From an uncultured Acidobacteriota bacterium (GTDB lineage Bacteria > Acidobacteriota > Blastocatellia > RBC074): DNA of 64,000 nucleotides. Of the stretch, positions 1-64,000 are shown one piece after another (positions within the stretch are counted from its first letter, which is position 1; each line of letters starts with the position of its first letter). The notes beneath the pieces were generated by a model. That model did not search any database, was not told where the DNA came from, and worked only from the letters and a program-made list of their open reading frames with translations. Position numbers and translations under genes: made by a program. The stretch lies in contig CAWCKY010000006.1 of assembly GCA_963796275.1 (NCBI GenBank), forward strand, positions 1,184,001 to 1,248,000. Direction: 5' to 3'.

Positions 1-508
1 TCTGAATGAAACTCGTATAGAAGCCGCGCCTGTGGTCAGGGACGTGCTCTGCGACATAGACGGCCGCACCGCCGTACTCTCCGCCGAGAGCCAGTCCCTG
101 CAGCACGCGAAGCAGGATCAGCATTACGGGTGCGGCATAACCGATAGTCTGAAAGGTTGGTAGGAAACCGACAGCTGCCGTCGCGACGCCCATCAGTACG
201 AGCGTTACGAGAAAGGCGTATTTCCGTCCTACCAGATCGCCGATTCGCCCGAAGAAGAGCGCGCCGAAAGGTCGCACCACGAAGCCGACCGCGAAGGTGG
301 CAAGGTATGCGATTAACGCCATCGTATCGTTGCCCGGCGGATAGAAGAGCGGCGATATTGTGACAGCCAGCGAACCGAAGATATAGAAGTCATACCACTC
401 GATCACCGTACCGACCGATGAGGCCGTGATGACCTTCCAGATGCTGTATTCCTTCGCCGCGCTCTGGAAAGCGCGTGACTCACCAACCGTTATGGAGGAC
501 TCTGCCAT
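1..508 (-). CDS. MFS transporter, metabolite:H+ symporter (MHS) family, 3' part outside window
   Basis: Manual translation from ATG at 508: MAESSITVGESRAFQSAAKEYSIWKVITASSVGTVIEWYDFYIFGSLA; the 'ASSVGTVIEWYDF' motif is typical of MHS transporters; AAGGA RBS upstream. Confidence 0.9.
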   Translation of the reverse strand, partial: MAESSITVGESRAFQSAAKEYSIWKVITASSVGTVIEWYDFYIFGSLAVTISPLFYPPGNDTMALIAYLATFAVGFVVRPFGALFFGRIGDLVGRKYAFLVTLVLMGVATAAVGFLPTFQTIGYAAPVMLILLRVLQGLALGGEYGGAAVYVAEHVPDHRRGFYTSFIQ

Positions 509-545
509 CGTGAATTGTTCCTTTCTCGTATCTTGCGTCGCTCAA

Positions 546-2465
546 CTAGAACGAGAAGATAGTTGCGAATTCCGATCGGATATTGTGTGTCGACCGGCTG
601 GGGATGCCACGAAATAGCGGCAACCCGCCGAAGGCCGCCGATGTGCTGTTCGCCGCGCGCGTGCGGTAATAAGATTGCTCGTAACCGAACGTCAGCCAGT
701 TGTTGAACTTGTAGTAGATGGTCCCCGCCAGCATGTCGCCTTTGGCTCGATTGCCAAATCTGCGAACGTCACGTGCGAATGCCTGGTCTATACCATAATG
801 CAGATAGAAGGTCCACCCTGCATTTCGCCCTTCGGGGTTGGCGTTGAAGATGCGCGAGAGCGGGATCCCGAGATTGACGAATCCCCCCTGTCCCCGCACC
901 GGTAGTTGCGGGGCGATCGTCGGCACCCCGTCGAGCAGGCCGAACGCCATCATTGACGAGCCGTCAATCGATGGTCCCATTGCCACGCTCTCCAACCCAA
1001 AAGTATCGGTGAAATTCGAGAAGAACTGATTGGCGAAGTAAAAACGCAAGTCGGCGCCCCGATAATATTTCAATAGCAATGTCATGGCGCGCGTCGGCAG
1101 TTGCGCCTCGAGCGAATAACCCCAGCGATCGCTCTCCTGCGTCGCACCGTGAGGGAAATCCGCCAGATAGGCCGCAGGCACATTTGCCCTGGGGATAATC
1201 AGCTTACGTTTGGACCAGACCCAGCTCGCGATAATTTGCGCGGGCACAACACCTCTGGCTTTGTCGAGCTGCCACTGCGTCACGAAGCGTCCCTGCATTT
1301 CCGGTCTGCCGGAATCTGCCCCCTGGCGCTCGCCAAACCCTTCCTGGTCGCCCACATCCCGGGGCAAGTTGCCGAAGGCCGGCATCACAAGGGCAAACTC
1401 GGGCTGGAAGCTCAATCCACTCTGGTTGCCGGGCACCCTGTAGTTGACTCCGAATCGCGCCTGCGGCGCACGTTCATAGAGGGTGCCATAGCCCAGGCCA
1501 AGCCCTGTGATCTCTAAAATATTGGGCAGCGTCGAGGAACCGAACGGCGTCCAGTCCTGTCCGAAGAGCGCGAAGGCGCTTGTGCTCTCTGATAACAAGC
1601 GATCTATCCGGCCATATGCCAGGCGGATAGAAGGCTGACTTGAACGAATGGTCGCAATATTACGGTTGTTCGAGCGCGGGAAGCTCCCTTCAAAGTCGAA
1701 CTCGACCCTGCCGGTGAGCGCCATCCTGGGCGATAAGTCCGGCCACTCGAAATTTGCCCCCAACCGCAATGCGCGCGCCTTTATATGAAACTCAGGCGAT
1801 GCATCGGGCCCGGTATCGCCCAGAAACCCTGGCAGCGGAAAATCGTTCCCCATCGGTGATGACGTGTTATGCATTATGCTCGCTCTGATGAAGCCATAGA
1901 GTTTCAGCTTTCCACCGGAGCCGAGCTTGAGATCGGGTATCAGGCCATCACGCTTGATCGGGTCGCTCTGCAATACACGAATGGGCGCAGCCACTGCGAT
2001 CACGGGCGCCTGCGTAGCGGCCGGCGCGGGCGTAGCAGGGGCAGAGACCGTGGTAGGCGCTGGCGCAGGCGCTGATGGATTGAGCGCCGTTCCGGGCGTT
2101 TGCGGGGCCTGCACAATAACCGGCGCCTCCGGCCTCAGAGCTTCAAACTCACCGCGTGTGATGACCCCCTTGTTGAGTAATAATTCCGCGAGCCTCTCAC
2201 GCCGTTCGATGGGCGTGCCGCTGCCGCCTAAGGATATTGCCTCAGCGTTGTTCAATATCCCCTTGCTCACCAGCACGCGAACCAATGGATCAACGATCGC
2301 CGCATCCGGAGTGGCCTCAGGCCCGTCCGCCGCCTTGGTCGGAACGTTGTTGCCTCCCGGCTTTTCCTTCCGTTCATTTTCACTGTATTGACCTGAAGCA
2401 AAGGTTGCGAGAAAACTTGACAGCACAAGCGCAATAAGCAGTGAAAGAGGTTTCACAGGTTGCAT
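546..2465 (-). CDS. Outer-membrane beta-barrel porin, DcaP-like
   Basis: Signal peptide, Pro/Ala linker, 'KLYGFIR', 'GRVEFDFEG', 'IRLAYG', 'GQDWTPF' motifs, C-terminal Phe; start placed at MQPVK (AGGAGG upstream); ORF track start 2510. Confidence 0.7.
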   Translation of the reverse strand: MQPVKPLSLLIALVLSSFLATFASGQYSENERKEKPGGNNVPTKAADGPEATPDAAIVDPLVRVLVSKGILNNAEAISLGGSGTPIERRERLAELLLNKGVITRGEFEALRPEAPVIVQAPQTPGTALNPSAPAPAPTTVSAPATPAPAATQAPVIAVAAPIRVLQSDPIKRDGLIPDLKLGSGGKLKLYGFIRASIMHNTSSPMGNDFPLPGFLGDTGPDASPEFHIKARALRLGANFEWPDLSPRMALTGRVEFDFEGSFPRSNNRNIATIRSSQPSIRLAYGRIDRLLSESTSAFALFGQDWTPFGSSTLPNILEITGLGLGYGTLYERAPQARFGVNYRVPGNQSGLSFQPEFALVMPAFGNLPRDVGDQEGFGERQGADSGRPEMQGRFVTQWQLDKARGVVPAQIIASWVWSKRKLIIPRANVPAAYLADFPHGATQESDRWGYSLEAQLPTRAMTLLLKYYRGADLRFYFANQFFSNFTDTFGLESVAMGPSIDGSSMMAFGLLDGVPTIAPQLPVRGQGGFVNLGIPLSRIFNANPEGRNAGWTFYLHYGIDQAFARDVRRFGNRAKGDMLAGTIYYKFNNWLTFGYEQSYYRTRAANSTSAAFGGLPLFRGIPSRSTHNIRSEFATIFSF

Positions 2466-2843
2466 AGAGGTGCAATTCCTCCTTCCATGGTCGATGTAGG
2501 GGCGATTCATCGATTAGTTGTAGGTAACAAAATTTTGATGGTACTTCGTGCTGACGTTTATCCTGACAATCCCTGTGCCTCACTCAATCTACGGGTTGTG
2601 AAGCTTGTCACCTTACTGAAAGCAGAAGCTTTATGCATATGAGCGCATTAACCGAGATGTCGTGAGAGTCTCAATCGAAGGACAGGTGAGATGATTTTGC
2701 ATTGCTGAATTGGGAAGAAATTTCTCGCTCTGATATGTCAGAGTTTTCAGTGCCGTAGTTTAGATGACGGAATTCGAGACAACGAGAAATAAAGATAGTA
2801 GAGACAGGATATAGAAATAGGCCAGCTCGGAACAACGATTACG

Positions 2844-3233
2844 TCAGTCATCTCCGAGCAATTGCCGGACGTGAGCGACGAGCTCTTTAGGCGAGAAAGG
2901 TTTGGTAATGTAAGCGTCCGCACCGAGGGATAGCCCCTTCTGAATCTCCGAATCACGGCCTCTGGCGGTGACCATGATGATTCTGATCCCTTTCCATAGC
3001 GGGTTTGCGCGAATCTCACGACAAGCCTCGAAGCCGTCTTTGAGTGGCAACATGATATCGAGCAGGATGAGGTCCGGGTGTCCGGCGATCACCTGTGTCA
3101 GGACTTCCTCGCCATTGCGGGCGATCAGCGTCTGATACCCGTTACTCTCCATGAGGAACTCGAGTGAGGTGACAATATTCGGCTCATCATCGGCGATCAG
3201 AACTTTTCTAGTCATAAGCTCAACACTGCTCAT
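2844..3233 (-). CDS. Single-domain response regulator (receiver only)
   Basis: KVLIADDE...DLILLDIMLP...VTA...YITKPF; start at 3233 or 3215 (ORF-track extension overlaps the kinase). Confidence 0.92.
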   Translation of the reverse strand: MSSVELMTRKVLIADDEPNIVTSLEFLMESNGYQTLIARNGEEVLTQVIAGHPDLILLDIMLPLKDGFEACREIRANPLWKGIRIIMVTARGRDSEIQKGLSLGADAYITKPFSPKELVAHVRQLLGDD

Positions 3234-3240
3234 ATCGACA

Positions 3241-6018
3241 TTATAGAATTCCGTCAGTATTTTCAATCGAGGGATGGCGCGTGTTTGTGACCGGCAGCGT
3301 AAATGAAAAGGTTGCGCCGGCCCCCGGTCTGCTCTCAACCCACAATCGGCCACCAAAGTGGGAGATGATCTGACGGCTGATCGGGAGGCCCAGCCCCGTC
3401 CCCTGCGGCTTACCATTGTGGTGATCACGCACCTGCCGAAATTTATCGAAAATGCTCTGCTGGGCATCCTGGTCGATCCCGGGACCGTTGTCTCGTACAT
3501 CCACGCGGATGTGCCGATTGACCTGATACACGCTTATGCTTACCTGTCCCGAGATCGGGTCACAAAATTTGACGGCATTTGAGAGCAAATTGAGCATTAC
3601 CTGCATGAGCCGGTCACGGTCAACGGTAATGGCCGGGGCGGTCTCCGGAATATTGACATCTAGACTGATGTTCCTCTCGTTGAACAATTGACTGGTGGTA
3701 GCGACCGATTCGCCGATCACCTCTTTCAGATCGAGCTCGATGGGGTGCCATTCAGCGTTCCCCGATTCGATCTTCGCCATATCCAGCACCTGATTGATGA
3801 GGCGCGATAAGCGCTCGCTCTCCTTGGTGATAATAGACAGAAACTTCAACCGCTTTTCTCGATCGATGTCGGGGTTATCGTGGAGGATTTCGGCGAAGGA
3901 GCGAATGGATGTCAGTGGAGTCCGCAGCTCGTGGGTGACGGTGAAGATGAAGTCATCTTTGAGGTGATCCAGCTCCTTGAGCCGCTCATTGGCAGCTTTC
4001 AGTTCCGCCGAGGCTACCTCCAGTTCATAAGATTTCTTCTCCAGTTCGCGACTGTAAGCGATAAACTGTGAGGCCTCGTCCAGGATATCCATGACTTCGC
4101 TGATACTGAGCGGTTCTTCAGCGGAGACGTTGGAGACGACGATACGAGCCGAGGAAGCGCCGATAACGCCCGCCAGCAGCATCTCCATCTCGTATACGAG
4201 CTTCGCATCGGCCTTCAGGCTCTGCCAGCTCTCGGCTCCGTGTTCCCTGGCGTAAGCCTCAAACACCTCATTGGCGCGGCCTGCCCCCAGGAACCGGCCG
4301 ACCAGCGAATGCAGGGCAGTGACGGAAGCCGTCCCACGCCAGAACCGCAAACCCGCGGGAACACAGGGATCGATCCGATAGACGTCCACGAACAACGAGG
4401 CCTGTGTGTGTTCCGTGGCAGTCTGTCTGGTGACCAGCGAGACTCCGATGTAAAAGCCGGCGTTTGCCAGCAGGCTCCAGAAGAGAGCGTGTGAGTGCGT
4501 ATCCCACCCGGTGAGGCCGAACAATTCGCCGGGCTTGAGCAGCGTCAAACCGAAGGGTCCGTGATCGAGGATGCTACGCGGCAACACGCCGGATTGCGCG
4601 AGCGGCGGCAGCATAAGCGTATAAAACCAGATGGCGAAGCCCGCGCCCAGCCCGATCCGCGCTCCTACCCGGGTGCCTGCTTTCCAGTAAATTCCCCCCA
4701 ACAGTGCGGGGCCGAACTGCGCCACGGCCGCAAACGAAACCAACCCGATCGATACCAGCGCATAAGCTGCTCCGGCCCATCTGAAATAGACGAAGCCCAG
4801 AAGCAGCAGCATGACGATCGTCACCCGTCGGATCGTGATCAATAACCGGCTCAGATTATGCTGCTCCGCCAGGCGCAGCTTCGACAAGCGCAAGAGCAGG
4901 GGTACCACCAGGTCGTTGCAGACCATAGTACTGAGGGCTATGGTTTCGACTATTACCATTCCGGTCGAGGCCGACATCCCTCCGATGAAGACCAGCATCG
5001 CTAACATCCCCTGATTTTCCGCCATCGGCAACGCCAGAACATAATAGTCGGGATCGATCCCTCCCTCGGGAAAACGCAGGAGCCCGGCAATTGCGATCGG
5101 CAGAACGAAGATATTGATGACAAGCAGATATAGAGGAAAGAGCCAGACCGCCCGCTTGAGGTGTGCCTCGTCCACATTTTCGACCACCGCCACCTGAAAC
5201 TGGCGCGGCAGAAACATGATCGCCATCATCGAAAGGAAGAGAAGCCACGCCCAGCTGCCGTAAGAGTTGCCAGCGCTCCCGAACGGCACGAACAGCTCTG
5301 TCAATCTGGGGTTCGCCTCAGCTTGCCTGAAGATGTCGCCGGCGCCATTGAACATTTGGAAGGTCACGAAAAGGCCGACGCCAAGAAATGCCAGCAGCTT
5401 GACCAACGATTCAAAAGCAATCGCCGCCACCATCCCCTCGTGCCGTTCCGTCGCATCCAGGTGACGCGTGCCGAAGAGGATCGCGAACGCGGCCATCAGC
5501 AATGCGACGTATAAAGCCTTGTCGCTGATCATTGGGGACTCAGCGATCTCAGCCGGGAGCGCAATGTTCGGGTGCTGCAGAAGCAAATTGAAGCTCGTCG
5601 AGACGGCCTTCAACTGGAGGGCGATGTAGGGGATCAAACCGATGACCGCAATGACGGTCACCAGCCCTCCCAGCAGTGCATCTTTTCCGTACCGGGAAGC
5701 GATGAAGTCCGCGATTGTGGTAATGCGATTGAGTTTGCTTATGCGGAGGATCTTGTGCAGAACCAGATACCAGAGCGCCGCCATGAGCGTCGGTCCGATG
5801 TAGATGGTCAGGTAGCTGACGCCGCTGTTGACGAGTCTCCCGACGCTGCCGTAGAACGTCCACGAGGTGCAATAGACTGCCAGCGAGAGGGCATAAACCC
5901 AGGGGTTGCCGATGATGCTTCGCCCTCTGTCGGCCCGTTTATCTCCGTACCAGGCGATGGCGAAGAGGACGCCCAGGTACGCGAAGGAGATGCCGGCGAT
6001 GACCCATCCCTGAAGCAT
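3241..6018 (-). CDS. Sodium:solute symporter (SLC5) domain-histidine kinase fusion, CrbS/CbrA/PrlS-like
   Basis: About 13 TM segments with 'LSLAVYCTSWTFYGSVG' and 'FLPRQFQVAVVEN'; STAC-like linker; HisKA 'THELRTPLTSIR'; HATPase N/G1/G2 boxes. Confidence 0.9.
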   Translation of the reverse strand: MLQGWVIAGISFAYLGVLFAIAWYGDKRADRGRSIIGNPWVYALSLAVYCTSWTFYGSVGRLVNSGVSYLTIYIGPTLMAALWYLVLHKILRISKLNRITTIADFIASRYGKDALLGGLVTVIAVIGLIPYIALQLKAVSTSFNLLLQHPNIALPAEIAESPMISDKALYVALLMAAFAILFGTRHLDATERHEGMVAAIAFESLVKLLAFLGVGLFVTFQMFNGAGDIFRQAEANPRLTELFVPFGSAGNSYGSWAWLLFLSMMAIMFLPRQFQVAVVENVDEAHLKRAVWLFPLYLLVINIFVLPIAIAGLLRFPEGGIDPDYYVLALPMAENQGMLAMLVFIGGMSASTGMVIVETIALSTMVCNDLVVPLLLRLSKLRLAEQHNLSRLLITIRRVTIVMLLLLGFVYFRWAGAAYALVSIGLVSFAAVAQFGPALLGGIYWKAGTRVGARIGLGAGFAIWFYTLMLPPLAQSGVLPRSILDHGPFGLTLLKPGELFGLTGWDTHSHALFWSLLANAGFYIGVSLVTRQTATEHTQASLFVDVYRIDPCVPAGLRFWRGTASVTALHSLVGRFLGAGRANEVFEAYAREHGAESWQSLKADAKLVYEMEMLLAGVIGASSARIVVSNVSAEEPLSISEVMDILDEASQFIAYSRELEKKSYELEVASAELKAANERLKELDHLKDDFIFTVTHELRTPLTSIRSFAEILHDNPDIDREKRLKFLSIITKESERLSRLINQVLDMAKIESGNAEWHPIELDLKEVIGESVATTSQLFNERNISLDVNIPETAPAITVDRDRLMQVMLNLLSNAVKFCDPISGQVSISVYQVNRHIRVDVRDNGPGIDQDAQQSIFDKFRQVRDHHNGKPQGTGLGLPISRQIISHFGGRLWVESRPGAGATFSFTLPVTNTRHPSIENTDGIL

Positions 6019-6200
6019 TAGCCTTTCCTCTCAACAACCAGCGCCAAAAGGGCGATTACGAGCGCCCAGACTGCAAAGAGCCAGAAGTACATGGTCGGGA
6101 TCCCGATCACGGTGCCGGCTCGATTGAATAGAGACAGGATCGGATAGTTAAGCAGAAGGCATCCGAATAGAAACAGCGCGACCAATCGCTGGCTTATCAT
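6018..6200 (-). CDS. Small 2-TM membrane protein, accessory to the SLC5-kinase
   Basis: 60 aa MISQRLVALFLFG...; AAGGAGG RBS; TAATG stop/start overlap with the kinase. Confidence 0.8.
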   Translation of the reverse strand: MISQRLVALFLFGCLLLNYPILSLFNRAGTVIGIPTMYFWLFAVWALVIALLALVVERKG

Positions 6201-6309
6201 AGACCTCCTTCGCTGACCGAACTGAAACGCGCGCGTTGGAACAGTGAAATTCACAGCGGATCGCCATAGATTGCGGCTGATCGGCAGGGATCATATCTAC
6301 AAATATGCA

Positions 6310-7743
6310 TTAATCCGTCGCATCCGCGCTGATCTGCGGTGAATTAACATTCTCAGGTTCTTTCGCTATCTGCGCGCCCCACTGTCTGAGCTTGCTGTAG
6401 AGTGTGCGGCGGTCTATACCGAGAATCTTGGCAGCCTTGACCTGATTGCCGCCAACCGATTCCAGGGTCCGCAAGACGTGGCGGCGGACGACCTCTTCGA
6501 TGCTGGCAGGCGTGAAGTCATCGGCGGCGACGCGCTCAAATGATTCCCCGCTGATGGTAGGCGGCAGATCTTCGACTCCGATCACCAGGTTGCCGAGCGC
6601 CGTAGCGAATGAGATAGCATTCTCCAACTCGCGGACATTGCCCGGCCAGTCGTGGGAGATCAGCAATTGCATCGCCTCCGGAGTCACACGCGGCGGCTCG
6701 CCACCACGTTCGCGCGTGCGCCGTTCGAGCATCTGCAGGATGAGTTCGGGGATATCATCGCGGTGCTCTCGCAAAGGCGGCACCATCAATGGAATGACGG
6801 CCAGGCGATAGTAGAGATCGCGCCGGAAACGGCCTTCTTTAACCGCGGTCGCCAGGTCGTGATTGGTGGCGGCCACGATGCGAGCCTGCACCGGAATGTC
6901 TTCCCGACCGCCGACGCGGCGGATGACCCGTTCCTGCAGGACGCGCAGCAATTTTGACTGGACGACGGGCGACAGCGAGTTGACTTCATCGAGGAAAAAA
7001 GTCCCCCTGGCGGCCGACTCGAAGAGACCCGAGCGAGTCTCGGTAGCTCCGGTAAATGCCCCCTTCTCGTGTCCGAAAAGTTCGCTCTCGATTAGCGATT
7101 CGGGAATCGCTGAGCAATCGAGCGCGACGAAGGGCGAGCTGTTGCGCAGGCTATGCTGATGAATGGCCCGCGCGGCTAACTCTTTCCCCGTGCCGGTTTC
7201 GCCGCTGATCAGGACCGTGTCTTCTGATGGCCCGATGCGTTCGATCAACTGGCGCAGCCGTTTGATGACCGTGCTCTTCCCCGCGATGTTGCGGTGGGCC
7301 CGGTGTGCGGCAACCTGTTTTTCCAGGTCGGCAACGCGCTGTTGTAAATTGCGATTGCCCAGCGCACGCTGTATGCGCAGCACGATCTCACTCATCTCGA
7401 ACGGCTTACTTATGTAATCATATGCGCCGCGCCGGATGGCGCTGACTGCAGCTTCGATCGAGCCGAAAGCCGTCATCATAATGACGATCGTCCGCGTGTC
7501 ACGTGCCCTCACACGATCGAGCAGCTCATTGCCGTCCATACCCGGCATCTTGATATCTGACAGAACCAGATCGTAGTTCTTCGCCTCGAGACGGCCGAGA
7601 GCTTCGGCGGCAGTCGCTGCAGTCCCCACTCTGTAACCTTCGGCAGTGAGAAATTTTTGCAGCACCTCCCGCATCTGGTCTTTGTCGTCTACAACCAGAA
7701 TGGAAGCCGGGCACGGGCGATGACCATCGAGCGATGACATCAA
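6310..7743 (-). CDS. Sigma-54-dependent response regulator (NtrC/AtoC/ZraR family)
   Basis: REC domain, Walker A GETGTGKE, GAFTGA, 'WPGNVRELEN', Fis-type HTH. Confidence 0.95.
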   Translation of the reverse strand: MMSSLDGHRPCPASILVVDDKDQMREVLQKFLTAEGYRVGTAATAAEALGRLEAKNYDLVLSDIKMPGMDGNELLDRVRARDTRTIVIMMTAFGSIEAAVSAIRRGAYDYISKPFEMSEIVLRIQRALGNRNLQQRVADLEKQVAAHRAHRNIAGKSTVIKRLRQLIERIGPSEDTVLISGETGTGKELAARAIHQHSLRNSSPFVALDCSAIPESLIESELFGHEKGAFTGATETRSGLFESAARGTFFLDEVNSLSPVVQSKLLRVLQERVIRRVGGREDIPVQARIVAATNHDLATAVKEGRFRRDLYYRLAVIPLMVPPLREHRDDIPELILQMLERRTRERGGEPPRVTPEAMQLLISHDWPGNVRELENAISFATALGNLVIGVEDLPPTISGESFERVAADDFTPASIEEVVRRHVLRTLESVGGNQVKAAKILGIDRRTLYSKLRQWGAQIAKEPENVNSPQISADATD

Positions 7744-7880
7744 ATCTCCGCTGTTATTTATACTACTTCAGGTACTTATCTAGAATGTGAAGGCTGCTAC
7801 GACGCTCTCAATAGCCGCCCCGCGTCCGCCAAATCCGGATTCGCCGATCGGGTTAACAATGCCCGCTTTTCTACGGTAGG

Positions 7881-7895
7881 GCACATGGCGTGCCA
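7881..7895 (-). promoter_or_regulatory. Candidate sigma-54 promoter (-24/-12)
   Basis: Minus strand TGGCACGCCATGTGC matches TGGCACG-N4-TTGC with one mismatch, upstream of the NtrC-family gene. Confidence 0.5.
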
Positions 7896-8073
7896 TGACC
7901 ATTAATTCCTGCATCGGTTGCTGCGGTCTGGAGCCGGACGAAGATCGAAGTTATTATGGAGCTATTAGTTAACAGGGGGATTTCATTAAGCAGGGAACTA
8001 ACCGGACATCAGATTGTAGCTGTCTCATCTGATATTCCAGATTTCGGCAGGTATAATAACATCGTCCGCATGG

Positions 8074-9777
8074 TTGTCAAAAGTACGGAAAAACATTAAC
8101 AAACCCATCAATATGAACGAGCGAAGTCCACGATCAACGCCCCGATCTCGGCCGGCATCGGTCATCGGCAAAGGTAAGAGCCTCATCGCTCGGCGCAACG
8201 CCCAGTTCCAGGCGATCAACGCTGTCGCCGCGGCGATCAACGAACAACCCGGCCTCGTTCCACTTTTGGATCGGGCACTCGACGCGGTACTGGAGGCGAC
8301 CGAACTTAGCGGCGGGTTTGCGCATTTGCTTGACGATGAAGAAGAGAGACTCTTGCTCGTCACGCACCGCGGACTCGAACCGGTTGAAGGCGACCGGCAT
8401 TTCGCCCCGGGGGAAGGTATGATCGGGCGGGCGGCTGTGGCCGGCGAACTGCTGATCACGACGAATGAACCCGATGACGGGCGAAACTCGGCGCATACGG
8501 AACGACGTATCGGCGCGATGGCTGCCGTACCGCTGATCGCGCGGGGACGCGTGCGCGGAGTTATCTCCTTCTACCAGACAGATCCGCGACAGTTCACCGG
8601 TCACGAAAAAGAGATGTTGAGCGTCATTGGCCGGCAACTCGGCGTCGCCCTGGAACAATCCCGTTTGCTCGAAGAGGTCGACAAGTCACACAGAGAGTGG
8701 GAGCAGACCTTCGACGCCCTGGCTGACGGGCTGGCCATTCATTCACCTTCAGGCCGCATCCGTCTGGCCAATCGTTCCCTGGGCGGTCTCTTCGGCTTTG
8801 CCCCCGCAGCACTGGTCGGAATGCGTTGTTGCGAACTGTACCGCGAAGCGTCGAAGCCGCTGCCCAATTGCACGATTATGAAGACCGTGGCCGAACGCCG
8901 CGGACAGCGGGTCGAAATTCAGGAGACCGGACGCGTGCTGCGATTGACGACCGATCCGATCATCACGACTGATGGCAAGGTCAAGGGCGTCGTCTGCCTG
9001 ACGCGGGATGTGACTGAAGAGAAACTGATCGAGCGACGTCTTATTCATCAAGAGAGAATATCGGCGATCGGTGAATTGGCCGCCGGCATCGCACACGAAA
9101 TCGGCACTCCGCTCAATATAATCTCCGCCAATGTCGAATACCTCATCAGACATCAGAGCCGGCTGAATGAAGAGTCCTCGGGAATAGACGGGGAACTGAT
9201 AGCGATCCGCGACCAGGTGCACAATATCACCCGGCTCATCAGGCAGTTACTCAACTTCGCCCGCGATCAGTCGCCCGCTTTCGTGCCGCTCGACATCAAT
9301 GATCTGATCGAACGGACTCTGGAATTGCTCGCGCACCGACTCAACCAGGCGCATATCCACTGTCAAACAAGCCTCGATGTGAACGCTCCCAGCTTCAATG
9401 GAGACGCGGTACAGTTGCAGCAGGTCCTCTTCAACCTGATTGCCAATGCGCGTCAGGCGATTGAAGCGAGCGAACAAGATAGCGGCCTGCTCAGAATATC
9501 GACCGCCATTTCATCGACTCAGACAGATGAGCGTTCCCGCCCGCATATCCTTATTACGATAACCGACGATGGCCCGGGAATCCCGGAAGATATCTTGCCC
9601 CACGTCTTCAACCCTTTCTTCACCGCCAACAAGGAGGGCGGCACTGGACTCGGGCTGGCGATCTGCCAGCAGATCGTTCAGCGGCATTACGGGTCTATGA
9701 CCATCGAGAACGCCACCCCCCACGGTGCGATCGTCAAAATCTATCTGCCATTGCTTATAGAACGATCGAACATATGA
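8074..9777 (+). CDS. GAF-PAS sensor histidine kinase (NtrB-like)
   Basis: GAF, PAS ('EWEQTFDAL'), 'GELAAGIAHEIGTPL' H-box, 'GTGLGL' G2 box; start may be ATG 8113. Confidence 0.92.
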   Translation: MSKVRKNINKPINMNERSPRSTPRSRPASVIGKGKSLIARRNAQFQAINAVAAAINEQPGLVPLLDRALDAVLEATELSGGFAHLLDDEEERLLLVTHRGLEPVEGDRHFAPGEGMIGRAAVAGELLITTNEPDDGRNSAHTERRIGAMAAVPLIARGRVRGVISFYQTDPRQFTGHEKEMLSVIGRQLGVALEQSRLLEEVDKSHREWEQTFDALADGLAIHSPSGRIRLANRSLGGLFGFAPAALVGMRCCELYREASKPLPNCTIMKTVAERRGQRVEIQETGRVLRLTTDPIITTDGKVKGVVCLTRDVTEEKLIERRLIHQERISAIGELAAGIAHEIGTPLNIISANVEYLIRHQSRLNEESSGIDGELIAIRDQVHNITRLIRQLLNFARDQSPAFVPLDINDLIERTLELLAHRLNQAHIHCQTSLDVNAPSFNGDAVQLQQVLFNLIANARQAIEASEQDSGLLRISTAISSTQTDERSRPHILITITDDGPGIPEDILPHVFNPFFTANKEGGTGLGLAICQQIVQRHYGSMTIENATPHGAIVKIYLPLLIERSNI

Positions 9778-10093
9778 CTCCGGACGGTCTAATCGCCTCA
9801 GACCGACAGCAGGAAAAAGAGATCGCGCGTGATGTCCTGGAGCAATTGCATAAGGAAAGGGGTAGGGAAGAGAGGAGGACATTCCAAGGTATATAGTATT
9901 TAGAAGGTAATGAGATGAAAGGAAAAGCTGCGGAGTGCCCTAAACATGCGATCTCCGCAGCCTAGAAGTGGTAATCAATCGATCGATATACAATTTAACC
10001 AGATAGGCGAACTTGTTAGAAAGAACATTTGGAATCAACCATGGCTACGAAGTGGCCGTGTAAGCAGATTGCTGCAATCGCACGTTTTAATGC

Positions 10094-13203
<3,110 letters not shown>

Positions 13204-13774
13204 GACAATGCCCCCAATAAGCGATGGAGATGAGAGTGAGCGGCACTCAGAATACGAGCTATATCATAACCTGAGTTGAAGGGATGCGCAAAACTGACAT
13301 CAGATTCCTTGCAAGGTCCTTCTACTTAGCTGAAATCCGGGGTTGACAAAACTTTGTTCGCACACTAGAAGTCATGCGGGTAGCGCGGAAATATGTAACA
13401 CCCAGACAACCTTGTGCAGTCGCTCTCTCTTGCGATGGAAGAATTAGGTTATGTCAGAAATCCAACCCATAGCGCACAGTCCGAAAAAGTAGACAGTTAC
13501 GAGGAATGTGAGAGCAATGACCCCCAAAGCAGAAGTTACATTGTCGAGCGAGATTTTTCCGGTAGCAAATCGGAATCGGACCTTTTGCCCCGCCAACCTT
13601 TGAGCGACCAGAGGGTCGCAATCCCAAACCAGATTGATTTGTAAAACGGACTGACTTAAAGATGGTAGGGCAAGGTATGTCTACTCCCTAATTTAAGATC
13701 ATAAGCCAGACGTGTGTCTAACTCCACTACGTTGAGATCGGCAAAAATCAAAACACTATAATAAGGAGTAGAAC

Positions 13775-14188
13775 ATGTACGAATGTGCCCCTTGGGCGGA
13801 AGTCTATCTATACGAATGGCTTATCACAGGGGCTTTTGCGGTGGTGCCGTCGACTTTATGTCTGATCAGTGACCGGAGCAGCTCAAACTCAGACCAAAAG
13901 ATACCAATGCCATGCCTCAGTCAACCAACTATCTCTGAATCGAATGAAGTTGCAGAGTTGCCATCTGGCCCTTCAACGATGGGGTTATTGGGTAGGTGGC
14001 AATATTTCGCTTACATCGATGGTTTTGCCAATTTGAGCGGAGTCTCTTCGTATACAATCGTAAGAAAAGCATACGACTCCCTAATGACACAGATCGTCGG
14101 CAAAAGCGCGCCTACTACCGTTGCAGTGAATGACTTGGATCAGACTCAAGCCAATGTCGGAGATCCATGCATTGCACCGAGGAAATAA
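13775..14188 (+). CDS. Hypothetical protein
   Basis: 137-aa ORF with AAGGAG RBS; no recognised motif. Confidence 0.35.
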   Translation: MYECAPWAEVYLYEWLITGAFAVVPSTLCLISDRSSSNSDQKIPMPCLSQPTISESNEVAELPSGPSTMGLLGRWQYFAYIDGFANLSGVSSYTIVRKAYDSLMTQIVGKSAPTTVAVNDLDQTQANVGDPCIAPRK

Positions 14189-14252
14189 ATACGAAAATCA
14201 GCCAACAGATTGCGAGAAAATCGGTGTATTGGGGCAGGACGGGTCACAGCAT

Positions 14253-14308
14253 TAAATAGACTGCGGAAGTGGCCACATCTCGGCCGTGGCTATTCCGCAG
14301 TCTATTTA
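14253..14308. terminator. Long hairpin (terminator or REP-like)
   Basis: TAAATAGACTGCGGAA...TTCCGCAGTCTATTTA 16-bp perfect arms plus inner pairing, between convergent ORFs. Confidence 0.6.
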
Positions 14309-14537
14309 CCTTTTGGACGTACCAAGGAAATATCCCCCACTCATTGAATGTCCATCGATGGTTGGGGAAAGGTTGTTAATCAATTGAGCAAATGAATCAT
14401 CACAAACGATCCGCATTTCAGACAAATATCAATTGATTTCCCTAACTCGTTTTTGTTGCTGGCGGCCGGGAGTAATATCAAATACGCCGAGATTGTGTTG
14501 GCAGAGGCATCGATGAGCGGCATAAGTTTCGGCTGTC

Positions 14538-15254
14538 TCACTCTGTGAGTATCGCCGTTTGCGGTCGCGTCCATTGAATCCAGACCTCGGCTGCAATGAA
14601 ATGCAGCACAAAGCCGATCCAAAACGCGGGGCCGAAAAATTCGTATGGCGTCAGCCCGGAAAATGGACTGGTGGCGAAGAAGACGGCGATGATCGGCCGA
14701 ATAGTGGCGACAGCCAGACCAATCGAGAAAGCGCGAATCATCCATTCTCGGTGCAGCGCGATTTCGCGTCTCAAAACATGTCGAAACGCTTTACCCAACG
14801 CGAACAAAAACCACACGCCAAACAGCGTTGTTGATGCTGCTTGATTGACGCCGCCGATGGCCGGCATCGCAAAGCTCATCACCAGAGCCGACACGCCGAT
14901 CACCGTGCCGCATAAAAATAAGATGCGACCGCTCCGCCGGTGCCATTGAAGATGTCGTTTGCGGAATCCTGAATTGAACTGCAACGGCCCCAACGCAATA
15001 AAGAGCAAGCCGGGGAGGATATGAACGAGCGTCAAAAGGGGATTGGGCGCGAACACGCCATCAAGCGCGGCGAACTGCGCCAATCTGGGATTGGATGGGA
15101 TAGCGGGCGGACTGTATCCATAGATCAAAATAGGCGCCAGGTGCACCATCCTCCGCACAACGGCGAATGCGCCGATCAGCGCTAGGAAGATGATTGCCCC
15201 CCACAAAATGCGGTGGGCGCGAATACCGGGTCTCAGCATTTTTAAATCTTTCAA
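14538..15254 (-). CDS. DUF2306-family membrane protein
   Basis: Multi-TM with 'HILPG...GPLQF', 'HRRSGR', 'HREWMIRAF' motifs. Confidence 0.8.
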   Translation of the reverse strand: MKDLKMLRPGIRAHRILWGAIIFLALIGAFAVVRRMVHLAPILIYGYSPPAIPSNPRLAQFAALDGVFAPNPLLTLVHILPGLLFIALGPLQFNSGFRKRHLQWHRRSGRILFLCGTVIGVSALVMSFAMPAIGGVNQAASTTLFGVWFLFALGKAFRHVLRREIALHREWMIRAFSIGLAVATIRPIIAVFFATSPFSGLTPYEFFGPAFWIGFVLHFIAAEVWIQWTRPQTAILTE

Positions 15255-15347
15255 TACTCTATAAACGTTGTAGCGTCCTTCTTATTAACAGGCTAATTAA
15301 CAGGCTAACAAATTTTTGCTCGGTTTAGCCCCCAGACGCAGCCACCC

Positions 15348-15398
15348 TTGACTTCATATCAGGGTGAGAGCATCCTTCCTATAGACTTACTATGGAAG
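15348..15398 (+). promoter_or_regulatory. Sigma70-like promoter with overlapping palindrome (candidate PadR operator)
   Basis: TTGACT-N17-CATCCT followed by imperfect palindrome CTTCCTATAGACTTACTATGGAAG (15375-15398). Confidence 0.5.
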
Positions 15399-15422
15399 AA
15401 AATCTATGAGAGGAGGGAATTT

Positions 15423-15773
15423 ATGAGAAAAGACGACAAGCAGCAGAAAGCTGAAATGTTGCCGGGAACTTTGGAGATGTTGATCCTCAAAACTCTGGAG
15501 AGAAACGCTCAACCGATGCACGGTTATGGCATAGCCCTGTACCTCAAACAAATTTCGCAGGACGTTCTCAAAGTGGAGGAAGGATCGCTCTATCCCGCAC
15601 TCCAGCGATTGGCGATAAAAGGTTGGGTGAAAGCTGAGTGGGGACAGTCTGACAACAATCGGCGCGCGCGTTTTTACAAATTGACGCCTGCCGGACGGAA
15701 GCAGCTCAGGCGGGAGGAGGCTGACTTCGAGCGCATCCTGGAGGCGATCTTGCGCGTCATGCAACCGGCGTGA
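15423..15773 (+). CDS. PadR-family transcriptional regulator (acidobacterial type)
   Basis: 'GTLEMLILKTL...MHGYGI...EEGSLYPALQRL...NNRRARFYKLT'; GGAGGG RBS. Confidence 0.92.
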   Translation: MRKDDKQQKAEMLPGTLEMLILKTLERNAQPMHGYGIALYLKQISQDVLKVEEGSLYPALQRLAIKGWVKAEWGQSDNNRRARFYKLTPAGRKQLRREEADFERILEAILRVMQPA

Positions 15774-15785
15774 AGAGTGTGAATT

Positions 15786-18452
15786 GTGTTGAATCAGCTT
15801 CTTCAGATCTGGCGCAGGCTGCTCTTCTATTTGAGGCGCGATCGATTTGACCGCGAGTTGGAAGAGGAGATGCGGTTCCACCTGGAGATGAAGGCTCAAG
15901 CGAACGCCGAGGCCGGGATGGAGCCTCTGGAAGCGCGCTATGCCGCCGGGCGGCAATTCGGCAATCAAACATTACTCCGGGAGGTGAGCCGCGAGATGTG
16001 GGGAGTCAGATCGATCGAAACGCTCTTTCAGGATTTGCGATACGGTGGGCGGATGCTTCTGAAAAACCCGGGGTTCGCGTTGATTGCTGTGTTCACAATG
16101 GCGCTAGGCATTGGGGCGAACACGGCCATCTTCAGCGTCATCAACAGCGTGCTGCTCAAACCGCTGCCTTACCATGAACCGGACCGCATCTATCAAGTGC
16201 TGAGGTGCAATCCGTCGGGCATGTCGACGACCGTGTCGGTTTCGAAGTTCTCGTTCTTTCACCAGCATAACCAAACTTTCGAGAGTCTGGCGGCGTGCGA
16301 CACGTTCGGGAGCGGGATCAACCTGCTCGCGGGCGACGAGGCGCACTTTGTCAGCGGCCTCAGGGTTTCCGCCGATTTCTTCCAGGTCCTGGGCATCAAT
16401 CCCCTGTTGGGCAGGTCGTTCACAGCGGCGGACGACCAACCCGGCGGCGCCCGCGTGGTTGTCATCAGTCATTCGCTCTGGAAACAGGTATTACAGGGCG
16501 ATCGGCAAATCGTCGGCAGGACCGTATCCCTGGGCGGCGAGGGGCACGTGGTTGTGGGCGTCATGCCGCCCGGGTTCCAGCCCAAACCCTCCGCTGAAAT
16601 CTGGATGCCGCTTCGCGCGGTTTTCGATGCGGCGAATAAGAGCAACGATTATATGATGCTTGGGCGGACCAAACCCGGCATCACTTCAGAGCAGTCGCAG
16701 GCCGATATGGATCGAGTGCTGACGTTGATGCGCAGGGATTATCCCGACCACGTGGGCGACAATGAAATGACGGCGGTCGTCAGATATAAGGACCGGCTTG
16801 TCGGAGACACGAAGCAGCCGCTGCTCCTGCTTCTGGGTGCGGTCGGGTTCGTGTTGTTGATCGCATGCGCGAACGTGGCCAATCTTCTCCTCTCGCGCGC
16901 CGCCGCGCGGAGCAGGGAGATGTCAGTCCGCGCCGCTTTGGGGGCGGGCCGATTCAGGCTGACACGCCAACTGCTGACCGAAAGCCTGTTACTGGCAGGC
17001 GCCGGCGCAGCCCTTGGATTGTTGCTTGCCCATTTCGGCCTGAAGTCTCTGCTCGCCCTGGTACCAGACAGTCTGCCGCGAGCGAGCGAAATCAGGATCG
17101 ACCCGCTGGCACTGCTGTTCATGCTCGGTGTTGCGGCGGCGGCCGGAATCGTATTTGGACTGGCTCCGGCGCTCAACGCGGGCAGGCAGAATTTGGCGAA
17201 TGCGTTGCGCGAAGGCGGCGGCCGGACGTCTGGCACCGCATCGACCGCGCGGATACGCAACATCTTCGTCGTCTTGGAGATCGCCCTCTCGATGGTCCTC
17301 TTGATTGGGGCCGCTCTCCTGATACGCACTTTCGCGAACCTTCATAATGAAAGCCTCGGCTTCGACCCCCACAATGTGCTCACAATGAGGGTTTCCCTGG
17401 ACGGTCAACGTTATTTGACCACGGCGGAAACTGATAAATTCTTTCGCCAGGTCTTTGAACGGATCAGGCAGATACCGGGCGTCGTATCGGCCGCCTATGT
17501 CACCGCTCTGCCGATAGAATTCAGCCCTGATCTGCCGTTCCACATTGAAGGACGGCGAGAGAACGCCCGGGGATCGGCGATCTATAAACACGTCACTCCG
17601 GATTTCTTTCACACGATGACTGTGCCGTTACGGCAGGGCCGCCTGATAGAGGAGCGCGACAGCGAAAACGCTCCCGGTGCGGTGATCATCAATGAATCGC
17701 TCGCCCGCCAGTTCTTTCCGAATGAGAATCCCCTTGGTCAGCTAATCACGGTGGGCAAAAACTTCGGGCCGGACTTCGCGGATCGCTCCCGCGAAATCAT
17801 CGGTGTTATCGGCGACTTGAGGGAAGAAAGCGTCGACCTTCCCCCGGCGCCGGCGGTCTACGTTCCGCTTGCCCAACGGCCCGACCGGGTGACCCGGTTC
17901 GTCAATAGACTTGGTGGAGCGACGTTCGTCGTAAAAACGAGACAGAACCCCGCAAACTTGCAAAACGCCGTGCGCGCCGCGTTGCGCGCCGCTGATGCCA
18001 CGCAGGCGGTCTCCAACATGCGGACGATGGATGATGTCCTGTCGGTGTCGCTGGCGAGACGACGATTCAACATGCTCCTGTTATCCGTGTTCGCGAGCCT
18101 CGCGCTGCTGCTCTCGTCGATAGGCATCTATGGGGTTATGTCGTATTCAGTGCAGCAGCGCACGCATGAGATAGGTATTCGCATGGCTCTCGGCGCACAA
18201 GCGCGTGACGTACTGTGGTTGATCATCCGACAGGGGCTGGCGATGACGCTGATCGGAGTGACGCTGGGTTTGGTGGCGGCTATTGCCTTGACGCGCTTAA
18301 TGGAAACTCTGTTATTTGGCGTAAGTGCGACTGATCCGCTGACATTTACCATGATTACGTTCCTGCTGACGTTCATCGCCCTGCTGGCTTGCTGGATTCC
18401 AGCGAGACGGGCTACGAGAGTCGATCCAATGGCGACTCTGCGATTCGAGTAA
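15786..18452 (+). CDS. ADOP-type (acidobacterial duplicated orphan) ABC permease, MacB/FtsX domains
   Basis: 'ELEEEMRFHLEM', 'QDLRYGGRMLLKNPGF', 'LLIACANVANLLL', 'EIGIRMALGA', 'PARRATRVDP'. Confidence 0.95.
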   Translation: MLNQLLQIWRRLLFYLRRDRFDRELEEEMRFHLEMKAQANAEAGMEPLEARYAAGRQFGNQTLLREVSREMWGVRSIETLFQDLRYGGRMLLKNPGFALIAVFTMALGIGANTAIFSVINSVLLKPLPYHEPDRIYQVLRCNPSGMSTTVSVSKFSFFHQHNQTFESLAACDTFGSGINLLAGDEAHFVSGLRVSADFFQVLGINPLLGRSFTAADDQPGGARVVVISHSLWKQVLQGDRQIVGRTVSLGGEGHVVVGVMPPGFQPKPSAEIWMPLRAVFDAANKSNDYMMLGRTKPGITSEQSQADMDRVLTLMRRDYPDHVGDNEMTAVVRYKDRLVGDTKQPLLLLLGAVGFVLLIACANVANLLLSRAAARSREMSVRAALGAGRFRLTRQLLTESLLLAGAGAALGLLLAHFGLKSLLALVPDSLPRASEIRIDPLALLFMLGVAAAAGIVFGLAPALNAGRQNLANALREGGGRTSGTASTARIRNIFVVLEIALSMVLLIGAALLIRTFANLHNESLGFDPHNVLTMRVSLDGQRYLTTAETDKFFRQVFERIRQIPGVVSAAYVTALPIEFSPDLPFHIEGRRENARGSAIYKHVTPDFFHTMTVPLRQGRLIEERDSENAPGAVIINESLARQFFPNENPLGQLITVGKNFGPDFADRSREIIGVIGDLREESVDLPPAPAVYVPLAQRPDRVTRFVNRLGGATFVVKTRQNPANLQNAVRAALRAADATQAVSNMRTMDDVLSVSLARRRFNMLLLSVFASLALLLSSIGIYGVMSYSVQQRTHEIGIRMALGAQARDVLWLIIRQGLAMTLIGVTLGLVAAIALTRLMETLLFGVSATDPLTFTMITFLLTFIALLACWIPARRATRVDPMATLRFE

Positions 18453-18485
18453 GTCCGCCCTTGTTTAGCAAGCTTTCGCATATCA

Positions 18486-18515
18486 GTAAACGCATTCAGG
18501 GTAAACGCATTCAGG
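18486..18515. repeat. Perfect 15-bp tandem duplication
   Basis: GTAAACGCATTCAGG x2. Confidence 0.9.
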
Positions 18516-18598
18516 AAAGAGCGTGCATCTCGCCACCTAGCAGGAACACGTCGTCGTCGGCCAGTGGCGAGGAACCCGCGAATTTGTTGATAGAACGA

Positions 18599-18882
18599 GG
18601 TCACTCACCCGCCACTAAGTTGCTTTGCAACTATAGTGGGGGCTTGTCGGGTAACCGATGAGCCTGGTTGACCAGACTAAGCTGGGGCCAAAAGGCTTGC
18701 AGCTACGATGTTTGAGTTAGGTTTAAACCGAGACACCCACGGATGCGATAGCCAGTCCGTGGCCACTGTCGTTTAGCGTTAAACAGCGGTTACGGGTAAT
18801 CGCCAGTGCGTTGAACTAAGAAGCTCAGACATCATTGTCGAGGCTAACTTAACGGCAGCAATGCCAGAGGCCCGAAAGGGCC
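18599..18882 (+). ncRNA. IscB-type omegaRNA / HEARO-like structured RNA, stand-alone
   Basis: Ordered hallmark motifs GTCAC..CCC, GGCTTG, GTTGACCAGACTAAG, CTACG, ACACC-CGGATGC-CCAGTCCG, CACTGTCG, TTAAACAG, CAGTG, CATTGTCGAGG-TTAAC, plus many complementary stems and two pseudoknot-type pairings. Confidence 0.85.
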
Positions 18883-18905
18883 ATTCTCACAATGCAAGTA
18901 GGGGG

Positions 18906-19649
18906 ATGATAATGGCCAAAAGAATATTTATTTGTGGATCATTGTGCCTGGCAATCTTTGGCGGCTTGATCCTTGGCAAGTATCGAACTACTGCCGCAGA
19001 CGACCATTGGCAGATACGCGGTGCGCTCAGCGAAGCCTGTACCTGCAGTGTGCCTTGCACCTGCAACTTCGGCCAGGGCCCGTCGCCACACAGCTACTGC
19101 CATGTGGTTTATGCCTACGACATCAAGGAAGGTAATTTTAACGGGATCAAACTCGACGGCTTAAAATTAGGAGCGATGGAGACGGCAAAAGGCAATGCCA
19201 TGTACCTCGACGCTTCAGCCAGCCCCGATCAGCGCAAAGCGATCGAAACGATCGCCCGACAGATGATGCGCGTTTCGAATGACCGAATGGGCGGGGCCAG
19301 CTTTCTCGGCATCAAGTGGGTGAAGATCAAGCAGGAATACAATGAAAAGCAGGATAAGCTGGACCTCGGCGGTTTCGGCGGCTTCAAATCCAATTACATC
19401 ATGGGCCGAGACAAAACAAAGCCAGTCATCGTCGTCAACAATACCGAATGGGCCATACGCGAAGCCATCAAAGGTAAGACTGAGTATCTGCGCGTTAAAG
19501 ATGAATACGGCAACGAGTATTCGGTGAAGGATTCCAACTCAAATCACGGCGACTTCGAGTACACCGAGAAGTCTCATCCCGGAAGCGGATGGCCCGCTTC
19601 CACATGCTCAGTCAATACGAAAGAGGGTGAGCAGAAACATAAACATTGA
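18906..19649 (+). CDS. DUF1326-family protein (Cys-rich, probably metal-binding, exported)
   Basis: Signal-like N-terminus, 'WQIRG..SEACTCSVPCTCNFG', 'MYLDASASPDQRKAI'; ORF-track start 18861 lies inside the RNA. Confidence 0.8.
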   Translation: MIMAKRIFICGSLCLAIFGGLILGKYRTTAADDHWQIRGALSEACTCSVPCTCNFGQGPSPHSYCHVVYAYDIKEGNFNGIKLDGLKLGAMETAKGNAMYLDASASPDQRKAIETIARQMMRVSNDRMGGASFLGIKWVKIKQEYNEKQDKLDLGGFGGFKSNYIMGRDKTKPVIVVNNTEWAIREAIKGKTEYLRVKDEYGNEYSVKDSNSNHGDFEYTEKSHPGSGWPASTCSVNTKEGEQKHKH

Positions 19650-20056
19650 ACTCGGCCAGGAAGAGCTTCCACAAAAATCACATACAGAGAGCAAATAGCG
19701 CAAAGAACACCTGCTATTCCTGGTGCAGTTCTTTTATGTTTTTGATGTCATTTTTTGATGTCATTTGGTGATCTTTGTGATGAATCTCCGGTAAATCTTC
19801 GCTACTCCTCTTTGAACCCCTTCCTTTCTGCAATTTTTTTCAAAAGATGTAGTGATTAATTGTCATGTTTTAGAGGCCTCCATTCACTCAAAACATGAGA
19901 AAGAAATGCAACCGGCTTATTCCGCCAGACTGGCTTCACCCTTGTAATTAGGGGTGTTCCATTAAACAGTCGGGATCTTTTTTGACGATTGTCGCGCGGC
20001 ATCTCGTTGAGGGGGCTGGCATCAACACGAGGCCAAAGAAGCATAGGCAGGGACAG

Positions 20057-20422
20057 ATGTTGATGATCTCTAAAAAGCAGATGGAAGTTTTGCGACAGGT
20101 GGCGCGAGGAGAGTTCATTCGGAGAACGCTCGCAGTTCTCCGTGAAGCGGTTCCCGGCTTCCTTGCTGGAGTGGACGAAGCGACAGCTCTGAGACGGGTG
20201 GAGGATAGTGTCGCCCAAGCGGAAGCTTATGGGTTGTCCACCGAGCGCCAGGTCCGGGATTTCATCGCGATTGAGACGGTTGCGGGTGAGGATTTCGCCA
20301 GCAATCCGCGCTTCGCCGGAGCACGTGGGGCTCTTGCTGATTTCACTGTCTCACCCGCCGATCGTTTGGCGCGCGCACGCCAGCGTGTCGCCGAAGCCCT
20401 GGCGCAAAAGGACAAGGGATGA
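20057..20422 (+). CDS. Small protein resembling the C-terminal helical region of DUF4123 T6SS adaptors
   Basis: 'MLMISKKQM...FIRR...AEAYGLSTERQV..FI....GEDF..NP' pattern; ATGA overlap with downstream toxin. Confidence 0.55.
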   Translation: MLMISKKQMEVLRQVARGEFIRRTLAVLREAVPGFLAGVDEATALRRVEDSVAQAEAYGLSTERQVRDFIAIETVAGEDFASNPRFAGARGALADFTVSPADRLARARQRVAEALAQKDKG

Positions 20423-21871
20423 GCGAAAGTCTTTTCCCAGACCTGGGTGGCGCAGACCGCCCGGCCGATTCCACGGTTATACCGTGCCCAAATACATTAA
20501 CTAATTGGATCGACCTCGAATACCTCTATGCGGATGGGACAGGCGTCGCCGGGGCCTCTTACATCGTCCATATCCCTAATGGCGGACAGGTGGGCGGAAG
20601 CGTGCTTGCCCAGGGGACTCTCGACCGCAAAGGCCAGGCGCGCGCTGTCTTACCTGCTGAAATAGAAGGGGTCGCAGTCTATTTCCACGATGATCCGGAC
20701 GGAGCGCCCTATCGTGACGCCGATGCGGATAGCCCGATTCAGGAACCATATCCTGGCTTTTTCAGTCGTATCTGGGATGGGATAACTGATGGAACGAAAT
20801 GGGTGGGCGGTGTGTTGGCTGGAGATTTCAAGGAAGATTCCTCAACCGGCCAGATTGTCGCCAACATGATCGTGACGATGATTCCGGGCATCGACCAGCT
20901 TGGCGATGCCCGCGATATCGTTGCGAATCTCAAAAAGCTGATTTGGGATCGCCGCTGGAACGAAGCGGGGATGTGGCTCAGCCTCTTGCTATGCCTGATC
21001 GGGTTGATCCCCGAGCTCGGCTCTCTGGCTAAAGGAATCATCAAGGTTGCGCTGCGCAATACGTCCAAGCTGGCGGATCTGCTGGCAGTCTTCAACTTTT
21101 TCAAAAAGGGTAATGGAGTTCACTGGTTACGCGAGTTCGCCGAGAAACTGCCGACCGCACACGCGTCGGCCGCGGCAAACAAACTCAAAGAACTACTGGA
21201 CAGAGCCGCGCCCTATCTGCAACAGGCACGGAACCGCTGGTTCACGCCGCGGACGACGATCGACCGTCTCCTGAATAACATAGAAGAGGTCAAGCAACTC
21301 GTCCCCCAGAAGTTGAAAGAGGCTGCCGAATACGTCGCCGAAAAGATCGAGCAAGCGTTAAATGAAGTGAGGGAGTTGCTGCCCGGTAGTGCAAAAGAGC
21401 GATTACAGTTGCGCCAGGTTAGGGCAGCCCCTCACGAATCAATTCCTGTCCACGGAACGCCAGTATCCTCAACGCGTCCGAGAATTTTCGATCAATCACG
21501 AACAGGGAAACAAACTGGATATGGCCCAGGGATTGGGAGGCGCGCGTTACGAACTTGCCACAGGTCGAAAGATTTCAACGACAACGGTGGAGGGGGCCGA
21601 CCTGGTTGACCCGATAACTGGCCCATTCCAGCTCAAAGGGCCATTAGTCAATAAGAAGACCGGCCAGCCATTAATCATCAACGATAGGATGGTCGATGGG
21701 CTTGCTCAATCGGTTGGAGATGATTTGCGTTACAATACGTATACGAAAAGCATAGTTGTCGATACCATGGGGATGTCCCCCGCGCAGCGTGACCGATTGA
21801 AACGAGCTATCGATGCAGATCTCGCTGCACGGCCTGTGGCGCAACCCAAACCGATCATTATCCTTGAGTGA
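20419..21871 (+). CDS. Polymorphic toxin (FIX-like N-terminus, pre-toxin helical region, PD-(D/E)xK-like C-terminal nuclease), one frameshift at about 21390-21490
   Basis: 'WIDLEYLYADGTGVAGASY..GTLDRKGQA', 'GDFKED..QI..IPGIDQLGDARD', C-terminus in second frame 'GADLVDP..FQLKGP..IVVDTMGMS'. Confidence 0.65.
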
Positions 21872-21882
21872 GGTGACAATCG

Positions 21883-22299
21883 ATGGGACATTCTTACGTT
21901 AAATTCAGCGATCGGGTACAGATGATGAATGATATGGAGATCATTATCGCCGTCCATGTCATCCTCGATGTGACGCGGAAGACTCCGGACATTCCTGCTC
22001 CCCGAGTGACGGAAAACATCAAAATCTTGCTCGATTCCTGGGAGCACCTGATCGATGTCTATGGGCCTGGCATGGTTGGCTTTAACTTTAGTGAATATAT
22101 GCAGACGGATGAGGACCGTGACTGTCTGCTAAGATTGATTGACATCTCTCGTCGGAGGTTGCAGCAATTCGGTGAAGTAGTTCCGGGGGACTACCTGAAT
22201 AGAGTCGTCGACGCATCGGCGATACTCGAATTCGAGGATCGGCCGATAGCAAAGGTGCTCACCGCATTCGACAAATTCACCAAGCTTCTTAGCGGCTGA
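21883..22299 (+). CDS. Putative cognate immunity protein
   Basis: 138-aa acidic ORF 11 nt after toxin stop, GAGGTG RBS. Confidence 0.6.
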   Translation: MGHSYVKFSDRVQMMNDMEIIIAVHVILDVTRKTPDIPAPRVTENIKILLDSWEHLIDVYGPGMVGFNFSEYMQTDEDRDCLLRLIDISRRRLQQFGEVVPGDYLNRVVDASAILEFEDRPIAKVLTAFDKFTKLLSG

Positions 22300-22362
22300 A
22301 AAGCTATGTGCGGTGGAATCAAATGCCTGGGCAGCTTTCTTGTCGCGACCTACGCGGTTGAA

Positions 22363-23064
22363 TCAGCTCCGGGCCAATCTCACCAGGGTTGCTCGTGCCT
22401 CCTCGGTAGTTTTGATCGGCGAGTCGAAATCTATTCTCAATTTCCGTCCATCGGCTAACAGATCGATCCCTTCGCTATCGATCCCGATCATTAGCGCCGC
22501 ACCCGCTTTTACACCCTTCAGCGCCTCGCAATAATGAAATAGGGCAGGCTTGTGATCCTGATTCATATGCTGAATGATCATACGCTCGCTTTCGCGGAAA
22601 GGATTCCCGATAAGCATGTCATCTGGTTCGATCCAGTAGATCTGTCCAAAGCCTCCAATAAAACGCGCCCTCCGCAATTTGATTCGATAGAAAGAAAAAT
22701 CGTGCGTCTCAAAATATGATTCCGATGAAGGAAAGTATCGTAGATATCGATCGCGCGTCTCCGCATCGCGCGGATCGACCGGCTCGGCATCTCCCAACCA
22801 TGTCAGGCGACCGTTGGCCTGTGGATCATCGGCCTGCTGATCGAATACAGTGAGCGACACTTTATTGTTATGCTTGATATTACGCGTGTGCTGGGCAATA
22901 TCGCTGATGAGTAGGATCGGCTCGCCGTCATAATTGAGTGTATAAGGCGCGATCGAGCCAAATGGATATCCGGCAACATCCACCGAATGAGTTGAGAGCA
23001 CACCGACACTCTGTTGATTTAACAATCGTCTTGAATTTGATGCTTGGTCTGACATGGCCGCCAT
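22363..23064 (-). CDS. HugZ/PNPOx-like split-barrel protein with DUF2470
   Basis: 'GVLSTHS..GYPFGS', 'ISDIAQHTRNI', 'RFIGGFG', 'HMNQDH', 'GIDSEG'. Confidence 0.9.
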   Translation of the reverse strand: MAAMSDQASNSRRLLNQQSVGVLSTHSVDVAGYPFGSIAPYTLNYDGEPILLISDIAQHTRNIKHNNKVSLTVFDQQADDPQANGRLTWLGDAEPVDPRDAETRDRYLRYFPSSESYFETHDFSFYRIKLRRARFIGGFGQIYWIEPDDMLIGNPFRESERMIIQHMNQDHKPALFHYCEALKGVKAGAALMIGIDSEGIDLLADGRKLRIDFDSPIKTTEEARATLVRLARS

Positions 23065-23283
23065 TTTAACTGATTTATCTTATTTTGATGGTGATTCTGA
23101 TTGGAAACTCGCACCGGTTGCGGTTTAAAACGACGACGCTTCCCAGAATACCCCCGCAGATTCGGGCAGATAAAGTTCAGGAAAGGCGAAGAAGCATCAT
23201 AATTAGACTTTCTCCATCCAACTGATCGTGACATGATCAGCCTGTTCCAGCCTTCAAAATTACCACAGTGAAAGGGGCTCACC

Positions 23284-23676
23284 ATGAGTCGAGAAGACAT
23301 ATCACCCAAAATTTTCGATGCTTTGTTTGATGCTGTGAAGTCAATAGTTACGGAAGAGTACAAACGTTCGAGTGATGTACAGCTGGATTTTATTTTACTG
23401 CCCAATTCAATCTTCAAAGTAAAACGTAATGGCATCATCTTGACGGTGAAGTTATCGCCTGATAGGAAATCTTTCGATGTCGAGCATTCGCGACTAGCCT
23501 CCCGGCAGGCTGACTCTGAGACAGAAACCAGGAAGCTCGTCTCTATAGTAGAAGGGGATGATGCTGTGAGGCTCGGATATGAAGATGGTGAGCCTATGTC
23601 TGTCGAGGAGACTGCCAGGTCGTTGATGCAATCGCTCTTTGTACGAGTTTATGATCGAATATATACGAATATATAA
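23284..23676 (+). CDS. Hypothetical protein
   Basis: 130-aa ORF, AGGGG RBS, fills intergenic gap. Confidence 0.55.
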   Translation: MSREDISPKIFDALFDAVKSIVTEEYKRSSDVQLDFILLPNSIFKVKRNGIILTVKLSPDRKSFDVEHSRLASRQADSETETRKLVSIVEGDDAVRLGYEDGEPMSVEETARSLMQSLFVRVYDRIYTNI

Positions 23677-23865
23677 TTGCGCAATATAAAACTTTTCTTG
23701 GGCGGAAACAGGGGATCAGGGGCATCGATATAAACATCGATAAATAGCCCGCTTTATATATTCGTTCACCATCTCCCAAACCGTCATGCCTGTCTCGACC
23801 TAGAGGGTGACAATTTGCCGCCTCTGGCAGTTCACGCTTATTGCTGCACTACGTTCTGGAGTTTT

Positions 23866-24255
23866 TCAAAGGCTGGTTTTTGCTGCTGTTCGTTTGATCA
23901 ATTCATACAAGGCTGATCGGTGGCAGTGGTCTTCGTTATCGCAATAGCAGCCGATGGCGATGGGTGTTTTTGTGGCAACCTGCGCGAGCGACTGTATCGC
24001 CTGCCGGCTATCGGTGTTCTTCATAATCTCGCGTTCATACCTTTTCCTGAACTCACCCCATTTCTCGTCAACTGTATGCAGCCAGTGTATGAGCTCTTGA
24101 CTCGGAGCGAGTTGGGGATACCATACATCGAAATAATCGAGTTTGGCGTAGCTCTCCTTCATAACTCCACGCGGCAGATATCTGACGGCGCCGATCCGGA
24201 GTCCCTCCCCCTTTTTCCTGGGCGTTCCGATTTGAAAAGTACGAAGCTTGAGCAT
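23866..24255 (-). CDS. DUF488 (YeaO-like) protein
   Basis: 'RYLPRGV', 'W..QLAPS.EL', 'CYC...HCHR'. Confidence 0.85.
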   Translation of the reverse strand: MLKLRTFQIGTPRKKGEGLRIGAVRYLPRGVMKESYAKLDYFDVWYPQLAPSQELIHWLHTVDEKWGEFRKRYEREIMKNTDSRQAIQSLAQVATKTPIAIGCYCDNEDHCHRSALYELIKRTAAKTSL

Positions 24256-24279
24256 TTCGTATTGCTAAATGAGGCCGGA

Positions 24280-25191
24280 TCAACCGGCAAATTGCAGTTT
24301 TTCGATATCCTTCAATACTTCTTCGGGCACCCATTCATTCCCGCGGTAAACCTTGAACACTTTGCCGTCAGGCGTGATGAGAGCCGTGCGCAGACCATGA
24401 ATTACTTCTTTTTTTTCCGGCCAATAATTCAACCCGAAAAAAACGGCCACTGCCTTGACTTGCTCCGGCGTTCCTGACGCGAATTCCCATTGCTTGAAGG
24501 CCTCGGCATTTTTCGATCCGGTATAACGTGCGCCGTACTCGCGCAGCACAGGAGGCTTGTCATACTCCGGATCGACGCTGATGCTGAGCAGGTGCGTCCG
24601 GCCTTTCAATGTCGGGTTTTTCTCCATATCCCGGTTGAGCTCGGCGAAGTTCAGGCTCATCAGCGGACAGTAGTCCGGCAGCGGGCAGCGCGTGTAGATG
24701 AAGGTCACCAGCAGAGCACGTCCGCGATACTGATTGAAATTGACTTTCCTGCCGTTCTGATTGATGAGAGCGAAGTTAGGGACTGCCGTTCCAGTATCCG
24801 GTTCGACTCCGCTCTCTTCGATTCTCCCCACCTGACTGGGATCTGTGATCTTGGTTACGACCGGGTTTTTCAGCCACGATTTATCCCCATCGACAACCAG
24901 AGTGGCTTGAATGATGGCACCGGGCACCAGGTCCTCATAGACCCAATCGTCGTAGAGATTGAACTCCATAGTCATTTTCTCCATATACCCGGGTATCGCT
25001 TCATGATCGATGGTCACCTTGTGGTCGGATCTATTGGACGAGACTACTTTACCTTTGATTTCATATTCTTTGGCACTTTGGGAAGCCAGTGGCTCTTGTG
25101 TTTTGGTGCCGCAGGAAGAAATGCAAAGCTGTAGAACGAGTAGAAAAACAACGGGGAAGAGTTTAGAAAATAAAAGGGTATTTTGCTTCAT
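24280..25191 (-). CDS. SCO/SenC family lipoprotein with N-terminal CusF-like domain
   Basis: Lipobox ISSC, 'IDHEAIPGYMEKMTMEF', 'FIYTRCPLPDYCP', 'ISVDPEYD', conserved His. Confidence 0.9.
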   Translation of the reverse strand: MKQNTLLFSKLFPVVFLLVLQLCISSCGTKTQEPLASQSAKEYEIKGKVVSSNRSDHKVTIDHEAIPGYMEKMTMEFNLYDDWVYEDLVPGAIIQATLVVDGDKSWLKNPVVTKITDPSQVGRIEESGVEPDTGTAVPNFALINQNGRKVNFNQYRGRALLVTFIYTRCPLPDYCPLMSLNFAELNRDMEKNPTLKGRTHLLSISVDPEYDKPPVLREYGARYTGSKNAEAFKQWEFASGTPEQVKAVAVFFGLNYWPEKKEVIHGLRTALITPDGKVFKVYRGNEWVPEEVLKDIEKLQFAG

Positions 25192-25259
25192 AAGACTACA
25201 CTTTCTTATGTTGAGATAGATTTTAACGATGCAATTCTACACCAGGTCCCTACATCGCT

Positions 25260-26897
25260 TCACGCCTTACTTGAAGGCATCAATTTTCCGCCTGGCAGCA
25301 CGCGGAAACTCACGCCACGCCACTCGACTTCATCACCGACAAAACTCATAACCCATACGGCAAACGTAATCAGATCGCGTACCGGCACCAGCCAGAACCA
25401 ACGCGCGAGCGCCATGTCTTTCAGACCGAAGACCCCGATGACGAACACCGTCAGAAAACGGGTTAACAATGACATCGCAAATAACCACCAGGCAAAACTT
25501 GAAAACCCCCAGGCGGCTAATGCCAGCAATGACGTGGCCGTTCCGTAGGTGAAAAGCAACCCACAATAACCCCAGGGCCGTGAGATACGGATCGCGCGCG
25601 CCCATCTCAGCTGCTGTTTCAGCATTGCGGCAAATCCTCCGGTCGCCGTGACGTGTTCGACCACATAATCCGAGAGCACAATCTCGTAACCGGCTTTCGC
25701 CGTGTAATTGCCCAGAAGAAAATCGTCGGCGAGATAGTCGGCCACTACCTGAAATCCGCCGATTTGTTCGAGCAGATCGCGCCGCATCGCGATCGTTGAT
25801 CCAAAGGCGAATGCGATGCCCTCGAGCGAACGCGACGAACAGACATCGGGGGCGAAGGTCGATGAAATGCCGATATTTTCCATCAAAGCCGCGTAAGTCT
25901 TCGCCTGCGAACCGCGATACAGACAGGTCACCATTCCGACCTGCGGCAGTTGTAGCGGGGCGATCACACGACGTAAGTAATCTGTCCCGACGCGGATGTC
26001 GCTGTCCGCGATCAAGAACAGGCCGTGTTTGGCGCGCGCATACATATTTTGAAGGTTCGATACTTTCCCATTGTAGCCGCTCACGTTTTGCGAGATTACC
26101 AGCTCGATATCGCGATCGGGTGAGTCTGCAATCAAACGATTTATAATAGCCACAGCCGGATCGCTCTCGGCGCGCACACCGAAAATGACCTGAAATTCGG
26201 GATAGTCCTGCAGACAGAAACTCGCGAAATTATCATAAGCCTCGGTATCTGCGCCGGACACCGGCTTGAATATGGTAACGGGCGGCGTGTAGTTCAACCC
26301 GAGCGAACATTGCTTTCGACGATCGCGGAACCACGATATTCCTGCGAATAATGAGAACAGGTGGTATGCAATCGCCGCACTCACGCATATAAGCAAGGCG
26401 AGGCGAACTAAAATTACCAACTGATTGGTAATCGGTGATTGGAAAAGGCCGACCGTTTCATCGGGCGCCAGAAGAGCGTAGAACTTATACGCCCAATTAG
26501 TCGCATTTGCGTTGAGGATCGATTCAATGCGGTCCGAAAGTGAAACGATCGATACACCGCAGGCAACCAGCAGAGTCCCCAGCCAACGTTCTTTCGACAC
26601 TCGCTCTTTCAGGAAGAAATGCGCGCCGAGCGTGTTGGTTATGTAACCGACTGATGTCAGCGGCAGGATGAAACTCAATTCGGCGTAACTAAGCAGGCTG
26701 ATGAAAGAGAAAAACGAGAGGGCCAGGGAACTGACGCCGGCGACCAGATAAAAATTGCGGACCATTCGCCAGATTGCGCCGATTAGAGCGCGTGGCCGAA
26801 AAGAGACTCGACCGACCTGTTTCATGCCTTTGGCGGCGAGTATCTCGCCCATTGAGCTGAAGGCGATCAGGCTCGTAAGAAGCAAGAATGTTTTCAT
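25260..26897 (-). CDS. hpnI: EamA/SMR-like domain fused to HpnI-type (ceramide glucosyltransferase-like) GT2
   Basis: N-terminal 4 TM 'AELSFILPLTSVGY..LKERVS'; then 'FKPVSG', 'NGKVSNL', 'ADSDI', 'LADDF', 'QLRWAR'. Confidence 0.8.
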   Translation of the reverse strand: MKTFLLLTSLIAFSSMGEILAAKGMKQVGRVSFRPRALIGAIWRMVRNFYLVAGVSSLALSFFSFISLLSYAELSFILPLTSVGYITNTLGAHFFLKERVSKERWLGTLLVACGVSIVSLSDRIESILNANATNWAYKFYALLAPDETVGLFQSPITNQLVILVRLALLICVSAAIAYHLFSLFAGISWFRDRRKQCSLGLNYTPPVTIFKPVSGADTEAYDNFASFCLQDYPEFQVIFGVRAESDPAVAIINRLIADSPDRDIELVISQNVSGYNGKVSNLQNMYARAKHGLFLIADSDIRVGTDYLRRVIAPLQLPQVGMVTCLYRGSQAKTYAALMENIGISSTFAPDVCSSRSLEGIAFAFGSTIAMRRDLLEQIGGFQVVADYLADDFLLGNYTAKAGYEIVLSDYVVEHVTATGGFAAMLKQQLRWARAIRISRPWGYCGLLFTYGTATSLLALAAWGFSSFAWWLFAMSLLTRFLTVFVIGVFGLKDMALARWFWLVPVRDLITFAVWVMSFVGDEVEWRGVSFRVLPGGKLMPSSKA

Positions 26898-27298
26898 ACT
26901 CTCCCTGCTTCTCTGCCGGTCGTGTGTTGTTCGGTACGCGATACTACAGCAACGCCCAGGCAAATTATTATCGTACCTAGCCATCGTAGGGGCGAGATGC
27001 GTTCGCCGAGGAGTTGCCATGACATAAAAGCGTTCAACACATAACCGAAGGCTGTCATTGGCACGACGAAACTCAGGTCTGCCCAGGAGAGCGCGACCAA
27101 GTATAATCCGAAAAAGATGCTCAGAATGAAAATGCCCAGCCAGATGTATGGATTTGTGAAGACCTGGACGCCGATTTTGAGTAGCTCGAAGATATTGAAG
27201 GTGTTGATCTCGCCAATTGCCCTCATTCCTTTGGTCAAACATACGTCGCCGAGCGTTTGCGCGCAGATGGCGATGAACAAGACAACAAGAGTTCGCAT
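26894..27298 (-). CDS. EamA/DMT (ArnE/F-like) small transporter
   Basis: 4 TM, 'LSWADLSFVVPMTAFGY..LLGERIS'; ATGA overlap with next gene. Confidence 0.85.
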   Translation of the reverse strand: MRTLVVLFIAICAQTLGDVCLTKGMRAIGEINTFNIFELLKIGVQVFTNPYIWLGIFILSIFFGLYLVALSWADLSFVVPMTAFGYVLNAFMSWQLLGERISPLRWLGTIIICLGVAVVSRTEQHTTGREAGRV

Positions 27299-27396
27299 AA
27301 TTCCTGAATCTACTATAACGAGGAGCCGCAATTTACGGGAGAATGGGAGAAGGTGTAATAAACAATAACTCAGTTTCCTATTGCCGTTAAACCTCG

Positions 27397-28203
27397 TCAA
27401 AATTTTACGGCCTGACGAACACGCGGGCTGATCAGCGCTTGCAGTTCCCGTCTCCCGCCCGGGTTCTCAAGTTTCTCCGATTCGCTTGCATCGAAAGCCA
27501 GCGGATGAGCATATATCTCGATATTTCTCACATCCAATCGTTCCAATAGACCGAGCAGAAATTCTTCGTTCATATCGCCGGTCTGCAGCAGGCCGTAGAC
27601 CTTAGATGGTTGAGCGAAACCGCGCCCTTTCAGTTTTCTTTCGCAGGAACCGCCGAGTAGATTAAAGACTATACCCCAGACCATTTTCCTCAAGAGGTTT
27701 TGCCTATCGAGCTTAAGACTCAATCGCATCTCGCCCTTAACCACCCGCACGCGTTTCACGCCGAACTCTTCGCATAGTTTGATCAGTTCGTCGAAGATCA
27801 CCGGATGCATGTGCAGATGCGTATGCCCATCGACGTGTGAGAAGGGAAGGCCTGTCGCGGCGAATCGCTCGAACTGCGCACGCATTTCGAGCTTCATCTC
27901 GCGCCGGGCGATGGGGCTGAAATAGTAATTCAAGCCGGCGCGGAAGGGATTGCCGGTAAATTTACCGCGAGTGTCGGTAATATGTGGGATTTCGGAATGC
28001 GGCAGTGCCGCACGGCCAAGCGCGAGCACCAGGTGCAAGCCGACAGCCAGGTTCGGATTGACTTCGGCCAGTCGAACGGCGTCGCCGGCAGCGCATTCAT
28101 TTACCATCAAACTCGCGCTCGTCAATACGCCCTCGCGATGCCCCTGGATGATCGCGCGATTGACCGCATCGGAATAACCGAAGTCATCGCCGTTGATGAT
28201 CAT
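27397..28203 (-). CDS. hpnK: Hopanoid-associated ChbG/YdjC deacetylase HpnK
   Basis: 'IINGDDFG', 'GVLTSASLMV', 'VGLHL', 'HVDGHTHLH', 'EIYAHP', 'ELQAL'; adjacent to hpnI-like gene. Confidence 0.85.
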   Translation of the reverse strand: MIINGDDFGYSDAVNRAIIQGHREGVLTSASLMVNECAAGDAVRLAEVNPNLAVGLHLVLALGRAALPHSEIPHITDTRGKFTGNPFRAGLNYYFSPIARREMKLEMRAQFERFAATGLPFSHVDGHTHLHMHPVIFDELIKLCEEFGVKRVRVVKGEMRLSLKLDRQNLLRKMVWGIVFNLLGGSCERKLKGRGFAQPSKVYGLLQTGDMNEEFLLGLLERLDVRNIEIYAHPLAFDASESEKLENPGGRRELQALISPRVRQAVKF

Positions 28204-29567
28204 TAAACCGTGATAACCTCGACCTTTGGCCCGACGGCAGATTTTGGGATCAACGCTGGCCAATAAGCGACGACCTCCTCAACCTTCGGTCGACCGCCGC
28301 CAAACCCCGTAACAGTAGGCGGCCCGGCCAGCGCCAGCGGGGCCAGTTCTTTGGTGAAACGTTCAACCGGAGCCTTATCTTGCGCGCGCACTCCCACTCG
28401 CATCATCACTTCGGCCATATCCGCCGATGGTTTGCCGCCCAAACCTTCGTGCGTTGCATCGACGCCGATGTATTGCGTGAGTATCTCGTCAAACTTTAAT
28501 CCCAGTTTTTCGATCCTGCGCCGCAGCATGGCATCCGCAGCCCTGGCCTTCTCATAAGCATCGGGCCAGGCATAGATCAATCCGCCCGCAGCTTTGTAGC
28601 CCGATAAAAAGCTGATCGAGACTTTATACATATCCGTCGCCGGGCGTCCCCTTACCCCCGAAACGTGAACGCGGTTTTCACCGGCCTGTGCCAGATTGAT
28701 GGTGGTAAAGTCGGCGATGCCATCGGGTGTGATGTAATATTGGGGATCGCCCATCTCGTACATCAATTGTTCGGTGACCGTCGCGACGCTGACCCGACCG
28801 CCCGTGCCTTCGTGTTTAGTGACCACGAAGGTGCCATCCTCGCATGCCTCGATGATCGGATATCCGATGTCCCAAAAATCGGGAATCGACTGCCAGTCCA
28901 CCTGCGAATTGCCGCCAGTAGCCTGCGCGCCGCATTCGATGATGTGGCCTGCAACCGTGCCCGCAGCGATCTTGTTCCAATCGTCGCGCGACCAATTGAA
29001 TGCGTGGATCATCGGGCCGAGCGTCAGGCCGGTGTCCGTGCAGCGGCCCGTGACGATGATTTGCGCACCCTGATCGAGCGCATCCGCGATAGGCGCCCCG
29101 CCAAAATAGACGTTTGCGCTCTGCACGCGATCGCGCACAGAAGAGAGCGGCTCGTCCGTCTCCATATTTTTCAGATCGATACCGCGAGCGATCATGTCGT
29201 CGAGCCGGCCCATGATGTCGTCACCGGAGACGACTCCGATTTTCACCCTTCCCGTCAGGCCGAGCTTCCGCACGACCTCTGCCAGGCCGGCGACACAGGC
29301 ATCCGGGTTCACCCCGCCGGCGTTCGCGACAACCTTTATCTTGTTCTCGAGACAAATCGGAAGGACGCGCCCGATGACCTGGAGGAAATCGCGCGCATAT
29401 CCGGCATTCGGATCGCGCGATTTCTGCTTCTGCATAATAGACATCGTGATCTCGGCAAGATAATCGAGCGTCAGATAGTCGATCGGACCGCGCTCGACTA
29501 ATTGAACCGGAGCTTCAAGCCAATCGCCCCAGAAGCCTTGCCCGTTGGCGATGCGGATAGTTTTCAT
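28203..29567 (-). CDS. Acyclic terpene utilization AtuA-family (DUF1446) protein
   Basis: '[12 protein letters not shown]', 'DYLAEITM', 'NAGGVNP', '[13 protein letters not shown]', 'EQLMYE'. Confidence 0.9.
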
Positions 29568-29663
29568 AATTGATAATTGATAATTGATAATTGATGGATA
29601 ATTGGTAGTTGATAGTTCGCATAAACTGTTGCCACGGACTATACGAACTATCAATTATCAATT
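29566..29663. repeat. Inverted array of 7-bp repeats (ATAATTG / CAATTAT)
   Basis: (ATAATTG)n ... TTGATAGTTCG-loop-CGAACTATCAATTATCAATT. Confidence 0.85.
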
Positions 29664-29667
29664 TTCT

Positions 29668-31404
29668 TCATGCCATCTGTTGTTTCGCTATATCTTCCAG
29701 TCCCAAATCTTTGATCAGCATATCGCGCAATTCGAACTTTTTCACCTTGCCGCTTGCCGTGAGCGGAAAGGCGGTTACGAAACGATAGATTTTGGGCACT
29801 TTATGACGGCTGATGCCGTCTCGGCAGTACTGCAATATCTCTTCTTCATCCGAGCTCTCACCCGATTTCAATCGAATCAGCGCACAGACTTCTTCGCCCA
29901 TGAATGCATCCGGCACACCGACAATCTGTACCTCGGCAATCTTCGGATGATGCATCAGAAATGCTTCGATCTCGGCCGGGTAGATGTTTTCACCGCCGCG
30001 GATGATCATATCTTTGACGCGCCCGACGATGTTGATATATCCGTCCGGCCGCATCACGGCCAGATCGCCCGAATGGAGCCAGCCATCGGCATCGATCGTC
30101 TCCGCCGTCTTATCGGGCATATTGTAATAACCCTTCATATTCGAAAAGGCTTGTGAGCACAGCTCGCCGGACTCCCCCAGTTTCACCGGCTCGCCCATAT
30201 TTGGCCCGCCTGTATGGATGATTTTGATCGATGTATGAGGTTGCGGCAGTCCGACGGTCGCTGATTTCAGTTCGAAGCTGTCCTTGCCGAATGATTGCGT
30301 GACAGCTCCGGTAGTTTCGGTCATTCCGAAAACTATCAGGCAGTCTGCTCCGATCTTCTCCTTGATCTGTTTCATCAGAGGTACGGGGACGGGTGTTGCT
30401 CCCGTCAAAATCAAGCGCACTGAAGATAGATCGAATTCGCCGAAGCTGGGATGATTGAGCATCGCGATCAGCATTGTCGGCACAGCGAAGGTGAACGTGC
30501 CTCGCTCTTTTTCAAACAACTCGAGATGCGTTCGCGGGTCAAACGTGATGAGCGGGATAAGCGTGCAACCCAGGTAGACCGAATAAATTACCGCCCCCAG
30601 ACATCCGGCCACGTGAAAGAGCGGCATAGCGCTGACGTAACGATCATCCGTACACAAATCTCCACGTGCCGTGGCGACGCGCGATTGGTTGATGAGACTG
30701 TAATGCGTGATCATGACCCCTTTGGGAAAGCCGGTAGTGCCGCTGGTATATTGCATCTGCGCCACATCGTCGGGTGTGACGCCGGCTTGCCGTGACTTTA
30801 GCTCATCATCGGATATCTCATCCGCCAGACTCAGCAAGTGTGTGTAGAGCAGCACGCCGGGCCTGGACTCTTGGCCGATCAGCACTACGCGTTTCAGGAG
30901 CGGGAGCCGTTCGGTTTGCAGCTCCTGATTTAGAGGATCCGTCAGATTTTTGATTTCAGGGACGATGCTGTGAACCGATTCGAGATAGGAGTTTCCCCGG
31001 AATTCTTCGATCATAAACAGCATCTTAACGTCGCCCTGCCGTAACAGGTATTCGAGTTCGGCCGCGCGGTAATTTATATTGACCGTGACAAGTATGCCGC
31101 CTATCTTCGCGAGCGCCATCTCCAGGAATATCCACTCCGGCACGTTCGTAGCCCAGACGGCAATGTGGTCGCCTTTCTCTACGCCGAGCGCGATTAAACC
31201 TTTCGCCAGTCGATCCACTACCTCCCGGTATTGTCGGTAGTTCAAACGCAGATCGAGCCCGATTGAGGGGTAATTGTAGACGAGCGCCTCTTTTTCCGGC
31301 ATTTCGGCGGCCTTCTGGTCGAGCAGATCGCCGACAGTAAGACCGATGAGATCGATCCCGAAGTCTTCTGCTTCCCAATACGAGAAATCGCTTTTGATGC
31401 CCAT
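29668..31404 (-). CDS. AMP-binding acyl-CoA synthetase
   Basis: '[12 protein letters not shown]', 'FGMTE', 'GWLHSGDL', '[16 protein letters not shown]'. Confidence 0.95.
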
Positions 31405-31408
31405 ATAT

Positions 31409-31567
31409 AGTTTTCAGTTTTCAGTTTTCAGCATCCAGTGACTAGTTTTAAGTTTTAAGTTTTCAGCACTCAGTGAATCCACCCATACAACCCTAAATGC
31501 ATACCATAAATAAAGATACAGTAGCGATGGATGCGAACTAAAAACTGAAAACTGAAAACTGAAAACT
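31409..31567. repeat. Inverted array of 7-bp repeats (AGTTTTC / GAAAACT)
   Basis: AGTTTTC x3 ... AGTTTTA x2 ... GAAAACT x3. Confidence 0.85.
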
Positions 31568-32312
31568 ATTTTCCCCTGCCGCCTACGAATCGGGCGGCGC
31601 CTTCTTGAGCCCCCGCCTCGAGCGATCTCAACCCGTGATCGAACTCGTTAGCGAGAGCCGCAGTCAGCGTAAGATCGAATTGTTGGTAGGTTGACATCCT
31701 ATCTTCCCGCAGACATACCTGAGGAAAGGCGGCGATCTCGCGCGCGAGCTTCTCCGCCTCTTCTCGAGCTTTACCTTTTGACACCACGCGATTGACCAGT
31801 CCCATATTCAAGGCTTCCCGGGCATCGACCGGCCTTCCGGTTAATATCAGGTCGAGCGCGCGGCTCAAGCCGATCAGCCTAGGAAGACGCACCGTGCCGC
31901 CATCTATTAAAGGTATGCCCCATCTGCGACAGAACACTCCCAGCACCGCGTCTTCTTCAGCGACGCGCAGGTCGCACCAGAGAGCAAGCTCGAGTCCCCC
32001 TGCGACTGCATATCCGGAAATTGCGGCTACCACGGGTTTGCTCAGAAGCATTCGCGATGGACCCATCGGCCCGTCGCCATTCGGCTCGACGCGATTGCCG
32101 CGTCCTTCGGCGATCGCCTTCAGATCTGCGCCGGCACAGAAAGCGCCGTTATCGCCGTAAAGGACGCCTGCTAGTGCCGATTCATCAGCATCAAACTCAC
32201 GGAAAGCATCGGAGAGCGCCTGCGCAGTCGCGCGGTCGACTGCATTGCGAACTTCCGGACGGCCCAGGATGACTGTTGTGATGGGGCCGTTCTTTTCGAT
32301 GGAGATTGACAT
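31566..32312 (-). CDS. Enoyl-CoA hydratase/crotonase
   Basis: 'AFCAGADLK', 'AVAGGLELALWCD', 'GIPLIDGGTVRLPRLIG'. Confidence 0.95.
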   Translation of the reverse strand: MSISIEKNGPITTVILGRPEVRNAVDRATAQALSDAFREFDADESALAGVLYGDNGAFCAGADLKAIAEGRGNRVEPNGDGPMGPSRMLLSKPVVAAISGYAVAGGLELALWCDLRVAEEDAVLGVFCRRWGIPLIDGGTVRLPRLIGLSRALDLILTGRPVDAREALNMGLVNRVVSKGKAREEAEKLAREIAAFPQVCLREDRMSTYQQFDLTLTAALANEFDHGLRSLEAGAQEGAARFVGGRGK

Positions 32313-32428
32313 ACCCTGCTCTCGACTATTGTGGTATTTCTTGACAAGCCTAGCTGCGTTGCTTACTGTCCCCGAAAACCTTTAGGCTGTCAATCAATCG
32401 AATCCCTGTTAGTAATGATTAAAACAGT

Positions 32429-34021
32429 ATGCAACCGATCAAGTCACACATCGATTTAAGATCTGAAAATTATCGAGCGAATTACGCCGCGAACCTGGCC
32501 AGTGTCGAACAGCTCAGGGCGGAGTTGAAGAAATCCACACTCGGCGGCGGCGAGCAGTACATCAAGCGTCACCTGGCGCGCGGGAAGCTGTTGCCTCGTG
32601 AACGCATAGAGATGCTGTTGGATGAAGGGTCTTTCTTTCTTGAAATCGCGCCGCTTGCCGGTCACGGGATGGAGAACGAGTTTGTCGGGGCTGGCATGGT
32701 CGGCGGGATTGGGTTGGTCTCCGGCCATCTGTGCTTCATCATCGCCAACGAATCGACAGTCAAAGGCGGCGCGATCAGCGAGATAGGCCAGAGAAAGAAC
32801 GCGCGGTTAGCCGAGATCGTGGCGATGAATCATCTGCCATCGATCTCGCTGGTCGAATCTGCCGGCGCCGACCTGCCGGTGCAGCACAAAATCTTCGTTC
32901 CCGGCGGAGCCGGTTTCAAGGGTATCACCAGGCGATCGAAAGCGCGCATTCCCAGCATCTCGGTCGTCTTCGGCAATTCGACCGCGGGAGGCGCCTATCT
33001 CCCCGGTATGTCCGATTATGTTGTGATGATCAAGAGGCAGGCTCAGGTATTTCTGGGAGGGCCGCCATTGGTCAAGATGGCCACGGGTGAAGTCGTCGAT
33101 GAGGAATCGCTCGGCGGCGCCGAAATGCACGCGAAAATTTCAGGTCTGTCCGACTATCTCGCCGAAGACGAACTCGACGGCATTCGCATCGCTCGTGAGA
33201 TCGTGGCGCATCTGGAACCGAAGATGGTGCCTCAACGCACGCCTGTTGAATATCCGGTCTATCCCATCGATGAATTGCTTGGCATCGCGTCGGCGGACAT
33301 CCGCGTGCCGTTCGACGTCAGAGAGGTGATCGCGCGCATCGTCGATGGCTCGAAGTTCGAAGAGTTCAAGGCGAACTACGGCTCGACCCTCGTTACGGGT
33401 TGGGCGCGGATTCACGGCTTTATGATTGGCATCCTCGCCAATAACGGCGTGCTCATCTCTGAAGCCGCGGGGAAAGGCGCACAGTTTATCCAGCTCTGCA
33501 ATCAACAGAATATCCCGCTCCTCTTCTTGCAGAACATCACCGGCTTTATGGTCGGCAAGAGTTATGAAGAGCAGGGAATCATTCGAAACGGCGCGAAGCT
33601 GATCAATGCCGTGTCGAATTCTACTGTTCCCGCCATTACCGTGATGATCGGCGGATCGTACGGAGCGGGGAATTACGCTATGTGCGGGCGGGCTTACGAT
33701 CCTCGCTTCGTATTCACCTGGCCGAACCATCGCATAGCGGTGATGGGCGGACAACAGCTCGCGGGAGTGATGGATATCATCAAACGCGAGGCCGCGGCGC
33801 GGGCGGGAGTTCCGATCGACGAAGGGAAGCAGGAGATGGCGAAGAAGATGCTGGAGGCCCAGATCCAGAAGGAATCGGATCCGTATTTCGCGACTGCGCG
33901 TTTGTGGGATGATGGTATTATCGATCCGCGCGAGATGCGCACCGTGCTGGCGATTGCGATGATGGCTGCGCATCAAAGGCCGGTCGAGGGAACGATGGAA
34001 TGGGGGGTATTCAGACATTAA
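32429..34021 (+). CDS. Acyl-CoA carboxylase carboxyltransferase subunit (AtuC/MccB-like)
   Basis: '[10 protein letters not shown]', '[13 protein letters not shown]', '[14 protein letters not shown]', 'LWDDGIIDP'. Confidence 0.93.
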
Positions 34022-34188
34022 ATAGGTTTTACGCCCAAGTCGTTATTGCGTGCTGTAAAAAGTTATCGAGACTGATAATCTGACAGAAATCGATGCCTAA
34101 ACCTGCCACCTCAAACCTAATATTTTTTATTACTTTTCGGAAATAAACAGGTGTCTGGGATTAGGTTTCGCCTCAACTGGGATAAATT

Positions 34189-34947
34189 ATGTCTGATGTT
34201 ACACAACGATTCTCAAGTCGAGTCGAAAACTACATCAAGTACCGCCCCGGCTATCCGAAGGAAGTAATCGAAACTTTGAAGACAGAATGTGGATTGACGA
34301 CCGATTCCGTCATTGCCGATATCGGTTACGGAACAGGCATTCTGGCGGAGATGTTTCTGCAAAACGGGAATCCGGTCTATGGCGTTGAGCCGAACCGCGA
34401 GATGCGTGAAGCGGGTGAAAGATTATTGAAAGGGTATGCGAATTTCCGAAGTGTCGCCGCAAAGGCGGAGGCGACGATGCTGGATGATGACAGCGTTGAT
34501 TTCATTACCGCGGGCCAGTCGTTCCATTGGTTCGACCGGGCAGCAGCGAAGGTTGAGTTTGAGCGCATACTGAAATCTGGTGGGTGGATTGTGTTGATCT
34601 GGAACGAGCGGCTGGTGACAACGCCGTTTCTCGTTGAATACGAGCAATTAATCAAGTCTTTTTCGATCGATTACGAAAAGGTAGATCACCGGCGGATCGA
34701 TCCGGATATTATGCGGGATTTTTTGGGCACCGATCAATTCAGGCTTGAGCGGTTCAGAAATGTGCAGGTCTTCGATTACGAGGGGTTGAAGGGGAGATTG
34801 GTTTCGTCCTCTTACAGCCCGGAGCCTGGCCATCCCAACTATGAACTCATGATTGACAGTCTGCAGCAGCTTTTTCAGACCTATCAGGACAATGGGAAAG
34901 TTCTGGTCGAATACCAGACTATGACCTATTTCGCGCAATGGAAATAA
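34189..34947 (+). CDS. Class I SAM-dependent methyltransferase
   Basis: 'YIKYRPGYP', 'ADIGYGTG', 'AGQSFHWF'. Confidence 0.92.
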   Translation: MSDVTQRFSSRVENYIKYRPGYPKEVIETLKTECGLTTDSVIADIGYGTGILAEMFLQNGNPVYGVEPNREMREAGERLLKGYANFRSVAAKAEATMLDDDSVDFITAGQSFHWFDRAAAKVEFERILKSGGWIVLIWNERLVTTPFLVEYEQLIKSFSIDYEKVDHRRIDPDIMRDFLGTDQFRLERFRNVQVFDYEGLKGRLVSSSYSPEPGHPNYELMIDSLQQLFQTYQDNGKVLVEYQTMTYFAQWK

Positions 34948-36908
34948 AATCGTTCCGTAAAATTCTGATCGCCAATCGCGGTGAAATTGCGCTGCGCGTA
35001 ATGCGGACCTGCCGCGAAATGGGGATTGCGACCGTTGCGGTCTATTCCGAGGCTGATGTCACGGCAGCTCACACGCGCTATGCCGACGAAGCTGTGTTTA
35101 TCGGGCCTGCGGCGAGCAAGGATTCTTATTTATGCAGTTCGGCGATATTAGACGCGGCGCGGCATACGGGTGCAGACGCGATCCATCCCGGATACGGTTT
35201 TTTGTCGGAGAGCGCGGAGTTCGCCGAAAACTGTGCGGCAACAGGTATAGTTTACATCGGTCCGTCCCCCGATGTAATTCGCCGGATGGGGTTGAAAAGC
35301 CGCGCGCGCAAACTGATGGCTGAATCAGGAGTGTTGGTCGTGCCGGGATATGACGGCGATAGACAGGATGTCGAGACCATGCGCGCGGAAATGAGCAAGA
35401 TCGGACTGCCCGTTTTGATTAAAGCCTCAGCGGGAGGCGGCGGCAAGGGAATGCGCGTTGTGCGGTCTGAGGCTGAAATGGACGCATCGATCGAATCTGC
35501 TCGGCGGGAAGCCGAGAAATCATTTGGGGACGGCGCTTTGTTGCTCGAAAAGTACATCGAACGCGCGCGCCATATAGAAGTGCAGATAGTGGGTGATCAT
35601 CACGGAAACCTGGTTCATCTGTTCGAACGCGACTGCTCGTTGCAACGACGCCATCAAAAGATAATCGAAGAGAGCCCCTCGCCGGTCGTCGATCAAGAAT
35701 TGCGCCAATTGATCTGTGAGACGGCAGTCAAGGCCGGACGCGCGATGGGCTATACCAACGCCGGAACGGTCGAATTCATTCTCTCGGACGAGTTTTACTT
35801 TATCGAGGTCAATACGCGCTTGCAGGTTGAGCATCCGGTGACCGAAATGATCACTGGTGTTGACCTGGTTAAAACGCAGATCGAAATTTCGGAAGGCAAG
35901 CCTTTACCATTCACGCAACATCAGGTGAGCAGCTCGGGGCATGCGATCGAGGCGCGGCTTTATGCTGAAGACCCGGACAAAGGCTTCCTGCCAACTACCG
36001 GGAAGATTATCGATTGGCGCGTACCTGAAACCTCGTGCGGTTTGCGGATCGACTCCGGCGTGGAACGCGAGGTGGAGGTCGGCATCCATTACGATCCATT
36101 GCTGGCGAAAGTGATTGCTCACGCTAACGATCGCCCCGCGGCGCTGCGCAAATTGCGTTATGCGCTGAGTAGCATGGCGGTGCAGGGAATACGAACCAAT
36201 CGCGAGTTTTTAATTCGTCTACTCGGCGAAGATAACTTCGAGCGCGGCGATGTTCATACAGAATATATAGCCGAACATCTGAATGAGTTGGTTACGAGCG
36301 GTGATCCCCAATTGATACGGGCATCTATGATCGCAGTCGCCCTGTGTCAGCAAAGTCAGTGGCAGGGTACGAACGGATTGCCACCGGATTATCGTAATAA
36401 TCCGTTTCGCAACCCATCCATCAAATTACAGGTTGATGATCGTGAGACTGAAGTATCATGGCGCCACGTCTTCGGCGACCTGTACGAGGTCGAGGGTTTC
36501 GGATCTTCGGTTCAGACACAGGTGATATCCTGTGAATCGAATGCCATTCGGCTTTCGCTCGATGGCGTACAACGGTCATTTCGGATTGTTACGGCAGACG
36601 ATCTGTTCTATGTGCAGTCGACGCTGGGCGCTCAAGTGATCAGACGACTTCCTCGTCATCCGATTCACCATTCCGTCTCAGCGGAGGGAGCGGCCAGTTC
36701 ACCGATGCCCGGCCAGGTTCTGAAGGTTCTTGTCGAAGCAGGCCAGCAAGTTGCTATAGGAGAACCTTTAATCATCCTCGAGGCCATGAAGATGGAACAT
36801 ACGATGCGTGCGTCAGTGGACGGAGTGGTCGAGAATATCCTCGTAGAACAGGGAGATGTTGTTAGACCGGGACAGACCTTAGTCCAAATTGGGATAGTGG
36901 ATAATTGA
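34938..36908 (+). CDS. Biotin carboxylase/biotin carrier subunit of acyl-CoA carboxylase (AtuF/MccA-like)
   Basis: 'LIANRGEIA', 'GGGGKGMR', 'QRRHQK', 'NTRLQVEH', 'EAMKM'. Confidence 0.95.
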   Translation: MEIKSFRKILIANRGEIALRVMRTCREMGIATVAVYSEADVTAAHTRYADEAVFIGPAASKDSYLCSSAILDAARHTGADAIHPGYGFLSESAEFAENCAATGIVYIGPSPDVIRRMGLKSRARKLMAESGVLVVPGYDGDRQDVETMRAEMSKIGLPVLIKASAGGGGKGMRVVRSEAEMDASIESARREAEKSFGDGALLLEKYIERARHIEVQIVGDHHGNLVHLFERDCSLQRRHQKIIEESPSPVVDQELRQLICETAVKAGRAMGYTNAGTVEFILSDEFYFIEVNTRLQVEHPVTEMITGVDLVKTQIEISEGKPLPFTQHQVSSSGHAIEARLYAEDPDKGFLPTTGKIIDWRVPETSCGLRIDSGVEREVEVGIHYDPLLAKVIAHANDRPAALRKLRYALSSMAVQGIRTNREFLIRLLGEDNFERGDVHTEYIAEHLNELVTSGDPQLIRASMIAVALCQQSQWQGTNGLPPDYRNNPFRNPSIKLQVDDRETEVSWRHVFGDLYEVEGFGSSVQTQVISCESNAIRLSLDGVQRSFRIVTADDLFYVQSTLGAQVIRRLPRHPIHHSVSAEGAASSPMPGQVLKVLVEAGQQVAIGEPLIILEAMKMEHTMRASVDGVVENILVEQGDVVRPGQTLVQIGIVDN

Positions 36909-37028
36909 TAATGGATAATTGGTAATTGATAATTGGTTATTATGGCCCAGTAGTAATAACCAATTATCAACTTAACTCATTATCAATTATCAATTTATCG
37001 ATTTATCAATTATCCATTATCAATTATT
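36899..37028. repeat. Inverted array of 7-bp repeats (GATAATT / AATTATC)
   Basis: About 6 units starting inside the carboxylase stop region, then about 8 inverse units. Confidence 0.85.
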
Positions 37029-37059
37029 TCTCTGTAGTTAATGTTATGGAGGAACTTAT

Positions 37060-38232
37060 ATGTCAACAGCAAGTGCATTAGTAACGCGGGAAAGTTATCC
37101 TTATTTTACGGAAGAGCATACGATGTTACGCGAGACGGTCAGACAATTTTGTTTGAAAGAGATCGCTCCATTTGCGGAAGAATGGGACGAGGAAGGGATC
37201 TTTCCGAAGGATATCTTCAAGAAGGCTGGCGATTTAGGTTTATTCGGGATACGAATCGACCCGAAATGGGGCGGCAGCGGCCTCGATTGGTGGGCTACTG
37301 CGGCGTATCTTGATGGTTTATCTTATGCTAACAATGGTGGCGTGGCGATGGCATTGATGGTACAGTCCGATATTACCTTACCGGTTTTGGAAGAACTCGG
37401 AACGGACGAGCAGCGCGAGGAATTTTTGAAGCCTGCCGTTTCCGGTGATTTCATTGCAGCGCTAGGCATTAGCGAGCCGGGCGGAGGGTCAGATGTAGCA
37501 AATATCAAGACGCGCGCGCGAATCGATGGGGATGATTTTGTTATTTCGGGTCAGAAACTCTGGATAACGAATGGGACGCGCGCCGATTTCATCGTCATCG
37601 CAGTTCGCACCGGCGACGAAGGGCACAAGGGGATTTCGATGATTTTGTTACCGACCAAAACCAAAGGCTTCAGCGTCGGCAAAAAACTGAAGAAGATCGG
37701 CAACCTGTCATCCGATACAGCCGAGCTATTCTTCGACAACTGCCGCGTGCCCAAACGATATCTTCTCGGGGAGTTGAATCGAGGTTTCTATTACACGATG
37801 ATCAATTTTCAGGGCGAGCGATTAGCTGCGGCGCTCGGCGCTGTATATAAAATGGAGCGCGCGCTGGAATATGCCATCGGATACGGGAAAGAGCGTTATG
37901 CTTTCGGTCAACCGGTCGGTTCGTTTCAGGTATGGCGCCACCGCTTTGCGGAACATATGACCAGCATTGAAGCGGCTAAATGGCTCGCTTATCGCGCACT
38001 TGACCTGACCAATCGCGGAGAGAAGTGCCTGCGTGAGATAACCATGGCCAAGCTCTTCGCGAGCGATCTGGATCAGAAGGTCATGTACGATTGTATGCAG
38101 ATCATGGGTGGATTCGCATATACTACCGAGTACCCGATCGGCCGCGCCTGGCGCGATGCTCGCTTGAACACTATCGGCGCAGGTACGTCGGAGATTATGA
38201 AAGAGATCATCGCGAAAGATGCGAAGCTGTAA
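37060..38232 (+). CDS. Acyl-CoA dehydrogenase (AtuD-like)
   Basis: '[13 protein letters not shown]', 'GQKLWITNG', 'IGAGTSEIM'. Confidence 0.93.
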
Positions 38233-38234
38233 CA

Positions 38235-38349
38235 GTAGCCGGTAGTCGGTATTCGGTTGCCGGTTTTATGTCTGCTGGACTTGTTTGTCAGTATGTTCCG
38301 ACAACCAACAACTGACAACCGACTACCCACTCCCCACTACCGACGACTA
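38235..38349. repeat. Inverted degenerate 7-bp repeats (GGTAGTC / GACTACC type)
   Basis: AGTAGCC GGTAGTC GGTATTC GGTTGCC ... GACAACC AACAACT GACAACC GACTACC. Confidence 0.7.
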
Positions 38350-41088
38350 TGAGAGAAGTATTACCCTCAGGGACTAACATCGCCCGCTACCAAATAGCAT
38401 CATGCATAAGCTCCCAAGGATTGGGCGAGGTCTATCTTGCAAAAGATACAACGACTGAGCTCGAAGTTGCGCTAAAGGTATTTACCTCTCAACTGGTTCA
38501 AGAGCAACGGATTCGCAACCGTTTTGTAAAAATTCATGCCGGAGTCTCAGCTATCCGTCACCGGAATTTATGTGAGATTTATGAAGGAAAGATAAGCGAA
38601 GGTGATTTGCCATATGTAGCGATGGAATTTCTTAAGGGACAATCGCTAGAATCTGCTCGACTTGGGAAAGAAGTTGTCGATTAAGGAGATCGTGGTGTTA
38701 GCTTATCAGATAGCCGATGCCCTCGAAGCAGCGCACGCCGGGGGCTGGCTGCATTTGGCTATCAGGCCATCAAACCTGCTCCTCACTGAGGCGGGCCAGA
38801 TCAAGATTCTCGATCTCGGACAAACCCTGGCGTTCCCGCCGGCGCTTATCAGAAATGTCCTCGACCCATCAGAAGTCACGCTGACTCCCGCGTACTACTT
38901 CAGCCCGGAACAGGTTGCCGGTCAAAAACCGGATCAGAGATCGGACGTCTTCAGTCTGGGCACGGTCTTTTATGAGTTGATGTCGGGCCAAAGGCCATTT
39001 GCCGGATCTACATTCGATGAAGTGAGCGAGTCTATAAGACGCGCGCAACCACCGCCGCTGACTGAGATCAGAAATGACGTGCCGCAGGATTTGATCGAGA
39101 TTATAGAGAAGGCTCTGGCAAAGGAGTCGACTGAGCGTTATCAGAACATCGGTGAGATGGCGCGCGAACTGCGGCGCTATATGTTGTTCCAGGCGAAGCG
39201 CGCGAGTGTGGTGACTGCGGGAGATCCAAAAAGGATCGGGGCGGGAATTGAAAATGAAAAAACTACGGAAAGTGTAAGCGAAAGCGAGGAAGGTCTCGGC
39301 GCAAAAATTGTAGGAGCAGTGGCAGGACGTAAAATTTCCTGGTCGAAGCTGATTGTCACCTGGCTGCTGATGATAGGGGTGTTCTGGGGGATGTTATTGG
39401 GCGGCAGATCATTGAGCCGGTTGTTCTATCCGGCAGCCGCGAAGACCCTTCAGATCACCAGCATCTCGGCCGGCGGGAAGGTCACAAACGCCGTTATCTC
39501 GCTGTCCGGCGAAAGAATGGCTTATTCAGTCTATGATGGCGAGAACCAAATCATCATCGTCAGAGAACTGGGAAGCGGAAAAGAGACGAAGGTCGCATCA
39601 GATCCCTTAAAAGAGTATCGAGGGTTGGTATTTTCGCCTGATAGCCGCGCGATCTTCTATATCAAAGCGGACCCGGAAAATTCTTTCGGAAAGCTCTATC
39701 GGATAGAATTGAGCTCTGGCAAGGAAGAAGACCTGGGCAAGGGTGAAAGAATCGGCTCGGTCTCCTTTTCGCCAGATGGAAAGAATTTCGCCTACCTCAG
39801 CGTGAGCGAGGATCTCTCGGAAACCGTAGTCACTTTGGATTCGCCTGTGAGAACAGGGGTCATCCTGGCAAAACGTAAGAGCCCGGCATTCTTCTATCCG
39901 GGAGGTTTTGCCTGGGCTCCGGATGGCCGCGTGATCGCCTGCGCAGTGAAGGACGGAGATGACGGTCCGTTCCTCAAGATCGTCGCACTAGAAGTCGAGG
40001 GCGAGACCGAAGGCGAGAGCACAATCGCGTCGGGGCTGTGGTCTGAGGTGGGGCGCATCGCATGGATGAATGATGGCCGCGGATTGGTCGTCGCGGGGGT
40101 AGAGCCTGCATCCCGCGTCTCGCAAATCTGGCGCGTCGCTTACCCGTCAGGCGAAGTGACGCGCGTCACGCGTGATCGATTTGATTATAGAGGCGTCAGC
40201 CTGACATCCGATTCCAACCGGTTGATGTGCATTCGGAGTGAGATTACCTCGAACATCTGGGTAGCGCCGAGCGTTGATACAGAACAGGTGCAGCAGGTTA
40301 CGACTAACCGATTCGATGGGGCGAGCGGAGTAGACTGGACGAGCGATGAACGGATCATTTATGTCTCATCGGCGGGCGGACGCGAGACGATCTGGGTTGC
40401 TGACTTGAACCAGAAGCAGCAGCAGCAACTGACTATTGCGGCGCAGGGCGGCGGAGACCGTGAGCTCCATCCCGTCGTCTCACCCGATGACAATTACATC
40501 GCCTTCATCGGCGAAAGCTCTATCGGCTCATATCTATGGCGCGCAGATGTTGAGGGCCGGGGTTTGGTGAGGCTGACGGATGAGAACCAGGTATTCTCGC
40601 CCTCCTTTTCGGCTGACGGGAAAAGCATCGTCTATTCCGCATTGCGTGAGAGGCAAATGGTAATCGTCAAAAGTTCAGCCGAAGGTGGTGCGCCGGTGAC
40701 GCTCCTTGAAAAACAGGCCTGGCACCCTACGGTTTCACCGGCCGGCCAATATATCGCCTGCAACTATTGGGACAGTCGGATTGCCGGATGGAAAATCGCC
40801 GTTTTCCCGATCGATGGAAAGCAGGCCGCTCTGGTTTTCGATGCGCCGGGAGATCATCGGCGCACCGTGCGCTGGATACCGGATGGGAGCGGGCTCTCGT
40901 ACATCGTTACGCGGCGCGGAGTCTCGAATGTCTGGATGCAGGGGCTCGATGAGAAGCCGCCCGTGCAGATGACGAATTTCAACTCAGGCAGAATCTTCGA
41001 TTTTGCCTGGTCTCGCGATGGAGCGCGCATCGCATTTGCCCGGGGAGAGATGAACAGCGATCCAGTTTTCATTCAGAATTTCCGATGA
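38349..41088 (+). CDS. Ser/Thr kinase-like (degenerate) - TM - TolB/PD40 beta-propeller protein; one frameshift near 38660
   Basis: Two ORFs join into one kinase fold (VALK, AMEFLKG / SPEQ, RSDVFSLG) followed by TM and repeated 'FSPDG' blades. Confidence 0.8.
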
Positions 41089-41097
41089 AGTCAGAAT

Positions 41098-41670
41098 ATG
41101 AAAACTGACGTTACTAACTTTTCACTTACAGATGTCCTCGCCGAAGCCGAAGCCATCTCGAACAACGCGCAGGTCATTTTCGGCCGATTAACCGTCGAGC
41201 AGATCAACTGGAAACCGAATGTGGAATCATGGAGTGTGGGGCAATGTTTTGATCATTTGATTATCACCAATCGCGGGTACTTCCCCCAGTTAGATCAGAT
41301 AATCCGGGGAGAGAAACGGACGACGCTCTGGCAGCGCCTTCCATTTCTACCGGGATTCTGGGGCAGGCTGCTCATCAATATGCTAAACCCGAATTCGACC
41401 AGGAGGGTAAATGCGCCGAAGCTCTTACAACCCTCATCGAGCAAGATCGATCCTCAGATCATCGGCCGATTCGCCGCTCATCAAATTGAGGTGATCGATA
41501 AAATGAAAGCCACCGCGGGAATGGATCTGGATCAAGTCATCATAAGCTCGCCGGCCTTAAAAATAATGACGTTTAGCCTGTACGATGCTTACCGTATAAT
41601 CGTCGTGCACGAAGGGCGCCATTTCAAACAGGCGCAGCGTGTGATGGAAGCGTTCGGCTTCCCGATGTAA
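41098..41670 (+). CDS. DinB-family protein
   Basis: 'NWKP..SWSVGQCFDHL', 'HEGRH..QA'. Confidence 0.85.
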   Translation: MKTDVTNFSLTDVLAEAEAISNNAQVIFGRLTVEQINWKPNVESWSVGQCFDHLIITNRGYFPQLDQIIRGEKRTTLWQRLPFLPGFWGRLLINMLNPNSTRRVNAPKLLQPSSSKIDPQIIGRFAAHQIEVIDKMKATAGMDLDQVIISSPALKIMTFSLYDAYRIIVVHEGRHFKQAQRVMEAFGFPM

Positions 41671-41682
41671 CAAGAGAGGGAG

Positions 41683-41775
41683 AAATAATCAGTACCGCGA
41701 GCGGTAGCTAGCGAATTTCCATTGGTGACCGATTCCTGAAAACTCGCTAGCTACCGCTCGCGGTACTGATTATTT
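41683..41775. repeat. REP-like palindrome with 32-bp perfect inverted arms
   Basis: AAATAATCAGTACCGCGAGCGGTAGCTAGCGA (41683-41714) and its exact reverse complement (41744-41775). Confidence 0.9.
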
Positions 41776-41807
41776 TTTGTTTTACCAGGATTTATTAATC
41801 AAAATAT

Positions 41808-43250
41808 ATGAAAGAACAATTTACTGTAGGAGTAGAGGAGAAGGAGGATTCAACCCTGAAAAGTTCGGTGGGATTTTGGGCGACGCTCCGCGAGGCGGTG
41901 TTTGGGACCGAACAGGATTTCACGGAAGGCAGCATCGGCCGCGCGATCTTTCTTCTATCGGTGCCGATGGTGCTCGAGATGGCGATGGAATCGCTCTTCG
42001 GCATCGTCAATGTTTTTTGGGTTTCTCATCTCGGTAGAGACCAAACCGCGGCCGTCGGTATCACTGAGTCACTGTTGACGATCGTTTTCACAGTCGCGCT
42101 CGGCTTGAGCATGGCGACTACCGCAATGGTCGCTCGCAGGATCGGCGAAAAGGACCATGAAGGCGCGGCTCGCGCGGCTGTACAGTCCATCTTTCTGGGA
42201 ATTATCATTTCAATTCCCATCGCGCTCATCGGCGTGCTTTTCCATGAACAGCTGTTTCGGTTGATGAATGCCGATGCGGCCGTGAGCGCGATCGGCTCCG
42301 GCTACATCACCATCATATTCGGCGCAAACGTCGTGATTATGCTGCTCTTCTTGATCAATGCGATTTTTCGCGGGGCAGGTGATGCGGCGATAGCGATGCG
42401 CGCTTTATGGCTCGGCAACATCATCAATCTCATCCTCGACCCATGTTTGATATTCGGGCTTGGGCCTTTTCCCGAACTCGGCGTGACCGGATCTGCTATC
42501 GCTACCACGATCGGGAGAGGGTGTGGGGTGATCTTTCAGTTCACCCGCCTATTCGGAGGCCATGGCCGCGTTCCAGTACGGTGGCAACACGTGAAGCCTG
42601 ACTTCGTCTTAATGAAGACGATTATGCGAATCTCGCTCGGCGGAATGTTTCAATTCCTGGTAGCGACCTCCGCATGGATACTGCTTATGAGCATAGTCGG
42701 GAAGTTCGGCAGCGCTGCACAGGCGGGTTACACCATAGCCCTTCGCATCATCATCGTCACGATTCTGCCATCGTGGGGGATGAGCAATGCCGCTGCAACA
42801 CTGGTCGGGCAAAACCTCGGCGCTCAGAAGCCGGAGCGGGCCGAGAAGTCTGTCTGGTTGACCGCCCATTGCAATGCGATATTCCTGTCGGGCGTAGCCG
42901 TATTATTTATCACGCTGGCCGGACCGTTAATCCGTATCTTCACTAATGACCAAACGGTGATCTCATATGGAGTCGATGCGCTTCGTTACATAAGTTATGG
43001 CTATGTTTTTTACGCCTATGGAATGGTGGTGGTCCAATCGTTCAATGGTGCCGGCGATACTTATACGCCCACCATCATAAACCTCTTCTGTTTCTGGTTG
43101 TTGCAGATTCCGCTGGCATACACGCTGGCGAACTGGACGAGTCTGGAAGCAAAAGGAGTTTTTCTCGCAATAACATTGGCCGAATCGGTGCTGGCTATCG
43201 TGGCTATGGTGATGTTCCGCCAAGGAAAGTGGAAAGAGCGGAAAATATGA
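41808..43250 (+). CDS. MATE-family efflux transporter
   Basis: 12 TM, 'FRGAGD', 'GQNLGA', 'FNGAGDT'. Confidence 0.93.
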
Positions 43251-43553
43251 TTTTATCCTCTAAAATGTTAGGGGTAGTAAAATGTCAGGGGTAAAATGTT
43301 CAGGGCAGGCCTTGGAACCTGCCCTGACGCTCTAAGAGTGATCTGTACCCCACGACATCTCACTCTTAATCAGATTGCGAGTAAGGCCTTTCAGCACACT
43401 CGCTTGCGACGAAACCGGAATCCCCACTACCGGTTCGTCCCCAATGCTCTCTCCGAGTCTGAATACACAGCTATCAGACATTCTCAAAATACTGATTTTG
43501 ATAAAAGAGGGCTATACGTAGTTCTACGTGATTTTAGTATTTCGATAACAATA

Positions 43554-44288
43554 GTGTTAGAAAACCCAGTAACAAAACCTGGAAGGTTCCTAACCGCCGA
43601 ATGGCGATATCTGGCGATGATCAACTACGAGATCGACCCCGCGCTGCTGATAAGATATCGTCCGAGAGGGACCGAACTCGACGACTGGAAGGGGAAGACA
43701 TTTGTCAGCGTCGTTGGGTTTCTATTTCAGAAGACTCGTATCTTCGGTCTGTCCATCCCATTCCATCGCAACTTTGAAGAAATAAATCTACGCTTTTACG
43801 TGCGATACCGGGCGGCCGAAGGCTGGCGGCGAGGCGTGGTATTTATCAAAGAGATAGTCCCTCGCCGGGCTATCGCTACTGCCGCGCGTCTGTTTTACAA
43901 TGAAAATTACGCGGCGCGGAAAATGGCGCACCGGATCGATTGTGATGGTTCCGTGTTATCCATCGAGTATTCGTGGCGTGAGTCTGATGTATGGAATGGT
44001 TTGAAATTGATGACGGCCGGCGAGGCGAAGCCACTGGTTTCCGGGTCGGAAGAGGAGTTCATCTCCGAACACTATTGGGGGTATTCGGCGCAGACCGATG
44101 GCGGTTGCGTTGAGTATAAGGTCGAACATCCACCCTGGCGCGTCTGGCAGGTCGACTATTCTCGGTTCGATTGCGATGTCGAGGGCGTATATGGAAGGCA
44201 ATTTGTCGAGTATTTACAAGCTCAACAGACATCGGCGTTTGTCGCGGATGGGTCGGCAGTCACTGTAAGTAGAGGTGTAAGGTTATGA
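43554..44288 (+). CDS. DUF2071 (YqjF-like) protein
   Basis: 'FLTAEWRYLAMINY', 'FEEINLRFYV', 'EHYWGY', 'VEHPPW'; start estimated at GTG 43554. Confidence 0.85.
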   Translation: MLENPVTKPGRFLTAEWRYLAMINYEIDPALLIRYRPRGTELDDWKGKTFVSVVGFLFQKTRIFGLSIPFHRNFEEINLRFYVRYRAAEGWRRGVVFIKEIVPRRAIATAARLFYNENYAARKMAHRIDCDGSVLSIEYSWRESDVWNGLKLMTAGEAKPLVSGSEEEFISEHYWGYSAQTDGGCVEYKVEHPPWRVWQVDYSRFDCDVEGVYGRQFVEYLQAQQTSAFVADGSAVTVSRGVRL

Positions 44289-44680
44289 TTGAACGAGGCA
44301 GAGAACATATGCTCTTCGATGGTGATTGCGGAATCTGCACTCATTCGGCCGAGATAGCCGGGCGGATGGATCAACGATTCATCATCGAACCATATCAAGT
44401 CTATCCCGAGGATGAGTTGAGAAAATTCGGGATTACTTACGCGAAATGCGGGAGGAACCTGCAGGTGATAACCGGAAGCGGGCGCGTCTATTCCGGCGCC
44501 TTCGCAGTCAATTACTTCCTCTGGCAACATTTTCCATGGTCATTGCTGGTGATTATAATCTATGCGGTGCCCATACTTTTGCTCCTCGAAATCATCGGCT
44601 ATCGCCTGGTGGAAAAAAACCGCCATCGTCTTTCGCAATGGTTCGGATTGAAGGCTTGTCGGATAACGGATAATGGATAA
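44285..44680 (+). CDS. DCC-family (DUF393) thiol-disulfide oxidoreductase
   Basis: 'FDGDCGIC' DxxCxxC motif, 'GYRLV..NR'. Confidence 0.85.
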   Translation: MIERGREHMLFDGDCGICTHSAEIAGRMDQRFIIEPYQVYPEDELRKFGITYAKCGRNLQVITGSGRVYSGAFAVNYFLWQHFPWSLLVIIIYAVPILLLLEIIGYRLVEKNRHRLSQWFGLKACRITDNG

Positions 44681-44736
44681 TGGATAATTCGTAACCACTG
44701 AGGCAACAATCTTTACGAATTATCCATTATCAATTA
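44661..44736. repeat. Inverted array of 7-bp repeats (GGATAAT / ATTATCC)
   Basis: GGATAAC GGATAAT GGATAAT GGATAATTCGTAA ... TTACGAATTATCCATTATC. Confidence 0.85.
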
Positions 44737-44741
44737 GTAGG

Positions 44742-45503
44742 TTAGCTTTCACCGAAGACCCACGAACGTTTGGGTACGCGCTTCAACTGGAATTTTTGCA
44801 CCGCGAACTTTTCAATATGCGCCATTGCCTCTTCGACCGAATCGGTGACCATGAGCAGGTCGAGGTCGGATCTGCTGATCGTCCCTGCCGTCACCATGCT
44901 TTCGAGAAAACTGATCATCGGCGCGTAATAATCCGTCCCCATCAGGACTATGGGAAAATGGCGGATTTTTTTAGTCTGAATGAGTGTCAGGGATTCGAAC
45001 AATTCATCCATCGTCCCGAGGCCGCCGGGAAGTACGACGAACGCATACGAATATTTAATAAGCATCGTCTTCCTGACGAAAAAGTAGCGGAATTCCAACA
45101 TGTCGTCCAGATACGGATTGGGACTCTGCTCGAAGGGGAGGGCGATGTTGCAGCCGATTGAATGCCCGCCCGCTTCTTTGGCGCCGCGATTGGCTGCTTC
45201 CATAATCCCCGGCCCGCCACCGGTCATGACCGTGAAGCCAAGCTGGCTTACGGCTGCTCCGACCTCGCGCGCGAGCGAATAGTATGGATGATCCTCTTTG
45301 AATCTCGCGGAGCCGAAGATCGTGACACACGGGCCGACGAAGTGGAGTCTGCGGAATCCGCGTACGAATTCGCGGATTATACGCAGCAGCATCCACAGTT
45401 CCGTCCGTCGTGGATTCGGGCCTTCTAGAAAAAACTTTTCGTCTCCGTTGGGTTTGGGTAAGGTTTTTTGCTTTGTAGGTAATTGAACAGGTTCTATTGC
45501 CAT
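44742..45503 (-). CDS. LOG-family (TIGR00730) Rossmann-fold protein
   Basis: 'IFGSAR', 'TGGGPGIMEAANRGA', 'PGGLGTMDE'. Confidence 0.93.
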   Translation of the reverse strand: MAIEPVQLPTKQKTLPKPNGDEKFFLEGPNPRRTELWMLLRIIREFVRGFRRLHFVGPCVTIFGSARFKEDHPYYSLAREVGAAVSQLGFTVMTGGGPGIMEAANRGAKEAGGHSIGCNIALPFEQSPNPYLDDMLEFRYFFVRKTMLIKYSYAFVVLPGGLGTMDELFESLTLIQTKKIRHFPIVLMGTDYYAPMISFLESMVTAGTISRSDLDLLMVTDSVEEAMAHIEKFAVQKFQLKRVPKRSWVFGES

Positions 45504-45555
45504 CTTACATCCTGCATTTTCGATATTACTGTCATTCGCCCCGATTATATCAAAC

Positions 45556-45642
45556 AGTTTTAAGTTTTAAGTTTGAAGTTTTTAAGGTGCCGATCAAAAC
45601 CATCGAACTAAAAACTGAAGACTAAAAACTGAAACTGAAAAC
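45556..45642. repeat. Inverted array of 7-bp repeats (AGTTTTA / AAAAACT)
   Basis: AGTTTTA AGTTTTA AGTTTGA ... AAAAACT GAAGACT AAAAACT GAAAACT. Confidence 0.8.
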
Positions 45643-45663
45643 TATTCTCTGAGGAGACCAAAA

Positions 45664-46998
45664 ATGAAGCTTAAGCCCGGGATAGCTTTACCGTATTTTT
45701 CCATCACATTACTCGCGATACTGGTAACAATCGCCATTCTCATCGAGCTTCCTTCCACCGTTATATCGGTCGATGCGAGAGGGCGTCGTGAGGATGAAAT
45801 CAACCGTCTCGCCGAAAGTCTGCGTAAGAAACTGATCGATCAGCGGCGCGAGTTTCATATGAATCCGGAACTCTCGAACCGTGAAGAGGGGACTGCGCGC
45901 GTTATAGCGGATAGACTGCGAGCGCTCAACTTCGATGAGATTAAGACGGGAGTCGGCAAGCACGGCGTGGTTGCGCTGCTCAAGGGAAAGCAGGCCGGCC
46001 CGGTCGTCGCTGTGAGGGCCGACATGGACGCGCTGCCGATCGTAGAAACCCTCAATGTTCCGTACAAGTCGCGAAACGAGGGGGTTAAACACGCATGCGG
46101 GCATGACGTTCATATGACTGTCCAGCTCGGCGTTGCAGAGGTATTGGGTAAAATGCGTGATCAGCTGCGTGGAACGGTCAAATTCATATTCCAACCTGCG
46201 GAAGAAGGCCCGCCTGCGGGAGAAGAAGGCGGCGCGGCGTTGATGATAAAGGAGGGCGCCCTCGAGAATCCTCGTCCGTCTGCCATCTTCGGCCTGCACG
46301 TTATGCCGAATATTGAGCTGGGCCAGATCGGATACAATATCGGCCCAGCCATGGCATCCTCAGATCGCTTCTCGATCACAATCCGGGGCAAAAAGGTCCA
46401 CGGGGCATATCCGCATGATGGGATCGATACGATTGTCGTGGCGGCGGAATGCATATCGGCATTGCAGTCCATCCGCAGCCGGCGCATCAACACACAGGAG
46501 CCGCTGGTCATAACCATCGGCAGCATTCACGGCGGCAATCGATTCAACATCGTCACAGATGAGGTCAAACTCGAGGGAACTATGCGGACGCTCAACGAAG
46601 ACGTACGCAAGAACGCGATCGAGATGATGAAGCAGACGCTGCTGGGCGTGACTTCGGCATACGGCGCGAGCTACGAGATGGAATTCGGTTTGAATACTCC
46701 GGTGACGCACAACGATCCGGCTCTGGTCGAGGCGACATTGCCTGTAATGCGTCAGGTATTGGGAGCGCAGAATCTCATCACGCCTCGACCGCAGATGGGA
46801 GCCGAGGATTTTTCGCGTTACCAGCAGGCCGTGCCCGGATTTTTCTATTTCCTCGGCGTCGGCAACAAGGGGAAGGGCATCACCGCCATGATTCATACGC
46901 CGGAATTCGATGTCGATGAAGAGAGCCTGGTCATCGGCGTCAAGGTGATGTCGAATGTGTTGATGGATTATCTCAATCGTGGGGCGGTACGAAACTGA
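45664..46998 (+). CDS. M20D amidohydrolase
   Basis: 'HMNPELS', 'RADMDALP', 'HACGHD', 'FQPAEE', 'AEDF'. Confidence 0.93.
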   Translation: MKLKPGIALPYFSITLLAILVTIAILIELPSTVISVDARGRREDEINRLAESLRKKLIDQRREFHMNPELSNREEGTARVIADRLRALNFDEIKTGVGKHGVVALLKGKQAGPVVAVRADMDALPIVETLNVPYKSRNEGVKHACGHDVHMTVQLGVAEVLGKMRDQLRGTVKFIFQPAEEGPPAGEEGGAALMIKEGALENPRPSAIFGLHVMPNIELGQIGYNIGPAMASSDRFSITIRGKKVHGAYPHDGIDTIVVAAECISALQSIRSRRINTQEPLVITIGSIHGGNRFNIVTDEVKLEGTMRTLNEDVRKNAIEMMKQTLLGVTSAYGASYEMEFGLNTPVTHNDPALVEATLPVMRQVLGAQNLITPRPQMGAEDFSRYQQAVPGFFYFLGVGNKGKGITAMIHTPEFDVDEESLVIGVKVMSNVLMDYLNRGAVRN

Positions 46999-47100
46999 GA
47001 AAAGGTGATTTCCTTCAAAAACAGAATACACCGGAAAATTGTGCGAGCAGTCATCGATGCGCCTTCTGCATCTCCGACAATGGGCTTACCAAATGCGGGC

Positions 47101-47589
47101 TCAGGGTCTTAAGATCGAGACAGCAATGTAAAGCTTCGATTTTTTCTCAATAACTTTGGAGAGGTTGATTATCGTCAGCAGATCCGTTTGCGCCTTGGCC
47201 GCCTGGTCCGTATTGAATACTTTGCTGCTCTGGTGGTGCGGGTTATGAGCGAAGTCAGATATCAACTTTACGAGTTTTTGGATTGCTTCATCAAACTCGA
47301 GTGGCGAATCGATCTCCTCGTTGATCGCGATTTCAGATGCCAGTTTACCGAGCGCGAGTAGTGAACGGAGATTCCTGGCGCACTTGTTGATCGATTTGGT
47401 CGTTTTTGAAAGACGTTTAGAGGTGAGTTTCCCCGACTTATGGTCGCTCAGCAATCCCTGGCCGAGCAACTGGATATCACGGAAATTTTCGTTGAACTGC
47501 TGGCGTGCCGCCGCTTTCTCCCTCTCACCGGATGATGATTGGGCGCCCGGCATCCAAATGACCAGCAAAAGAGTAAGATAAACCAACAT
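47101..47589 (-). CDS. Hypothetical exported helical protein
   Basis: Signal peptide; GGGG RBS; downstream of hemL. Confidence 0.65.
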   Translation of the reverse strand: MLVYLTLLLVIWMPGAQSSSGEREKAAARQQFNENFRDIQLLGQGLLSDHKSGKLTSKRLSKTTKSINKCARNLRSLLALGKLASEIAINEEIDSPLEFDEAIQKLVKLISDFAHNPHHQSSKVFNTDQAAKAQTDLLTIINLSKVIEKKSKLYIAVSILRP

Positions 47590-47602
47590 AACGATTCCCC
47601 CG

Positions 47603-48895
47603 TCAGCTCAAAGCGGCCGCGAATGCCCTGCGCGCTGCCGCAATTGTGCGTTCGATGATCTCGTCGCTGTGGGCTGTTGAGACAAACCCGGCTTCGAACT
47701 GCGAAGGGGCAAGATAAACGCCTGCATCGAGCATAGCATGGAAAAATCTGGCGAACGCTTCTCGATCGCTCCTGGCGGCTGACGTCCAATCGGTCACGGG
47801 TTCAGCTGAAAAGAATGTCGTGAACATCGAACTGACGCGATTGCTCACGGCGACTATCCCCGCTTCTCTGGCGGCTTCATTCATTCCTTCGACCAGCCGG
47901 GAAGTCGCGCGTTCGAGCTGCGGATAGGGATCGAGCGATTTGAGTAATCGCAACGTCGTCAGACCTGCCGTCACCGCCAAAGGATTACCCGAGAGAGTCC
48001 CGGCTTGATAGACCGGGCCGACCGGCGCCACTTGATCCATGATCTCCCGCCGCCCACCGAATGCCCCGACCGGTAGCCCTCCGCCGATGATCTTGCCCAG
48101 GCACGTCAGATCGGGTTTTATGCCATAGAGCTCCTGCGCCCCGCCGCGCGCCACCCGAAAACCGGTCATCACTTCATCGAAGATCAATACGGCACCGTGT
48201 TGCGCGGTAATCCGGCGGACATCTGCAAGATAGTCGGCGTGCGGGGGCACGCAGCCCATATTGCCGGCGACCGGCTCGATGATCACGGCCGCGATCTGAT
48301 CGCCGGCTTTCTCGAAGACCAGCTCGAGCGCGTGTGCATCATTGAATGGAACAGTGATGGTATTCTGCGCGACTTCGGGGAGGACGCCCGGCGAGTCGGG
48401 GAGGCCGAGAGTGGCGACCCCCGAGCCGGCGCGCACCAGCAGGCTGTCTCCGTGGCCGTGATAACAGCCCTCGAATTTGACGATCTTCGCTCGGCTCGTG
48501 AAACCGCGCGCGACACGCAATGCCGACATGGTGGCCTCCGTGCCGCTCGATGTCAGGCGCAATTTTTCGATCGACGGGAAAGCATCGATGACTTCCTGCG
48601 CCAGCAGAACCTCGAGTTCCGTCGGCGCGCCGTAGCTAGTGCCGCGAGTCGCCGCCTCCTGAATGGCCGCGATCACTTCGGGATGCGCGTGGCCGAGGAT
48701 CATCGGTCCCCAGGACCCGACATAATCGATATAAGTATTGCCGTCGGCATCGGTGATCGTCGCTCCCTTTGCCGTTTGAATGAAGCGCGGTGAGCCGCCG
48801 ACGCCGCGGAATGCGCGCACCGGGCTGTTTACGCCACCTGGGATGATCTCTTTTGCGCGTTCGAACAGCGCGGATGATTTAGCGTTATTATTCAT
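47603..48895 (-). CDS. hemL: Glutamate-1-semialdehyde 2,1-aminomutase
   Basis: '[12 protein letters not shown]', 'SGTEATM', 'FDEVMTGFR', 'GKIIGGGLP'. Confidence 0.97.
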
Positions 48896-48980
48896 ATCAA
48901 TAAAAATCTTGCGTTCGGGCGAGTTGCTATGTGATTATTGTCTGCTCCAAACAATTTTCATAACCAAATTGGAGGTTACA

Positions 48981-49700
48981 TTGAATGAGGAATTGAGCCG
49001 GCTCATCTCACTTCAGGAGATTGATGTCGAAATCAAACGACTGAATGATGAGATTGCCATGCTTCCCGTACGGCGACAAGAACTGGAGCGGGACTTCTCC
49101 GGATCTGTAAAAGAATATTTCGATCTCAAAGAACAACTCGAGACAGCGACCAATGAGAGAAGCCGTTTTGAGTCCGAACTTGAAATAGAACAGGAAAAAC
49201 ACCAGAAGTTCAAGAACGACTTGATGAAAGCGACCAACGAACGAGAATACACGACAGCGGTGCGCGAGATCGATGTTGCGCGCAAGGCCATCAGTTCGTT
49301 CGAGACTGAAATTATCAAGTTGTTGGAAAAGACCGAAAAACTCGAAACCCAAATCAAAGAGCGCTCACCGGAGATCGAATCGCGCCGCGTCGAAGTCGAT
49401 CGTCAGGTGTCGGAGTGGGCGGCGGCGGCGGCGGTCAAACAACAACGCCTCGACGATCTCCTTATCCGGCGAGGCCCCGCGCTCGAAGCTCTCTCCGCGA
49501 GCGCTCGCGCGACCTATGCAAGACTGTCAAGGATGCGTTCGGGGTTTGCGCTGGCCGAGGCTCGCAATTATTCATGCCTCGCCTGCCGGATGAAAATTCG
49601 CCCCCAGGTTTTCAACGACATCCGCCGCGGCGAGAAGATAATCACCTGTGAGAGCTGCGGGCGGATTCTCTATTTCAAGGTCGAAAGCGTCACCACTTAA
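48981..49700 (+). CDS. Coiled-coil protein with C4-type zinc ribbon (DUF164 / CT398-like)
   Basis: 'LQEID', long coiled coil, 'CLAC..CESCGRIL'; TTG start after GGAGG. Confidence 0.9.
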   Translation: MNEELSRLISLQEIDVEIKRLNDEIAMLPVRRQELERDFSGSVKEYFDLKEQLETATNERSRFESELEIEQEKHQKFKNDLMKATNEREYTTAVREIDVARKAISSFETEIIKLLEKTEKLETQIKERSPEIESRRVEVDRQVSEWAAAAAVKQQRLDDLLIRRGPALEALSASARATYARLSRMRSGFALAEARNYSCLACRMKIRPQVFNDIRRGEKIITCESCGRILYFKVESVTT

Positions 49701-49715
49701 GCCCGGAGTTGCCAG

Positions 49716-50540
49716 CTAGTCGGTCTGCCTCGTCTTAGCCTTCCTCTGCCTCAATACTTCGAACAAAATCACGCCCGCTGCCACACTGACATTGAGCGAT
49801 GTGAGACGTCCGTGCAGCGGGATCGATATAATACTATCGCACCTTTCACGTACCAATCTGCGAATGCCTCTGCCTTCACTTCCGAAAACGAGTGCGAGCG
49901 GAACATTCATATCGAAATCCGAATAGACCGACTCTGCGCCGCCCTCGACGCCAATTACCCAGACCCCTAGTTCCTTCAATTTATCGATGAGAGGCACGAG
50001 ATTTGTTACTCGTGAGACGCGCACATATTCAACGGCGCCGGCCGACGTCTTCGCCACGGTTTCGTTCAATCCGGCCGCGCGATGTTCCGGAATGAACACT
50101 CCGTCGACGCTTGCGCCTTCACATGTGCGCAAGATCGCTCCCAGGTTGTGCGGGTCTTCGATGCCATCGAGTAACACCACCAGCGGCAAACGGGGCAAAC
50201 GGGGCAAACGGGGCAAACTGGGCAATCGGGGCAAACTGGACTGGGACAGAGTGACCGGCTCACCGATCGAATCCAGGATCGTCTCCGCTTCGACGTATGG
50301 ATTCGCACGGTTCACCGGTGCGAGCAGAGCGACAACCCCTTGATGGTTGGCATTGCCGGTAAGTTCATCGAGGGCGCGTCGATGGCGTTTTTCGATGCGA
50401 ATGCCAGCGCGTTGCGCCGCCTCGGTCAATTCCTGAAGGCGCGACTGGTTGGGCGCTGCTGCGATAAGGATTTTGTTAATTGGCCTTTTACCGGCGCGCA
50501 GTGCCTCGAGCACGGGCGAAAGACCGTATATCTGATTCAT
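49716..50540 (-). CDS. rlmB: 23S rRNA Gm2251 methyltransferase (SpoU family)
   Basis: 'HQGVVA', 'DPHNLGAILR', 'GSEGRG', 'SLNVSVA'. Confidence 0.92.
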   Translation of the reverse strand: MNQIYGLSPVLEALRAGKRPINKILIAAAPNQSRLQELTEAAQRAGIRIEKRHRRALDELTGNANHQGVVALLAPVNRANPYVEAETILDSIGEPVTLSQSSLPRLPSLPRLPRLPRLPLVVLLDGIEDPHNLGAILRTCEGASVDGVFIPEHRAAGLNETVAKTSAGAVEYVRVSRVTNLVPLIDKLKELGVWVIGVEGGAESVYSDFDMNVPLALVFGSEGRGIRRLVRERCDSIISIPLHGRLTSLNVSVAAGVILFEVLRQRKAKTRQTD

Positions 50541-50607
50541 CTCGTATCCCGATTATAGCTTATCCGACAACTTGATTTTGCATATCTCGCGTGAAATTAT
50601 CGAGGGT

Positions 50608-51438
50608 ATGCAGAGGTTTGTCGCGATCGCTATTTGCCTTCTGTTGATGTGTAGTTGTGCTGCACCCGCACGAGTTACGGTAGATGCGCCGCAGGGGAAA
50701 GAGGCGGTCTATCCGCCAACGTTTGTGGCACCGCCCGATCGCGGGCAGCATGTTCAAGATGCCTGGAAAGATTTACTCGCCGAAGCGAAACTGCCGTTCT
50801 CGCAACTCGAACTCGACCCGGTCCTCAACACGCCTCGATCGCTCCCGGCGGGATTGGCCGGTCGCATCAACCTCACAAAGGCAGATGGCGCAATCGGGGA
50901 ACTGGAGGTGAAAGAATCTCTGCGGAGCTTTATTGAACACGCTCGGGGCATACTCGTCGGCGATCCGAAGGACAGTACACAAGGAGTCAAAGACCTCTCG
51001 TTGGTCTCTTTCTCAAACAACGGCAATTCTTACAAGGTCGTGTATCAGCAGGCGAATTATTCATTCCCGATCACGAATGGCTACGGCGAGTTGACGCTGA
51101 CCGTTGACAAGATGGCGAGACTTCTCGCGTGGGGCAGCCGTCTCATTCCCAAACTCGATCTCCCCAACCCCTCGATCGATCCCGAAATGTCGGTCGAGAA
51201 GCTCATGAACAGGGAATTCACCTACACGACATTAGCCGGGAAGCAACAAATATATAAAGCGGAGAAGCGCAATGAGATTGTTATCAGAGATCCGGTTGTT
51301 TTTCCGAAACAGGAAGGGAATAAGCTCAAGATTTACCTGGCCTATCCGATCGATGTGGGAAACGGGATGACCTGGACCGTTTATATCGATGCGATCGAGG
51401 GTGTGGAGCTGGGAGTGAAACAGAATTTTCAGACCTGA
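50608..51438 (+). CDS. Lipoprotein with FTP/PepSY-like propeptide features, no protease domain
   Basis: Lipobox LLMCSC; 'YQQ..FPI..ELTLTV'; C-terminal 'LAY....WTVYIDAIEG'. Confidence 0.6.
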   Translation: MQRFVAIAICLLLMCSCAAPARVTVDAPQGKEAVYPPTFVAPPDRGQHVQDAWKDLLAEAKLPFSQLELDPVLNTPRSLPAGLAGRINLTKADGAIGELEVKESLRSFIEHARGILVGDPKDSTQGVKDLSLVSFSNNGNSYKVVYQQANYSFPITNGYGELTLTVDKMARLLAWGSRLIPKLDLPNPSIDPEMSVEKLMNREFTYTTLAGKQQIYKAEKRNEIVIRDPVVFPKQEGNKLKIYLAYPIDVGNGMTWTVYIDAIEGVELGVKQNFQT

Positions 51439-51848
51439 TTCCGCTTCACCGCAAAATGCACATAGATTAAGCAGGAAAACAGGAGAGACAGGTCTGGAGA
51501 TTCATAAAACGTTACGAGATCATCTGACTTCTGGTTCGCGGCTAAGATTTCCTCTTCATTTGGTTATATGAACGAATCTTCTTCTCCTCATAAAAAAATC
51601 TTGAAAAATCTTGAAAAATCCTGAAGAATCCTCTCGAAAAGCAGATTTGTCCAGCTCTTGAGGTGAGCCGAATCGGTAAGGCGGTCGGTTAACCTGGGAG
51701 GACTCAATAGAAACAATTCAATCTGACGTAAATCGAACTAAATTTTCTCGCCGAATATGAGTGGAAGTGAGGTAAATGCCGGAATCAGGCAAGCCTCAAT
51801 CGAACAGCAACAGCAAAAAACGGAACGCCGGTGGACCGGAAGGAAAAG

Positions 51849-52763
51849 ATGCGGCTATTGCTTTCCATCGTACTCCTGATATCTGGAGGCCTTTTCCCGA
51901 AAGACCTCGATCTCTCCAACAATACGCTCGCCGATGCAAAATCGCCGATCGAGGAATTGATTTCGGCCAGTGGGGCGGAGGTGGTCGGCGTCGCCGTTTA
52001 CGATGTGCAGACGAAAGATACGTTATTGATCAATGAACGAATCAATATGCATGCGGCGAGCACGATGAAGCTGCCTGTGATGATGGAAATCTTTCGTCTG
52101 GTAGAAGCAAAAAAGCTCGGACTCCGCGAATCGATCGAAATAAAAAATAAGTTCTATAGTATTGTCGATGGCAGCGTGTTCCGTCTAAACAAGATGGACG
52201 ATAGCGATGAAGAGGTATATAACCGCATCGGTCAGACAATGACGGTACTGGAACTGGTCGAACACATGATTACCTGGAGCAGTAATCTGGCGACCAATCT
52301 GCTGATAGAGCGGGTCAAGGCTGAGAAAGTCAACAAGCTGATGCGCGATCTGGGCGCGCATGATATCGAGGTTAGACGTGGCGTCGAAGACATCAAGGCA
52401 TTTCAGGCCCGAATCAATAATACAACGACTGCTTACGATTTGATGCTGTTGTTGAAGCTGATCGCTGAGCAACAGTTTCTCAGTAAACGCGCCTCGGAGC
52501 AGATCGTCGATATTCTCTCCTCCCAGCACTTCAATGATGGAATCCCGGCGGGATTGCCGCAGACTGCACGAGTAGCCCACAAGACCGGGGATATCACGAA
52601 ACATAAGCACGATGCCGGAATTATCTACTTGCCGAATCGTAAACCATACGTGGTTGTAGTGCTGACGAAAGGCATAGCTGAGCATGATCGCAGCAGTAAA
52701 TTGATCGCCGACATTTCACGCACGGTTTATCAGACACTCGCCGGCTCTTCAGCTGACAAATGA
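51849..52763 (+). CDS. Class A beta-lactamase-like serine hydrolase
   Basis: SxxK (STMK), SxN (SSN), KTG motifs; signal peptide. Confidence 0.9.
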
Positions 52764-53109
52764 AAGGGTCATGTGAAGTATGGAGAACAAGAAACCAGGT
52801 CAAACCCAGACATCGAAACACATCCCGGTGCATTACTGGTCGCTTACGCTCACCGTAATGTACCAATGAATCGTTGTTTCGAATTAGCTAAATTAACGAT
52901 GCGCAAATAATAGTCGGCTGTTATCAATCAGCCTCTGGCGGCTTCTGGATGTTGAGGGTAGAAAACGTTGATTCATAGGCTTTTAATTTGCTCATTCATC
53001 AACTAAATTATCGGAGATGTAACCGTATTTGCCCCCTATCCGGTAGCAGGTGGTGTCCGAGAATCCAATCGCTAACACCTGAGTAACTCAACTAGAACGA
53101 TTTAATGAA

Positions 53110-54756
53110 ATGATAGGGAAAATTATAGGTAACTACAGACTCATTGATGAATTAGGATACGGCAACATGGGTGTGGTCTATCGAGGCCAACATATCCATG
53201 AGGGTCGAGACGTGGTAGTCAAAGAAATATCGATGACCCATTTTCCTACCTCAACCCGTGTACAGCTCAAGGCACACTTGCGGCGCGAGACATTTATTTT
53301 GTCGCAGCTCGACCACCCGGGCATCGCCAATATCTATGAATCTTTCTCGAGAGGCGATAATACCTATCTGGTATTGGAGTATATCGAGGCAACCAGTCTT
53401 CGCGACTTGCTCGAGCATGAGGGGGTTCCGAGCCCCTCCCAGGCGGTCTATCTGTGCAAACAGGCGCTGGCGGCGCTGGATTACGCGCACAATTTTAGAT
53501 ATTTGACCGAATCGGATTTACGGCTCATAGGTATCATTCATCGCGATATCAAGCCATCAAACTTACTCGTCGATGCGAATGGAAATTTGAAGATCACTGA
53601 TTTCGGAATAGTGAAAATGCCGGACCGGCAGAGTATGGCTCCTCCAAGCTTCCGGCCCGGCACTACGGAATACCTTCCTCCCGAGCATCTACGCGGCATC
53701 GATCTTGACGCGCGCTCCGACATATATAGCCTGGGAGTCACGTTTTATGAAGTTTTAACGGGAAAATTGCCGGTCAAGCGGCCCAGAAAAGAGCCCGTAG
53801 ACGATAAAGATGCGGAATATTCGGAGACCGGGCCGCTTCCGATCATCGATCTGCGACCCGAAGTAGACCCATTTCTCGCATCGATTTTTATGCGAGCGAT
53901 ACAAAAAGCTCCCGGTGACCGTTTCCAGTCGGCCGCTGAATTTTTGAAGGCGATAGAAGAATTTGAAAGGAACGATGGCATAGCAGAAGGAGTGGCATCG
54001 GTCGAGGAGTCGATCGAAGAAGGACCAGGCGTTTCAATCATCGATATCTCCGAGACATCGGAAATAGCGTACTCGAACCGATCGCCGATAAAATCGCCCT
54101 TATCGACGGCTCCCGTCGGTGAAATGGATGCTCCCGATTTTCGGGGGACGCCTGTCATACGGAATGCTCGGAAGGTAATGTCGCGGACTTCGCGTAAGAC
54201 ACTGTGGGTGGCGGCGATAGTATTTATAATTTTTGGTGTCCCGATCTTCGCATATTTTTTGACTCAACAGCCGGGCGCGGCGGAGCAAGGTGTGGTGGAA
54301 CAGGCCGAGGCGGAGGGAAGTCCCGCCGTGCCGTCCGAATCTCCTTCTGGCGTTACGACGGAACCGACTCCCGGTTCAGTAGTGCCCGCAGCGAGCGCGG
54401 CGGCGCCCGAACCTACACCATACTTGACTACCGTCAGTTCAGGAGACGCCGACAAACTTAGCCGCGCGCGTGAGGCTGAAAGTAGAGGATTTTTCAAACA
54501 GTCAGTGAGAAGATACGAGGAATATCTTCGTAGTAATCCAAACCAGGTCGATGCCGCACTGGCTTCCGGAGAGCTCGAAAACCTGAAAAAATTTGTGACA
54601 TTTCTGAGAGACGCCAGGACCGCATCCAAGCGACAGAATTTTGAAAAAGCGCGACTCAACTACACCGAGGCACTGAAACTCCGCCCATACTCGAGAGTAG
54701 TGCGGAGTGAATTGGAGCTGGCAGAGAAAAAGTTGCCCGGAGCCTCGCGTAATTAA
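53110..54756 (+). CDS. Hanks-type Ser/Thr protein kinase with TM and C-terminal TPR-like region
   Basis: GxGxxG, VVVK, HRDIKPSN, DFG intact. Confidence 0.93.
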   Translation: MIGKIIGNYRLIDELGYGNMGVVYRGQHIHEGRDVVVKEISMTHFPTSTRVQLKAHLRRETFILSQLDHPGIANIYESFSRGDNTYLVLEYIEATSLRDLLEHEGVPSPSQAVYLCKQALAALDYAHNFRYLTESDLRLIGIIHRDIKPSNLLVDANGNLKITDFGIVKMPDRQSMAPPSFRPGTTEYLPPEHLRGIDLDARSDIYSLGVTFYEVLTGKLPVKRPRKEPVDDKDAEYSETGPLPIIDLRPEVDPFLASIFMRAIQKAPGDRFQSAAEFLKAIEEFERNDGIAEGVASVEESIEEGPGVSIIDISETSEIAYSNRSPIKSPLSTAPVGEMDAPDFRGTPVIRNARKVMSRTSRKTLWVAAIVFIIFGVPIFAYFLTQQPGAAEQGVVEQAEAEGSPAVPSESPSGVTTEPTPGSVVPAASAAAPEPTPYLTTVSSGDADKLSRAREAESRGFFKQSVRRYEEYLRSNPNQVDAALASGELENLKKFVTFLRDARTASKRQNFEKARLNYTEALKLRPYSRVVRSELELAEKKLPGASRN

Positions 54757-55019
54757 ATGCTGGCAAGGCCATCCCGGCACGTTCAATCGGGCTTATTCAG
54801 TAAGTTTCCGCCATCTCTCGATCACCGGCGGCTGAAGCCAGGGCGCTAACGCTGCTCCGCTCGATCAATCAATTCAATCCGAGTGACATCAAACATATTC
54901 ATTCGCAGATGCCTCATTAAAACTGAAGATTATGCAAATTAAAGACGAGTGTAATCAGTCGTTAAGAAACTCAGTGCCGCAGGCGAAATGTTGGTAGCAT
55001 TCGATCGGAGTAGATTCAC

Positions 55020-56450
55020 GTGGAAGTGAAAGAAAAAACACAATCCGCTTCTCACCTCGTTCGCACGCTAAAATTGCGCGACCTGGTTCTGTTCAATCTC
55101 GTTGCCATCCTGGGCCTTCGGCATCTCGCTACATCTGCGAAGTTCGGTCCGGGATCGCTGATCATCTGGATCATTGCCGCATTGTTCTTCTTCGTGCCGC
55201 AAGGGCTTGCCGTTATTGAGCTGTCATCGCGCTTCCCGAAAGAGGGAGGCATTTATCTCTGGACGAAGAGCGCGCTCGGAGAAGGGCACGGGTTTCTCTG
55301 CGGATGGTGTTATTGGATCAATAATGTCCTGTACTACCCGAACCTGCTCATTACCGCGGCGGTGATCTCAACATATGTCATAGGACAGGGTGAAACCGGG
55401 TTGAGCGATAGATGGAGCTTTATCCTGCCGGTAACTTTGATTGCTCTGTGGCTTGCAGCCGCGATCAACATAGTCGGGCTGGGTACGGGAAAATGGTTGC
55501 AGAACGCCGGGGGGATTGGGACGTATATTCCCGGCCTCATCATTATTTTTTTGGGTCTCTATGGTGTAATGACGGGTGAGCCATCCAACCCGATCAACAG
55601 CGACACGCTTAAGCCCGATTTTACTAACCTCCCATCGTTAAACCTGCTGGCCTCGGTTGCATTTGCATTTGCGGGATTGGAGCTGGCATCGACTATGGGA
55701 GATGAATGTGAAGATCCGCGGCGCAGCCTTCCCCGTTCGATCTTCATTTCGGCGCCGCTCATCGCGGTCGCTTATATTCTCGGTACCGGCGCAGTGCTGT
55801 GGCTGGTACCAAATCAGGATATCAATCTCGTATCCGGGTTTCTGCAAGCTATCACCAACGGCGCGCGCGGAGTGTCTGAAAGTCTCTGGTGGATCGCCCC
55901 GCTGTGCGCTGCGCTTTACACCGTGGGGAACCTCGGTGGGGTCGGCGCTTGGTTGAATGGCCCCGCGCGCGTAGCATTTGTTATCGGTTTGGACCGTTAT
56001 TTCCCGAAGGGATTCGGGCGAGTACATCCGAAATGGCGTACGCCCTATGTCGCCATTCTTGTTCAGGCCTCGCTCGCCACGATCTTCCTTCTCGTCTCGG
56101 TGCTCGGGAAGGGAACGAATGTTGAAGAGGTCTATTTGATATTGCTCGATACTCAACTCCTGATCTACTTCATCCCATATCTATATCTCTTCACTGTATT
56201 TCTGATACACCGGCGCCGAGGGAAAGCAGACAATGAAGCGATTCTCGCGCCTGGTGGAACAGTGGGCGCATGGGTGATAGGTTTGAGCGGTGCGGCTCTA
56301 ACTCTATTTGCTATGGTTGTTGCCACTATACCGCCCGAAGCCAGCACCGAACCATGGCTTTTCAGATTGAAGGTTATCGGTGGCGCGGCTGGATTTATTA
56401 TTGTCGGTGGATTGATTTACCTTCGCGCGAAGTTGAAGAAGTCGGTTTAA
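55020..56450 (+). CDS. APC-family amino acid permease
   Basis: 12 TM, 'ELSSRFPKEGGIYLW', 'FAFAGLE'. Confidence 0.92.
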   Translation: MEVKEKTQSASHLVRTLKLRDLVLFNLVAILGLRHLATSAKFGPGSLIIWIIAALFFFVPQGLAVIELSSRFPKEGGIYLWTKSALGEGHGFLCGWCYWINNVLYYPNLLITAAVISTYVIGQGETGLSDRWSFILPVTLIALWLAAAINIVGLGTGKWLQNAGGIGTYIPGLIIIFLGLYGVMTGEPSNPINSDTLKPDFTNLPSLNLLASVAFAFAGLELASTMGDECEDPRRSLPRSIFISAPLIAVAYILGTGAVLWLVPNQDINLVSGFLQAITNGARGVSESLWWIAPLCAALYTVGNLGGVGAWLNGPARVAFVIGLDRYFPKGFGRVHPKWRTPYVAILVQASLATIFLLVSVLGKGTNVEEVYLILLDTQLLIYFIPYLYLFTVFLIHRRRGKADNEAILAPGGTVGAWVIGLSGAALTLFAMVVATIPPEASTEPWLFRLKVIGGAAGFIIVGGLIYLRAKLKKSV

Positions 56451-56707
56451 GCGAATTACATGACGAAAAGTTATCGCCGACGCGATGGGAGACGATCCGG
56501 CACCGCCTGCCTTGGGATAAGACCTTCTTGTTTCCCAAACTTTTGCGGGTGTTCATATAAGCCCAACTGGTGCAACAGAATAGATAGTGGCTTAGCGAGG
56601 CCCCACGGAACCCAACGCAAATGATCGTCAGGGCCCCCACTCAAGCTTCAACCCCCACAACAAGATATCTGCAAAGGCGTAATATTTCCCAACAGTACAA
56701 CCATCGC

Positions 56708-56737
56708 TTGACAGGTTCGCAAATCGTTTGTTAATTT
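56708..56737 (+). promoter_or_regulatory. Sigma70-like promoter of tRNA-Val
   Basis: TTGACA at 56708 with AT-rich -10 (TTAATT) 17 nt downstream. Confidence 0.55.
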
Positions 56738-56755
56738 CATCTGTGAGTTTCTTGC

Positions 56756-56829
<74 letters not shown>

Positions 56830-57163
56830 TACTAGCCGGGCTGAAATTATTATCGATGCCCGTAAGTTCAACGTCAGCTCCAGAAGAGTTGTCAATACTT
56901 ATGCAGATAAGATTTAGATTTAATCGAACTAAGTAGCTGCGATGATCGATGCGTCGACTGACGCGCGCATCGCAGCGAATCTGCTTGACGACCGCTGGCG
57001 TAGGACCTTACCTGAAGCGATTATCCATTAATCGGGGCTTTTGGGACTGTCCACACGGCAAAATTTGTGATTTGAAATTTGAGTTTCGCAAATTGCCATT
57101 TACGAACCTCAAATTTCGACCTGCAGCCGCCATGGCCGCGGGCAATGGAATTGTGAGACAGCA

Positions 57164-59104
57164 GTGAGTGAATTAGTACCAGAATTATCAGCTATCGAAT
57201 TGCTTAAACAGCAGGATCGGGAGAGCGCGAAAAAAGCTATCGCGGCGCGGCTCTACCGCAATGGCGTTAGACAGGAAAATCCTGTCGATTTGAGTTACCC
57301 GGTCAAAGAGGGTGAGCGGGTGGAACCTCTTACACCCGAAACGCGGGAGGCGCTCGAAGTATATCGCCATTCGACTGCGCACCTGCTGGCTGCCGCGGTC
57401 CTCGATCTTTTCCCTGGCACCAAACTGGGGATCGGGCCTGCGCTGCTCGACGATCCGAAAGGCGGTTTCTTTTACGACTTCCAGCGCGACGATGGCGGGC
57501 GATTTACGCCCGAAGACCTGCCGAAGATCGAGAAGCGGATGAAGGATCTGGTCAAGCGAAACCTGGAATACAAGCGCATCGAGGTGCCGAAGAAAGAGGC
57601 CGAGAAGAAGTTCGCCGAGATGGGAGAGCCTCTCAAATGCGAATTGATCGAAGAGAAGGGCGGCGAGACGGTCAGTTGCTACACGATCGAAGGGACGCCC
57701 TTTGTGGATTTCTGTCTCGGCCCGCATATACCGGCGACGGGCAAGATCAAGGCCTTCAAACTTCTTTCAATTGCGGGAGCGCACTGGAAGGGAGACGAGA
57801 AACGTCCGCAGATGCAGCGCATCTATGGCACGTCGTTCTTTGCCCAGGAAGAGCTGGATGAATGGCTCAAGCAGAAGGAGGAGGCGGAACGGCGCGATCA
57901 TCGAAAGATCGGCCCGGAGCTCGATCTCTTCAGCTTCAGCGATGCGATAGGGTCCGGCCTGGTTTTATGGCATCCCAACGGCGCGTTGATCCGCAAGGTC
58001 ATCGAGGGTTTTCTCAACGAAGAGCTTTATAAGCGCGGCTACAGCTTCGTCAACACTCCGCACATCACGCAGTCGGAGCTGTTCCGCATCTCCGGCCATC
58101 TGCAGGTCTATCGCGATGTGCTCTATCCGGAGATGAAGGACATCGAGAACGAGCATATCGAATACCGGCTGAAGCCGATGAATTGCCCGTTTCACATCCA
58201 GATCTACAGTTCGCGGCAGCGTTCATACCGCGATCTGCCGCAGCGATATGCGGAATACGGAACGGTCTATCGCTACGAGCGTTCGGGAGTCGCGCACGGT
58301 TTGATGCGCGCGCGTGGTTTCACCCAGGATGACGCGCACATCTTTTGCACGCCGGAGCAACTGAAGGCCGAGATATTCGGATGCCTCGATCTGGTCGATT
58401 TCATCTTCCGGGCGTTCGGTTTCGAATATAAGGCTGAACTCTCGGTGCGGCATCCGACGGATCATTCGAAGTATCTGGGATCGAATGAAGTTTGGGATTT
58501 GGCGGAGAGCGCTCTGACGGAGGCGCTGGTCGAGCGCGGGCTGCCGTATCAAAGGATGGAAGACGAAGCGGCGTTTTATGGTCCGAAGATCGATTTCAAG
58601 GTGGTCGACGCGATCAAGCGGACGTGGCAGCTTTCGACGATTCAGGTCGATTTCAATATGCCTGAACGTTTCGAGATCGAGTTTATCGGCTCGGATAACA
58701 AACCGCATCGCCCGATTATGGTGCACCGGGCGATACTGGGATCGTTCGAGCGATTTTTCGGCATTCTGATCGAGCATTATGCGGGAGCATTTCCGGTCTG
58801 GCTCGCGCCCGTGCAGGCGATCGTCCTGCCGATTTCGGATCGTTTCAATGAGAGAGCTATGGAAGTCGAACGGGAATTGCTAGGAGCCGGCCATCGTGTT
58901 CAGGCCGATCTGCGCAGTGAAAAGATCGGGGCGAAGATTCGCGATGCGCAGCTCAAGAAAATTCCGTTCATGCTCGTCATCGGTGAGAGAGAAGCCGAGG
59001 CCGGCACGGTCGCGGTGCGCGACCGCCTCAAAGGCGATACGGGCGCGGTGCCCGTCGCAGAATTCAGCGCGCGTGTTGATGAAATGGTGAGCAGGCGCGC
59101 TTAA
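57164..59104 (+). CDS. thrS: Threonine--tRNA ligase
   Basis: 'RHSTAHLLA', 'RDHRKIG', 'KPMNCP', 'FYGPKID', '[11 protein letters not shown]'. Confidence 0.98.
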
Positions 59105-59155
59105 ATAAATCTCAAATGTTCGATTTGAGATGTTCGTTTCAATGGAGGTGAATCT

Positions 59156-59716
59156 ATTAGCAACGGTTATTCAGGCGGAGGTGGTTTCAGAGGACGCAGG
59201 GATCATAGAGGGCCCCAGGTAAGAGTCAACGAGCGGATCCGTGCGAAAGAGATCAGGGTGATCGATGAAGAAGGGCAACAGCTCGGCATACTAACGCCGC
59301 AGCGGGCTCTGGAGATTGCGCGCGAGCGGGGGTTCGACCTGGTCGAGGTTGCACCCCAGGCTAATCCGCCGGTCTGTCGCATCGTTGACTTTGGTAAATT
59401 TCTTTACGAACAGAAGAAGCGGGCGCACGACGCCAAGCGGAAGCAGGTCGTAATAGAAGTTAAAGAGATCAAGTTCCGCCCGTCGACCGACGAGCACGAT
59501 TACAATTTCAAGATGAAGCATGCCAAAGAAATTCTGGCTGATGGGAACAAGGTGAAGGCGACTGTCCGCTTCCGCGGGCGCGAGATCACGCACAAGGAGT
59601 TGGGAATGCAGTTGCTCGATAGGCTCGAGAAGGATTTGGCCGAGAACGGTACGCTTGAGTTCCGGCCGCGGCTTGAAGGCATGGCGATCACAGTGGTTTT
59701 TTCACCAAAGAAGTAG
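59156..59716 (+). CDS. infC: Translation initiation factor IF-3 (ATT start)
   Basis: GGAGGTG RBS then in-frame ATT at 59156; '[13 protein letters not shown]', 'KEIKFRP', 'FRGRE'. Confidence 0.95.
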
Positions 59717-59768
59717 TTTTCAGTTTTCAGTTTTCAGTTGGGAACAAACTGAAAAACTAAAAACTGAA
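59714..59768. repeat. Inverted array of 7-bp repeats (AGTTTTC / AAAACTG)
   Basis: AGTTTTC x3 starting in the infC stop codon, then AAACTGAAAAACTAAAAACTG. Confidence 0.85.
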
Positions 59769-59783
59769 TTAACGGAGGGAATA

Positions 59784-59987
59784 ATGCCTAAATTGAAAAC
59801 ACATAAGGGCGCGGCCAAGCGCTTTCGAACGACCGCGACGGGGAAGATCAAGCGCGGCCATTCGCACGCCCGCCACATTCTGACGAAGAAGACGACCAAG
59901 CGTAAGCGGCAACTCGATATCGATGTGCTCGTTTCCGAGTCTGATAGGGATCGGGTCGAACAGATGTTGCCTTACGGCAGAAAATAG
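59784..59987 (+). CDS. rpmI: 50S ribosomal protein L35
   Basis: [14 protein letters not shown]; GGAGGG RBS. Confidence 0.97.
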
Positions 59988-60051
59988 CCCTGATCATATA
60001 AATCGGTAAGCACAAACGATAGTTTGTGCTTCATTTAGAAGGAGGTCAGAT

Positions 60052-60423
60052 ATGCCTCGCGCAAAACGTAGTAATAAGCGCCTGGATAAACGCAAAAAAC
60101 TCGAGAAACTGTCGAAAGGTTATCGCGGGACAAAGAGCAAACTCTATCGCTCGATGAAGGAATCGGTCGAGCGCGGACTCAAGTTCGCCTATGTCGGGCG
60201 GAAGATCAAAAAGCGTGATTTCCGTTCACTCTGGATCATACGCATCGGAGCCGCGGCGAGGTTGAACGGGCTCAACTACAGTCAATTTATGCACGGTCTC
60301 AAAGTCGCCGGGATTAACCTTGATCGAAAGATTCTCGCTGACCTGGCCGTCAATCAGCCGAAGGCTTTTGCCGAGCTGGCAGGTTCGGTGAAAAAAGCGT
60401 TGGAATCGGGTAAAGCGTTATAG
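60052..60423 (+). CDS. rplT: 50S ribosomal protein L20
   Basis: '[13 protein letters not shown]', '[11 protein letters not shown]'. Confidence 0.97.
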
Positions 60424-60449
60424 CTCCGATTACAGAATCTGAAATTGCC

Positions 60450-60496
60450 GACCCAAGGCTCCCGGTTAACCACTGGATGTCTTGGGTCTTTGTTTG
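60450..60496 (+). terminator. Hairpin with T-rich tail after rplT
   Basis: GACCCAAG...CTTGGGTC followed by TTTGTTT. Confidence 0.5.
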
Positions 60497-60502
60497 ATCA
60501 CA

Positions 60503-61534
60503 ATGCCAAATCGCTTAAAAAAATTACGCACATCTTTCGATGAAGAGCTGGTTGAAATTAAAACCGAGACAGACCTGACCGCGCTGCGCGACCGCTGGAT
60601 GAGGCGTAAAGGCGGGTTATTGTCGGAAGAGATGAAGACGCTCGGTCAGCTCACGCCTGACGAGCGCCGCGCAACCGGACAAAAACTCAACGAATTGAAA
60701 GATTATATCGAGGCTGCGTTGGACAGGCTCCTGCACGATTTCGCCGAGCGCCGGGAGGCGGAACAACTCATCAAGGAGCGAATTGACGTGACGATGCCGG
60801 GAAGGCATCTGCCTGCCGGTCATTTGCATCCGATCACGCTCCTGCGCCAGAAGGTGGAAGACATCTTCGTTTCGATGGGCTACGAGATCGAGGACGGCCC
60901 CGAGATCGAAACGGATTTTTATAACTTCGATGCGCTCAATATACCCGCGAACCATCCGGCGCGCAGCCATCAGGACACCTTTTACGTCGAAGACAAAAAA
61001 CTGGCGCTTCGATCGCAAACATCGACCGTGCAGATTCACGCGATGCAACATCGCAGGCCGCCTCTGCGTGTCTTAGCGCCCGGAAAAGTTTTTCGGCGCG
61101 ATACGCCTGACGCGACGCATAATCCGATGTTCTTTCAGGTCGAAGGGCTGCTGGTAGATCGCGGCATCACGCTGGGAGATTTAAAGGGAACGCTTCAGGT
61201 CTTCGTACATCGTATGTTCGGCCCCGAGACGCGGACGCGTTTCCGCCCTTCATATTTCCCGTTCACCGAACCAAGCGCCGAAGTGGATTACAGTTGCTTC
61301 AAGTGCGGAGGCGAGGGCTGCCGCATCTGTAAAGGCTCGGGTTGGATCGAACTCGGCGGCTCGGGAATGGTTCATCCGAATGTACTCCGCAATGTGAAGA
61401 TCGATCCCGAAGAATATACCGGCTTCGCCTTCGGTCTCGGCCTCGATCGGATGTGTGCGTTGAGGTACGGATTGGATGATATTCGATTGTTATACGAGAA
61501 CGATGTGAGGTTCCTCGAACAGTTCCTCGAATAG
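60503..61534 (+). CDS. pheS: Phenylalanine--tRNA ligase alpha subunit
   Basis: 'NFDALN..HPAR..QDTF', '[12 protein letters not shown]', '[10 protein letters not shown]'. Confidence 0.98.
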
Positions 61535-61559
61535 TTCCTCTGAAAGGAGATCGATTGAT

Positions 61560-62921
61560 ATGCCTACAACGAAACGACGAAGAGCGGTTCAGTCTCTGTT
61601 CGTTGGATTGGCGCACAGACGCAAAGTCGCAAAGAGATTCCTTTTGGTCACTGTGGTTTTGATATCAGCTGTTCCTTCGATTCCAGGGCAGGAACCTCCT
61701 CCGGGTGCCAAATGGAAACTGGATAAGCTTGAGTTCGAGGGGCTTAAAAATCATAAGCAGGAAGATGCTGCCGCCATCTGTGGAATGAAGATCGGTCAGA
61801 TTATCGATCTCGATCTGATCAAGTCAGCCGCGCAAAAACTGGGGACTGCCGGATTGTTCAGCGGCGTCAGTTTTCGGTATCGCTACTCGACCGATCGTGT
61901 CGAGGTGACGTTTGTGGTCGAGGAGGCGAAAGCAGGGAATTTGAGGTGCATCTTCGATAATTTCGTGTGGTTCAGCGATCAGGAGATCAGAGATGCGGTC
62001 AAAATCTCCCTCCCCGATTTTGATGGGACGGCGCCTGACAGCGACTTCGTCACGGAGAAGATCAGACAGTCGCTCGCATCGATGCTGCGGACCCAATCTA
62101 TTGCGGGTGAAGTTTTATACGAATCCATTCAGGATACCGCGACCGGCCGGACTCTTCACGTCTTCAAGGTCAAGAATGCGAACCACAGGATTTGTTCGAT
62201 TCGTTTTGAAGGCGCCAGGGATGAGCTGAAACCGCAACTTGTAAAGGAGATGGGGGCGCTCTTAAAAACCAATTATTCCCGAATGGATGTGAGCCTATTC
62301 GCGGGAGCGGCCTTAACACCATTTTATCGAAACCGCGGATTCCTGAAAGTCCGGTTCGGGAACTCCGAGGCCCAATTGATAGGGGATGGCGAGTGCAAAG
62401 ATGGTGTGGGGGTCACCGTGTCGGTTGAAGAAGGTCCGCTTTATCGCTGGGACAAAGCAATCTGGTCTGGGAACCGGGTTTTGTCGGCGCAGGAATTGAA
62501 TGAAGCCCTGGCAATGAAACAGGGCGAAGCGGCCGATGAGTCGAAAATATCGCGGGGAAACATCGGCGTCATCAGGGCATACGGAAAAAAAGGGTATATG
62601 AAGATATATCTCGTACCGGTTCCGGTGTTTGACGACGAGCGGACTCAAGTCAGTTACCAGATCAAGGTGAATGAAGGCAATCAATATCGAATGGGCCAAT
62701 TGTCGGTTTCAGGGCTGTCCGAGAGCGAAACAAAACAGCTCAACGATATTTGGCAACTTAAAACCGGCGATGTCTTCGATTCTTCATATCCGGGAGAAAT
62801 TTTGAAGCAGGCGATAAAAGAGCGCGTCATTTCGAGCACATCACCGCCCAGGAGGTTTGAGGTCGATCTTAAATCTGATCATGAGAAACTCACGGTAGAT
62901 GTTGCGATTAAATTCAGGTGA
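61560..62921 (+). CDS. Exported POTRA-repeat protein without beta-barrel
   Basis: Repeated BamA-like POTRA patterns ('FEGL..GLFS.V..VTFVVEE', 'YRNRGFL', 'VEEGP.YR', 'YGKKGY', 'VNEG.QYR'). Confidence 0.75.
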   Translation: MPTTKRRRAVQSLFVGLAHRRKVAKRFLLVTVVLISAVPSIPGQEPPPGAKWKLDKLEFEGLKNHKQEDAAAICGMKIGQIIDLDLIKSAAQKLGTAGLFSGVSFRYRYSTDRVEVTFVVEEAKAGNLRCIFDNFVWFSDQEIRDAVKISLPDFDGTAPDSDFVTEKIRQSLASMLRTQSIAGEVLYESIQDTATGRTLHVFKVKNANHRICSIRFEGARDELKPQLVKEMGALLKTNYSRMDVSLFAGAALTPFYRNRGFLKVRFGNSEAQLIGDGECKDGVGVTVSVEEGPLYRWDKAIWSGNRVLSAQELNEALAMKQGEAADESKISRGNIGVIRAYGKKGYMKIYLVPVPVFDDERTQVSYQIKVNEGNQYRMGQLSVSGLSESETKQLNDIWQLKTGDVFDSSYPGEILKQAIKERVISSTSPPRRFEVDLKSDHEKLTVDVAIKFR

Positions 62922-63021
62922 ACCTTGTGAGAGATGATGATAGATATACGATTTATGAGAAGGAAGTTTTATCGCGGGAAATTTGCAAATATCGTTTTGA
63001 GCAAGGACAGCACTAACAATT

Positions 63022-64000
63022 ATGAAGATCAGTTATAACTGGCTGAAGGAATTTGTAGATATTGACCTCGCGCCTCGCGATCTGGCGGCGAAACTGACAA
63101 TGGTGGGATTGGCCGTCGATGCGGTCGACGCACACGGTGATGACTTTATTCTTGAGTTTGATTTGACGTCGAACAGGCCTGATTGTCTTTCACATCTGGG
63201 CATCGCGCGCGAGGCCGCTGTCGTTTGCGGAAAGACTCTCCGGTTGCCCGGCATCGCGCTTTCCGAGGCGCAGACGAAAGGCAGTGAAGTCGCTTCGGTT
63301 GAGATACTCAGTCCGGAGTTTTGTCCGCGTTACACCGCTCGCGTGATCAGTGGGGTAAAGATCGGGCCATCGCCTGCCTGGTTGGTGGATAGGCTGGAGG
63401 CGATGGGTCAGCGCAGCGTCAACAATATCGCCGACATCACCAACTACGTCATGCTTGAGCTGGGGCAGCCGCTGCACGCATTCGACTTAAATCGATTGAA
63501 AGAGAAACGAATCATCGTCCGGGCGGCGCGCCCCGGGGAAATGATTACGACTCTCGATGGCGAGGAGCGCGAACTGACGCCCGAGATGCTGGTCATCGCC
63601 GACGCCGGCAGAGCCGTTGCGCTCGCGGGTATAAAGGGCGGGGAAGATTCCGGCATCTCCGATGCGACGAGGGATGTCTTGCTGGAAGCCGCATATTTCA
63701 CCCCGGCGCAGGTGCGCGCGACGTCAAAATCGTTGGGTTTAGGCACCGAGGCTTCTTACCGCTTCGAGCGGGGGACAGATCCTGAAATCGTGCCGTTCGC
63801 TTCGGACCGCGCTGCTGCGATGATCGCAGAAATCGCCGGCGGCGAGGTGCTTCGAGGCATTATCGATGTGTATCCCGGGAGATTGACGCGAGATCCGTAA
63901 CTTTGCGCCGCACCCGATACAAGACGGTCACCGGATTGGAGGTGGAATTGGGTGAAGCCAGCCGCATTCTGCACGAGCTCGGCTTCAAGGTCGACGCCGA
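63022..64000 (+). CDS. pheT: Phenylalanine--tRNA ligase beta subunit (short form lacking B2 OB domain), partial, frameshift near 63895
   Basis: 'MKISYNWL', '[14 protein letters not shown]', 'GQPLHAFD', 'RFERG'; continues in a shifted frame as [30 protein letters not shown] (B5 domain). Confidence 0.93.

What the first reader, a model, noticed from the sequence alone, without database searches (positions are those of the whole stretch)
18599..18882. Stand-alone IscB-type omegaRNA (HEARO-like) with no iscB, sitting directly in front of a DUF1326 gene
Seen: a ~285-nt intergenic segment folds into the omegaRNA/HEARO layout. Elements are the 5' GGTCA pairing with TGACC (18669-18673); hairpins CCACTA-AGTTGC/GCAACT-TAGTGG and GGCTTGTCGG/CCGATGAGCC; long-range stem GATGTTTGAGTT (18707-18718)/AGCTCAGACATC (18822-18833); CCACGGA/TCCGTGG whose loop TAGCC (18749-18753) can pseudoknot with GGCTA (18842-18846); CACTG (18764)/CAGTG (18804); and terminal hairpins GGCA-GCAA-TGCC and GGCCC-GAAA-GGGCC. 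Established: such RNAs guide IscB/IsrB nucleases of IS200/IS605 elements and normally precede a PLMP-domain ORF; trans-acting solo copies are known. Here no PLMP, RuvC, HNH or tnpA sequence is visible, and the slot usually taken by iscB holds an unrelated exported DUF1326 gene starting ~25 nt downstream. Inference: an intact trans-acting guide RNA, or an omegaRNA domesticated as leader/regulator of a host gene.
Basis: partly seen in the sequence, partly recalled or inferred. Interest (0 to 1): 0.85.

Follow-up and report, generated by a model that had tools for sequence, protein, structure and literature searches.

The report
Truncated IscB transposon remnant: orphan guide RNA
This is a genuine IscB guide-RNA (omegaRNA/HEARO) gene, but it is the leftover front end of a decayed transposon whose nuclease gene was deleted, so that a host gene now sits in the nuclease's place; orphan copies like this are already known and common.

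Summary

It is not a separate kind of locus. It is the first 302 nt (18600-18901) of a 1643-bp IscB insertion element that has 8 copies or fragments in this genome.
- Similarity to the iscB-bearing copies starts exactly at GTCAC.
- It stops 10 nt into iscB (ATG 18892, three codons).
- There it is fused to the last ~12 nt of the native leader of DUF1326, essentially its ribosome-binding site.
- The far transposon end is missing, so this copy cannot move.

One intact iscB (444 aa) lies elsewhere in the genome, so use of the RNA in trans is possible. However, its guide-position flank matches only its own locus.

DUF1326 homologues elsewhere carry no HEARO: 0 of 14 loci, 7 of them informative. Orphan omegaRNAs are common in relatives and already published.

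Verdict: a real feature, an ordinary decay product, of low interest.

The parts
15786..18452 (+). Upstream host gene: ADOP-family duplicated ABC permease, on the same strand as the omegaRNA. It is the likely source of read-through transcription.
   Evidence: TIGR03434 ADOP 970 bits against a cut-off of 622. Pfam MacB_PCD plus FtsX. The scan of 18300-19800 found no terminator-like site.
18580..18599 (+). Guide position: the 20 nt of flanking DNA directly 5' of the scaffold. It differs in every copy of the element.
   Evidence: Flanks diverge immediately upstream of GTCAC in all 5 full omegaRNA copies. With up to 2 mismatches the 20-mer hits only this locus in the 9.46-Mb genome.
18600..18853 (+). 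HEARO / IscB omegaRNA scaffold (Rfam RF02033), full length.
   Evidence: 122.2 bits, E 9.2e-25, model 1-211/211. Covariation of stems and of the nexus-type pseudoknot.
18854..18882 (+). Two 3' hairpins of the omegaRNA (GGCA-GCAA-TGCC and GGCCC-GAAA-GGGCC), beyond the Rfam model.
   Evidence: Conserved in all 5 copies; the C/T difference keeps a G-U pair. Meers et al. state that RF02033 lacks downstream structural elements.
18600..18901 (+). The whole element-derived fragment: the first 302 nt of a 1643-bp IscB insertion element.
   Evidence: blastn: 98.4% identity to C2:23077-23379 over 304 columns, and 93.75% to reference positions 501-804 of the complete copy. No further piece of the element lies nearby.
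18892..18909 (+). Remnant of the iscB start: ATG CAA GTA are iscB codons 1-3. Then GGG GGA TGA is host-derived, which gives a 5-codon mini-ORF (MQVGG*).
   Evidence: Sister copies read MQVAVIDQNRRPLAP... from the same ATG. The alignment breaks after ...GCAAGTAG.
18900..18911 (+). Junction and native ribosome-binding region of DUF1326. AG at 18900-18901 is shared by both parents (2-nt microhomology).
   Evidence: The 12 nt before the ATG match the closest homologue L044 at 10 of 12 positions (agggggatgata against agggagatgaca). Nothing further upstream is alike.
18912..19649 (+). DUF1326 gene (245 aa) with a hydrophobic N-terminus. It sits in the slot that iscB occupies in intact copies.
   Evidence: Pfam PF07040, 71 bits. 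Full-length homologues of 72-84% identity in soil metagenome contigs.

Best explanation
The segment is the 5' 302 nt of a non-autonomous IS200/IS605-type IscB element (1643 bp: omegaRNA, iscB, and a far end with a subterminal hairpin).

**Origin (inferred).** An ancestral full copy inserted downstream of the ADOP gene, in the same orientation. A later deletion ran from codon 3 of iscB, through the rest of the element and an unknown length of host DNA, to about 12 nt upstream of the DUF1326 start codon. The join carries a 2-nt AG overlap.

**Result (shown).**
- A complete omegaRNA gene.
- No iscB.
- No far transposon end, so TnpA cannot mobilise this copy.
- A DUF1326 gene that keeps only its ribosome-binding site and has lost its native upstream region.

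**How it most likely behaves (inferred).**
- The omegaRNA has no promoter of its own, because its guide is flanking DNA. It is therefore transcribed by read-through from the ADOP gene, and the same transcript now serves as the leader of DUF1326.
- Any processed omegaRNA could load onto the one full-length IscB encoded elsewhere in the genome.
- Its guide matches only its own locus, where the scaffold rather than a TAM follows the match. It therefore has nothing to cut in this genome.

It is a young, probably neutral relic, not a dedicated system.
For: **Family and scaffold**
- Full-length HEARO hit.
- 5 HEARO copies in the genome, all above the cut-off.
- 3 RRXRR/IscB N-terminal matches, none in the window.

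**Boundaries**
- In the alignment of the 5 copies, similarity starts at GTCAC. In the window copy it stops after ...ATGCAAGTAG, while the others continue into iscB.

**blastn map of the 8 copies or fragments**

| Copy | Reference positions present |
|---|---|
| Complete copy, C2:298214-296572 | 501-2143 |
| 3'-truncated copy | 501-1886 |
| Internal deletions keeping both ends (3 copies) | 501-998 + 1701-2143; 500-837 + 1977-2143; 501-542 + 1994-2142 |
| Other fragments (2) | 501-542 + 1925-2002; 1648-2141 |
| Window copy | 501-804 only |

No far-end copy lies near the window. The C6 hits are at 66 kb, 1.81, 2.47, 2.57, 2.59 and 2.82 Mb, against 1.2026 Mb for this copy.

**Nuclease elsewhere in the genome**
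- IscB of the complete copy is an open 444-aa frame with RRXRR and HNH domains.
- It matches NF040563 'RNA-guided endonuclease IscB' at 439 bits and solved IscB structures at E 1.5e-30.

**Junction**
- DUF1326 homologues share with the window only the ~12 nt before the ATG.
- tblastx similarity begins at 18894-18912 in all 9 loci that reach the 5' end of the gene.
- A soil-metagenome contig about 92% identical to DUF1326 starts to fit the window exactly at 18901; its first 72 letters do not fit (run X2, record 8).

**Other points**
- Youth: 98.4% identity to a sister copy.
- Each guide-position 20-mer hits only itself.
- No terminator-like site in 18300-19800. No promoter-like site on the + strand between the ADOP stop and the omegaRNA.
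- Published orientation bias of IscB elements towards the upstream gene (Meers et al. preprint, passages seen).
Against: - No closely related genome with the orthologous site was available, so the empty or full ancestral state is inferred, not seen. DUF1326 was not found in 40 relatives at E<=1e-10, and the flanking genes show no synteny in the 14 homologue loci.
- All 5 differences from the nearest sister copy are structure-neutral by my reading of the alignment: a C-G to U-G change, a G-U to G-C change, loop positions and a linker position. Selection on the RNA would look the same. With 5 changes this has no power either way.
- The DUF1326 frame is intact although it lost its native upstream region. 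That would fit continued expression through the omegaRNA, which makes the RNA part of a working transcription unit rather than pure junk.
- Transcription of this copy was not shown.
Confidence: 0.85

Rival explanations
1. A functional stand-alone guide, kept by selection. The orphan omegaRNA is expressed and loads in trans onto the IscB encoded at C2:297920-296586. It directs that IscB to a target that benefits the element family or the host, for example incoming DNA that carries the uninterrupted site.
For: - The scaffold is complete and scores as high as the iscB-linked copies: 122.2 bits against 108.8-125.3.
- An intact IscB exists in the genome.
- The omegaRNA is 93.75% identical to that IscB's own omegaRNA.
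- Stand-alone omegaRNAs that work with IscB are reported in print (Hirano et al. 2022 citing Altae-Tran et al. 2021; passage seen).
- An RNA-library contig from soil carries the guide flank plus the omegaRNA of the other iscB-less copy, C7:1014k (run X6). DNA carry-over in that library is not excluded.
Against: - The 20-nt and 16-nt guide-position sequences have no second match beyond chance level. With up to 2 mismatches the 20-mer gives 1 hit, itself; the 16-mer gives 9 hits, about what I estimate by hand from genome size for chance.
- The truncation point inside iscB, and 7 sister copies in assorted states of decay, fit random decay.
- The copy is too young (98.4% identity) for its conservation to mean anything.
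Confidence: 0.08
2. A domesticated leader. The omegaRNA has been co-opted as a structured 5' UTR or regulator of DUF1326, for example with IscB binding or processing controlling DUF1326 translation. The 5-codon iscB remnant, which ends 2 nt before the DUF1326 ATG, could provide translational coupling.
For: - DUF1326 has lost everything upstream of its ribosome-binding site and still has an intact 245-aa frame.
- It sits in the same position relative to the omegaRNA as iscB does in intact copies.
- No terminator-like site separates them.
Against: - 0 of 14 DUF1326 homologue loci have a HEARO; 7 of them hold at least 420 nt upstream.
- The linkage is seen in this one genome only.
- The junction looks like an accidental deletion with 2-nt microhomology.
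- The age is too low for the intact frame to prove continued expression.
Confidence: 0.05
3. A mobile omegaRNA-only mini-element (PATE-like), that is, a non-autonomous IS with both ends and no protein gene, inserted in front of DUF1326.
For: - Such elements exist. In this genome C7:1014505-1014005 keeps the omegaRNA plus the far end.
- In relative G027, 4 of the 4 iscB-less copies examined are ~455-bp units with both ends.
- Meers et al. describe IS elements that encode an omegaRNA only, and PATEs.
Against: - The window copy has no far end. Similarity stops at reference position 804, and the nearest far-end copy on the contig is over 0.6 Mb away.
- The break lies inside the iscB reading frame, not at an element terminus.
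Confidence: 0.02

Closest known systems
HEARO RNA (Rfam RF02033) = omegaRNA of IscB/IsrB OMEGA systems
   Same: - Full-length covariance-model match well above the curated cut-off.
- Same stems.
[quoted passage not shown] 2022, passages seen).
- Extra 3' hairpins beyond the Rfam model, as noted by Meers et al..
   Different: At this locus it is not followed by iscB. Only the first three codons of iscB remain.
Stand-alone omegaRNAs that act in trans with IscB (Altae-Tran et al. 2021, known to me only through the citation in Hirano et al. 2022)
   Same: An omegaRNA gene without an adjacent nuclease gene, in a genome that encodes a compatible IscB elsewhere.
   Different: - Here the origin is visible: a truncation inside iscB.
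- No activity, expression or target has been shown.
omegaRNA-only IS elements and PATEs of Geobacillus stearothermophilus (Meers et al. 2023 preprint, passages seen)
   Same: A derivative of an IS200/IS605-type element that has lost its protein gene. Sister copies in this genome and in G027 are of exactly that type.
   Different: Those elements keep both transposon ends and stay mobilisable by TnpA. The window copy keeps only the omegaRNA end.
ISC / IscB non-autonomous insertion elements (Kapitonov et al. 2016, seen in a search listing only)
   Same: The parent element is of this kind: omegaRNA, then iscB, with no tnpA. TnpA genes lie elsewhere in the genome (9 Y1_Tnp matches).
   Different: The window holds a 302-nt fragment, not an element.

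Membership tests
HEARO / IscB omegaRNA (RF02033) | Covariance-model score at or above the curated gathering score, over the full model | tested here: met
   122.2 bits against 83; model 1-211/211; E 9.2e-25.
HEARO / IscB omegaRNA (RF02033) | Stems and nexus-type pseudoknot supported by compensatory changes | tested here: met
   14 sequences from 7 genomes. 78.1% of cells paired against 27-47% with slid partners. Pseudoknot 84.3% paired with 4 of 5 pairs changed on both sides. This is a MAFFT alignment, so the counts for the long stems are conservative.
HEARO / IscB omegaRNA (RF02033) | Lies directly upstream of an iscB/isrB reading frame on the same strand | tested here: not met
   Only ATG CAA GTA G of iscB remains (18892-18901); DUF1326 follows. 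The feature is met in sister copies C2:23079 and C2:298214.
IS200/IS605-type IscB insertion element (mobilisable unit) | Both transposon ends with their subterminal hairpins | tested here: not met
   The omegaRNA end is present. The far end (reference 2046-2143; 24 genome hits) is absent from the window region.
Stand-alone trans-acting omegaRNA | A compatible full-length IscB encoded elsewhere in the same genome | tested here: met
   444-aa open frame at C2:297920-296586. RRXRR 228 bits plus HNH, NF040563 439 bits, PDB IscB E 1.5e-30. Catalytic residues were not checked one by one.
Stand-alone trans-acting omegaRNA | The RNA is expressed with a guide and directs cleavage of a matching, TAM-flanked target | tested here: inconclusive
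   No second match to the guide-position sequence in the genome. The TAM is only inferred (ATGAA-like, from conserved far-end junctions). Expression and cleavage cannot be tested with these tools.
Domesticated RNA leader of DUF1326 | omegaRNA-DUF1326 linkage conserved in other genomes | tested here: not met
   0 of 14 homologue loci (2 MAG, 12 metagenome) have a HEARO match; 7 have at least 420 nt upstream of the start codon.

The most novel reading that the evidence does not exclude
The deletion has made the omegaRNA the obligatory 5' leader of the DUF1326 mRNA. A host envelope protein would then be transcribed, and perhaps translated through the 5-codon iscB remnant that ends 2 nt before its ATG, only as part of an IscB guide-RNA precursor. 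Binding or processing of that leader by the genome's IscB would couple expression of a host gene to the activity of a transposon nuclease. That would be an early, caught-in-the-act stage of omegaRNA exaptation.
Probability: 0.06. Interest if true: 0.65.

Novelty: new member of a known kind. Interest (0 to 1): 0.22.

Why it matters
**What it adds.** It mainly corrects the annotation. The locus should be labelled as an IscB-element remnant (an omegaRNA pseudo-element), not as a new regulatory RNA or a separate guide-RNA system.

**Decay series.** This genome holds a tidy series of copies of one IscB element:
- one complete copy;
- one 3'-truncated copy;
- three internal deletions that keep both ends;
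- three other fragments, including the window copy.

The series shows how orphan omegaRNAs arise. Most arise by internal deletions that keep both ends and stay mobile.

**The one point of wider interest.** A host gene has been placed, to within a few nucleotides, in the nuclease's slot behind the guide RNA. If DUF1326 is still expressed, it must be expressed through the omegaRNA. That would make this a natural test case for whether a structured omegaRNA leader affects a downstream gene.

Tried and rejected
- **Empty-site comparison in relatives.**
  - A DNA search with window 17400-20000 in 40 relatives returned only ~65-80% identical ADOP paralogue hits. No match to the HEARO or DUF1326 parts outside G000 was listed; 25 weaker matches were not listed.
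  - A protein search with DUF1326 in the same 40 relatives gave 0 matches at E<=1e-10.
  - The orthologous site could therefore not be compared. G004, one of these relatives, is flagged unpublished.
- **Synteny around DUF1326 homologues.** tblastx of window 15000-23000 against 14 loci found only the DUF1326 gene itself in common. This gave no information on what was deleted.
- **RNA evidence for this copy.** Of 18 runs listed, I laid 4: X1, X2, X3 and X6.
  - No contig of either RNA library covers the junction 18469-18600 or the region 18777-19700.
  - X3 covers only 18300-18418 (ADOP).
  - X6's omegaRNA contig carries the flank of another copy.
  - Contigs cannot show absence, so nothing follows for this copy's expression.
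- **Guide targets.** Near-matches with 1-2 mismatches to the 14- and 16-nt guide-position sequence number about what I estimate by hand from genome size for chance. The only one I looked at closely (C4:1629130) is not followed by the candidate TAM.
- **Promoter scan.** The single promoter-like site near the junction (18884-18913) would start transcription inside the DUF1326 frame. I give it no weight. Acidobacterial promoters may not fit the sigma-70 consensus.
- **DUF1326 as cargo of a larger mobile unit.** Rejected, because no far end lies downstream.
- **Literature.**
  - Weinberg et al. 2009 (PMC4140389) is not held.
  - Altae-Tran et al. 2021 was not read; it is cited only through Hirano et al.
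The supplements of Meers et al. and Altae-Tran et al., which list omegaRNA-only or stand-alone loci, could bear on how common truncations of exactly this type are.
  - I ran no search aimed at an omegaRNA fused to a host gene's ribosome-binding site, so I make no claim that it is not in print.

Full report
**1. The observation**

- A scan of the whole window against Rfam gives two matches above the curated thresholds: a tRNA at 56756-56827, and HEARO (RF02033) at 18600-18853 on the + strand. The HEARO match scores 122.2 bits against a gathering score of 83, E 9.2e-25, covers model positions 1-211 of 211, and is not truncated.
Those bases belong to other helices in the model.
  - 78.1% of 411 cells form standard pairs, against 27-47% when the partners are slid by 1-3 columns.
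  - 24 of 31 pairs show changes on both sides.
  - 0 of 500 shuffles reach the observed score.
  - It corresponds to the 'nexus pseudoknot' of IsrB/IscB omegaRNAs: a stem-loop pairing with the single strand between the long stem and the next hairpin (Hirano et al. 2022, PMC9581776, passages seen).
- The two terminal hairpins at 18854-18882 lie beyond the Rfam model. They are conserved in all five copies in the genome, in line with the remark of Meers et al. that RF02033 lacks downstream elements.
- The RNA is therefore real and complete.

**2. What it belongs to**

The window is C6:1184001-1248000 of a 9.46-Mb, 7-contig genome.

*Family members in the genome*
- The genome holds 5 HEARO matches, all above the cut-off, at 108.8-125.3 bits.
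- It holds 3 matches to the IscB N-terminal family RRXRR. Two lie directly behind HEARO copies on contig C2. One is truncated, on C7.

*Boundaries*
- In the alignment of the five HEARO copies with their flanks, similarity begins exactly at GTCAC. The upstream flanks are unrelated.
- In the window copy it ends after ...CACAATGCAAGTAG (18901). The other copies continue with CAGTCATCGATCAAAAC..., which is iscB.
- The iscB start codon is the ATG at window 18892. Sister copies read MQVAVIDQNRRPLAP.... The window reads ATG CAA GTA GGG GGA TGA, and the DUF1326 ATG follows at 18912.

*Map of the family.* blastn of the two iscB-bearing copies against the genome gives this map, in coordinates of a 3-kb reference in which the element runs from 501 to 2143:

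| Copy | Reference positions present | State |
|---|---|---|
| C2:298214-296572 | 501-2143 | complete, 1643 bp |
| C2:23079-24464 | 501-1886 | far end lost |
| C7:676368-675428 | 501-998 + 1701-2143 | internal deletion |
| C7:1014505-1014005 | 500-837 + 1977-2143 | omegaRNA plus far end only |
| C7:908801-908990 | 501-542 + 1994-2142 | internal deletion |
| C2:398260-398367 | 501-542 + 1925-2002 | fragment |
| C7:1020945-1020452 | 1648-2141 (88% identity) | 5'-truncated |
| Window, C6:1202600-1202901 | 501-804 | omegaRNA end only |

*The nuclease*
- The complete copy encodes an open 444-aa frame with RRXRR and HNH domains.
- It matches NCBIfam NF040563 'RNA-guided endonuclease IscB' at 439 bits against a cut-off of 175.
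- It matches solved IscB structures (7utn, 7xht) at E 1.5e-30.
- The second iscB is cut short at 368 aa.

*The far end and the transposase*
- The far end carries an imperfect palindrome (CCATCCA...TGGATGG).
- It belongs to a family with 24 blastn hits in the genome. Most end in ...GAGGTTT(A/CT)GATGAA, followed by unrelated sequence.
- One of these hits lies beside a tnpA. Nine Y1-transposase matches exist in the genome, none in the window.
- From this I infer a non-autonomous IS200/IS605-type IscB element mobilised in trans. I also infer an ATGAA-like motif at the far junction as the candidate TAM. Both are inferences, not tests.

**3. The junction with DUF1326**

- The downstream frame is a DUF1326 protein (Pfam, 71 bits). 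With the ATG at 18912 it is 245 aa, the same length as its homologues.
- Homologues were found in 2 acidobacterial MAG contigs and 12 soil-metagenome contigs, at 60-86% amino-acid identity.
- None of the 14 loci has a HEARO match. Seven have at least 420 nt upstream of the start codon, enough to hold one.
- tblastx of window 15000-23000 against these loci finds only the DUF1326 gene. Similarity starts at 18894-18912 in all 9 loci that reach the 5' end of the gene.
- Upstream of the ATG, the closest homologue (L044) reads agggagatgaca where the window reads agggggatgata: 10 of 12 positions agree. Further upstream nothing is alike.
- The host-derived sequence therefore begins at about 18900. The AG at 18900-18901 could come from either parent.
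- Independent support comes from a soil-metagenome contig about 92% identical to the gene (12 differences in 159). It begins to fit the window at exactly 18901; its first 72 letters do not fit (run X2, record 8). Those letters were not shown to me.
- DUF1326 thus keeps only its ribosome-binding region. Its native upstream region has been replaced by the front of the IscB element.

**4. How it most likely works**

*Shown*
- A complete scaffold.
- No nuclease gene.
- No far end, so the copy cannot be excised or copied by TnpA.
- A same-strand upstream gene, ADOP (TIGR03434, 970 bits).
- No terminator-like hairpin anywhere in 18300-19800, and no promoter-like site on the + strand between the ADOP stop and the RNA.

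*Inferred*
- The RNA is made, if at all, by read-through from ADOP. This fits the published bias of IscB elements to lie in the orientation of the upstream gene.
- The same transcript carries DUF1326.
- A processed omegaRNA could bind the intact IscB, whose own omegaRNA is 93.75% identical.
- The 20 nt in the guide position hit only their own locus at up to 2 mismatches. The same holds for the other four copies.
  - That is what a homing guide made of flanking DNA should look like.
  - At the locus itself the match is followed by the scaffold, not by a TAM.
  - In this genome the RNA therefore has nothing to cut.
- The copy is 98.4% identical to its nearest sister, so it is young, and its intactness needs no selection to explain it.
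- I put 0.85 on 'truncated remnant, functionally incidental'.

**5. Rivals**

- *A guide retained for trans action (0.08).* It has an intact partner and published precedent, but no target and no sign of retention.
- *A domesticated leader of DUF1326 (0.05).* It is not conserved anywhere else (0 of 14 loci).
- *A mobile omegaRNA-only mini-element (0.02).* The missing far end excludes it.

**6. How ordinary is it?**

- HEARO is patchy among relatives: 7 of 61 genomes have a match, and 6 of 61 have one above the cut-off, G000 included.
- Where it occurs, orphan copies are common.
  - G027 has 17 HEARO matches but only 5 RRXRR matches, each next to one of the HEARO copies. That leaves 12 of 17 without iscB.
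  - I examined four of those twelve. All 4 are ~455-bp units with the omegaRNA end and the far end.
  - G014 has 20 HEARO matches, all below the family's cut-off, and 9 RRXRR matches that are mostly fragments.
- Elements encoding an omegaRNA only, and PATEs, are described for Geobacillus (Meers et al.).
- Stand-alone omegaRNAs that function with IscB are cited by Hirano et al..

**7. Verdict**

- It is a new member of a known kind, an orphan omegaRNA, and more precisely a pseudo-element.
- Interest is low (0.22).
- The residual interest is the possibility, about 6%, that DUF1326 now depends on an omegaRNA leader.

**8. Limits**

- No orthologous site in a close relative was available.
- There are no expression data for this copy.
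- The TAM is inferred only.
- IscB catalytic residues were not checked individually.
- Altae-Tran et al. 2021 and Weinberg et al. 2009 were not read, and paper supplements are closed.

Noticed in passing
window 18486-18515: A perfect 15-nt tandem duplication (GTAAACGCATTCAGG twice) lies in the 147-nt spacer between the ADOP stop codon and the omegaRNA. Its origin is unknown; it could be a repair or slippage footprint.
   Followed up: no
G000 genome-wide, e.g. C2:72144-72235, C6:1807769-1807866, C4:80410-80313: The ~95-nt far end of the IscB element (hairpin CCATCCA...TGGATGG, then ...GAGGTTTAGATGAA) gives 24 blastn hits in the genome. Most are not attached to any iscB. A second terminal subtype ends in ...CGCGGATGATAA or ...CGCGAACTTCAGATAA. 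One copy (C6:2593569-2593512) lies next to a tnpA match that contains an in-frame TGA. It looks like a family of end-only or PATE-like relics shared with tnpA-bearing IS200/IS605 elements.
   Followed up: partly
G000 C2:398260-398367 and C7:908801-908990: Two copies keep only the first ~42 nt of the omegaRNA (its first hairpin, probably also the transposase-binding end hairpin) joined to 3' parts of iscB. At C2:398260 the join falls in a short similar stretch (CTAT[A]GTGGGG) that occurs in both parts.
   Followed up: partly
G000 C7:1014505-1014005; run X6: A contig from a soil metatranscriptome library carries 27 nt of the upstream flank of this iscB-less mini-element, followed by 177 nt of its omegaRNA, with 3 differences. 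This is a weak hint that an orphan copy is transcribed together with its guide. DNA carry-over is not excluded.
   Followed up: partly
window 18912-19649: The DUF1326 gene has no homologue at E<=1e-10 in 40 relatives of the same class. It has 60-86% identical homologues in soil-metagenome and MAG contigs, with no shared neighbours. It looks like an accessory, horizontally moving gene. Five of these homologues share a conserved leader (...gccatatccgaatcaggaggtcgcaATG).
   Followed up: partly
G000 C2:23370-24476: The second iscB is cut at reference position 1886. It ends after 368 aa in unrelated sequence and lacks about the last 80 residues and the far end. It is probably not a working nuclease, which leaves a single intact iscB in the genome.
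   Followed up: partly
window 20419-21609 and 19982-20422: Two + strand frames downstream of DUF1326 (396 aa and 146 aa) have no Pfam family at E<=0.01.
   Followed up: no
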